Shown here: one piece after another, positions 1 to 64,000 of the stretch
Layout: each line of letters opens with the position of its first letter
Numbering within the stretch: position 1 is the stretch's first letter
NCBI GenBank assembly: GCA_002269645.1
Contig: NIVC01002493.1
Location: forward strand, 104,702-168,701
Source of the DNA: Macrostomum lignano
Lineage: Eukaryota
Direction of reading: 5' to 3'
Length of the DNA: 64,000 nt
Translations under genes and position numbers: made by a program
Notes under the pieces: model-generated
What the model was told of the DNA's origin: nothing
Database searches by the model: none
Seen by the model: only the letters and a program-made list of their open reading frames with translations

Positions 1-790
1 GGCGCAGCTTTTTGGGTCATAAATCATCGCTTTCGAAGCTGTTCTGACAGCCACCTGCGCCTCACTCAGTGTTGAGGCGGGCGCCAGATGGTCTGAGAGG
101 ATGCGGGCGGTAGCTTTTTTCTCATCATTTTGACAGGCCATCAAGATTTATGAGGTCAGAGCCTATTGTTCGTGTTCACTCAAGCGTGTGACAGCTTTGA
201 CAGCTATGCGTTTTACCCCTAAAAGTACCTTGGGATTAGCGATTAGTGATTTCTCTTCATTATCTTCACTTTCTATTTAATAAGAGCTTTCTAATGTATA
301 TTTTTTCATTAATTTCTGTCAATCCTACGCGACAAGTCATAAATCATTTTGTTGCGATTTTGATTGATTTATGGCCGCACCTGTCATCTTTTTACGACCC
401 TGTGGGAACTGATAGGATCTCCCGATCACGTGATTCTGGGTAGCAACAAGCTTAGCCAATCAGAAAATTCGGCGCTCATTTTAACAAATCGGCTCAGCCA
501 ATCAGAATCGACGTGTTCCATTATAACAAACTGCGGTCCAGTTGGCGGCTATTTAAACCGGTGTTTTTGGCCCGCTCGGACTGCAATTTGCTCGGACTCC
601 GACTTGCTCGGGCCCAGCACGCAACGTCTGGTTCCCGGAGCGCGACCGTCGTTTCTTGATCCCCGGATTGCGACTTCCCCCCTCATAATCAAGGACGAGT
701 CCCCCGGTCATCAGCAGCGAACATCAAAGTTAAGATCATCACCTGCTAGCTATCTGCGAAGACTGTGACAGCATCATCCCAAGTCTACAG

Positions 791-1395
791 CTGCGGCGCC
801 AAAATGAGTGCCTGCGGCGCCAAAATGAGTGCCTGCGGTTCCAAAATGAGTGCCTGCGGCGCCAAAATGAGTGCCTGCGGCGCCAAAATGAGTGCCTGCG
901 GTTCCAAAATGAGTGCCTGCGGCTCCAAAATGAATGCCTGCTTGCGGCGCCAAAATGAGTGCCTGCTTGCGGCGCCAAAATGAATGCCTGCTTGCGGCTC
1001 CAAAATGAGTGCCTGCTTGCGGCGCCAAAATGAATGCCTGCTTGCGGCGCCAAAATGAATGCCTGCTTGCGGCGCCAAAATGAGTGCCTGCGGTTCCAAA
1101 ATGAGTGCCTGCGGCGCCAAAATGAGTGCCTGCGGCGCCAAAATGAGTGCCTGCGGTTCCAAAATGAGTGCCTGCGGCTCCAAAATGAATGCCTGCTTGC
1201 GGCGCCAAAATGAATGCCTGCTTGCGGCGACAAAATGAGTGCCTGCGGCGCCAAAATGAGTGTCTGCAGCGCCAAAATGAGTGCCTGTGGGTGCTAAAAT
1301 GAGTGCCTGCGGCGCCAAAATGAGCGGCTGCGGCGCCAAAAGTGCCAATGGCATAAGGCATGGCCAGCCAGGCCAACCCGCCCCCCCCCCAATTG
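791..1395. repeat. Minisatellite of 21-bp (GCCTGCGGCGCCAAAATGAGT) and 25-bp variant units plus a tail shared with the MITE at 4041-4306
   Basis: About 25 tandem units. The tail GGCATAAGGCATGGCCAGCCAGGCCAACCC recurs at about 4245-4275. The overlapping ORFs are repeat artefacts. Confidence 0.9.
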
Positions 1396-2223
1396 ATCGA
1401 TTAAAATGATAAAAAATCATTGGCAATCGGTTTGATTGGGGTCCGCTGTCGCCACTAGTGAGTTATAACGTCTCATAATTGTATTTGTCGTCGGCGAATT
1501 TTCTGCAACAGAACCACAGCATGGGACTAAATAGGATTTGGAAAATTGAATGGTTTTTAACAAACGACCGTGAACAATCAGTCTGAGCAAAGTTTTCCAT
1601 CATAAACTTTTAGCCAAATTCCGTTAATTTTACGTGTTGCTCTGTGCTCAGCCTTAATTCAGAAGTTCAGAGTGATGCAGTGACGGCCGCAACACTTAGC
1701 GGGATATTGTCCGACTCAAACGTTGTCACTCGTCAGTCAATCTTCTATAGGGGCTATAGTGGATTGTTTGATTAAGCGAAAATAGCTAGAACAAACGCTA
1801 GAAGCCGTTCATGGCTTCAAAATATGAGAGAAATGCATCAGTAAAAAAGTTTCTTCTTTCGCAACAAAAGCGGAAAAGCAAAAACTCTACTGTGGATTTC
1901 TTTCCTTCAAATTGTCTGCTTCTTCCTGAGCTGGTCTGAGGTTGCTGGTGAGTTTCCTGCCAGAATACGGGGACTTTGCTAGGCCCAGTCAGCCCTAAGA
2001 TTTAAAAGCTACCAGGCTATTACTACCTCAGAGTCAGAAACAACCGGATACAGGCAGAATAAAAGAAGAACATATCTTTCATTGCAACAAAACTTCCTTA
2101 GAATCCCATGGGATATTTCCAAACAAAGCTACAAAAGGTATTCATCACGAGATGCAGTAAAATGCATTAAGAAAGCTGCAGAAGTCCACTGTGGTAGATT
2201 AAGAATTAGTGTACCGATTCAAA

Positions 2224-3415
2224 ATGAGATTCAGTACAGGTAATTTTCGCTTGAGTCTTGCTGAGCTGCGAGCTCCGCTTCTCTTGCTGCTCTGCCTGAG
2301 TGCTATGGCCAGTATCGTCTCTGCTACTAAGACGTCCTTCGAGAAGACCCGACGCTGCCCCACCGCGGCCGCCTCTCCGCTGCCTGGCCTGGCCAGCAAG
2401 CTGCAGTGCGCCGCCGCCTGCTCCCGACTGCCCACATGCAACGCATTCCACTTCGACATCACCACCCGCCTGTGTTACCATGGAGACGCGTGTTCCCAAC
2501 TCGAGCAATGGACTGACGGCGACTGCGACTCCTACAAGTACACCGATGTGCTGTGCGGAGACCGCGGTGAGCGGCTCAGTGGCTGCTGTCTTGACAATTC
2601 TGTATCGCTTCAATGAAATCATTTACTTTGTTTAAACTGATTATAAATTTATCACTGCAGAGTCTTCTGAGCCCCTGGTCAAACCGCTCAAGCTGAAGCT
2701 GTTCTACAAGTTCTCTCGGGGCGGTCTGAAGAATGAGGTCAACCCGAGACTGTCCTGTCTCAAGGCTCACGACGTGACAATTGATGCAGCTGGTGCTCAC
2801 TTCAAGGGCAACACGGGCTCCTACTTGAGCACTGAGACTCCCGGGTTCTGGAACTTCCTATCGATGAACCGAGCATTCTCAGCGTTTACTAGAGTCAGAC
2901 ACCATTTTGGCAATGGGTATTGCACTTTTTAAAGTACTGCGTATGTTTCAATTCTAATTTAATGCATCCGTAGTACTGTAACTTTACACCATCTTTATTT
3001 CAGCTATCAGTTCTACCACAAATTCCAGCAGTGCAAGGGTAATGTGGGAAACACTTTTGCTAAAAGCAACGACTACATCTACAACGTAGCTGTGCTCGAC
3101 AACAATGCCGTGCTGTTCTCATTGTCGCCATCAATTCTACCCTCCGGTGGCCTGCAAAAAGAGATTTCAGTTGGTTTCACATTCAACAGAACTGCGCATC
3201 AGCAATTCTTCTTCAACGGCTCCATCGCTCCGGTTTTCTACGCCTACTCAGAGGCGAACACTTATTCGACAAGTCTGTTCGAGTGCCTTCGCCTGGGCCA
3301 ATCGCTGGTTGATGCCAACTGCCTCAACGGCGTCATGCTGTGCTACGGATTCAGCGCAAAAGTGCTGAGCGTCAGCGACTTTGAGCAGCTCAAGCGGCTC
3401 TGCGACTCCGATTGA
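2224..3415 (+). CDS. Secreted PAN/apple + LamG/ConA-like domain protein (3 exons, 336 aa)
   Basis: join(2224..2566,2661..2916,3004..3415) is 1011 nt, GT-AG, with matching phases. It has a hydrophobic signal (APLLLLLCLSAMASIVSA), a PAN pattern (QCAAACSRLPTCNAFHF..RLC) and a C-terminal LamG-like segment (VGFTFN..FFFNG, LNGVMLCYGFSAKVLS). Domain names come from motif recognition only. Confidence 0.75.
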
Positions 3416-4040
3416 ACAGCTGGAAAGCGATTTTTGCCAACGGAAATTAAAAGGAAGGTCCTGAACTGCGTGTAAAACTGACCGTGACGTGTCGCATAAC
3501 TGAAAGAAAACAATTTTAATTGAACCGCAGGCAATGCTGAGAAACAATGGCACGACAAAAATTGTTTTTCGAATTCGTGACGAAATGAAAAAATCTGAAT
3601 TAGGAGAAATTTCTGAGAAAGGCACGACGCTTGTTAAAATAAAGTTTTCATCAAGCATCTTCTCAAGCTTTGATAACCAGCAGTTGAGGCTTGATCAGAG
3701 ATATCAGAGAGATTCGCGCTAGGGTGGTCTCCAAAGTCACCTGTTGCCACCTGTTGAAGGTCCAGAAGGCGGAGTGGGCAACAAGATGATGAAATTTTTT
3801 TGAGGCTCGGCAGTGCTGATTCTGTTCAATACTTAAATGCTCAAGGGAAAAATTCGATTTTTTGGCGAAATCGTTGAATATCTCGACGGTTCGGAAGGCT
3901 GGCGACTTGATTCTTGTTTGAGGTGTGCGACAAAAGTTAGTCCGTCTTCTTGAGAGTTGTAAGTAAGTTAGTAATATTTGCGAGTCAATATTAATATTTT
4001 CTCTTTAGATTGTGATTAATGCGTAAGAAACTGGCATTTA

Positions 4041-4306
4041 GACAGTGGCCTAGACAGGATGGGGGGGGGGCAGCAGCCCCCCCCCACCCCCCGCCCAATC
4101 GCCTAGGGGGCTGGGGTTGGGCGCGGCGGATACCAAAAACCAGGAGGCAATTGAGTGCCTGCGGCTCTAAAATGAGTGCCTGCGGCGCCAAAATGAGTGC
4201 CTGCGGCGCCAAAATAAGTGCCTGCGGTGCCAAAAGTGGCAGTGGCATAAGGCATGGCCAGCCAGGCCAACCCCCCCCAATTGAAATTCCTGGCTACGCC
4301 ACTGTC
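4041..4306. mobile_element. MITE with imperfect TIRs containing about 4 units of the 21-bp satellite
   Basis: Left end GACAGTGGCCTAGACAGGA; right end reverse complement GACAGTGGCGTAGCCAGGA. No clear TSD. Confidence 0.7.
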
Positions 4307-4312
4307 AGTTAG

Positions 4313-5260
4313 TCATCAAACAACGTCACAGGGCGCCTGGGTGCGAACTTAAACCGCGCCGCCGGCAGTGTCTGGGGGGCCGGCATCAGCCAGCAGGCAG
4401 TCGCCGAGTACGCGCCTGCCCCCGCCGATAGGGTGCCTGCAGCACCTCCTGCACCGGCTGTGGGCAGTACGACTCGGCTCGGATGAAACGGCCTGCTAGC
4501 TGGAGTCGCCGACGGCGCAACAGTTCGCTGGGACGGGACAGGCCGGTGCGGCGATAGAGTGCCGCATTGGTGACTCCCTCGTAGCCGATCTTGAAGGCGG
4601 CGCGCAGCAGGCCAGCATGCGCCGCATCGACCAGCTGTTCGAGCGAGTCCGTCAGCGTTCAGGTCTCGGCGTTGTACAACAGGACGATCTCGATCACCGC
4701 CTGGAACAACGCCGCCCTCTGGCTGTCGGGCAGGGCCTCGGACTACAGGATAACCCTCACGGAACGGAAGGCAGCGCAAACAAGTCCACGCCGACGTCGT
4801 AGGTCCTCGCGAACGTCAGGCACCAGACTGCCGAGGTAGACGAACTGCTGACAGCACGGAAGCTTCGTCGCCTGTCCGTCGGCGCCTCGGCAGAAAATTG
4901 CAGCCTCGATGTCGTCCGGCACGCAGAGCACGACGTTCTTCTGCGTGTTGACCAACAGGTCGACACCCGCCGCACCCAGTCAAGCACTAGGACCAACAGA
5001 AACGGCGCAAGCGTATCTCCCTGAAGCACCCCAGAAGATGTCTCAAAGAAATCCGACAGGCCGTCCGGTGTTAGCACAGCAGCGTTCGTGCCGTGATACA
5101 GCGCCATGACGGCGGAGAGCAGCTGCTCTGGCACGTCGTACGCACGAAGCACCATTGGGAGCACGGCCCTCACGACCGAGTCGAATGCCTTCCTGAAGTC
5201 AACACAAGGACCACTAGAAGTTACTTCTAGTGGTCCTTGAGTCAACAAAGAGAGCAATCA
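4313..5260 (-). mobile_element. Decayed, 5'-truncated RTE-clade non-LTR retrotransposon (RT fragment)
   Basis: Motifs IALFVDFRKAFDSV, SGVLQGDTLAPFL and FVYLGS are present. An internal deletion near 4965 removes the YADD region, and there are stops. Confidence 0.85.
5205..5239. mobile_element. 35-bp perfect hairpin insertion with 8-bp TSD
   Basis: CAAGGACCACTAGAAG-TTA-CTTCTAGTGGTCCTTG is flanked by AGTCAACA at 5197-5204 and 5240-5247. Removing it restores the RT motif ALFVDF. Confidence 0.85.
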
Positions 5261-6703
5261 GGCCTGTGGGCCGACGGGGAGCCAAACAATTAAAAAAGCA
5301 CAGCTGATCGAGAACGTCAAGCTGAGGTTCCAACGAAAAGCCGGCATCGCGGACTTCAAAGATAAAGCGAGCCTGGCAGTTGGTGTGCAGTGCGAGTGTG
5401 TGTCACCTTTTGAGTGTGATGAGGACGCACTTTTTCCCAAATTCCACGCTAGCACTGCACATGAAAAAAGCTCATGATTGCATCCACAATCTCTTGGTCA
5501 CGTGAGCAGTTTGGGTGGCAACAAGCTCAGCCAATCATGAGCTTGTGGATTAATCTGCGGATTGGCTAATCTATATACCTTCAAAATTCTCCCTGCTTGT
5601 CTCTCGCTGTCCCTCTCTTAGCTATAGGACCTAAACTGCTCGCCACACGATCAAGCTACCATGGGGCTGACCATCTGACAGGAGTGGGGGCCAGCAGGAC
5701 TCTTCTAATTGATTTATTTCTGAGACCTGAGGCCCGAAGGCTTCCCCAAAAGGGGGCCGAAAGGCCGAAACCCATCAAAGCATACAATAGATTGACACTA
5801 GGTGTACAGCTCGATCAAGATAAAGCTTAAACTGTGTGACCCTTTGTTTTCATTATACGAGTGTAACGAAAAATTACACATCGTACCACGGTAAATAAAA
5901 TTTTTTTGAGCCTGAAAGCCCTGAGCCAATACAATGGCACCTTTCAAAGTCTATAAATTAAGATGACTTCATCACAATTTCAAATTTTCTCATTAGAAGA
6001 ACTACGTAGCTACCCACGTATTGTCAGTTTAGTATGACAATGTCAATGACAACACGCTATACATTGCATTTTATGCAGCATTGGCTAAGATTTTTTAATC
6101 AGCCATTTTTTCATTATTGCAGTTTTAGTTTTATTTTTAGTTTATTTATTTTCTTAGTTCACTTATTGGTTTAGTTTCGCTTGTAGCAAGTCCACGACCA
6201 ACGGTTATTAGATTTAAATTAATTTAATCGTAGTTTTTAAGAGTGCAAATTCGCTTATTCATTCAAACAAAAGCTATACAATAATAATAAAGCGAAATCC
6301 CTACTAGATAAGAACTGACTTTTTAAGATAACTATACCAGATCAGAATATGTTTTAAAAGACCATAAGGTCTAGAACAAAAGCTGTATCGCTACACGTGG
6401 GAGAATTTGAATTAATTTTGGAAATGTAATATAAATTTTTCATATGCGTGTATAATACGATTCTGCTGATTGCGGCGTGCTGCAATTTTTTGGCACTGGA
6501 CCAGACTGACTGTTCTTGCTAATATTTTAGTTTTACAGGTTCAGTTTAGGCTTAATAAGTTAAGCTATTTGACTGATTAAAATTACATTATAAAAAAAGA
6601 AGTTTCAAATTCAATCCTTCAATTCAAATGCAATGTTAATGCTTTGTTTATTTTTGAACACTAGGCCCTTTTTGCTGTAGGCTGTAGCCAGGGTTTATGG
6701 ATT

Positions 6704-6730
6704 GGGTTAGGGTTAGGGTTAGGGTTAGGG
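6704..6730 (+). repeat. Interstitial telomeric repeat GGG(TTAGGG)4
   Basis: Read directly. It lies between two 19-bp direct repeats TAGCCAGGGTTTAYGGATT. Confidence 0.9.
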
Positions 6731-7132
6731 TAGCCAGGGTTTACGGATTTTCGTCAACTTTTTTTCGTCAACTTGGTTGACGTTGACAAATGTTCCAACC
6801 CTCATTTCTGCAGTTGAAAAATATTCCAAATCTTCCACTGCCTGTTGACAAAAGTTCCATAGCCAGATTGAAGGCATCGGAGAAATGCCTTTGTGCATGA
6901 TTTATTACATACACTGTATTGCATATTCAATTCAACATGTGTTGATTGCCATTGTGCAATGTTGTTGTGTGTTACAATTTACAATCTGAGCATGAACTAC
7001 TAGCTAGTAGATGTACGACTTGCGAGTTGGCACATGAACAGTGTGCACTGTGCAGTGTCTAGGCCTAACACAATTTAGAGAAAATGTGCCTGGTGCCACT
7101 GATTTGTGGAGTATATATCTACTTGTACACAC

Positions 7133-7531
7133 GGTTCCTAGTCATTTCGTCATCTGCCATTTCATCATCTGGGTGTCTGGGGTGCTCACCTCGACTATGG
7201 TCACTTCGTCATCCACCAATCATATTAGTGAATTATTGTGGCAAATAAATATATTTACTTGAAATCCTAATGATCCCAGTCATTTTGTTATCTTGATTGA
7301 TAAAACCTGTCGATCGATCGGTTCTGCTTGCCGCAGCTTTTAGTTATTAAACAAAAAATAGTGTTAGTTTACACTAACTCGAATCATGCACAGATTGATT
7401 GGTTGATAACGAAGTATCCAGTATAACTAAATATTTGGTCACTTCATCATATTATTTTTCAAGCTACTTTGCTTCTGGTCACTTCATCATCCGATATGAC
7501 GAAATGGAATATGACGATCTGACCAGCGACC
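7133..7531. mobile_element. Nested MITE inside the MULE
   Basis: Imperfect TIRs GGTTCCTAGTCATTTCGTCAT vs reverse complement GGTCGCTGGTCAGATCGTCAT, internal GGTCACTTCRTCAT repeats, and flanks GTACACAC/ATACACAC. Confidence 0.55.
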
Positions 7532-9246
7532 ATACACACTCTTTTGTTTTGCTGTCACTTGTATGGAATGAACAACAATATTGACAACTGCATTGTGTGC
7601 CAAGAGGCTGTGTGCCCATAGAAAGAAGGTTTGCAATGAATGTACAGCGGACTATACTCTCATCAAGTCAAGTCTCGTTTATGGACAGTGACTTTTGAAG
7701 TTGTGAGAGAGCCGTTTAGACAGCTTTACATGGTCTACTGCTATATTCACAAAGGAGAAACAGCAAAGCTGGTGATCTTGGCATTTGCTTTAATGTCTGG
7801 GAAGGCTCTACATGACTTTTTGGCAGTCTTTCAACACCTTAGAAGCCTACTACTGAATGGCAGTCTTCCGCAAACATTTGTTCTGGACTTGAATGTGCCG
7901 CATGGCAGACCCTACATGTTGTCTTTCCTGAAGTGACACTAAAGGGCTGTCTATTCTATTATACATAGGCCATGTTCCATTTCGTTCAACAGGCTGGCCT
8001 CCAACAGGCATATATAGCAGATCCTAGTATAAACACTTTCTGCTAGATGCTCATGGTGCTGCCATATCTCCTAGCCGAGCATATAGAAGAGGGCCTGGCA
8101 GAGATTGTTGCAGGAATTGTCAAACCATGCCTTCTCAAAGTTGCAGAGTACGTCAATGCCATCTAGCTAAACAGCCCAGTGTTCAAATGCGAGAAAATGA
8201 GCGTTTACAACCAGACCATTTGCACGAACAATGAGAGCAAGGGGTGGCATTGGCAACTAAAGCAATGAGCAGAGCAAGGTAACATCAGCCTGTACCCCTT
8301 GTTGCAGCTACTGCATAGTTCAGTTGCACAGTGGTGCCAGTAGTGCCAGTTCAGGCAGCATTGGTTCAGCAAAGGCAGACTCAATGGCAGCATTGCGGTC
8401 AGTATAAGGAGCTACAAGAGCTAGCAGACCAGCATTGGTGTGATTATTGTGACAGCCAGCTTACTATCCACAGGCTTCTAGTAGAATGCCAGATGCCATA
8501 TTTTACTTCTGGTAATAAGTAAAATGTGGTACAATTGGCAAGTTGAATTCTTGCCAAGTAATTATTGGACAATAAAGTTTAATAAATTTACTACTAAAAT
8601 ATGTATCACATAAGTTAAAGTTAAAGCGCATCCAATGGAACCCAGTTGACAAAAATTCCACATTTCTCATTGGTAGTTGACAAAGATTCCATTGTTCCTA
8701 TTGGCAGTTGACAAAAAGTTGACAAAAATTCTAGGATCTGTAGCCAGTGTCTCCAATTAGTTTTTCCTCTTTGCTTGTAGTAGATATAATTCTGTATAGG
8801 TTTTGTAAAAAAATATTTTTGTCTAAGTGCAAAAAAACCAAGCCTGGTGAAAAAGTAAAGAAAATTAGAATCTTGCTAAAATTTTAGTTAGGCATAGGGC
8901 CTGTATATAATAGAAAAGTTAGCCTGATTTAATTAGATAAAGGGCATTTTTGTTATATGATCACATATATGACATAGCATTGTCCCTATGGGAGTTAGGA
9001 CTTGATATACAATCTCCTTTATAAGATGGCAAAATTTCACAGTTTGAAAATCAAACTTCAAAATAGGATTACTTCTAAGTGCAATATCATAGCCTCAAGT
9101 TTTGTTTCTTTTAGGAATGTAGCTTTAAATATTTACTTTTGTGATTTAATCATTTAAATATTGAAATTATATTTAGGCAATTGTGAGACAAAACCAAAAG
9201 AGCTTTGTTGGTTTTAAATTACAATTATCACACCAAAACTAATACT

Positions 9247-10208
9247 CAATGTTGGGCATAATACTCAAAAAGTATTGGTAAAAATCAATACTCCAATACC
9301 CTTTTTGAAAAAAGTATTGTCAATACCTGAAAGTCCGATACCCAAATTTGAATATCAACAATATCCTAATTCCAATACTTTATTCTGATACCTGGTCTGT
9401 ACAAAAATAAATGTTTAACAAATAAAAATGCATATATTTAAGCTTCTTAGATCTTCTCCTTGGTTTTTCAGGTGAATAAAGCAAGATTAACATTGTTCTA
9501 AATGATGAAGTCTTCAGTAAAAGAAATAAAATAAAATTAATGAATGAAAACCAATAGTTGCCACTCTAGTAGATAATTAACTATTTATTAGTCTCTATAG
9601 TCATTCTTCTTAATGCAACTTGGCCTTGCCCAATATATGCGCCCAAAATAGGGCATTTCTTTATTCATTGCCGACTGTTTACATATATACATCATTCACT
9701 AAATTGCTTGTGTCATTATAGTATAGTATTTGTGCATTTACTTTTGTAGAAATTCTAGAAGCAATAGGCAATCAGTAGCTAACAGTGTTGCAAAACTTGC
9801 AGCATGATAATTGGCTAAATAATATCATTTTGATGAGAATTACTAATTACTAACTAATTGATAAAGTATATATGGCGCAGGCTATTTTAAAAAGTTCTAA
9901 AAACTAGTTTTAAGGATAAAAGTATTAATTATTTCAGCTTTGTTGGACTAAAAATGAAGTATTTTTATCATAACTTTCTGTAAAATTATGCAACTATTTC
10001 ATTCATTTTTAACAAAATTTTGATTGTTTGCAGGCTCAAAAGTTTAAAAGTATTGGACTATTGGACTATTGAGAAAATTAGAAAATAGTATTGGAAGTTA
10101 TCAAAGTCCGATATTGTCAAAAAAGTATCGACTTCCAATACCCCAATACCCAAAAAGTATTGCCAATAGTATCAAAATATTGGAGTATCAGAATTGTGCC
10201 CAACATTG
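9247..10208. mobile_element. Non-autonomous hAT-like element
   Basis: TIR CAATGTTGGGCAYAAT at both ends, many subterminal AAGTATTG/CAATAC motifs, and a putative 8-bp TSD CTAATACT/CTAATAAA (6/8). Confidence 0.7.
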
Positions 10209-11565
10209 CTAATAAAAATAGTCAAGTCAAATTGTATTTAGAAGGATCATATATTGAAATTTAGGAAATTATTGGTATATTAATCAACAATTTAGTTAAA
10301 AAATAGACTTCTTTAACTTTAGGTACATAAAATACTTTTAAACTTTTGCCAGAGTCTTAGAGCTATCCAAAATTATAATAAAGCAAAAAAAAATTGCCAA
10401 AAATTATTTTCAAAGTTAACAGGAGCTTAGTTTGTTAATCCCTATATAATTAGTGATAATTTGATGCAAGTAGTTGATTGACAAAAAATTGCTTAAATTT
10501 GAAATTAGCACTATCAAAAACCTCTATAGAGACAAAATTATGATCCTTTCAAAACTGCAACTTTTTTATCTATTTAAAGTTCAAGAAGTCCCAAAAACTA
10601 AGATAGTAGTAAGTCTGTATGGTAAGTATAAAAAGTGTCTCATCATTTGAACCCATAGTCTAGATCATGCTAAAGTCATGCCAGAATTCTTCAAAATAAT
10701 ACACGCCAATGCTAAATAAATGTATACCAATTAAAAAATGAAGGACCTATTTTAGCAGTTTTAATTTTATAATAAAAGCTTTAATTTAAAACTAAACTAA
10801 TTATATAGCCTATATGTACAATTGAGGTAAGGGTGGAAAAAAAACAAAATCTTTAATAGTTGGGCAGTTAAGCAAATTTAAATTGCTGCCTGCATTAAAT
10901 TCAGAAATAAAGCTAGCAAATTGCACTGTCAAATCTCAACAAATTTTCTCCTAAATACTCCATTTGCCAGGTCCTTAGTTCTAGGGGGGAGGGTAGTTAT
11001 AATTGTAGTCAAGCAGTCTTTGTTAGGCATAGTCATTCAATTTAGGTCATTTGACACCAAAGTTTTAATGCATGTTGGTTTGCTCAGATGCTTATTAATG
11101 GTAGAGTAGCATTGCCACCATTGTAATTTATATATTATAAAACATTAATGTCTCAGAGCTCACATAGAGTTGAGAACAATTGTTTTTTTATGCTGCATAA
11201 GCAAAACCAAAAGACCTAAAGAAGGCTATTGGCCTATTGATCAATAAATAAATATGCCTAAATAGACAATTATGATTGTAGAAGCTGGTTAAGTAATGCT
11301 GAATATTAGAGCAGGTTATATTGGCAACACTTACAAATCAAGACTAAATCCAGCAGAGTAGCGGGGTGTTAGCTAATTAAAAAGGAGTTGTAGTTGCAAA
11401 GGGCTAAACAGATAAACAATGAATAGTATGTTAAATGCAAGTTAGGTAAGTAGAAATAGGTGAGGAGAAAGAAAAGGCTAGAAGGCTTTTTAAAATTTAA
11501 ATTAACTAGTAGGTCAAGCATATAAATAGTTTAAGCGAAAACAACTTTTAGACAAGGGGCCCAAG

Positions 11566-11829
11566 CATACATGCGCAACAGTCGGCCAAGTCGGCCAAGG
11601 AAGTTGCAAAAATGCCCACCCGAAAAAATGCCAAGTAGTACTAAGTAGCTGACGAGGATTTTGACTTAATAAGACAGTCATAGTTACTCCTGCCGTTTAC
11701 CCAAAGTTGCGTTTATTTTGCGTTAGGGTTTTTTTACATGTAAGTCGCATTTTTGGCTAAAAACTACGTCGCATTTTTGTTAAAACTAAGTTGCATGGCC
11801 GACCAAATTTTGGAGGTTGCACATGTATG
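11566..11829. mobile_element. hAT-type MITE copy 1 carrying a 28S rRNA-like segment
   Basis: TIR CATACATGYGCAAC and perfect 8-bp TSD GGCCCAAG (11558-65, 11830-37). Confidence 0.9.
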
Positions 11830-13149
11830 GGCCCAAGGGATAAGAAAGGATGAATAACAAATGGGCAATAGGGCTCTAGCCTCTAGGGCATTACAGCCCA
11901 CAGATAGAAAACAACAAAAAATCCCACAGGATAGCACAGAAAAACAAAATCAAAAGAAAAAACTGGGCAGTGGGCCAGGGAAAGGAGGGAACCCAATCAT
12001 GCATAGGACAGAAAGGGACCAAACCTGGGAACAAGAATGACAACATTGTCAGGGATAGGGATGCACCTCAAGATGGATGGAACAGGCCATTCTCAATAGC
12101 AGTAAAAGTTCAGTTTAGTCACAAGTAGCAGCCCCTCTGTCACAATGTACTGTCTACTAGCCCTAAATAGAAGAATAGATAGCAATTGCCTCTTTTCTAT
12201 ATTTTTGGATTGCCCTTCAAATGAAATAAGATCCATCAAGATCATCTTTTTGAAACAAGGATTCATTAAAATCCTTTCCATGAAACAAGGATCCATTAAA
12301 ATAATATTTTTTTTCTAAGTGAAATCTATCAAAATACTCTTTGTGAAACTAATTTTCATTAAAATCCCCTTGCAATCTATCATATATCATCTCCTTCAAG
12401 CTGAAATTTATCAATTTAATCAATATTATCTTTATCCAATTGCAATCAATCAAAATTTGCATTTATTTTACTTTGATAATTTGTAAAAATATTTGCTTAT
12501 TTGTATAAGCTTGAGCTTTAACTTTGATGCCTAATATAAAATAGACATGAAATTGATAGATAAGCAAAAAAGACAATCAAGCCACTTGAATACAATAGAA
12601 ATTCAAATTGACTTTTGAAGACATTAAATTACTATAACAAATACAAAAGTTAATGAGTATTTTGACTAAAATAAACAAAAGAATCAAGGAATCAGATAAT
12701 TTATCTGACTTACTAGACTCAGAGAAATATTCAAACTAAAAAATAGACAATTGGCTTTAGTGACCTTTAGACAAAAGTTCAATACAAATTGGCTATAACA
12801 TTCTAATGTGTATAAAGTATTACAATATTTTTACTTCTATATTCTATAACAATTTCTAGTCAAAGCCAATGGCTTATATATTTTATTGATGTATGACAAA
12901 GTTGCTTCTATAAATTGCATATGTCTAGAACATATCTTAATGAGGAGTGTCCAAAAGTCTTTCACATGACTTGAACTCTTTAACAGTCAGTAAGAATAAT
13001 AGCAACTGATCTATTTCATAGCAGCTTTACTTACAAATGACAGTGAAAATTTGAAAATATCACAAACTTTTCAAAAGTTATGCCTCCTTAACTGCAGTGG
13101 GATACTGCATCTCAATACATAAATAGAAACTTGGATGCTGCATATAGAG

Positions 13150-13465
13150 CATACATGCGCAACAGTCGGCCGAGTCGGCCGATCCGGCCGAGTCGGCCGA
13201 TCCGGCCGACCGATTTGGCGGCCAATCAAGGAAGTCGCAAAAATGCCCACCCAAAAAATAACCTGAAGAGTAGTACTAAGTAGCTGACGAGGCATTTTAG
13301 CTTAATAAAACAGTCATAGTTACTCCTGCCGTTTACCCAAAGTTGCGTTAATTTTGCTTTCGGGTTTTTTTATATGTAAGTCACATTTTTGGCCAAAAAC
13401 TACGTCGCATTTTTGTTAAAACTAAGTCGCACGGCTGACCGAATTTTGGAGGTTGCACATGTATG
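13150..13465. mobile_element. hAT-type MITE copy 2 carrying a 28S rRNA-like segment
   Basis: Same TIR, perfect 8-bp TSD ATATAGAG (13142-49, 13466-73), and an expanded internal GTCGGCCGA repeat. Confidence 0.9.
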
Positions 13466-16400
13466 ATATAGAGCACCAGAAAACAGTAAAAAAGTTCAAA
13501 TGTCTTCTTCAGTGACAATGAGACTAGATATATATAGAGTAGATATAAACAGAAGCAAATGAAACTTATACCATAGATATAGAGAGTTATAAAATTATTT
13601 TTCTAAAAGCATATATAGCTTGTTTATTTTGTATCTATAATCTTGGACTCTGGTAATTAATAGAGGGCCTAGAGATTAGATATTATCTAATCTATTCTAA
13701 TAAATTTTAGACATCTATTATAGATAATGAGTTTAGTAATATTTTATCCACTATATAAATGTCTTTTTAACCAAACAATACAAGAGTGTACTTTTGTATT
13801 CTGTATTTTTTAAGCTTTTTAAAATTAATAAAAAAAGATATTGAACAGTTTTTTGTGAGTAATTTGTGCTGAATACTACTTATCATTAGTGTAGTATGTA
13901 AATTGTAACTTAAGTAATATGTTGAGATTTACTTTAAGTTACATTGCCTCCATTATCCTGCTATATGCTATTCTGCCATATTATGCTACTATGAGTAGTA
14001 CAGTATTATTAAGGAGCTGTGTAAATGGTCTGTATTTTTTATTTATTCAGGAAGTCTGAAGATGTGCTTTTTCATTGTATAAGAAAGAAAGTGATCACTT
14101 TGTTCAGCAATTTTTTCATCTAGGACTCAATTTTTTGCCAATGTGCAACTTACTTTTTCTGTGGTACTGTTGTTATCTATGCAATATGTAGCATTTGAAT
14201 TTGTTTCTAGGGACAAGTGGAGCAATAGTTTTATTAGCGCTGAGCTGATAGCTTTGTAGCCTTTGAAGTCAGAGAATACAAGAAAACATAGAATTGAGTC
14301 TGAGTAGAGTGAAAAAATGCCTGGCAGTTGGTTCTTAAGTTTGTATTAAAGCTTTAGCCAGATCGAACTTAGCATTTTCTAGGTGGCTGGGTCTCTATTT
14401 TCTCAAGCTTTAGTTATTATGATTGTGGAACTTGCTTTTAAGACAGAATAGTTTCTTTCGAAGCTTTTCATTGTTTATTGTTAGCTAAGCATTTTATATC
14501 TGTATCCATTGTGTCTGAATTCGAGGCCTCTCAGTTAGTTAGTAGCCAAAAGGTTGAGTTTGGGTGTCGCTTTGTGATCTATATTGTGCTGAGTGCGCTG
14601 TGCATTGTCTGTTAGAGAGTGGCTCTTGGAAAAATGGCTCACCCTAGCCGTCTCAAAGCTAGTAAGTTGCTACTAAGTTACCCACCCGTTCTATACTTGC
14701 GTCTTTTCATGCGGTCTTCCAAAGAATTAGTTGGCGGGGTCTGGGCTGCAAGCTCAATTGTTACTAGTGGTGCCTCGCTGTCGTTTATTCCAGCTAGAAT
14801 GAATATCTATAGAAGTTGTGCTAGTATTAGATACTGTAGAAAGGCAATAAATTTTTCTCTTAAATACGTTCGTTGTGAATTTATAGTCTCTGCATTGCAG
14901 TGAGTACATTTGCACTGTTGCTTGAATAAGTCTTGAAAATATAGTGCGTTGAATCAATCTAGTTCGGGAATGTTAGGTTTTGAATGCATTGCTTAGGAAA
15001 TTAGTTTAGGGGACATTAGAGATAAGGTGAAAAGAGAGAGTAGAGAAGAGATACAAACAGACATCAAGCGGGCCGCATTGCTATTGTGAAGTTTCAAAGG
15101 ACCCGAGGTCCCGAGGACTAAAAAAGAGAAGCATTGTGGACCGACCCCTGCCGGAATCAAAGCTTGAATTGAAATCAACTTTTCATTGAAACAAGAGTCG
15201 CGCAGACCATAATTTAGCGCCAACGCAGTGCCGCAGGATATTCCAGGAAAGATAGTCTTACATAGACCTACGATGACCTCTCCCGGATGGCTGCCAATTT
15301 GCAGTCAAGCAATAATCTCAAATGTCAGGAAAGTAGCTTTCCCCCTCTTCCTAAGTTAAGACTGAGAAGGACGATTATTGTGTATTAACTTTTCATGCCT
15401 CAGTTCAAATCTTACACTTGCTAAGCATTTGAGTTTGCGCAAACTCCGTTCGTACATAGGCTTTAGGAGTTCCATTTTTATTAAACACACGCCTCATACT
15501 GGAATTCCAAATGCATGCAGCCCAGCTATAATGGCTTTGAAGTCATTTGTGCAGTGCACAAAACCAACAGAAAATTTATTTATTGCACCTGCTTGCATTT
15601 CCTCGGTCTCTCTATCGGGGTCTTTTTATTTTCCTTTCTTTTTTTTTCTAGGCTCTTCTCTCTCTAAAGTAATCTTTTCTTTGACTATTCTGACTGCTTT
15701 GTAGTTACCAAGGCTCTTATTGTGCTAATATCTGCTGACAAAATGCGACCCGAATAATACTCAGATTAGACGCTCGGTGAATGGGTGGGTTCTATCGACC
15801 TTTGCGGCAGCAGAAATACTTGTAAACAAAGCTTTTCTTTCGAGTTCTATTACTCTACTCTGCTCTATTTTCTAACTGGCAGGTACGCCAGCCAGATCAG
15901 AGCCAGTGCTATTTCATTCATCTAGCGCTGGCAAATGTGCACGCACCGAATTTGCCGCGCACCCTGTTTGACGGCTATCTACTCTTGTGCCGAATGCAGT
16001 TCTATATAATAGGTTGAGAAATTCTGCACAATTATTTATCTTCACTCATTTTCATTCACCAGAGTGAGCACAGAAGCGTAAAATAAGACAAGAGAGAGAC
16101 TTTACTAAAGTAGAAGACCATTCACGTTTTCTGAATGCGAATAGAGACTTTAACTAAGAAGCTATTGGCTATTTCATTCAACTGCCAAAGTCTGCTTAGA
16201 GGCATGCAGAGGTTGCAGGGGTCAGACTGTAGCAGAACCAATTGACGACGTTTTTAGCTGAGTCACCAAGCCTCTGTAAAGAAGAGAAAAGCTGTGGCGC
16301 TCTCTTACCGCGGCCACCCCCCCCCCCGCCTAGACATTCCTACACGGCATTAATCAACTTATAAGGCGCCTACGCCTGGCGCTTTCTTGTGGTTGGATTC

Positions 16401-16597
16401 TTCTACTAAAAGAGACCTTGCTGGTTGACATTTACTTTGTACCGAGGAGAGTAAAAGTTTTTTTCTGCCTTGAGTTCAGCAAACAGAGGAGTCATTTACT
16501 TAGTTCAACCGACGGTTATCAGCCGCAGAGGTCGACTTCTCGCACCAGTCTAAGGCATTAGCTCGCTTAAGTTGGCCTAAAAAAGAACAACTTCGCT

Positions 16598-18533
16598 ATG
16601 CAAGTCCAGTACTATCACCCGATGGGACCCCACCTGCTTTATCACTACACGGCGATTCCGTCTAATGCGGTTAACGCCCCAGCGCCGCATCCGCCTCCGC
16701 CGCCACCTCCGCCACAATATTTTGCTTTTCCGTTAATGCTTCAACAGCAGCAGCAGCATCCTCATCAGAGGCAGCAGCAGCATCACCAGGCACCGGTACC
16801 TTCGCCTGCGGCCGAAGCAGCTGCAGCTGCATTCTTTGCTCAACAACAGCAGCTTGCTGGTTAGTCAGTTCACTAGTCACTAGTATTCAAGTTAAATGTA
16901 GGTCATGGCTTGGTGTCTACGGATCCACAGAAAGATAAGGAGTGGAACTTGAGCACTAGAATTTTATTCAGTCGCTTGATTTACAAAAGGCGATCGACGT
17001 AAAAATGTTTGTAAAACACCATTTTTTTAACTACTCAACTTTTTTGTTGCTCCACTTTGTTGCAACTTTTTTATATGCTTCATGCGGGCATCAGGCATAC
17101 AGATGATTTCAATATGTTCCTAAGAGTCTTAGGCGGACAAAAAGTTTTATAGAGCCATGCCTTGAGCCATATTTAGTTCCAATATATAACTGCGCATCGT
17201 ACGCTTGTCGATGAATGAGTGAGAGGTGTGTTTGCTTACAACTTTCCCGCCTATGCTTGCAAATCAAGCCAAAAAAGTAAAGAAAACAGAACTGAGAGGC
17301 TGTGAAGAAAAAGCCCCCTCCCCCTCTCTTAACAACTTCCTTGCTTTTCATTCACAGGCAAACTGCAATTACAGTGCGCCTCCTATTTAAGCTCACACAC
17401 GCACACGCTCTCGTGGCTTAATTTTCGCAGCAGTCACATGCTTTTGGTTCCGTATACAGTTGTTTCTTAAGAGGCATTAGTAGGTAAACCGAGAACTCGG
17501 ATTGAAAGTCGATACAGAGAGCCAGAGAAAATTAGCTGTTTATGTATGCGCAGACGTAGTCCCTCACTAAATAGATGCATTATAAAGCATTGCCTGATGG
17601 ATGAATAGTTCCACTAAATAAGTCTTCATAAAAATGTTATGGGCTCAGCGTATTGTCCTATATTGCTGTTGATTTTCAACGATACCTGATTAACATAATT
17701 TTATGCGCAGATTATATCCAGCCACATTTATTCATGCAAAGCCAAAACGCTTTTTTTCCAGGCCTGGCACTTCACTTTCAAAGTCTTAGCGTTGGTGGTA
17801 ACCATGGCAACCATAATGCTCTGCAAGTTCGCAACGGCAGTAGCAGCAGCAGCAACAGCAGTAGCAGCAGTAGCAGCAATGCCAGCTGCTCCAGCATTGG
17901 ACCGTTCGATGTTGAGCGAGCTCGAAGCACTTCGTTCGGGTTGGTGCTTTAGTTAATGAATCAAGACTCTCACGACAATGTAACCCTGGGTTAACCTATT
18001 GGCTATTTAGAAACTTAATTCTCGCTGTACATATCCATATGCATGCTCAGGGGTCCTTAAGATAGGCTTGCTAGCAATGTCATACCACCAGTGAATTGTG
18101 ATCCAAGCATTGCTGGCTTTACTAACCTTACAGGCAGCCGGACTATCAATGGAAGCTGCTTGTTTGGCTAAAAACTCATCGTATGCACAAGTACTTTGAT
18201 CGGCTCAGAAAGTACAGCTTTGAGCAGTTGCTCAACTTAGACCGGGACACGCTAGAGGCGGAGCAGTTCACCCAAGGCGCCATCAAGAAGCTGCTCGGCA
18301 TGCTCGAACGAGTTCGAACTGATCGAGCCGCGTTCGAATCGCCAACCAGAATTGCCGGGACTGGAGCTTCTGCATCGGGAGTTGTGAAAATTAAACAGCC
18401 GCAGGCGGTGTTCCCACCAACTCTGTCTCAGCCTCCGCCGCCGCCGCCACTGCCGCTTCATCCGCATCGACACCTGCAGCAGCAGAATCTAATCAATTAT
18501 CGGCAGCAGAGATTCCTGTGCAGGCAGCCTTGA
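16598..18533 (+). CDS. Small P/Q-rich protein with a Smaug/Vts1-type SAM domain (3 exons, 279 aa)
   Basis: join(16598..16859,17762..17939,18134..18533) is 840 nt with matching phases. The SAM motif VWLKTHRMHKY..FEQLLNL...FTQGAIKKL resembles Smaug WLKSLRLHKY...TKGA. Confidence 0.75.
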
Positions 18534-19784
18534 TGTAATGAATATTTAAAAAGAATAACAACATTGATTTGTACTACCGATGAAATCATTAATCTCTTGA
18601 GCGTGTCTCTATTATAAGTAGGACCGACTGTGTTGAGTAATTGATCTTGTTTGTTAATGTTTTGCTTATCTCGTGTAAATGATTTAATTTACTATCAGGG
18701 AAAGTAATTTTGATAGTTTGTCTTGTGTTCTGTTAGATAAATTTATATTGTTAATGTCTAATGCTAGACAACAACTAGATGCTGCAGCTATATTGAGTAA
18801 ATTTTCTTTTAGTTCTATATTGCACTTCATTGCCTACGTTTCCGTCCATTATTCTCTTCTATGTGCTGCAAAAAATATTCTTTAAGTATTGTTATTTTAA
18901 AACTCATGTCTTACTTATTTAAAATTGGATAGAAAATGTGTTGTTTTCTACTACTCGTACAAAAGTTCCAGACTACTGTTAGTACAAAATTAAAACATTT
19001 TTGTCATTTTTTGTTTTCACTTCAACAAATTTAACAACATTTTTCGTTTAAGATTTCATGCAAGGCACTGCTTTATTGTGATATAAATAACCCACCCATG
19101 GTTTCCTTTTGCTTCTATAGAAGCTTGTGAGGTACTAAGACTGAAGAAAATATACGATGAAATTTCACTTTGCGTCATTTTTGAGTTCTAAGAGCACTGT
19201 TTTTTGTTACTGCTTTCTTTTTGCTTTGCTTATTATTTAGTTTTTAATGTCAATGTATCTTGCAATTTTTTAGGTAGTTTAGGATATCTGCACACGAAAC
19301 CTAATGTAACGTGAACCACACAGCGGTTTTCGACGTTGTGAAGTTTCGAGTTTGTGAAACCCCCTCCCAAAAGACAGTCAGCTGCATTGAATGGAAAACA
19401 GAAGGTGAGGGGGTACGTAGGCTGGCGATTACAAATGGGCTTTTGGTATTTGTTTACCTTAAGTCGAGTCCTTTCCTAACCTCAAACCCCAAAACCATCA
19501 ATAAAAAACATACATAGCAGTATTTTGCATTACAGTTTTAGTGAATAGGAATACTCTAAAATTGCTATGAGCTCGTATTTGTCATCTTCACTTGTATGCT
19601 GCGCTAGTTTTTATGAATCATCACTATTTTTCCATGCTACCTTGTAGCAACTACGGTTTAAGCATTGGTAGTCTTTTTATTAAGATAAAACCACTTTCAA
19701 TCCGTAGCCATGGCTTATCGAATGTAAGGCATCGCTCAAAAGAAAAGCAATAAGGAAACTATTTGTTAATCTGCAACATAATGC

Positions 19785-20969
19785 ATGCTGCCAGTTATGG
19801 ACCAGCAGCCTCAGCCCATTGAAGAAGTTGCTTGTCCGATGTGCTCTCGGCTGTTCTCAGCCGTCAGATTCGCTGAGTATTTGCGTCACTGCAACAGTCA
19901 CAGCATCGGGCAAGAGTCTGAGACTGAAAGTGTGCATGAGCAGGTGGTGGATCCTGGTGAGCAGAGAGATGAGCGGCCAGTTAATGAGCAAGTCGCTGAG
20001 CCAGAAGCAGATCGGGGTTCTCAGCAAGTTGGGCATTCGCTGAAGTGCCGGCACTGTGAAAGAGAGTTTGCCAACAGGCTGGAGTTGAGACGGCACGTCA
20101 GAAGTCATCAGAATCGCGTCATCGACATATCGTTGAGGTGCGATACTTGCGGCAAAGGTTTTTTTAGCCGAAGTGAGTTTTTGATTCATCGCCAAGTCAA
20201 GAAGCCGTTCAAGTGCTGCGCTTGCGACAAGTGCTTATGTAGCCGATTTAGTCTCCTCAATCATCACCGAGTGCACACAGGTGAAAAACCTTTCAAATGC
20301 GACGATTGCGAAAAATGTTTTGCTGAGCGGGGTACTTTAGTGGCTCATCGCCGTGTGCACACTGGTGAAAAGCCTTATAAATGCGACGAGTGTGGAAAAT
20401 GCTTTTCTGGGCTGGGTGTTTTATTGGCCCATCGCCGTGTGCACACAGGTGAAAAGCCTTATAAATGCGACGATTGCGGCAAATGCTTTGCTCGGCAGAG
20501 TAACTTATGGACTCATCGCCATGTTCACACAGGTGAAAAGCCTTATAAATGTGACGACTGCGGCAAATGCTTTTCACGCCAGAGTACCTTATTGCGTCAT
20601 CGTCGTGTCCATACAGGTGAAAAACCTTTTAAATGCGACGTCTGCGGCAAAGGCGTCGCTCATCAGAGTTACTTATTGGATCATCGTCGTGTTCACACGG
20701 GCGAAAAGCCATTTAAATGCGAGGTTTGCGGCAAATGCTTTGGTCAGCGGAATAACTTACGAACTCATCGCCGTGTCCACACAGCTGAAAAGCCTTATAA
20801 ATGCGACGAATGTGGCAGGTGTTTTTCTTTTCGAAGTAACCTTGTGGCTCATCGCCGAGTGCACACTGGTGGCAAGCAGTTCAAGTGTGACGATTGTGGC
20901 AAAAGTTTTCCTTGCCAAAACCGACTTTTGAAGCATCGCCGTGTGCACACCAGTAGCAAGCCAAGTTAG
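19785..20969 (+). CDS. Tandem C2H2 zinc-finger protein, copy 1 (394 aa, single exon)
   Basis: Repeated CxxC...HxxxH fingers with TGEKP(F/Y) linkers. Confidence 0.9.
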   Translation: MLPVMDQQPQPIEEVACPMCSRLFSAVRFAEYLRHCNSHSIGQESETESVHEQVVDPGEQRDERPVNEQVAEPEADRGSQQVGHSLKCRHCEREFANRLELRRHVRSHQNRVIDISLRCDTCGKGFFSRSEFLIHRQVKKPFKCCACDKCLCSRFSLLNHHRVHTGEKPFKCDDCEKCFAERGTLVAHRRVHTGEKPYKCDECGKCFSGLGVLLAHRRVHTGEKPYKCDDCGKCFARQSNLWTHRHVHTGEKPYKCDDCGKCFSRQSTLLRHRRVHTGEKPFKCDVCGKGVAHQSYLLDHRRVHTGEKPFKCEVCGKCFGQRNNLRTHRRVHTAEKPYKCDECGRCFSFRSNLVAHRRVHTGGKQFKCDDCGKSFPCQNRLLKHRRVHTSSKPS

Positions 20970-21424
20970 ATCGTCAGTAGTGGCAAACAGTAATAAATAA
21001 TAAAGGGTTTGTACAATCATGAAGACACGCGCAGTGGCTTAACATTTCCGCATTGATTGTCTCTCGTTTAAAGGATATTACTGACGTGTAAATACGCCTA
21101 ATTGAAGGTTAAAATGCTACTAAAATTTAAAGCGTTTTTTGCGTTGGATGTATATTGTACTCGATTTAATGTTAGTGATGGAGGCTTGTTGAATATCCGT
21201 TTTTCCCTTTGTTGACTATAGAATCCAGTCAAGTCATGTTACGTATTTTCTATTTGGTAGTTAATGGATATTGTTAGTTTGTTTAACTTTATAAATTAAT
21301 TAACGGCTTTTAAACGTTTTGCAATGACACTGGACTGGCCACATATATAAAACTCGAGTGGCCATAATAATTTTACCTTAACTCCGCTCCAAATCATTTT
21401 TTGTGTTTTTTAATACAATACGTT

Positions 21425-22613
21425 TAAATACATAAGCAGAAGAGAGGGGCAATAACTTTCTGCCTTGACTTAGCTTCAGGGGCTCTGTGCGTCTGGAAAC
21501 AGCGACGAGGCGTCACCGCCCATTTTGCTAACCCCTTGCGACCACGGGCAGCTAGTGGTGCAGTGTCGTGCAGGGAGCTCCGGTGGTGCCGGTGCTCGTA
21601 GCGCAATCCCCCTCCGGAGAGTCCATGAGGTTGATGGTCGCTCGCCCGGTAGCTTTTAGGTATCGGACAAGTTGACAGAGGTTCTGGGGCCTAAAAACTT
21701 TGGGGAAGTCCGCGTTTGGGCCGAGATAAGTGAGCCTGTCTCTGCGGTTGAGTCCAAGCAGGGCCCTGCGCAGGGCTGAGGAAGGCAGGACACATCCGCG
21801 TGGGATTGCTGGCAGTCGGGAGCGTTAGCCTACCTCTCCCTGTGCTTGAAGCCACCCACTGGTTGATTTGAGTGAGGGCCACGGGCAGAGGACCAGTAAA
21901 AGAACCGGTCCAGCCAGCCTTGACCAGGCAATCGGCCAGCTCGTTGCCGGGATGACCCGAGTGCCCTGAGATCCACCTTAGGGACACCTTATTGGAGGCG
22001 CCTGAGCGGTTGAGTTGCCCGATGCAGTCGAGAATTGTACGTGTACGCAAGCAGGTGTTGGTGCGCTCAAGGGAGTGGATCGTGGAGGGTAATCTCCTTC
22101 CATCAGTTGCGCTGACTGTACAGCTCCATGGCGCAGGGGCTGATGGCGAGAAATTCGTTCTGGAAAACGGTGGAGCATTTCACCGGTCCCTGCACACGGT
22201 TCTTCCTCCAAACACGATGCAGTAGCCGTAGCCTGAGGCGGAGTTGATTTAGGACCCGTCAGAAAAGCAGTGGGTTTTACGGGGTTGCCAGTTGTCCCTT
22301 GCTTCATGGCGTGGTGGAATGCTAGTTTTGAATTTGAGCAAAGGACAGGGCATGGACGGGATCCTGTCCGAGGATCAACAGGCCTCCCGCTGCTTCCGGG
22401 TCTCTCAGGCTGAGGTCGCCGTGCGACCGGAGGTTCCGCTTTCTGATGGCGAACTGCTTCTGGGATGGGGACACCCGCGTCAAGCAGACGCCGGGTGGTC
22501 TTCATTGCCTCCCCTCTGACAGAGGTCAAGGGAGGAATGTCCGAGGAGTTCATGCCAGCCAAGTGCGTAGAGGGAGCCGCGCTCATGATAGCTCGACAAG
22601 CGCGGCCTTGCAC
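21425..22613 (-). mobile_element. Decayed 3' part of an RNase H-encoding non-LTR retrotransposon (R1/LOA/I-like)
   Basis: LRWISGHSGHPGNELAD RNase H motif with frameshifts. It interrupts the flank shared by the ZNF repeat units. Confidence 0.75.
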
Positions 22614-22619
22614 ATGCTA

Positions 22620-22925
22620 CTGAATCATGGAGTCAAATTCCTTTAGTCTAAGTTGCACGGTAAAAAATTTCAATAGTTTGATTCTGTCGTCTGCATATTC
22701 AGAAGTTCATTCAGCACCATCAGCCAATTTGTCCATGGCACTTCCTGAACAAATCTAGCAATGACTCGGCCCTCTTCTTAGTGTTGTGTGGGATTGTCTT
22801 TTCTACTAGTCGGTCCAGCTCCTCCTTAATACACACATGGCGCTGTAGTACCCCATCGCCAGAATGGACCATTGATGTTATCAGCGTAAGCAGATCCAAA
22901 TGGACTTCAAAATCTGCAGTATAAT
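22620..22925 (-). pseudogene. Crypton/DUF3504-like N-terminal fragment, copy 1
   Basis: Translates to KEELDRLVEKTIPHNTKKRAESLLDLFRK...NELLNMQTTESNY with frameshifts. Confidence 0.5.
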
Positions 22926-23827
22926 CAGCAGCCAGACCCTCGGGAAAATTAGTAATAGATTTTTAGATTATAGATTATAGATAATAGATTTTATTTTTAG
23001 TAATTGGGATATGTCCAAAAAGAAAGAGAAAGTTAAGTGTAGCGTAGTGTATTTTAATATACAGCCACAAAAATAATCATTTTAAACTTCAAATCAATAT
23101 ACTAAAACTGACGCGTTGTTTGTGTGTATTAGGCTATAAATTCTGGGCACTCGAGATAAAAGTGATGGAGATTTTGGTAGACCTCTAGGCACTTATTCTT
23201 AAACAAACTTGACGCAATTCATGACGTTATTAAATTTTGTCAAGGGTGTAGTCGGTTGGTCTTGATTTTCGAATATTCATCGTTCAAGGTATTTGTAAAA
23301 TGTAGATAAAAAACTGTCTGCATTAAATAAACTTGTTTTCACGTAAAAAATTTCGTGCTTGTAAATGCCAGTAACAATTTAAAAAAATACATAAGATCCT
23401 AATAAAATATATGCAATGTAAACACAGTTGATTTTTTCTTTGCCTTTCATTACAAAATACTTTAGGTATGGATGCATGGTGTAACTACGGTTGGGTACAA
23501 ATATGAGGCACTTATTTCTGTCGGAATCAGCATTTTCTTAAAGATTTTGTTTCCTTCATTAGATTTCAACAAGTAAAATGATAGAAAATAAGATATATTT
23601 ATTAGTTAATTTCAATAATCCCAGTTTTTTCTAAGTAAACAATTCTACCTAAGATATTTTCCTTCTGCAGTTTAATTTCATAAAGTAAATTTAATTTAAA
23701 CAAACTACTTAAACATAGAATTGACTTTCGATCAGCAGCCTTTGCCCATCGAATGTAAGCCTCAGCTCAAAATAAAAGCAGTAAGGAAACCGTTTGTTAA
23801 TCTGCAACATCATTTCAGCTGCCAGTC

Positions 23828-25168
23828 ATGGACCAGCAGCCTCAGCCCATTGAAGAAGTTGCTTGTCCGATGTGCTCTCGGCTGTTCTCAGCCGTCAGAT
23901 TCGCTGAGTATTTGCGTCACTGCAACAGTCACAGCATCGGGCAAGAGTCTGAGACTGAAAGTGTGCATGAGCAGGTGGTGGATCCTGGTGAGCAGAGAGA
24001 TGAGCGGCCAGTTAATGAGCAACTCGCTGAGCCAGAAGCAGATCGGGGTTCTCAGCAAGTTGGGCATTCGCTGAAGTGCCGGCACTGTGAAAGAGAGTTT
24101 GCCAACAGGCTGGAGTTGAGACGGCACGTCAGACGTCATCAGCATCGCGTCATCGACATATCATTGAGGTGCAATACTTGCGGCAAATGTTTTTCTAGCC
24201 GAAGTGAGTTTTTGATTCATCGCCAAGTCAAGAAGCCGTTCAAATGCTGCGCTTGCGGCAAGTGCTTATGTAGCCGATATAGTCTCCTCAATCATCACCG
24301 AGTGCACACAGGTGAAAAACCTTTCAAATGCGACGATTGCGAAAAATGTTTTGCTGAGCGGGGTGCTTTAATGGCCCATCGCCGTGTGCACACAGGTGAA
24401 AAGCCTTATAAATGCAACGATTGCGGCAAATGCTTTGCTTGGCAGAGTAGCTTATGGACTCATCGCCCTGTCCACACAGGTGAAAAGCCTTATAAATGCG
24501 ACGATTGCGGCAAATGTTTTTCTCAGCAGATTTCCTTAAGGACTCATCGTCGTGTCCACACAGGTGAAAAGCCTTTTAAATGCGACGAATGTGACAAATG
24601 CTTCGCTCAGCTGAATGTCCTTTTGGCTCATCGCCGTGGCCACACAGGAGAAAAACCTTATAAATGCGACGTCTGCGGAAAATGCTTTACTGAAAAAAGT
24701 GTATTATTGGCTCATCGCCCTGTCCACACAGGTGAAAAGCCTTATAAATGCGCCGATTGCGGTAAATGTTTTTCTCATCAGAGTTCCTTAAGGACTCATC
24801 GCCGTGTCCACAGAGGTGAAAAGCCTTTTAAATGCGACGACTGCGGCAAATGCTTTGCACAAAAGAGTCTATTAAAGGCTCATTTTCGTGTCCACATAGG
24901 TGAAAAGCCATTTAAATGCGACGACTGCGGCAAATGTTATGCTCACAAAAGTACCTTTTTGCGTCATCGTCGTGTCCACACAGGTGAAAAGCCTTTTAAA
25001 TGCGATGACTGTGGCAGCTGTTTTTCTTGCCCAAGTAACCTTGTGGCTCATCGCCGAGTGCACACTGGCGGCAAGCGGTTTAAGTGTGACGATTGTGGCA
25101 AAAGTTATTCTCGCCGAAACCGACTTTTGAAGCATCGCCGAGTGCACACCAGTAGCGAGCCAAGTTAG
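23828..25168 (+). CDS. Tandem C2H2 zinc-finger protein, copy 2 (446 aa)
   Basis: The N-terminal about 140 aa are near-identical to copy 1, followed by more fingers with TGEKP linkers. Confidence 0.9.
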
Positions 25169-25969
25169 GTCGTCAGTCGTGGCAAAAATTACTAGTCAAA
25201 AGTCTCTGGACAATCATTAAGTTGCGTACGCGGTTGTTTAAATTTTCTGATATGAAAGGCTCTTTTGAAGCATATTGCCAAACTGTAAATACGCCTAATT
25301 GAAATTTTGTATGAAAACTGCTATTAAATTTAAGAGCAGCATTTTGCGTTGAATGTGTGTTGTACTCGATTTTCCGATTGGCGATTAATGCTTGCAGAAT
25401 ATCATTTCACTCTTTTTGATTGTGTAATCCAGTCAAGTCAAGATAGTTGTTTTCTATTTGGTAGTTTATTTATATTGGTTATGTTTTCATCTTTGAATTC
25501 ACTTAATGATATTTAAATGTTTTGCAATTAGATTGGACCACAGAAAGTAGAATAACTAGATATGTCACTCGCAAAAAATACGCTCATCTACTTTTCTTTC
25601 AGTAGCAAAATTAGCGTTTTTTGCCTTTACTTTTAGCCCTATCTAGTGTGTGTGTGTATTGCAAGGAGAGAGGGTTGGGGCCCACGCCGATAAACAAACT
25701 CCAGCCTAACTTTATAACCCACTTTTTTTGCTGCTCTCTCATTGGCTGAGCTAGATTACCCAGACTGAGTTTCGTCTGTCTTGCGTTCAATAGCATGTAC
25801 AATGATTCAAATAAAAAACCTCTGGGCCCAAAACCAAGGAAGTTCTACTATCTGTGGATTGGACTAGCCACTTCTATAGTACTAGACTGGTGATATTTAT
25901 TTGACCTCAATTCAACTATACGCTAGTAGCAGTAGAAGAAAGAGTGATAATAACATTCTGCACATGTCA

Positions 25970-26290
25970 CTAATCATGGAGTCAAGGTCGTCCATTGTAG
26001 TTGCAGCGTACCTCTATTGATCCAGTAGTTTGATTCTGTCGCCTGCATATCCAGAAGTTCATTCAGCACCATCAGCGAGTTAATGCGTCACTGGTGATCC
26101 ACACGCTCTTTTTATGCCACTTTCTGAACACATCCAGCATCCACTCGGCATTCTGTCTAGCGTTGTGTGGGATTGTCTTATCGACTAGTCGGTCCAGCTT
26201 TTCATTACACAACACATGGCCAGAAACGGCCATTGGTGTGTTGTCAGCCTAAGCAGATCCGAATTATTTCAAAATTTGCTGTATATTCAG
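25970..26290 (-). pseudogene. Crypton/DUF3504-like N-terminal fragment, copy 2
   Basis: NEKLDRLVDKTIPHNARQNAEWMLDVFRKWH / NELLDMQATESNYWINR / EVRCNYNGRP, spread over shifted frames. A third partial copy lies at about 27820-27950. Confidence 0.55.
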
Positions 26291-26429
26291 CCAGATTGCG
26301 AGAAAGAATTAGCGTTTAAATATATATTTAATTATTTGTTTAACTCCTTAAAAATAAGAATTCACAGTTCAGTGTATTTTATTATACAGCTTTAAAATTA
26401 TCCCTTAAAAGTTAATTTGAACAGTTTGC

Positions 26430-27197
26430 AAAGTCTGGATCAGTCTCGCTTAGTGGCTCATCGCCGAATTTACACGCGCGGCAATCCTTAAGTGCGACGA
26501 TTGCGAAGAATGCTTTTCAGTTCGGCGTCAGCTCTTGACTCATCATCGCCGAGTCCACAAAGACAGCAAGCCGTTCAAGTGTGACGATTGTGGCAGAAGA
26601 TTCTCTCACCTAAACAAAGTGTTGATTCATCGTCGGGTCCACACTTGCGAAAGGCCATTCAAATGCAACGACTGCGGTAAATGCTTTACCCGTAAGAAGA
26701 GCTTATTGACGCATTGCCGTATTCACTCGGGCATCAAGCCATTTAAGTGTGACGACTGCAGCAAATGTTTTTCTAGTTCGATTGAACTCTTGCTTCGTCG
26801 CCGTGTTCACACAGGTGAAAAGCCCTTTAAATGTAACGAATGCGGCAGACGCTTTGATCATCAGTGTGCCTTCCGGATTCATCGCCGTGTTCACACAGGT
26901 GACAAACCGTTTAAGTGTCAGGTTTGCGGCAGGTGTTTTGCAATCCGAAGTAACCTCTTGAGACATGGTCGAGTGCACAATGGCGACAAGTCGTTCAAGT
27001 GCGACGATTGTGGCAGGTGTTTTTCTTGTCAAAGTAAACTTATGGCTCACCGCCGAGTGCACACTGGAGGCAAACCGTTCAAGTGTGACGATTGTGGCAA
27101 AAGTTTTCCTCGCCAAAACCGACTTTTGAAGCATCATCTAGTCCACGCCAGTAGCAGTTCAAGTCACGACGTCGGTCGTGGCAAACGGAATTGTTAG
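26430..27197 (+). pseudogene. 5'-truncated C2H2 zinc-finger copy 3
   Basis: About 8 fingers with a frameshifted first finger and no shared N-terminus or ATG. The 3' flank is homologous to copies 1 and 2. Confidence 0.7.
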
Positions 27198-28671
27198 TCA
27201 AAAAAGTGTTTCGACAATCACAATGATGCGGGCGCAGTTGTTTAACATTTTCTGCTTTAAAAGTCCCGTTTAAAGTATACTCAGCATCATGGAAAAGTTG
27301 CCATCACAGAAGATTTCATCTGTGGTCGCCACTTTTGAGAGTGCATGTAAAGTCTCTCAATCTTTGCGAGTGACGCAATTTAGCTACGCCACGGCAGACT
27401 TGAGTTGAGGAATGAAGTGGGGCGGAGCGGTGTGCGAGGGTTGGACGGACTAAAGCTGCCCCTATCAGTTTTCTCGCCGCCTATTTTATTTCAGAATATT
27501 CCTAGAGAAATTGCTCACTGGCACATACAGTGGCAACTTTTTAATGTTGCTGAGTATATATTAACCAATTTTAAATACGCTTATTTGAAATTTGCTTCAA
27601 AATTTAGTAGCAGATTTTTTGCGTGCGATATTTTTTGCCCGATTTACATGGCTCAAAATGGTGATAGGGGTTTGCGGAATATCATTTTTCCTCCTGTGTT
27701 GACTATAAAATCCAGTCAAGTCAAGATGCGTATTTTCTAGTCGGTAGGTTATGTATATGGTTAGATTCAAAACAGTAGCAGAACAAATAGAGCGTAATAG
27801 CATTCTGCCAATGCCACTGAGTTATCGAGTCAAAGTCCTTCAGTGTTGTTGCAGTATGCCTCCAACTTTGAGTTAAAAATTTGATTCTATCCTTTATATA
27901 CCCACAAGTTCATTCAGCACCATCAGCGATGGTCTGTCACTGGTGACCCACAGTTTGTAAATTCGACTCTAAAATAATTCTTTGAAATTTCACAACAGTT
28001 TGTTTTTCCTAAACGTACTTTTGGTTACGTAATTAATTTGCATTGGTAAATTTTGTCAACGTTGTAGCTTGTAGTCAGTTTGTTTTAACATTGGAATATT
28101 TATGCAGTTGTTGTCAGCAACTCTTCTTTTTACTGAACTCTTTGTATTCATCTACTGGTATCGTGCTTATTCAAAATATTCAAACATTTATCTGCTGATA
28201 ATAAAGTCTTCGTTATTTGTTGTTAGCGGTGCATCTTAAGCAGAGTTGTTTTTTTGTTCTTGTCAGCCTTCCAGTGCTGAACTCACAAGGGCAGGGGAGA
28301 CAGTACTCTGCTTGCAGTTAATATTGAGTAGAAAAACAGAACTTCCCACCCTCAGTGCATTGCCAAACAATAATAAGATTGCACTGAATAGTCAAGTCGG
28401 TAGTAGCTTTGGCCACGAAGAAGAATACAATAGACGACCATAGAGTGCTCGTACACTCGTAGTTGTACAGTTGCTATTTTTAGCCTGGCTGTACATTCTT
28501 TAGCTAGTGCTGGGTAGGCAGACGGACAGACCGGCATAATATAAGAATTGCTCACATATTTCGTCATTACATTCGGGCTGTTATTTAAACGCGTTAGTAT
28601 AAAATTGTCTGAGCAAACAAGCTTTATCCTAAAAGGACACTAATATTAATTGCAGCTAGGCTTCAAGCGCA

Positions 28672-38295
<9,624 letters not shown>

Positions 38296-38724
38296 TTGAC
38301 AGCTTGCAATAAATTGAAATCAACTGCGTTTCTGGCGCCAATAATATTCGAAGACAGACAAGATATTAGCGTATTCAGACACCCTTCCTGTTTCTGTTTG
38401 CTGTGTCTAAACCTGCGGTACCTGGGGTTATCAGCTGATAATTCTGCAGTCAATAATTGATATATCATTAATGACAACTGACCAAACGATATTTAACAAA
38501 AATTTCAGTATGGTAGAAGAAAAATCTATGCCAATTCAATAACTTCCTAGGAAAAAAATATATAGGCACTAACCTTGAATTGTTAGACACACTGCGATAG
38601 TTTTCTTCTGTTCTGTTTACCATGCTCAATTAATAAAACACGGATACCTACACGGGCTGATATTGTGGATTGAAAAAAAAATTACTTCATTAGTTAATTT
38701 GCTACTCTTGAAAATAATATTCAT

Positions 38725-39560
38725 AATCCTTCACCCCAATCTTCAACACCCACCACCCCAATTTCATCGCCCAGCACCCCAATCTTCAGCACCCACCACC
38801 CCAATTTCAACACCAACCACCCCAATCTTCAGCACCAACCACCCCAATTTCAACACCCCCACCCCAATTTCAACACCCACCACCCAAATTTCAACACCCA
38901 CCACCACAGTTTTCAACACCAACCACCCCAATCTTCAGCACCAACCACCCCAATTTCAACACCAACCACCCCAATCTTCAGCACCAACCACCCCAATTTC
39001 AACACCCACCACCCCAATTCAACACCAACCACCCCAATTTCAACACCCACCACAGTTTTCAACACCAACCACCCCAATCTTCAGCACCAACCACCCCAAT
39101 TTCAACACCCGCCACCCAAATTTCAACACCCACCACCACAGTTTTCAACACCAACCACCCCAATCTTCAGCACCAACCACCCCAATTTCAACACCCACCA
39201 ACCCAATTTCAACACCCACCACCCCAATCTTCAACACCAACCACCCCAATTTCAACACCCACCACCACAGTTTTCAACACCAACCACCCCAATTTCAACA
39301 CCCCACCACAGTTTTCAACACCAACCACCCCAATCTTCAGCACCAACCACCCCAATTTCAACACCCACCACCCCAACTTCAACACCAACCACCCCAATTT
39401 CAACACCCACCACCACAGTTTTCAACACCAACCACCCCAATCTTCAACACCCACCACCCCAATTTCATCGCCCAGCACCCCAATCTTCAGCACCCACCAC
39501 CCCAATTTCAACACCCACCACCCCAATGTCTAGCACCCACCACCCCAATCTTCAACACCG
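38725..39560. repeat. About 21-bp C/A-rich minisatellite between IARS1 and EMC4
   Basis: CACCAACCACCCCAATTTCAA-like units. Confidence 0.9.
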
Positions 39561-39658
39561 CTTCACGCCTGACTTTCCTCGCCAACCCCAAGTGTCTGCC
39601 TATTCCCAATCCGGATTCAACACCGTGTGCTCACAGCAGTCAAACAAAAATATTCCAG

Positions 39659-40782
39659 TCGTCAAGCCGAACCTCAACTGGCGCAGAGAGCGCCGTTTCC
39701 GTTCTCTCAGCCGGCCATCGGCGCTGGGCGATCCGCAGGCAGGGCTGCCAGTCCTCGTTAGTGGCGGGCGCGTCCTCGTCTTCTCAGCAGCTGTCGCAGC
39801 AGCAGCAGCAGCTTGAAAAGCCGCCTGGCTTTTCTGAGCGCGAGGTGAGTCTTGCAAAGGGTTATTTCAGGTAAACACTCATAATGTTACTAATGGAATA
39901 ATATTTGAGTCGGTTAGATCGTAGGACTCACGGCTGAAAACTAAGGTCGGGGGTTCGATTCTTGACCCACTCGGAACAGTTTGTGTCCTTAAGCAAGACA
40001 CTTAACTCTGCATTGCTTCAGTTCACCCCAGCTGTAAAATGGGTGCCAGCATTAGCTGGGGTAATTGAGGCTGTGTGTGGCGACCCCCCCCCCCAGTCCT
40101 TGGACTGAACAGCCGTACGCAGCCTTCAAATGCGCCACACAGTAGCTGTGGCTGAGCTGTCGGTTGCACATCTGACCCAATTGGAGCAGGTGTAATCAAT
40201 TTTTTTTTTGTTACTGACGATTAGAAAGTCAGGGTCGCTGCACACACCCCTGTGTGGGCTACGGTGCTGATAGCCCTGCAATTAGCATTGTTATTAATCA
40301 AGTTCTCTTGGTTAGCTGAGACCAATTCCCTCATTTCGTCTTCATCAATCTAATCCCTCAAAACCCTCAACTGCGCGCCGAAGGCTCCAGCCAAGCATCC
40401 AGAATCCACCGACGGGGCCAGCCTCATTAACAAGCGCGGCTGGGAGGTGGCCCTCGGCCCGGTGCGGCAGTTGCCAATGAATATCTTTATAATGTGGATG
40501 GCCGGCAACTCGCTGTCGATCTTCCCCATCATGATGGTTGTGATGATGTTTCTGTCGCCGGTTCGAGCTCTGTTCTCCATCAAATCGACGTTCGCAATGA
40601 TTGAAGGCGAGCAGGCAGCGCTGCAGAAGCTGGCCTACCTGCTTGGCAATGTGGCGGCTCTGGCGCTGGCTCTGTACAAGTGCAACAGCATGGGCCTGCT
40701 GCCCACCTTCGAGTCCGACTGGCTCTCCTTTGTTGAGGTGCCGAAACGGCAGGAACTGTCTGGCGGAGGAATGCTGTTTTAA
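39659..40782 (+). CDS. EMC4: ER membrane protein complex subunit 4 (no genomic ATG found)
   Basis: join(39659..39844,40384..40782) is 585 nt. Motifs [54 protein letters not shown] and SGGGMLF match EMC4/TMEM85. The exon-2 acceptor (GAAG) was chosen by phase. Confidence 0.85.
39928..40180 (+). mobile_element. tRNA-headed CORE-like SINE, copy 1 (in EMC4 intron)
   Basis: B-box GGTTCGATTC and CORE-like CCTTAAGCAAGACACTTAACTC...CTGTAAAATGGG; the 5' end is degenerate. Confidence 0.8.
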
Positions 40783-41275
40783 CTAATTGCTGATTGAACG
40801 TTTTTTTATATACTATCGATACATGTCGGCTGGGTGGATCGGTTTTTGTGCTCTGTGCATGCTTTAGCCTTCTCTGTAAGCAATATCGATTGCTTCTAGT
40901 GCCTAAATTGATCGATTATCGATTATCGTTGCTGTTGATCCTGACTGCTGAAAATAGAAATGAATTCATCAAAGGTGAACTATTTCCTAGTGCCCGGACT
41001 GAAATTAAAATTTTCAAATTGGAAATCTTGTTTGAGTTGTTTATTTTCATCAAACTTTTTTTACAGGCACATGCCGGATACCAAAGTACTTGCATGTAAT
41101 TTGTTCCATGCACCATGCGCCTCGGTGTTAGTGCAAAGTTCTGACACTTAATCCTCAAGGTTAAAATGGAAGCAGTAGCAGCCACGTGACTTTGGTTTTC
41201 TTCTTTCTAATAAATCCAGTCTCCTATATTTTATTATTTCGATTCCCATAGCTGTTCTGATGATGATCAGTCTGA

Positions 41276-41552
41276 TGTAGGTGGTTGTAGCTTAGTGGTT
41301 AGGGTGTCGGTCTCGCGACTGAAAGGTCGGGGGTTCGATTCTTGTCCCACTCGGAACAATTTGTCCTTGAGCAAGACACTTAACTCTGCATTGCTTCAGT
41401 TCACCCAGCTGTAAAATGGGTGCCAGCATTAGCTGGGGTAATTGAGGGTGTGTGGTGACCCCCCCCCCCAGTCCTTGGACTGAACAGCCGTACGCAGCCT
41501 TCAGATGCGCCGCGCAATGGCTGCGGCTGAGCTGTCGGTTGCACAGCTGCCC
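41276..41552 (+). mobile_element. tRNA-headed CORE-like SINE, copy 2
   Basis: A-box TAGCTTAGTGG, B-box GGTTCGATTC, and the same body as copy 1. Confidence 0.85.
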
Positions 41553-42485
41553 ATACTTCACATGTAATCATATTCAATCTACAATGGGTAACTCAAATTT
41601 AGTAGGAACCTAATAAGATAACTGGGAACTTAAAAGTATTTTTAAGAGGGCGGGGACCCTGCGCTGATTTTTTAGAGTTGTTTTGATCTGGTTTTTGGCA
41701 GCAAATTGAAGAATGGATATTTAAAGTATTCAGCAAGTAGTGAATGAAAGTAGCATGTTGGGAATTTTTAGAGATAAAATAACCTTGTTAATTTTGCGAC
41801 TTCTTTTTTGAGGATAATGCAGACGAAATTATTTGGATTATGGGAGGAAGTAAAAAAACATTGTTCTGAAAGGGATTTTTTAGCGACGGTAACGTAAAAT
41901 TATTTGTTTCGAACTAAGTCTGCCCCACCTTTTTATCGAGTTCTATGAGAAAAATCAATATCTAATTAATGAGATTATGGAGAAAGTGAGAAGTTAATCT
42001 TCGCTCCCCGCGGTATCTACATCGGCTGAAGTTTCGGCGCAGCTGATGCTAAAAATGGTATGGCCTACTGTCTTCTGGTATCTAAATATAAACATGATTC
42101 GTGTTCCCTCTTACGTGAGTAATAAAATTGTAACTGCTTTCTATCCCGTACATTCACTCTGGATGACCAGCAGGGGTGGGGGTAGCCTTTCTCTTCCCTT
42201 TTGGGCGAGAAAATTTCCTTCCCGCGGGTCAGCCCTACGGGGTGGTCGCGTGTCCGCCACATATATCCCTCCCTTGCCTACTCCACTGCAACTGTACAGT
42301 CCTTGGTACAATACTTTGTTGATCGTAGGCCTTCCACCTCAGAGCAATGGGAGCGCACAAGTCTCATTTTCGACAATGAGGTAGTACCTTCAGCTGTCAT
42401 ATTATATATTCGCTCGTAAAGGAGGCAAACGCTATGATTTTTTTCCTCAGCCAACAAGGAACTAAAACTTGAACGCCAAGTATCC

Positions 42486-43266
42486 ATGACTAGCCTGAAA
42501 TCGTTAGAATCGCCTGAAATCTCGGCGTACGACATGGCGCATCTGGCAGAGGAGTTTGCTGAGGAGACGTGGGCCGTCTTTTCTGATGGATTCCGAGCTG
42601 GTGAGGCTACTGGAGCCCGAGCTGGTGAGGCTACTGTAGCCCGAGCTGGTGAGGCTACAGGAGTCCGAGCTGGTGAGGCTACTGGAGTCCGAGCTGGTGA
42701 GGCTACTGGAGCCCGAGCTAGTGAGGCTACTGGAGCCCGAGCTGGTGAGGCTACTGGAGCCCGAGCTGGTGAGGCTACAGGAGTCCGAGCTGGTGAGGCT
42801 ACTGGAGTCCGAGCTGGTGAGGCTACTGGAGTCCGAGCTGGTGAGGCTACTGGAGCCCGAGCTAGTGAGGCTACTGGAGTCCGAGCTGGTGAGGCTACTG
42901 GAGCCCGAGCTGGTGAGGCTACAGGAGTCCGAGCTGGTGAGGCTACTGGAGTCCGAGCTGGTGAGGCTACTGGAGCCCGAGCTAGTGAGGCTACTGGAGC
43001 CCGAGCTGGTGAGGCTACTGGAGCCCGAGCTGGTGAGGCTACAGGAGTCCGAGCTGGTGAGGCTACTGGAGTCCGAGCTGGTGAGGCTACTGGAGTCCGA
43101 GCTGGTGAGGCTACTGAAGTCCGAGCTGGTGAGGCTACTGGAGCCCGAGCTAGTGAGGCTACTGGAGTCTAAGCTGGTGAGGCTGCTGGAGTCCAAGCTG
43201 ATGAGGCTGCTTGAGTCCGAGCTGATGAGGCTACTGGCCTGGTTCATACCAAAAAATAATCGTTAA
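42486..43266 (+). CDS. Putative ORF with 24-bp tandem repeat (RAGEATGV or ESELVRLL frame), copy 1
   Basis: An acceptor TTTTTTCCTCAG precedes the ATG. A unique 35-aa leader is followed by about 26 units of GAGCTGGTGAGGCTACTGGAGTCC. Coding status is uncertain. Confidence 0.35.
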
Positions 43267-43805
43267 GTAAAATGAGACAAACTGAGTTCGTTATTAAATA
43301 CAGAGAATATTGTATAACTTTAGCTTTTTATAATTGTATCTTTTTCAGACTACTTAGTATTCACGAAATGGCATATTTAATATTCAAGTATTGTAACTTC
43401 CATATACAAATAAATATATGCTAAAGTGATATGTTTCTATTTGTATTGATATATGCTATTAATTTTAGAAACGAATACCACCAAACTTTCATCGCTAAAT
43501 TATATTTTCATGTTTTTTGTGCTAGCTAAGAGATACCTAGTTCAATTCTAAGTGCACAAAAAATCACAAAGCATTGTACTGCACTGCATTAAACGCAATT
43601 TCTGAGATTGTCAAGGCTTAAGGAGAATCTTCCTGAGATTTGTAGTATTAGTGGATGACTTTCGTGAATTTTTTTTACTATAGTCGTATTATTTCAAACC
43701 CGTTCTAAATAAACACAAATCCATTTCCATTTGAAAGGGGATTGCGTATATATGGGATGGGATATTTCCAGCTATGGGTGAAGTCTGATGATGGATCGGT
43801 TGCCT

Positions 43806-44061
43806 GATGTAGGGGTGTAGCTCCGTGGTTAGAGCGTCAGATTCACAACTGAAAGGTTGGGGGTTCGATTCTTGAACCACCCGGAACAATTTGCTTTCTT
43901 GAGCAAGACACTTCACTCTGCATTGCTTCAGTTCACCCAGCTGTAAAATGGGTGCCAGCATTAGCTGGGGTAATTGCAAGTGGGCGACCCCCCAGTCCTT
44001 GGACTGAACAGCCGTACGCAGCCTTCAGATGCGCCGCGCAATAGTTGCGGCTGAGCTGTCT
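43806..44061 (+). mobile_element. tRNA-headed CORE-like SINE, copy 3
   Basis: Same A/B boxes and body as copies 1 and 2. Confidence 0.85.
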
Positions 44062-44607
44062 GCTCAATAATAAAATGATTTCCAAACTAGTGATGATTAA
44101 ACAGAACGATTTGTTTCTATAAAAACGCTTTTTATATTAGTTGCCTTCTCGATCACTGCAAGACTTATCAATGACTTTGGTATGCAAAGGCATGCATAGA
44201 TACTGAAGTCGGCGCTCCACTGTACGTGCAGGCGCTGTCTGGGATCGGGTTGCTTGCTAACTCGTGCATGTTTCTATACTCCCTTGCTACCCCCGTTCCA
44301 GCCCTAATATATTAGCGTACTGTTAGTGGGCCTCACCCTTTTATTTGGCAAGCTCATTCTCAAACCGCGCACTTAACAGTACAATACACAGCATATGTAC
44401 ATGAGAGTTGAATATAGCATTCTGTAGATGGGTAGAGAGATGAATTTAGAGAGCTAAAATAGAATCTGAGACTGCCGCAACTGAATTAAAAATAGAAAAT
44501 GAAACAAAATTCGAGTATGGCCTTTAAATACGATGGAATTCTTCAAACAAGCATGTAGTCACAGTTACAATACATATCCTGTATTCTAATATATAATCTG
44601 CCTAGAA

Positions 44608-45265
44608 ATGGGAAACAAGGCTTCCAAAAAGATGACTGCATGTACCGCAAGCACCCACCCGGTAAGACTATTGATAATTGTTTTGATATGCTTTGTATTG
44701 AATTACTTCTTTTTTGTAGGTTTCTTGTGTCAAGGAATAGTTTAGAGATAATTTGCTGGGTACGCCAGTGTATATAATCTTCAAGCAAAATCGAACCTTT
44801 GTACCGTAAAAGTACATCAGACTCGCATTCTATGGGAATTTATTTGAGAACTTTACTGTCATTAGCGAGACACCCAATACAAAAAGGCAGAATTCTAACC
44901 AATTAATGTGCGTCTATAATGTACATTAATGTACATTTTGCCAATAACTATAATATCAGCTTTATTTGATCCTGCAGAATGACCCCTGGGTGCGGTGCAG
45001 CAAACGAAGAAGCAGTGCAGTACGCAAGCCTGCGTTGCCAGCTACTTTTAATTGGCCTGCGTTGATTTTCGATCTGATATTATTTGTAATGTGTGTCATA
45101 AGGATTAAAGGATTAAACAGAAATTGGTCTAATTCTGCCAGCCGTCGTCCATACTATCATCATGATAATGATAGTTCAACTGATATTTCTTCTGCTAATA
45201 ATGATGATGATGATGATGATGATGGTGATGATGGCTCAATCACTGATAATACCGATTCTGACTAA
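44608..45265 (+). CDS. Putative 113-aa MG-start protein with a hydrophobic segment and acidic tail; domain-less paralog of the gene at 49905
   Basis: join(44608..44661,44978..45265). The 54-nt exon MGNKASKKMTACTASTHP|GTAAG has the same length, phase and upstream context as 49905..49958. The 3' ends share GATACCRATTCTGACTAAGA. Confidence 0.55.
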
Positions 45266-45774
45266 GATCAGGCAAACTTATTTTTTCTTAACCAGATTTT
45301 TGTATATTTACATGCGCATGTAGTTTATAATTACTATATCTAATAATATTGAATATTGAAGCTGAAAATTCATTTTTGTTTATTATTATTTTTTAGAGAT
45401 CAAATATGGCCCTGTTGTAAACTTTTTATAAAATAGGTTTTTCGATATTGCTGTTTCTTATTTGACAAATTCTCAATAGCTATATTATTTTCATTTGCCT
45501 GAACATGTGTATTTACATACAATAGAACAATATTCTTGATCAACAGAAAAGTTGACAATGTAAAGATTAAAAAAATTCCAATACTTTTGCTTAGTTTTGC
45601 AACCACAGGAAACTGTGTGGCTAGTTTTGTTTTAACTATGCTCTTGTTAATGGCGAATTGAACTTACGTTTGGTTTTCTATATACAGTAGTTTCGTCTCT
45701 TATATCTACATGGTGACATTTATACTTACCGCAACCATAATGCAACGATTAGCTTCTCCTTGCATGTTTTTGTA

Positions 45775-46167
45775 ATTAAGTCGGCAGACTCCGACCCGCG
45801 AAGCCTCCCTATCCGGCCCTTGGGTCCTTTGAAACTTCACCATTATAGCGATTCAGCCCGCTCAATATTTGTGTCTCTTCTCTCCTCTCCCATCCCCTCT
45901 CCCTCCACTCCCCTCTCTCTTCACTTCATTCTCCCCTCTCTCATCCCTCTCTCCTCTCTCCTCTCTCCCCTCTATCTCTCCTCTCCTTCTCCCCCTCTCT
46001 CATCTTCCCTCTCTCTTCTCTCCCTTCTCTCGTCTCCCCCTCTTTTCTAATCTTGTCTTGTTTCTTATCTCTTCTATTCCCTCTCCTTTCCTCTCTCTCA
46101 TCTGGCCCGTAGCCCTGAGCTGGACTCATCACCCAACCCTTGAGGTAAAAAAGTTTGCCGACCCCTG
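45775..46167. mobile_element. Degenerate hAT/Charlie-like MITE with CT-rich interior
   Basis: Right end TTTGCCGACCCCTG with a degenerate left end. The GGGTCCTTTGAAACTTCAC segment is shared in inverse orientation with about 15020-15150. Confidence 0.45.
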
Positions 46168-47021
46168 GGCTATATCAAAATGAAGCTTATGTATATAACT
46201 ATTTTATACAGTATACTCCTATATATTGTATCTGTTAAAAAAAGGCATGTAATCGTAAAATATATAAAGGAATTGAGGTAAGAAAATTTTATAGCTTGTG
46301 GACAAGCGTTTGGCTCGCGGTTTAGGGCTACTTGTTCTATCATGGCTTATTAGTGGATTATAACTGGTCTGAGTTTTGGTAGATTGCTGCCATCAGGTTC
46401 CCGATATTCCCTAATCCTTAGTATGTAGTATTTAAAGAATTGAGTCAGGACACCAACGTAATATTTTAAGTTTAACACAATTTTAATAGAAAAAAACGAA
46501 AAAGATCAGTTTTACAAAAGTTGTTCTTATATTAACTCAATTTTCTGTATCAGATTAAACATGCCTTTTTCGGGAGTTATTTTCATAAATCCCTCGGGCC
46601 TGATTATAAACCATAGACATAAAGACTTTACGGAATATTCTTGAATATTACCAAATAAAATCCCGGAGAACGCAAATATTGTCACGGAAAGACTTTATTT
46701 CTATGGATTATAAGTGCTTTGGGCACGACTCCGAGTTTTAGGGGCAAGTCTTATCCCGTTTCCTAAGTCTTATTTCACCTTATTCCCCTTACCTTAATGT
46801 TGGGTGTGGCCATAGACAACTCAGTCGCACACACACCCAGCCATGAGCTAAAGAAGCAATGCTTCAAGCTTGGAAATAAAAAAAGGAAAAGTTACGATAA
46901 CATAAAATAAAACGCTCTGCTAAGAGTGCAACTTTTAAGTTGACCTTGTTGATCTTGACTCAGTGTCTTCCGCTAGAGAAGAAGTCATAACATTTAATTT
47001 CCTAAATTTTCTAAGGTTGAA

Positions 47022-48083
47022 ATGCGAGCGCGGCAAGCACTCAAGGCTATACTTTTCTCAAATGTCAGAGTCAAATTCATAAGAACTGATACCTCTTACC
47101 TCTTCGGAGGTGACTGTAAAAAGCAGTTTAACCAGCTGAGTCCCGAGGCAGAGCGGAAGGCATTCGAGCTTGAGTCACTACTGATGAGGCTGCTCAAGGA
47201 AAACAAAGATGCTGCATCGCTTGAAAACGTGCGAAAATGCCTGCTAGCTGGAGCCCGAGCTGATGAGGCTACTGGAGCCCGAGCTGGTGAGGCTACTGGA
47301 GTCCGAGCTGGTGAGGCTACTGAAGTCCGAGCTGGTGAGGCTGCTGGAGTCCGAGCTGGTGAGGCTACTGGAGTCCGAGCTGGTGAGGCTGCTGGAGTCC
47401 GAGCTGGTGAGGCTGCTGGAGTCCGAGCTGATGAGGCTACTGGAGTCCGAGCTTGTGAGGCTACTGAAGTCCGAGCTGGTGAGGCTGCTGGAGTCCGAGC
47501 TGATGAGGCTAATGGAGTCCGAGCTGGTGAGGCTACTGAAGTCCGAGCTGGTGAGGCTGCTGGAGTCCGAGCTGGTGAGGCTACTGAAGTCCGAGCTGGT
47601 GAGGCTGCTGGAGTCCGAGCTGATGAGGCTAATGGAGTCCGAGCTGGTGAGGCTACTGAAGTCCGAGCTGGTGCGGCTGCTGGAGTCCGAGCTGGTGAGG
47701 CTACTGGAGTCCGAGCTGGTGAGGCTACTGGAGTCCGAGCTGGTGAGGCTACTGAAGTCCGAGCTGGTGAGGCTGCTGGAGTCCGAGCTGGTGAGGCTGC
47801 TGGAGTCCGAGCTGGTGAGGCTGCTGGAGTCCGAGCTGGTGAGGCTGCTGGAGTCCGAGCTGGTGAGGCTGCTGGAGTCCGAGCTGGTGAGGCTGCTGGA
47901 GTCCGAGCTGGTGAGGCTACTGGAGTCCGAGCTGGTGAGGCTGCTGAAGTCCGAGCTGGTGACGGTGAGGCTGCTGAAGTCCGAGCTGGTGAGGCTGCTG
48001 GAGTCCGAGCTGGTGAGGCTACTGGAGTCCGAGCTGGTGAGGCTGCTGAGCCCGAGCTGGCTCACGGGGAGGGGAATATCTGA
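47022..48083 (+). CDS. Putative ORF with 24-bp tandem repeat, copy 2
   Basis: An acceptor TTTTCTAAG lies 6 nt before the ATG. A unique about 75-aa N-terminus is followed by about 33 units of the same 24-bp repeat. Confidence 0.4.
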   Translation: MRARQALKAILFSNVRVKFIRTDTSYLFGGDCKKQFNQLSPEAERKAFELESLLMRLLKENKDAASLENVRKCLLAGARADEATGARAGEATGVRAGEATEVRAGEAAGVRAGEATGVRAGEAAGVRAGEAAGVRADEATGVRACEATEVRAGEAAGVRADEANGVRAGEATEVRAGEAAGVRAGEATEVRAGEAAGVRADEANGVRAGEATEVRAGAAAGVRAGEATGVRAGEATGVRAGEATEVRAGEAAGVRAGEAAGVRAGEAAGVRAGEAAGVRAGEAAGVRAGEAAGVRAGEATGVRAGEAAEVRAGDGEAAEVRAGEAAGVRAGEATGVRAGEAAEPELAHGEGNI

Positions 48084-48964
48084 GATTTAAAGTCTTACGG
48101 GGGATTGCTGAAATGTAATTAAAGGCTACATAAGTTCAGAAGCTACATGTAGTAAATTATACAAAAAAATCTGTATTCATTTTTTGTTGGCTCCCCAACG
48201 GAAGGAGCTGCATGATTGCTAGTATTAATACTGAATTATTTGTTTCTATAAGAGCAAACCATCGCTTATTAGATTTGTTGTCCACTATATAGCTCTCTTC
48301 CACTGCAAGACTATCAGTGACATTGCACTTTGCTTTTTTTCAAGCGTAACATTTGGATACAATTACCTGATTGAATTATGAGAAAGAAAAAATGTGCCTG
48401 CCTATTAAAAATGACAGCGAAGTTGTTCTTGCTTAACTTTGTTAACTTGTTCTGTCTCTGCATGATTTCTGCGCTCTGCGATTAAAAGTGTCAGAACTTC
48501 GCAGGCACATCAGATTTGATGATGTAGCTGTCGGCTTGTTAGTGCACGGGCACTGGACATGCGTCGCCGACTGGGAGGGTTGCTTGTTACCGCGTGCATG
48601 CTGGGGTGGATGCACCGTTCTAACCCAAATATTTCGGCGTGCGACAATTGAGGTGGGCTCACGCTTTTGTTTAGTAGAGAAACTCATTCTCAACCACGCG
48701 CTCTTATAATACAATACAAGTATGTACGCTGAGTACACAGTTAAACATAGCAGTCTGTGTAATGCTATGGTGTAATGTAGAGAGGTGGAATTACGAGTAC
48801 AAGCTAAAAATAGAATCTGAGACTGACACAAGTGAGTTTAATAAAAACAGCTAAAATGAAAAGAGAGTATAATTTTATCAAATCAGATGAAAACCTAAAC
48901 AAGCCTGTACTCACAGTCTAAGTTCATATTCTACGACGTAACATACCTGCCTAGAAATGGGCAA

Positions 48965-49899
48965 TTTTCCACGAGGGTAAGATGCTTCTCCAGGAAAGTC
49001 TGCACCTCGGTGAGAACACCTCAGTTTTCCAAGCTGAAATTTGCGCCATTGAGCAGTGTGCCCAGCAACTGTTTCAGGCGAACATTAATAATTTTGACAT
49101 TAATTTCTACACTGATAGCCAAGCTGCTATTAAGGCCTTAACCACTGAGAATATCTCCGCTGCTACAGTATCTCAATGCCACCGCAGTGTGCAATCTCTC
49201 TCAGTCCTTAACAGGATTAGAATTATCTGGACACCTGGTCACAGCAACATCCTGGGCAACGAGCTCGCGGACTCTCTCGCCAAGGAGGGCAGCAACCCAG
49301 ACGGCAACCACCGTCTGATGAGGCTACCCACCCCCAGGTCGCAAGTCACCCGCCATATCAACAGGTGGCTCCATCAGCAGCACCAGCTCCACTGGAACAG
49401 CTGCACCGAGTACAGGCAGAGCCGCTCTGCCATGCCTAACCTGAACAGGAAAGTCTCTGATTATCTGATTTCGCTTAACAGAACCGACCTCAGGGAGATG
49501 TGCATGGTCCTAACCGGCCACGGATTCTTCCAGAGACATATATCGTTGCAAACCGGTTGCCCTCCCACCTGTCCCTTCTGTGGCATAGGAGAGGAGACCG
49601 CGGAGCATCACGTCACCTTCTGCCCTTACTTCAACAAGGCGCGGCACAAATACCTCGGCCACCCCAGCGGATGGACGAGCTGACCACCGCGGACAATATC
49701 CGAGACCTCCGCGCCTTCGTCCGGGACTCCGGCCGGATGAGGGTCGCCGATGCCTCCACTGCGGACCTGCCGACTACTGGCGGGGACTGGGCGCACCCCA
49801 AGGCTAATCCTTGTGCTCTTTTACCTTGGGGTTGCGATAGGGGCCTCGCGGCCTATTCGCGGCGCCTGCGCCCCCCGTCAGTAGTAAGTAAGTAGTAAG
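48965..49899 (+). mobile_element. 5'-truncated RNase H-encoding non-LTR retrotransposon (R1/LOA-like)
   Basis: Motifs [28 protein letters not shown] and CPFC..ETAEHH..FC; (AGTA)n tail; 13-bp TSD TAGAAATGGGCAA (48952-64, 49900-12). Confidence 0.9.
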
Positions 49900-49904
49900 T
49901 AGAA

Positions 49905-51303
49905 ATGGGCAACCATGTCGCCATACCGGATCCTGCGTATGATACATGTACCCTTCCGGTAAGATCCTTGCTGATTAGTTGCTATGTTTTGAGTACGCTC
50001 GTAGAATTTCTTCTGTTAGGTTTCGTGTCAAAGAATACTTCAGAGTGATTTGTTCCTTCTGCTCTTTTCATTGTACAGATCGAGTGTATAAGAGCTACAT
50101 GCAATAGCGTGCGCAATTGAGACCTTACCAAGAGACAGTGGCACCCTCCAAGAGACAGTGGCACCCTCCAAGAGACAGTGGCACCCTCCAAGATACAGTG
50201 GCACCCTCCAAGAGACAGTGGCACCCTCCAAGAGACAGTGGCACCCTCCAAGAGACAGTGGCACCCTCCAAGAGACAGTGGCACCCTCCAAGATACAGTG
50301 GCACCCTCCAAGAGACAGTAGCACCCTCAAAGATACAGTGGCACCCTCCAAGATACAGTGGCACCCTCCAAGATACAGTGGCACCCTCCAAGAGACAGCG
50401 GCACCCTCCAAGATACAGTGGCACCCTCCAAGATACAGTGGCACCCTCCAAGATACAGTGGCACCCTCCAAGAGACAGCGGCACCCTCCAAGATACAGTG
50501 GTACCCTCCAAGAGACAGTGGCGGCCTGCAACAAAAGACAATTATCAGCTAAACTGACCCTAATCATGCAGGATGCGCCCGGTGTCTCTCGGACCTTTCT
50601 TCCAAACGATGACGAAGACATGACGAATGAGTACTCAACAGTGCTAAAGAAAGTGGGAAAGCCAATTCGAGATAAAATCCATTCGGTGGCGAGAATAGAC
50701 AATAATGAGCTGGACCGCAGGCTCGCAGCCTCTAAAAATCGAGAGATGCCTGAGACTGACAGCCGGTCAACGCTGCTGAGCTTCTACACAACAAAACAAA
50801 ACGCTGAAGCAATCATACAGAACGGCTTCACGGTCGATCAGTATAGCAAGGGCCCGTTCGGTCACGGGATCTACTTTGTATCCAATGACTACAAGATTAA
50901 CGAAATAAAGACTTGCAACAATGGACGCCGCTGCCAGCTGCTGTGTGAGGTGGCTCTGGGCAAGCCGAAGGTCTGCGACACCCCCAACCGGTCGCTTGAC
51001 TCTGCCAAGTTGAAAGCCATGGGCTGCGACTCTGTGTTGTCTGGACAAAATAAGAAAAAGCAAAGCGCCAACGCCATCGACAGAGACGATGAGTACACGT
51101 ACGTTGTGTACTGTGCTGAGCAGGTGTCGCCCAGTTATTTGGTGACGTTCAGGTCAAGTAGATCCACAGGCGTGATGCTCGACAAAGCAGTGCAGTGCGA
51201 AGGAGTAGCGACAAGTCTTCCAGGCCTGATTACATTGATTGTGGATCTGGTATTGGACATAATGAGGTCACTCCGTAAGCGTAAAAAGACTAAACGCAGT
51301 TGA
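49905..51303 (+). CDS. MG-start, divergent PARP (ARTD) catalytic-like protein lacking the HG motif (2 exons, 261 aa)
   Basis: join(49905..49958,50572..51303) is 786 nt, phase 0/0, with a CTAAT branch point before the acceptor. PARP-like motifs IIQNGF, GPFGHGIYF, LLCEVALGK and DEYTYVVY are present, but LSFYTT replaces LFHGT. The C-terminus is hydrophobic then basic. Confidence 0.7.
50130..50525. repeat. 20-bp intronic minisatellite
   Basis: AGTGGCACCCTCCAAGAKAC, about 19 copies. Confidence 0.95.
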
Positions 51304-51577
51304 TGATGATCGTCTCTACAAATTACTGGCGATACCAATTCTGACTAAGAAGGCAACTCTGTCACTAACAGATATTCGTATGTAGTTCCCATATCCCTCG
51401 TTATGACAGCCAACCTGTGCCGATCGAAATAAAAGGTATTTCGTTACTAATGTAGTAAACAAACGCCTTTTTTTACAAAAATCTATTAGGGCAGTTTTAA
51501 ACTCTATATAAACCCGTAAGTCATTTAGTTTTCTGTCGATATTTCTGCTTCGAACCATACAGATAACTAGAATAGCT

Positions 51578-51982
51578 AGATGGGCCACTCAGGCATATAT
51601 ACTTAGTAAAACAGCTTTCTACTTTCAGTTCAGTAGCAAAGAAGAATACATAAGCTATTTTATAAGAATAAAGGCAGCTGAAATGACTTTGATAAGTTTA
51701 GAAGCCCAAGCTCGCAGGCGTAAACAGCTTGCTAATTGGTTCAGCAATGTACATTGGCCAGTCCACTGAAATGTACATGGCAGCTTTAGGCTGGAATTCC
51801 GAGAAAGGCAAAAAAAATTGAAAGAGGGTAGTGTTGAAAAGCGCGCTTGAAGGGTTTAAGCTGAGAGGGGTAAGAGGCAATAAATGAGCCTTGGCTTTAA
51901 GAATACATTAAAATTCTTCTGTTTTTACTTTTACTACTGAGCTGAAAGTAGCTTGCACGCAAATGTGCTGAGTGGCCCATCT
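51578..51982. mobile_element. MITE
   Basis: TIR AGATGGGCCACTCAG plus inverted CTACTTTCAGYTCAGTAG. TSD unclear. Confidence 0.6.
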
Positions 51983-52676
51983 GTGGTTCGAACTGGGAAA
52001 TTTCCTTATGACCTACACTTGGTATATCAGTTTCATTTTCCTTAATTTACGAGCGTATTGCACTCTGTTTTATTTTCTATTATGCAGCAAATGAGTGTAA
52101 TTTCGATTCTTATATTTAGCGACATGCGACAAGAAACATATATTATTCTTGTTTACTGTAAATGAGCGGCTATCAAAATGAAGCTGAGTGTAGTGGTCAG
52201 CTTACATGTAAAGTGTAATAATAATTTTAAATATGTCTCCATTAAAATAGGCGTATGAAATACAATGCAATGGTAATATGAATCAATATTAAAATTAATT
52301 GAAATTAGCTATAATATATACGAGGTAATTATAATTATTACTTAGAAATTTTAGTCTTAACTCACAGGGATTCGTTCAAGTGATATTACCCAAGAGGGCC
52401 AACTCCTAAGGCCCTATAAGGCTGTACACTCTATGTATGAGTTATGTTGTGCCTGCGACAGTATTGGCCGCTTGAACATGTTACATGTATGTGCTTCAGG
52501 AGTAAGCTGTCCATATTTTCCTTGAGTTGTCTGAAAGAAAAATGAAGCCGAAGACTATGCGCGCAGTAGTTTCTTTGATACCATAAAGCGTCTTTTGAGT
52601 TTGAGCATTTTCACACCACTGTTAGTTACCAACTTTGGTGCAAACAAAATTTGAGCACCAGCCGGGTGAGATGACA

Positions 52677-54298
<1,622 letters not shown>

Positions 54299-54744
54299 AC
54301 TAGTTGTGACGCGTCTGTCCAATAGTCGCGTACGCGAACTTCATCAAATGTGAGATAGATCTTTCGTTAAATCCATATACATGTAGGCCAACGCCTGCAG
54401 TCAAAGTCTCAAATTTTAGCTAGGCTATCACGATCCACAATGAGTTTTAGCAGCGACATCATGTATAAAATAGGGACAATTAACTCTAGAATCGACGCTT
54501 GTAGAAAAATGATCTATAAAACTTTGACGGAAGTTTGACCTGAAAAATGGAATGCCGCAAAATTACCAAACTTAATTTTTTCTCCGAGAATCTTTTAAAG
54601 TCGACACTGCAAGGGTAGAAGAGTAGCTTCTCAATTCCCAATCGGACGCAAGCATTTCATTGGCTGCGGCTGCAGTCCATAAATGCATTACTGCATGGGT
54701 TCAGCTTTCAATTTTCTCTCTAGCTAATCCATTGACTAAGCTCT

Positions 54745-55455
54745 ATGTACGCGATTACGTTACCGAATCGGCTGTTTCAGTTGGCACTGGTGGCGGGACT
54801 GGCGGCCCTCGCCACTGGCGCCTGTGTCGCTCCGTTCATTGACAGGCTGGGCAGCTGCGTCTACCTTGGAAACAGCACCTCTAAGTGGTGCGACGCAGCC
54901 AGACTGTGCCTGGACATCGGCGGAGAGCTGCTGATGGACCTGACTGCCATCCGAGCTGTCAATCACTGGATTGATCACTACTATATCGGAGTGACGGATC
55001 TCCTGGTTGAGGCGGGCACGTCTCGCAGCAGCTGGAGATTCGCCAACGGCTCGCTGTTTCCGACTTTGAATGACAGCGACTGGAAAAGTGGGTTGCCGAA
55101 CAGTTACTCGGTAGACGATGATTTTTTAGCCATCAGCTTTGATGGCTTGCGAGACCAAGGCGCCTATCTGGAGAGACAGTTTGTCTGCCAGCCGATCGCG
55201 ACGCCGAACAGCAAGTACCTGGAGCGAGCGGAGTTCCTGAGGCTGGGCAACATCAGTCCTGTCTACTGCTACACTGACGCCTCGGTGAGCTCGGAGTTTC
55301 GCTGCCTGTGGCTCTGCGTGCAGCGCTGGGAGTGCCGGGCCGTCCTGTTCAACCGGGCCAGCGGCGCCTGCCGCATGCTGGACTTCGCTGACTCGAGCGT
55401 CGGCGACGCCATCGAGACCGACCCGAACTGGGCCAAGTTTGTCAAGGTGTACTGA
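54745..55455 (+). CDS. Secreted C-type lectin + PAN/apple domain protein (236 aa, single exon)
   Basis: Signal-like LFQLALVAGLAALATG; CTLD pattern (GSCVYL..WCDAARLC..GGEL..YIG..W..PN..FVCQ); C-terminal CLWLCV..ECRAVLFN..CRM. Confidence 0.8.
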   Translation: MYAITLPNRLFQLALVAGLAALATGACVAPFIDRLGSCVYLGNSTSKWCDAARLCLDIGGELLMDLTAIRAVNHWIDHYYIGVTDLLVEAGTSRSSWRFANGSLFPTLNDSDWKSGLPNSYSVDDDFLAISFDGLRDQGAYLERQFVCQPIATPNSKYLERAEFLRLGNISPVYCYTDASVSSEFRCLWLCVQRWECRAVLFNRASGACRMLDFADSSVGDAIETDPNWAKFVKVY

Positions 55456-56214
55456 TGGCGTAAATAGTGCAGAAAACGAGTCAGAAGACTGAAAATTTGC
55501 AGAGATAGCCATCGTTGTTGTAATCATACAGCAGAAGTTTAAAATTCCCAGAGATATTCTGTCGTGTCAGTCCATATGGCACCTGTAAGACTCTTTTCTG
55601 CTGAAAGATTCTGTACTTTTTTCATTACTCAGCCTTAGCCTTTCTTGTTTTCTTGAAGTTTTCGCGTCCCTAAAGCACCGGCGATGCGACGCTGAATTGT
55701 ACCACCTTTTGTTCAATGAATAATTAAAAACTATACTCAATTCTTCTCCTCGCAGCATCGCTCTGCATCGCTGCTTTGTTGCCTAGGAAAAATTGCACTG
55801 GCGGTTTGCTAATTGGATTGGCTATGGGAAAGCAGCAGGCAGGTGAAAACCTCTCCAACCATTGTGTTGGCAAAGCTTCCAAGTTTCCTCTCTTTCTAAT
55901 TAGAAGGCTTTGGAATGTTCCGCTACTCATGAAATCCATTGAAGGCGCCTAGAATTGCTAGATGAAGATTCAAAGTGGAAATACAGGGTGCTACAGAATG
56001 CTAGGTTCTATCCTAATCCTAACCACTGAGCCATGCAGGATCTTTCTTGGAACTTTGAGGAAGTGTTTCAATAGTTTCCTTAGTTTGAAATTTATTAAAC
56101 ATCCGGTGCATGCAGACGTATTCTTTGATTTGGCATAAATTTCACAAATCAATGCCTAACATTAAACCCCGAAGCATTTCCCCCAGAGCCCAACAAAGTG
56201 ACTGACGGGACAAT

Positions 56215-56215
<1 letters not shown>

Positions 56216-56251
<36 letters not shown>
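56216..56251. repeat. (CA)n microsatellite
   Basis: Read directly. Confidence 0.95.
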
Positions 56252-56253
<2 letters not shown>

Positions 56254-57324
56254 TCCAAGACCTGATTTCATTTACTGAAGATCACAGGAATTGGCAGGCT
56301 CGACCTCACAACCGCATGGAAAAATTATCATCTTCAGAGACTGAAACTCTACTCCAGATCATTGCTCAGACATTGCTCAGACTCGGGATGAGACTTAAGT
56401 AAGTGCTTAATGCATCCGATTCAGTTCAGTAAAATACCAGAGAAGAATAGAGACCAGATTAGAACCTGCTGATTTCAACGAATAGTCTATGGTTGACCGC
56501 TCCCTGACGCTTCGCTTTCTGGGAAGTGAGACTCAAGGTTCACTTCTTTAAAAGTTCATAGTTAAGGTTATGCAATCGTTTAAAGTGAAGTTTTTAGTGT
56601 CGCATCCTGGGTAGCAGAGCGACAATATAGATCGAGGCTCTCTTGTTCGGCTTGTGAAGTCGGCTTACTGACTGCTAAAGTTGTGACCAAATTCTTTACA
56701 CAAATGAGCAAAGTTTAGTTCAGAAGACACTGTAGCTAGCAAGCTATACTTTGCATGACCGATCTAGTATTTCTAGACAGTGCATGCATATATAATGGTT
56801 AAGCATCAAATCTTAAAAATTTAAATTGCCAACATGCTCTATGTTCTAACATAGTCTATCTCTGAACCTGTGGTATAACACTCCTCGGAGCCAATGGATC
56901 ATGAATGAGTAACTTAAAAATGGAAAATGGAACCTTGAATAAAACTTTTTTAAATTCATAAAGTTCAATTTTAGCATGAATAAATAAGTACTGTAGCAGG
57001 TTGTTTTTTCCGTTCAGCAATGGCAATAAAAGTGGAAGGGAGCCAAGTTAAATAAAAACAGATAAACACAAAATCATGGCTTGTAGAATTCGGTAAGTTC
57101 AGAACAAAATTGGAGCTGCGGAATACATAAAGTTTAGGAAATCGCACTAGGAAGAGTCAAAGTGCACCCAATTAAATAATAGATACATGTATCCAGCTCC
57201 TACAAAATTCTTAAAAAGGAAAGGAAACATATTTTTGATTGGTCCCTTCTTTGAGACGGCAAGGTAACTACTATATTTCATTCTTTTGAAGAATTAAAAA
57301 ATTGAAGCGTCCTAAAAAGAAAAA

Positions 57325-60300
57325 TCACAGAATCGAGCACTCTGACCCAAACTTGATTAGATATCTCGGGGTGGCTTGCTCCGCTCTGTACACGATGTAC
57401 TCGTCATTCAACACTCCTCCTTTTTTCTTCGAATTTCTTCTGGCAAACACGGAATCGTATCCAGCTGTTCTAACCTGCTCTAAGGTAAGACTGGTCTTTG
57501 GAGCATCGCACACCATTGTTTTACCCAGCAAGACATCGCAGAGCAGCAGCGATTTAATACCTGTTCCTTTGCAATACTGAGCGCTCTTGGTGCTATCGGT
57601 TGCGAAGTATATGCCAGCACCGAACATTCCGCTATTGCCAACCTTGAATCCATTCTGAATGATCATTTCAGCATTTTTTCTTGTAGTTCCGTGGAAAAGC
57701 AACTCCGGCACACAGTCCTTCTTGTGCATTTCGTTGTATACATTGAAAAGTTTCTTATCCAAGACTGGATTTTTGATTTTCTCAATGGAACGAATTTCCA
57801 ACTTAATATTGTGCTCCTTTAATGCGTATCGCAGAACTCGGTCGCTTATCTTATAGTACTCGACCGCAGTGTCTTCATTGTCAGCAGTGACTGGTGTACG
57901 TCTGATTCTGTCACCATCCTGACAAAGTTTGTTTGTCTGCACCTGGCTGGCCAGAGGCCAACAGCTGGAACAGAACTGGTCACTTATTCGACGTAAAGAT
58001 GATTCGCGGTCGAGCCGTTCAGTGTGCCCGCAGCGAAACGTTCTTAACTCGTCGTTCTAAAAATGAATTGTTGGCAACACTGCAAATCCTTTCATATTGA
58101 GCATGCGCTCGTATCTTTTATTAACAAATCCCTTTGGAAAATGTTTACAGATCACCTTACCCACAGGTGCACAGCCATGTCCTGAAGACTGTTAAACTCT
58201 TCAATCAAGATGCCTAACTGGTCCTTGACATCCGTGCGTAAAACTGAATTTCCTCGATTTTCCTCTATCAGTTTGTAACCCAGTGTGCGGACATTTTCCA
58301 CTGTCCACGATCTGCTATCGATCTCTTTGCGTAGCTTTTGAAGGATCCTTTGTCTACGAACCTCCTTATGCTCTGGTGAAGGCTGAGAATCGTCTATCTG
58401 ACAGTGTCTTGTCATGTTGTAATGAAGGGCAGATATCCAGCATCGACAGTCGCGAAATTTCTGCCAATACTGCTGCAGAAGTGATTGATCAGGGGTGCAT
58501 AGCTTTGCGGGACCAATTGACGCTGCTTCGGCCAATTGATTGTAACCAGCGCCCTGCAGACAGTTTCGTGAATGCTTGAATGCAAAAACTCTGTCCAGTT
58601 AAAATAATAGCAATAAAAATATATCAGCTGGTCAGCCCCATAAGAGAAGACAGCGAGAGACAAGCGGTCAGAATTCCAACGATAGAGATTAGATAATCCT
58701 GAGATTAAGCTAACCCGCCACCAACAACCCATGAGAACTAGCTAAACAAACCAGCTCTTTCGAAATCGGATTTCCGACTTGAAATGGCACTGGACTTACC
58801 AGCCAACAAGTGTTTTTGATATTCAATCTCGAATTCGTAGCCAATAAAAGGGACACTGCTGAGACTGGATCGCATTGACATGTGTGGAGTCTAGCTCCAA
58901 ATGAATAAGAATAAGATTGTGCACGAGCGTGTGTGTGAGCCTCGTAGGCCAGCTCGATCTTGGTTCGTAGCTTCTTACAGAGGCGCCAGGCCTCGGGCTT
59001 CTTTATTTATCTCTCTCTGCTTCCCAGCTTGGGGGAAGACAACCGGCAGGCCTATGCTTGTTGGGGGTGCGGGGTGCAGACAGACAGACTTGTGCATAGG
59101 ACTTGTGCGTGCATTGGCCGTACAGTGATGACTGTAACGGCTAGACAAAGACCGGTGCCTGGTGGGACTGAGGAGTGCGAGTACGAGCTAACCGATAGAC
59201 AGACACTACAACATGCAGGAAGCGAGAACTTTTGTAGGGGGGGGGGGTGCTTTTATGCTGAAAAGCCTCTATACACAGCTGAATGTACGTACTATTAAAT
59301 TCTATTGAATTCAAGGAAGTTCAGGAACTATTCGGAAACCCAGGTAGTCCAGAAGTGTTGAGAGGCCCCGGAAGACCTGGTATGATATTGCCTCTGCTTA
59401 GGTCTGCGGGCACCCTCCATACGAGGGCCCACCTTGCTTCCTAAGATCCCAGCTTTTGTCAGCAGACGTATTTTCGAAGCGTCCGAAAGTGTACCCAAAT
59501 CATGGGGCCACCCATCCTGCTCTTCAATAGAACTCACTTTCGCACTGGCAGAGGCTCCCTGCGGCCAAATTCTGGGGTTGAGAATACCAAACTAGAGACC
59601 TGTCTTCTAATACAGCTAGCATACAGCCTTTCCCGGTCCGCTGTTACCTATTCTCGTAGTGAGCTACCTCAAGACAAATGTTCCAGCGGTCAGAGACAGA
59701 CTTCGGAAAGTATGCAGACCGGATCACCATTGCGGGTAAGTGCTCAACCGTGATATTCGCTAGTAGGATATGAAGACAAACAAGTCATGGTAATGCATTT
59801 ATGCTATATTAACAAAATTAAAACTACTCACCATTTTTTGTTGAACAACCTCGTTCAAGTCGGACATTTTTTGGCCGATGTCACGAATTTGCTTTCTGAT
59901 TTCCGCGCACAAATCTTTGTTCCCGAAATTTTCTTCCGCGAGCTTACCTCCCATTGACTGAACTTTAATTACTAGACTTTGCCTTTTTTTAAGCTCGTGC
60001 ATAAGTTTCATTTGTTGCTCCTGCGTCTCCAGGGGAATCGACTGGTCCAAAACACCGGACAGGGTCCGCTCAATCCAGCATTGGCTATCATGTAGAAAGT
60101 CAAAAAACGAATGCTGGTCCGGTTCCGACTGAAGCTCTTCAACTAATTTGTCCAGCTTGAAAACTGATTCCAACATATTGTTCCTTCTCCGCCGTGGTTG
60201 GCTAGGTCCTTCGCTAAATCGTCTGCGACGCAACGATCCACCTCTGTCTCGTTGGAAGTTCGAATGCGGGCTGCTCAATTGCAGCCCTCTGGTGCTATGG

Positions 60301-61034
60301 AACTCGCACGGTCTACGCTACAAAGTTAAATAGATTGCTAATAGTTTTCTCATTTATGCTTTTTATCGTTAGTTAGTTAGTACGCTCGTAGATACATTTT
60401 ACGAGTAGTATACTAGCTACAATAGTCGCCTTTTAAAAAAGTTCAAAAGTGATTTAGCAGTGCGAAAAAACTTCTGACTTCAGCCACTATTCAGGATTTG
60501 AGCATGAAACTAGTTAATTAGAACGAGACAAAGCGCAGGGGCTGGTGAGTGGGGATGGTGATTAAAACTATTAATCAATAACTGCTGATTTTGCTTGACA
60601 CAATCAAATATGTTTAATTATAACACGCAAGTTATACTTTGAAATAATTAGTAAAGCAGAGCTCGAATTGATTAAAAGAAAGTCTTTATCACCTGTCCAG
60701 TTGCCTTTTGGTTTCTATCTTCAGGCTTGCAAGTTGAACAGACAATTTGAAATCTAGTTTTTGCTCGGCATTCTGAACAGAATCTTGTCCAAAGCTTCTC
60801 TGCATGACCAGGGGAAGATTCTTCACATATCGAGCACCGCTTCCACCAAGAACCCAGTGGATGTGGGCACTGACTTGAGTTTGAAGCTGCAGAAGGACAT
60901 TCCAAGCAAAAGTAGGTGAACGGATCATTTTCACCGCATTCTTCGCAAAATTTTCTAAAAATATTGTCGTCAACGAAATGACACCTCCAACATTTTTTTC
61001 GAGCAGTAGCCACAGTGTGAATGCAGTTAGCCAT
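57325..61034 (-). CDS. Zn-module x2 / spectrin-like repeat x2 / PARP catalytic (H-Y-E) protein, 4 exons, about 650 aa
   Basis: complement(join(57325..58056,58161..58553,59832..60317,60693..61034)). All three introns are GT-AG and phase 0 (donors GTGATA, GTGAGT, GTAAGG). PARP motifs: LLFHGT, GMFGAGIYFA, TKSAQY, LLLCDVLLG, NDEYIVY. Confidence 0.7.
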
Positions 61035-62894
61035 GGCATGAAATTTTAAATGTTTCAAACAATCTTCTTAATTCAGTTTTGGAGCTTTTTTAAATCTGCA
61101 AGCAGTATAGCTATAAAAACGTTTTAAACTGTTTGGTTTTTAAAAGTCCAACATCTTTCTAGTAGACCATTGCATAACACTGGATAGAGTTAATAGTTAT
61201 AATCAATTTATTAATTCAATATCACAATGCTTATCTAATCTGTAAATATCTATATATACATATGTATTTATATATGTGAATATCAATAAATAGGTACAAA
61301 ATTATATATGTAGTTATAAATGTATACATATAGTTATATACACCTCTCTTATCAGTGTTTCATAAAAACATACATGGTTATAGGTAATCAAGGTTTAATA
61401 TACAGCTTATCAGTAAGTAACATGTGAAAAATTGATTCATAATAGAAGCTTTTTCCTAATCTTCTAAAAATAAAGTTGTGATAATAATAATTAACAATTA
61501 TAGGGGTTTAACCACTACTTAATGTGCTACAGAGTAAAAGAAAATGATGTCGAACTGCTGAATACAAAGTTTCACATGGGAAATTGAAGAGAAACTGTTT
61601 TACATCGCGATTCGCGAAATATCTATCAAGACCGTGCCACCTGTACTGTACGATCAAACAGGTAAATGAGCCACTGATAGGTTGGATAATATCTCGTTAA
61701 ATATGAAACTAGATTTGCTATCAAAATAGCTTTTAGTTCCTTGTACATGTAGATGTCGAAACAGGACCAAGCTGTGACCAGCTTGAGCGTCATGAACAAC
61801 GAGGTACCAAGTATTATTTATAAAATTGCATATTTTAAAACACTAAAACAAATGTTTCTGTCTGACACGCAGTGTAAATAACCGAATACCCTTTACAGTT
61901 TTTTTTGTCCTATCGTGAATTAAATGCAATAAAATATTTTGGAAACCGATTTCAGTTTGTCAGTCTGTTTTTACGGACAAACTGAAGCTCAGACATATGT
62001 AGAAGGCCGTAACGCTTCACCCACAATGATCGTGCAAATTTCTTGGCCGGCTTTCGCTACAAACGCATTAGCGTGATGAACAGCTTATAATATTTACAGC
62101 AGCTAAATTCACAGCTTTTCACTTTCTGGACTTCCCATTCCAAACGAATTGATACATGTGTAAGTGTCCGATAGCGTTTTTCTCACAAGTAATTTTTTTT
62201 AAATTTTGAGAATTTTTACAACTTTTGACTGAATTTTTTTAGTTAAGATTGCTGAAATTGAATGGATCCTTTCCGAATTCGATAGACGGTTGAACTAGCT
62301 AAGTACGAACGTATAGAATTATGAAGAAGCATTTTTGTCAGCTTGCAAAAATATATTGTACTAGTAGAATCCCGAGTTCGTTAAAATTTAACAGAAAATT
62401 TTAGCTAGTGGAGAGCAGCAATAACGCTTAAAATACGGCTAAACTTACTAAACATGTTCCGCAAAGATGCCCTCAGAAATGCTGAATGTCGACACACGCC
62501 AGGCTGAATTTAGTCTGCCATGCATGCAGAAGCAGCGATTGCATGTTGAAGCAAGTTAGGGGGCTGCTGCAAAGCAGGCGGAGATGATGCGGCTACAGCG
62601 GCTCTGCCCTGCGCGGCTACCTTGCTCAGAAGGCTTCCCCGGCAGACGAAAGCCAGTTTGGGTGTTGTCCATGGGGAGGTTCGGTGCTGCCGACTTCCTG
62701 TGGATGAACGACAGTGCGCTGAAGCTTACATGTATTTGCTTGCTCCTGGCGGCTTGCTCCTGAAGCCTCGCTCCTAGAGGAAGGAAGGCGGTGAACTTCT
62801 ACGGTCGTCCAACTTATGGGGACGGCCACCGCTACTTCGGCACTTCGGAGTTTTTGGCCTCGACGATGACCTCCTCGCCTTCCTGTCAACAATT

Positions 62895-63135
62895 AACTGT
62901 TATTAAGGCGCCCAGCGCCAGATCAATAGGCTGGTCTTGTGGTCAACACACTTAATACCGAGGTTCTCACCGTGTCGGCTGATTTCCCAGAGTACCTGTA
63001 CGGTATACATGTATGCCTCAGCGCAGAAGACCATGCGCTCGCCCGCTGCCAGCGGTTCACCTACCTTGGCGGTCTGGTGCTCCACATAGAGGAGGACATC
63101 TGGCGGCGCATAGGACTCGCCTGGGCGGCCTACTG
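62895..63135 (+). mobile_element. Short RTE-clade RT fragment
   Basis: VNTLNTEVL..RCQRFTYLGGLV..IWRRIGLAWAAY* resembles the element at 4313-5260. Confidence 0.65.
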
Positions 63136-63267
63136 ATCTACCCACCGTCCTTCTCAGTCCCAACCTCTACAGGACGTCCCGCTATTCACCTTGCAGGGTA
63201 TATTTAAATGGGGCCAAGCGGGATTCAGTCTATGTGTGGGCAGCCTGCTTTGAGATACCGGGACGCC

Positions 63268-64000
63268 CGATTCAAGCTCGCCAACGTTCTGCGGTGGTGT
63301 CATGTCCTGGATTGCCTTCACTTTGGCTGGGTCCGGCTTGAGCTGATCTCCTTCCAATAAGTAGCCTAGAAACTTGATCGAAGTCTTGCGGAATTCACTT
63401 TTTGCCGTGTTGATCTTCAATCCTTGCTGGTTTAGTCGATGCAATACTTCCGTCTCACGAACTGCCAATTGTTCTACGCCTTTGCCGCATATCAATATGT
63501 CGTCTACGTAGGCAATGACGCCAGGAATTCCTTGTAGGACTTGGCTAATGTACCGCTGGAAGATCGCAGGTGCTGTTTTCACTCCGAACGGAAGCTTGTT
63601 GAAAGCGAACATCCAAATGGTGTTGAAATTACTGTCAGCTCTTTGGAAGCTTCATCTAGTGGGATCTGGTGATAAGCTTTCTCTAGGTCCAGACGAGTGT
63701 ATATCCGGCTGCCAGCAGCAGTTGCAATCACTTCGTCAGGTGCAGGCATCGGATATGAATCGTTGATAAGATGAGAATTGATTGTCAGCCTTGTAGTCGA
63801 CGCAAAGTCTGAGCTTTCCAGAAGGTTTCTTGACCACGACAATTGGTGAGGCCCATTCACTGAACTTGACGGCTTGATGGTGTCTTCTTCAAGCAACCGA
63901 TCGATTTCATCCTTGACTCCCTGTCTGAGTGCGAAGGTAGCGGCCTGGGTTTGCAATGAATTGGAGTGGTTCCTTCCTTGATCTTAAGAGTTACTGGTGA
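63268..64000 (-). mobile_element. Frameshifted Ty3/Gypsy RT fragment running off the window
   Basis: Motifs SYPMP, LDLEKAYHQIPL, LPFGVKTAPAIFQ, YVDDILI and FLGY; truncated after PPQNVGELES. Confidence 0.85.

Follow-up and report, generated by a model that had tools for sequence, protein, structure and literature searches.

Predicted union of a duplicated zinc head, two spectrin-like repeats and a tankyrase-like PARP domain in a gene of Macrostomum lignano

For the most part, a PARP enzyme is defined by its accessory domains, which set where and when its catalytic domain acts, and lineage-specific architectures are common among eukaryotes. The H-Y-E triad of the catalytic (ART) domain is needed for polymer formation, yet it is not sufficient, PARP3 and PARP4 possessing the triad and still being mono-transferases. 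The tankyrases combine ankyrin repeat clusters and a SAM domain with an ART domain that carries a zinc loop, while the zinc-finger PARPs (PARP1, PARP7/12/13, PARP6/8) have a common plan in which Cys-rich zinc modules precede the ART domain and serve in its targeting or activation. The repeats of spectrin, alpha-actinin, dystrophin, utrophin and plakin each consist of about 100 aa folded into three helices, with a tryptophan in helix A, and in the spectrin family successive repeats are connected by a continuous helix. The CHCC zinc-binding loop of tankyrase has been reported to be required for the integrity of its ART domain (PMC9688111), while the C4 finger of PARP6/8 lacks a characterised relative elsewhere in the human proteome (PMC10450202).

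The window analysed here, a stretch of 64,000 nucleotides from M. lignano, possesses on its minus strand the gene BOX15_Mlig019380g1 (2967-6676 counted from the reversed end of contig NIVC01002493.1, a position consistent with the window forming the final 64 kb of this contig). A first-pass annotation of this DNA had joined four minus-strand fragments through three phase-0 GT-AG introns into one frame of about 650 aa. That model is identical to a transcript-derived GenBank coding sequence, its spliced product being letter-for-letter that of PAA57413.1 (P0013), the source of which is a genome-guided RNA-seq transcriptome of M. lignano (PMC5730564). The gene, in window coordinates, is composed of the following:

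57325 to 61034, minus strand: whole coding sequence of BOX15_Mlig019380g1, 650 aa, with four exons and three phase-0 GT-AG introns
61034 to 60693, minus strand: exon 1, 114 aa (aa 1-114), with the duplicated Cys/His zinc head
60317 to 59832, minus strand: exon 2, 162 aa
58553 to 58161, minus strand: exon 3, 131 aa
58056 to 57325, minus strand: exon 4, 243 aa and stop codon

All four exon lengths are divisible by three, and the introns have the donors gtgata, gtgagt and gtaagg and the acceptors ttgtag, ctgcag and ttttag. The protein is present in GenBank and UniProt as a 'hypothetical protein' or as an automatically named PARP, with PF00644 as its only Pfam entry. The earlier description of it as undescribed therefore stands only in part: the sequence was already deposited, but no paper on it was found and no domain other than PF00644 is on record. 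We consider BOX15_Mlig019380g1 to be a transcribed, protein-coding member of the PARP family, the expansion of which was traced only within M. lignano, and we give this best explanation as a whole, including the domain assignments set out below, a probability of about 0.6.

The C-terminal part of the protein, all of it within exon 4, has these features:

57961 to 58032, minus strand: CHCC element, C416-G-H418-x17-C436-x2-C439
57340 to 57870, minus strand: PARP (ART) catalytic domain, aa ~470-646, with PF00644 on record
57693 to 57691, minus strand: catalytic residue H529
57609 to 57607, minus strand: catalytic residue Y557
57402 to 57400, minus strand: catalytic residue E626

The motifs FHG (H529), GIYF (Y557), KSAQY (K564, Y568) and DEY (E626), which had been noticed at first pass, were all found and align with the equivalent residues of tankyrase, with which the domain has in common the H-Y-E triad and the GIYFA..KSxQY and EY(I/V)(I/V)Y motifs. 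In a PDB search tankyrase-1/2 were the best matches (E=2e-10 with the single sequence, 8e-13 with the family profile) over some 150 residues, followed by PARP4, named a mono-ADP-ribosyltransferase by its PDB depositors. Although full-length PARP1 and ZAP chains are present in the PDB, the match to these is confined to the catalytic region. No ankyrin repeats or SAM domain were matched when the whole protein was compared with the PDB, in which only its C-terminus had matches, and the Pfam record has PF00644 alone. Unlike tankyrase, the M. lignano protein has neither ankyrin repeat clusters nor SAM domain nor ART zinc loop, and its N-terminal partners are entirely different. A full-length AF2 model built on an alignment of only seven sequences reached a mean pLDDT of 47.9, with both the head and the PARP domain (501-650) below 50, too low for either fold to be confirmed structurally; PARP1, ZAP and TNKS are still listed by Foldseek with this model (E=7e-3 to 3e-2). 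The short CGH..FCSSC element at the start of exon 4 was confirmed as C416, H418, C436 and C439; none of these ligands varies among the seven family members aligned, and the element is also present in Logan contig L006. The C-terminal domain would be an active NAD+-dependent ADP-ribosyltransferase.

The head encoded by exon 1 possesses two modules:

60897 to 61025, minus strand: zinc module A, ligands C4, H6, C15, C18, C30, C33, C43 and C46
60729 to 60869, minus strand: zinc module B, ligands C56, H58, C67, C70, C86, C89, C99 and C102

The ligands lie exactly where they had been claimed, each module of about 45 aa following the pattern C-x-H-x8-CxxC-x11/15-CxxC-x9-CxxC. Modules A and B align with 8/8 ligands in register (BLASTP E=1e-4), and six CxxC pairs per 114 aa were matched in 116 of 100,000 composition-preserving shuffles; judged by its sequence, the head is a genuine internal duplication. 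Its designation as an eight-ligand module is correct for both copies in the window, but not for the divergent paralogue P0003, the head of which is 36% identical to that of P0013 and has seven ligands per copy, with CNN replacing CxH in copy A and SADC replacing CxxC in copy B.

Residues 1-114 gave no usable match in a PDB sequence search, the NCBIfam scan had no match to the head below E=0.09, and no zinc-family Pfam entry is among the precomputed matches for P0013 and P0003. An alignment of heads had zero matches in a word-index search, which also missed the known paralogue and was treated as uninformative. A profile of the head modules found only C4 zinc ribbons in the PDB, at non-significant E-values (0.17-1.4), aligned on CxxC-x11-FCxxCG. 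Zinc-ribbon knuckles of this type are apparent in module A (C15xxC18-x11-KFC30xxC33G) and module B (C67xxC70-x15-RFC86xxC89) and likewise in P0003. The central CxxC-x11-(K/R)FCxxCG spacing and FCxxCG knuckle are common to the C4 zinc ribbons of eL37, NOB1 and the RNF213 N-terminus ('double zinc ribbon'); however, these have no counterpart of the additional CxH and C-terminal CxxC pairs of the head. The ligand pattern, as read from the sequence, also differs from the CCHC of PARP1 Zn1-3 and the CCCH of PARP7/12/13. RING, PHD, B-box, ZZ, LIM, FYVE and C1 were considered and rejected, the order and spacing of their ligand pairs not fitting the head and none being detected by search. Each module is probably an ordinary C4 zinc ribbon formed by ligand pairs 2 and 3; pairs 1 and 4 would form an outer CxH...CxxC clasp, with the ribbon in its loop, and the element before the catalytic domain may be the same clasp minus the insert. 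It is worth mentioning that spacings of 8 and 9 residues occur in all four head modules while that of the catalytic-side clasp is 17 (8+9) in every paralogue, a numerical argument that is possibly coincidence. The role of 'sensor' suggested for the head at first pass was not supported; it may choose the target or site of action of the enzyme.

Between the head and the CHCC element, the following were identified:

60177 to 60317, minus strand: start of exon 2, aa 115-161, a low-confidence, disordered Arg-rich linker RRRRFSEGPSQPRRRR with AF2 pLDDT 22-39
59832 to 60116, minus strand: first spectrin-like repeat (aa 182-276), a three-helix unit whose helix A contains W195
58161 to 58487, minus strand: second spectrin-like repeat (aa 299-407), likewise of three helices, of which helix A contains W315

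The spectrin-like nature proposed for exons 2 and 3 passed both a sequence-profile and a fold check. A family profile of four repeats matched alpha-spectrin in the PDB (1cun, E=3.1e-8) end-to-end over repeats 16 and 17 (profile positions 1-100 on residues 1-95 and 109-203), and had further matches to 1u4q, 5j4o, 8iah, utrophin and dystrophin. Repeat SR1 of P0003 matched both repeats of the window by tblastn (E=9e-8 and 2.5e-5). The AF2 model of the repeat region has a pLDDT of 72 and 3+3 helices (sub-model residues 22-45, 53-83 and 88-116; 139-168, 176-214 and 219-251). Foldseek with this sub-model gave top matches that were nearly all spectrin, actinin or plakin, with weak E-values (9.5e-3 or worse), and one repeat superposed on dystrophin R1 (3uun) with a TM of 0.79-0.80 and an rmsd of 2.4-2.7 A. 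The spectrin Pfam entry (PF00435) is absent from the precomputed matches for P0013 and P0003, where PF00644 only is listed. Profile and model together support the presence of one divergent spectrin repeat in each of the two exons. The 'rod spacer' of the first-pass annotation was not borne out, as the repeats are separated not by a continuous helix but by a flexible linker of about 20 aa (sub-model residues 128-137 non-helical, pLDDT <50), which in P0003 is low-complexity and about 130 aa in length. In contrast to the spectrin family, the protein has only two repeats and a flexible connection between them, and it lacks cytoskeletal modules such as an actin-binding CH domain or an EF hand. The repeats would act as platforms for protein docking or self-association and not as a rigid rod.

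The entire architecture is shared by a paralogue group with proteins of 909/984 aa. In P0003 and P0008 the same head and their own linker occupy one open frame of >330 aa, behind which come two repeats, the CHCC element and the PARP domain, and this identical order in a divergent paralogue, along with the GenBank coding sequence, upholds the assignment of all these parts to one gene. Relatives of the head and rod were confined to M. lignano in an exhaustive phmmer run, in agreement with the earlier proposal of a lineage-specific architecture. The distribution rests on this run and not on the word-index search, in which the full-protein query found two M. lignano models only among 5.8 billion proteins. 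The PARP family is expanded and clustered, with at least four PARP genes on contig NIVC01001462.1. In the window, the neighbour at 49905-51303 has lost the catalytic His. In other subfamilies spectrin repeats were not accepted, hhalign of the repeat profile giving non-significant values for the N-termini of P0017 (E=0.074) and P0012 (E=0.51).

The word 'spectrin' has 0 occurrences in a pan-domain survey of PARP distribution, a re-annotation of human PARPs, a study of tankyrase evolution and a survey of fungal PARPs, and nothing on M. lignano PARPs or their gene identifiers was found in the main texts and two supplements. The view that no ARTD with spectrin repeats is known accordingly held among the papers and PARP surveys searched. 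The combination of zinc module, spectrin repeats and tankyrase-like PARP domain, as assigned from sequence, is described nowhere in the sources searched and is a variant of PARP-family domain architecture; given how common lineage-specific architectures are in this family, such a fusion is a moderate and not a major surprise.

Two sister loci (L001 and L002) are 97-99% identical to the locus in the window but differ in one segment:

60646 to 60716, minus strand: indel segment of ~73 bp, in which exon 1 ends with its final 8 codons and the GT donor (60692) lies

In the alignment this segment is present in the window locus and missing from both sister loci, in which the exon-1 frame stops at ...KPEDF* and, as the donor is missing, the product begins in exon 2. 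The annotated protein P0001, for which PF00644 is also on record, begins at M162, the codon of which (60176) is the start codon of the sister-locus models. A 73-bp deletion in these two loci would thus have uncoupled the head and given a head-less form of 489 aa. The description of a head-bearing gene consequently applies to this locus, but not to two of the three near-identical loci, and since these are unable to splice the head on, it may be dispensable. Exon 1 has 0/316 differing sites between copies, an identity from which nothing can be concluded, as there is hardly any difference in the 500 bp upstream either.

The product of the enzyme was taken at first pass to be a polymer, the residue set being regarded as that of PAR-forming rather than mono-ADP-ribosylating enzymes. 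In favour of a chain-building poly(ADP-ribose) polymerase similar to tankyrase, the closest relative of solved structure, H529, Y557, E626, K564 and Y568 all have tankyrase counterparts in the alignment and the GIYFA...KSxQY block is almost the same in both; in this PDB search there was also no match to a helical regulatory domain of PARP1 type. Against this, the triad is insufficient, and PARP4, the second-best match, is itself a mono-transferase, as is PARP3; furthermore, the tankyrase zinc loop (...CPxHKDRSCYICH...) is a gap in the alignment to TNKS1/2 and the loop from HG to GIYF is 3 residues shorter than that of tankyrase. Whether mono- or poly-ADP-ribose is formed is not readable from sequence, and a polymerase, though possible, appears doubtful to us.

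Exon 1 might instead be a separate small zinc-ribbon ORF or uORF, with the 650-aa fusion peculiar to one copy or to transcript assembly, as L001 and L002 lack the donor and have a product starting from M162, and the older UniProt models P0002 and P0007 are without exon 1. (P0007 joins a different upstream exon to the same acceptor, but it was rejected as proof of another upstream exon, the model being frameshifted inside exon 2.) However, the transcript-derived GenBank coding sequence contains exon 1, and P0003 and P0008 keep the head in frame at only 36% identity; the fusion therefore looks ancestral and the 73-bp loss derived, making separate ORFs unlikely. The expansion and clustering of the family, the neighbour without its catalytic His and the indels by which copies differ, head loss included, could also point to a family of rapid turnover in which this member is decaying or has lost catalysis, serving as a scaffold or being an incipient pseudogene. 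Such decay is very unlikely, as the 650-aa frame is intact with all catalytic residues present, the exons differ from the sister loci at 8/1611 sites against 28/1365 in the introns (Fisher p=1.3e-4), about four times less, and identity to the paralogue is 62% over the catalytic region compared with 29-36% for rod and head.

The preferred reading, a functional PARP-family gene with zinc head and spectrin-like repeats, would, if the enzyme is active, add to the cellular contexts reached by ADP-ribosylation. Taken jointly, it seems improbable that the head is a novel two-zinc fold, in which a CxH...CxxC clasp encloses a C4 ribbon and the bare clasp is reused beside the catalytic domain, and that the proteins with zinc head, spectrin repeats and PARP domain form a flatworm-specific ADP-ribosylation system, possibly within a fast-evolving defence or stress family, by which a tankyrase-like enzyme that forms polymers is anchored to a spectrin-type scaffold or else to a ligand, either nucleic acid or protein. 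Transgenic M. lignano is established as a model of regeneration (PMC5730564), and the function of the gene is thus testable there in principle. With one head-bearing and two head-less members, the set of three near-identical loci provides a natural comparison for the role of the head.

The gene BOX15_Mlig019380g1 of the free-living flatworm Macrostomum lignano comprises four open segments between canonical splice signals, with donors gtgata, gtgagt and gtaagg and acceptors ttgtag, ctgcag and ttttag for introns 1 to 3, respectively. All three introns are in phase 0, as each exon length is divisible by three, and the joined exons encode a protein of 650 aa identical to GenBank PAA57413.1 (P0013; UniProt A0A267E750). 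The four-segment, phase-0 GT-AG gene proposed by the first-pass annotation therefore stands. Its features are:

61034-60693, minus: exon 1, zinc head (aa 1-114)
60317-59832, minus: exon 2
58553-58161, minus: exon 3
58056-57325, minus: exon 4
C416, H418, C436, C439: CHCC element, its ligands invariant in every aligned family member having the region
aa about 470-646: PARP (ART) catalytic domain, closest solved relatives tankyrase-1/2

Contig NIVC01002493.1 ends 2966 bp beyond the gene, in keeping with the window forming its final 64 kb. The GenBank annotation of M. lignano is not ab initio, being built from a genome-guided transcriptome (StringTie/TACO and de novo assembly) with TransDecoder ORFs (PMC5730564), which lends the three junctions indirect RNA support. 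In an earlier model from UniProt (A0A1I8JN11, under the odd name ‘UL128’), an upstream exon at 62978-63058 (minus) is spliced to the exon-2 acceptor at 60317, after which the frame shifts. This model is probably an artefact of gene prediction, but its use of the acceptor at 60317 is an independent choice.

Judged from its sequence, the protein is a new domain architecture within the known PARP family, already deposited as a predicted protein. It is named hypothetical protein in GenBank and PARP by UniProt auto-naming, PF00644 is the sole Pfam family recorded for it, and its accessory domains are unannotated on record. Spectrin goes unmentioned in a pan-domain survey of PARP distribution (PMC4245714), a re-annotation of human PARP domains (PMC10450202), a fungal PARP survey and a paper on tankyrase evolution. 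A combined full-text literature search for spectrin with PARP returned nothing, though the architecture may already carry an automatic annotation elsewhere. The papers searched made no mention of the gene identifiers or of M. lignano PARPs. The sequence observation of the first-pass annotation is confirmed; its interpretation is supported only in part.

Tankyrase-1/2 are the nearest solved structures to the catalytic domain (E=2e-10 with the single sequence, 8e-13 with the family profile), followed by PARP4, PARP2 and PARP1. In the alignment H529, Y557, K564, Y568 and E626 are in register with their tankyrase counterparts, bearing out the full set of catalytic residues read previously. A search against solved structures found no match to the PARP1-type helical regulatory domain, a respect in which the protein resembles tankyrase. 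Unlike tankyrase, the protein lacks a zinc loop within the ART domain, a feature held to be tankyrase-specific and important for structure (PMC9688111), and neither ankyrin nor SAM was matched. This is therefore a tankyrase-like domain in a protein that does not belong to the tankyrases. Family tests placed it among the PARPs and outside the tankyrases and the PARP1-type and CCCH finger groups. The triad H529, Y557 and E626 (H-Y-E) had been taken, with the other residues, as a sign of a PAR-forming enzyme. This triad is required for polymer formation yet does not guarantee it, as established for PARP3 and PARP4, and PARP4 is a mono-transferase by its PDB name. The PAR-forming reading does not follow from the residue set, and the product may be mono- or poly-ADP-ribose.

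The helical exons appear, from profile and model, to be divergent spectrin repeats, as first suggested. A profile of the two repeats aligned with two of the paralogue P0003 was searched against the PDB, where the top match was alpha-spectrin repeats 16-17 (1cun, E=3.1e-8), each covered end to end, helix-A tryptophan included; further spectrins, utrophin and dystrophin came below. Two groups of three long helices are seen when residues 161-412 are modelled with AF2 (pLDDT 72). The Foldseek matches of this model in the PDB are almost all spectrin-family entries, and the same families ranked highest when the poorer full-length model was the query. One repeat superposes on dystrophin repeat 1 with TM 0.79-0.80 and rmsd 2.4-2.7 Å. 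No Foldseek E-value is better than 9.5e-3, which is weak, and the spectrin family is absent from the Pfam matches on record for P0013 and P0003. Alpha-spectrin and dystrophin are the nearest relatives of the repeats. The proposed rod spacer did not survive: the inter-repeat linker is non-helical in the AF2 model, at low confidence, and is a low-complexity stretch of about 130 aa in P0003.

Both Cys/His modules of exon 1 have their ligands exactly where originally placed, and the halves of the exon align with eight of eight ligands in register (BLASTP E=1e-4). Six CxxC pairs within 114 residues were equalled in just 116 of 100,000 same-residue shuffles. The duplicated eight-ligand module is accordingly exact in this protein, but ligands are altered in both copies of the paralogue, CxH becoming CNN in copy A and the last CxxC becoming SADC in copy B; what stays invariant is thus a core made up of the inner ribbon and part of the outer pairs. 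The head had no match in the PDB or NCBIfam, nor, its M. lignano paralogue apart, among 1.84 billion representative proteins. A four-module profile retrieved only non-significant C4 zinc ribbons (eL37, the RNF213 N-terminus and NOB1) on CxxC-x11-FCxxCG, making generic zinc ribbons the nearest likeness to the core. Just beyond the exon 1/2 junction, 15 residues past the last CxxC of the head, lies a CEFH (C-x2-H; aa 118-121, window 60297-60308), which is not kept in the paralogue and could be a third-module vestige or an alternative ligand.

Each of the four head modules has 8 residues between its outer CxH and the inner ribbon and 9 between that ribbon and the last CxxC, and 17 residues separate CxH from CxxC in the CHCC element of every paralogue. 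These spacings suggest that a head module may be a CHCC clasp whose loop has taken in a C4 ribbon.

An exhaustive phmmer search with residues 1-474 gave six proteins, from M. lignano only. The paralogues P0003 (909 aa) and P0008 (984 aa) keep this order of parts and add a long AAPVVQLATSQPAPTTVQ repeat linker, which shares one open frame of >330 aa with the head. Paralogue identity to the 650-aa protein falls from 62% over CHCC plus PARP to 36% over the head and about 29% over the rod. Remaining subfamilies retain the CHCC element and PARP, or just PARP, some of these proteins starting with MGxxxSK, and at least four PARP genes lie on a single 286-kb contig. A Logan contig of 1084 nt (L006; SRR28338165), intron-less and RNA-like, has coding sequence for the tail of a helical segment and then for an Arg-rich linker, a CGH...FCSKCW element and a PARP domain. 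As a whole it resembles subfamily P0006/P0012 of M. lignano, so that another dataset or species may also have the CHCC-plus-PARP unit.

At 97-99% identity to the window, L001 and L002 are sister loci of this gene, and two indels set the window copy apart from them:

58883-59210: 328-bp insertion in intron 2, with no second copy within the window
60646-60716: 73-bp donor segment, in which the final eight codons of exon 1 and its GT donor lie, missing from L001/L002

In L001/L002 a stop closes the exon-1 frame, and M162 is the first residue of P0001, the 489-aa product annotated there. This loss is read as derived because the distant paralogue has a fused head. Between this copy and the sister loci, 8 of 1611 sites differ in coding exons 2-4 and 28 of 1365 in introns (p=1.3e-4), a contrast consistent with purifying selection.

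The architecture, the catalytic residues and the family relationships are directly observed. As to function, the C-terminal domain is predicted to be an active ADP-ribosyltransferase. The spectrin repeats may offer flexibly tethered surfaces for docking or self-association, with the zinc head picking the partner or location, and the headless sister copies would yield a naturally truncated form.

Other features of the window are:

49905-51303, plus: second PARP-like gene (PARP-like part 50563-51156), convergent orientation, 261 aa in the GenBank annotation
50128-50522: 20-bp-period tandem array, about 20 copies, within this gene span just upstream of the PARP-like part
about 48900-49700, plus: RNase H-like open frame, then a CPFCG...H..FCP knuckle
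19785-20969 and 23828-25168, plus: two ORFs with 84-bp-period arrays
52732-54246: (GACA)n array, about 378 copies
36649-38129: minisatellite, 21-bp unit x 70
38732-39559: minisatellite, 21/43-bp unit
33511-34287: minisatellite, 35-bp unit x 22

The second PARP-like gene is 38% identical to the catalytic domain of the 650-aa protein, with LLSFYTT in place of LLFHGTT; the catalytic His-Gly being replaced, it is probably no normal NAD+ binder. This two-gene arrangement recurs at L002 and also at L005, the paralogue locus. The 20-bp-period array is open in all three frames, encoding repeated peptides such as RDSGTLQETVAPSKRQWHPP. The RNase H-like frame has weak PDB matches to reverse-transcriptase RNase H domains (E about 0.005) and looks like a retroelement tail. 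The 84-bp consensus unit may represent tandem C2H2 zinc fingers. The (GACA)n array and the three minisatellites are very long and give rise to strong local GC and AT skews.
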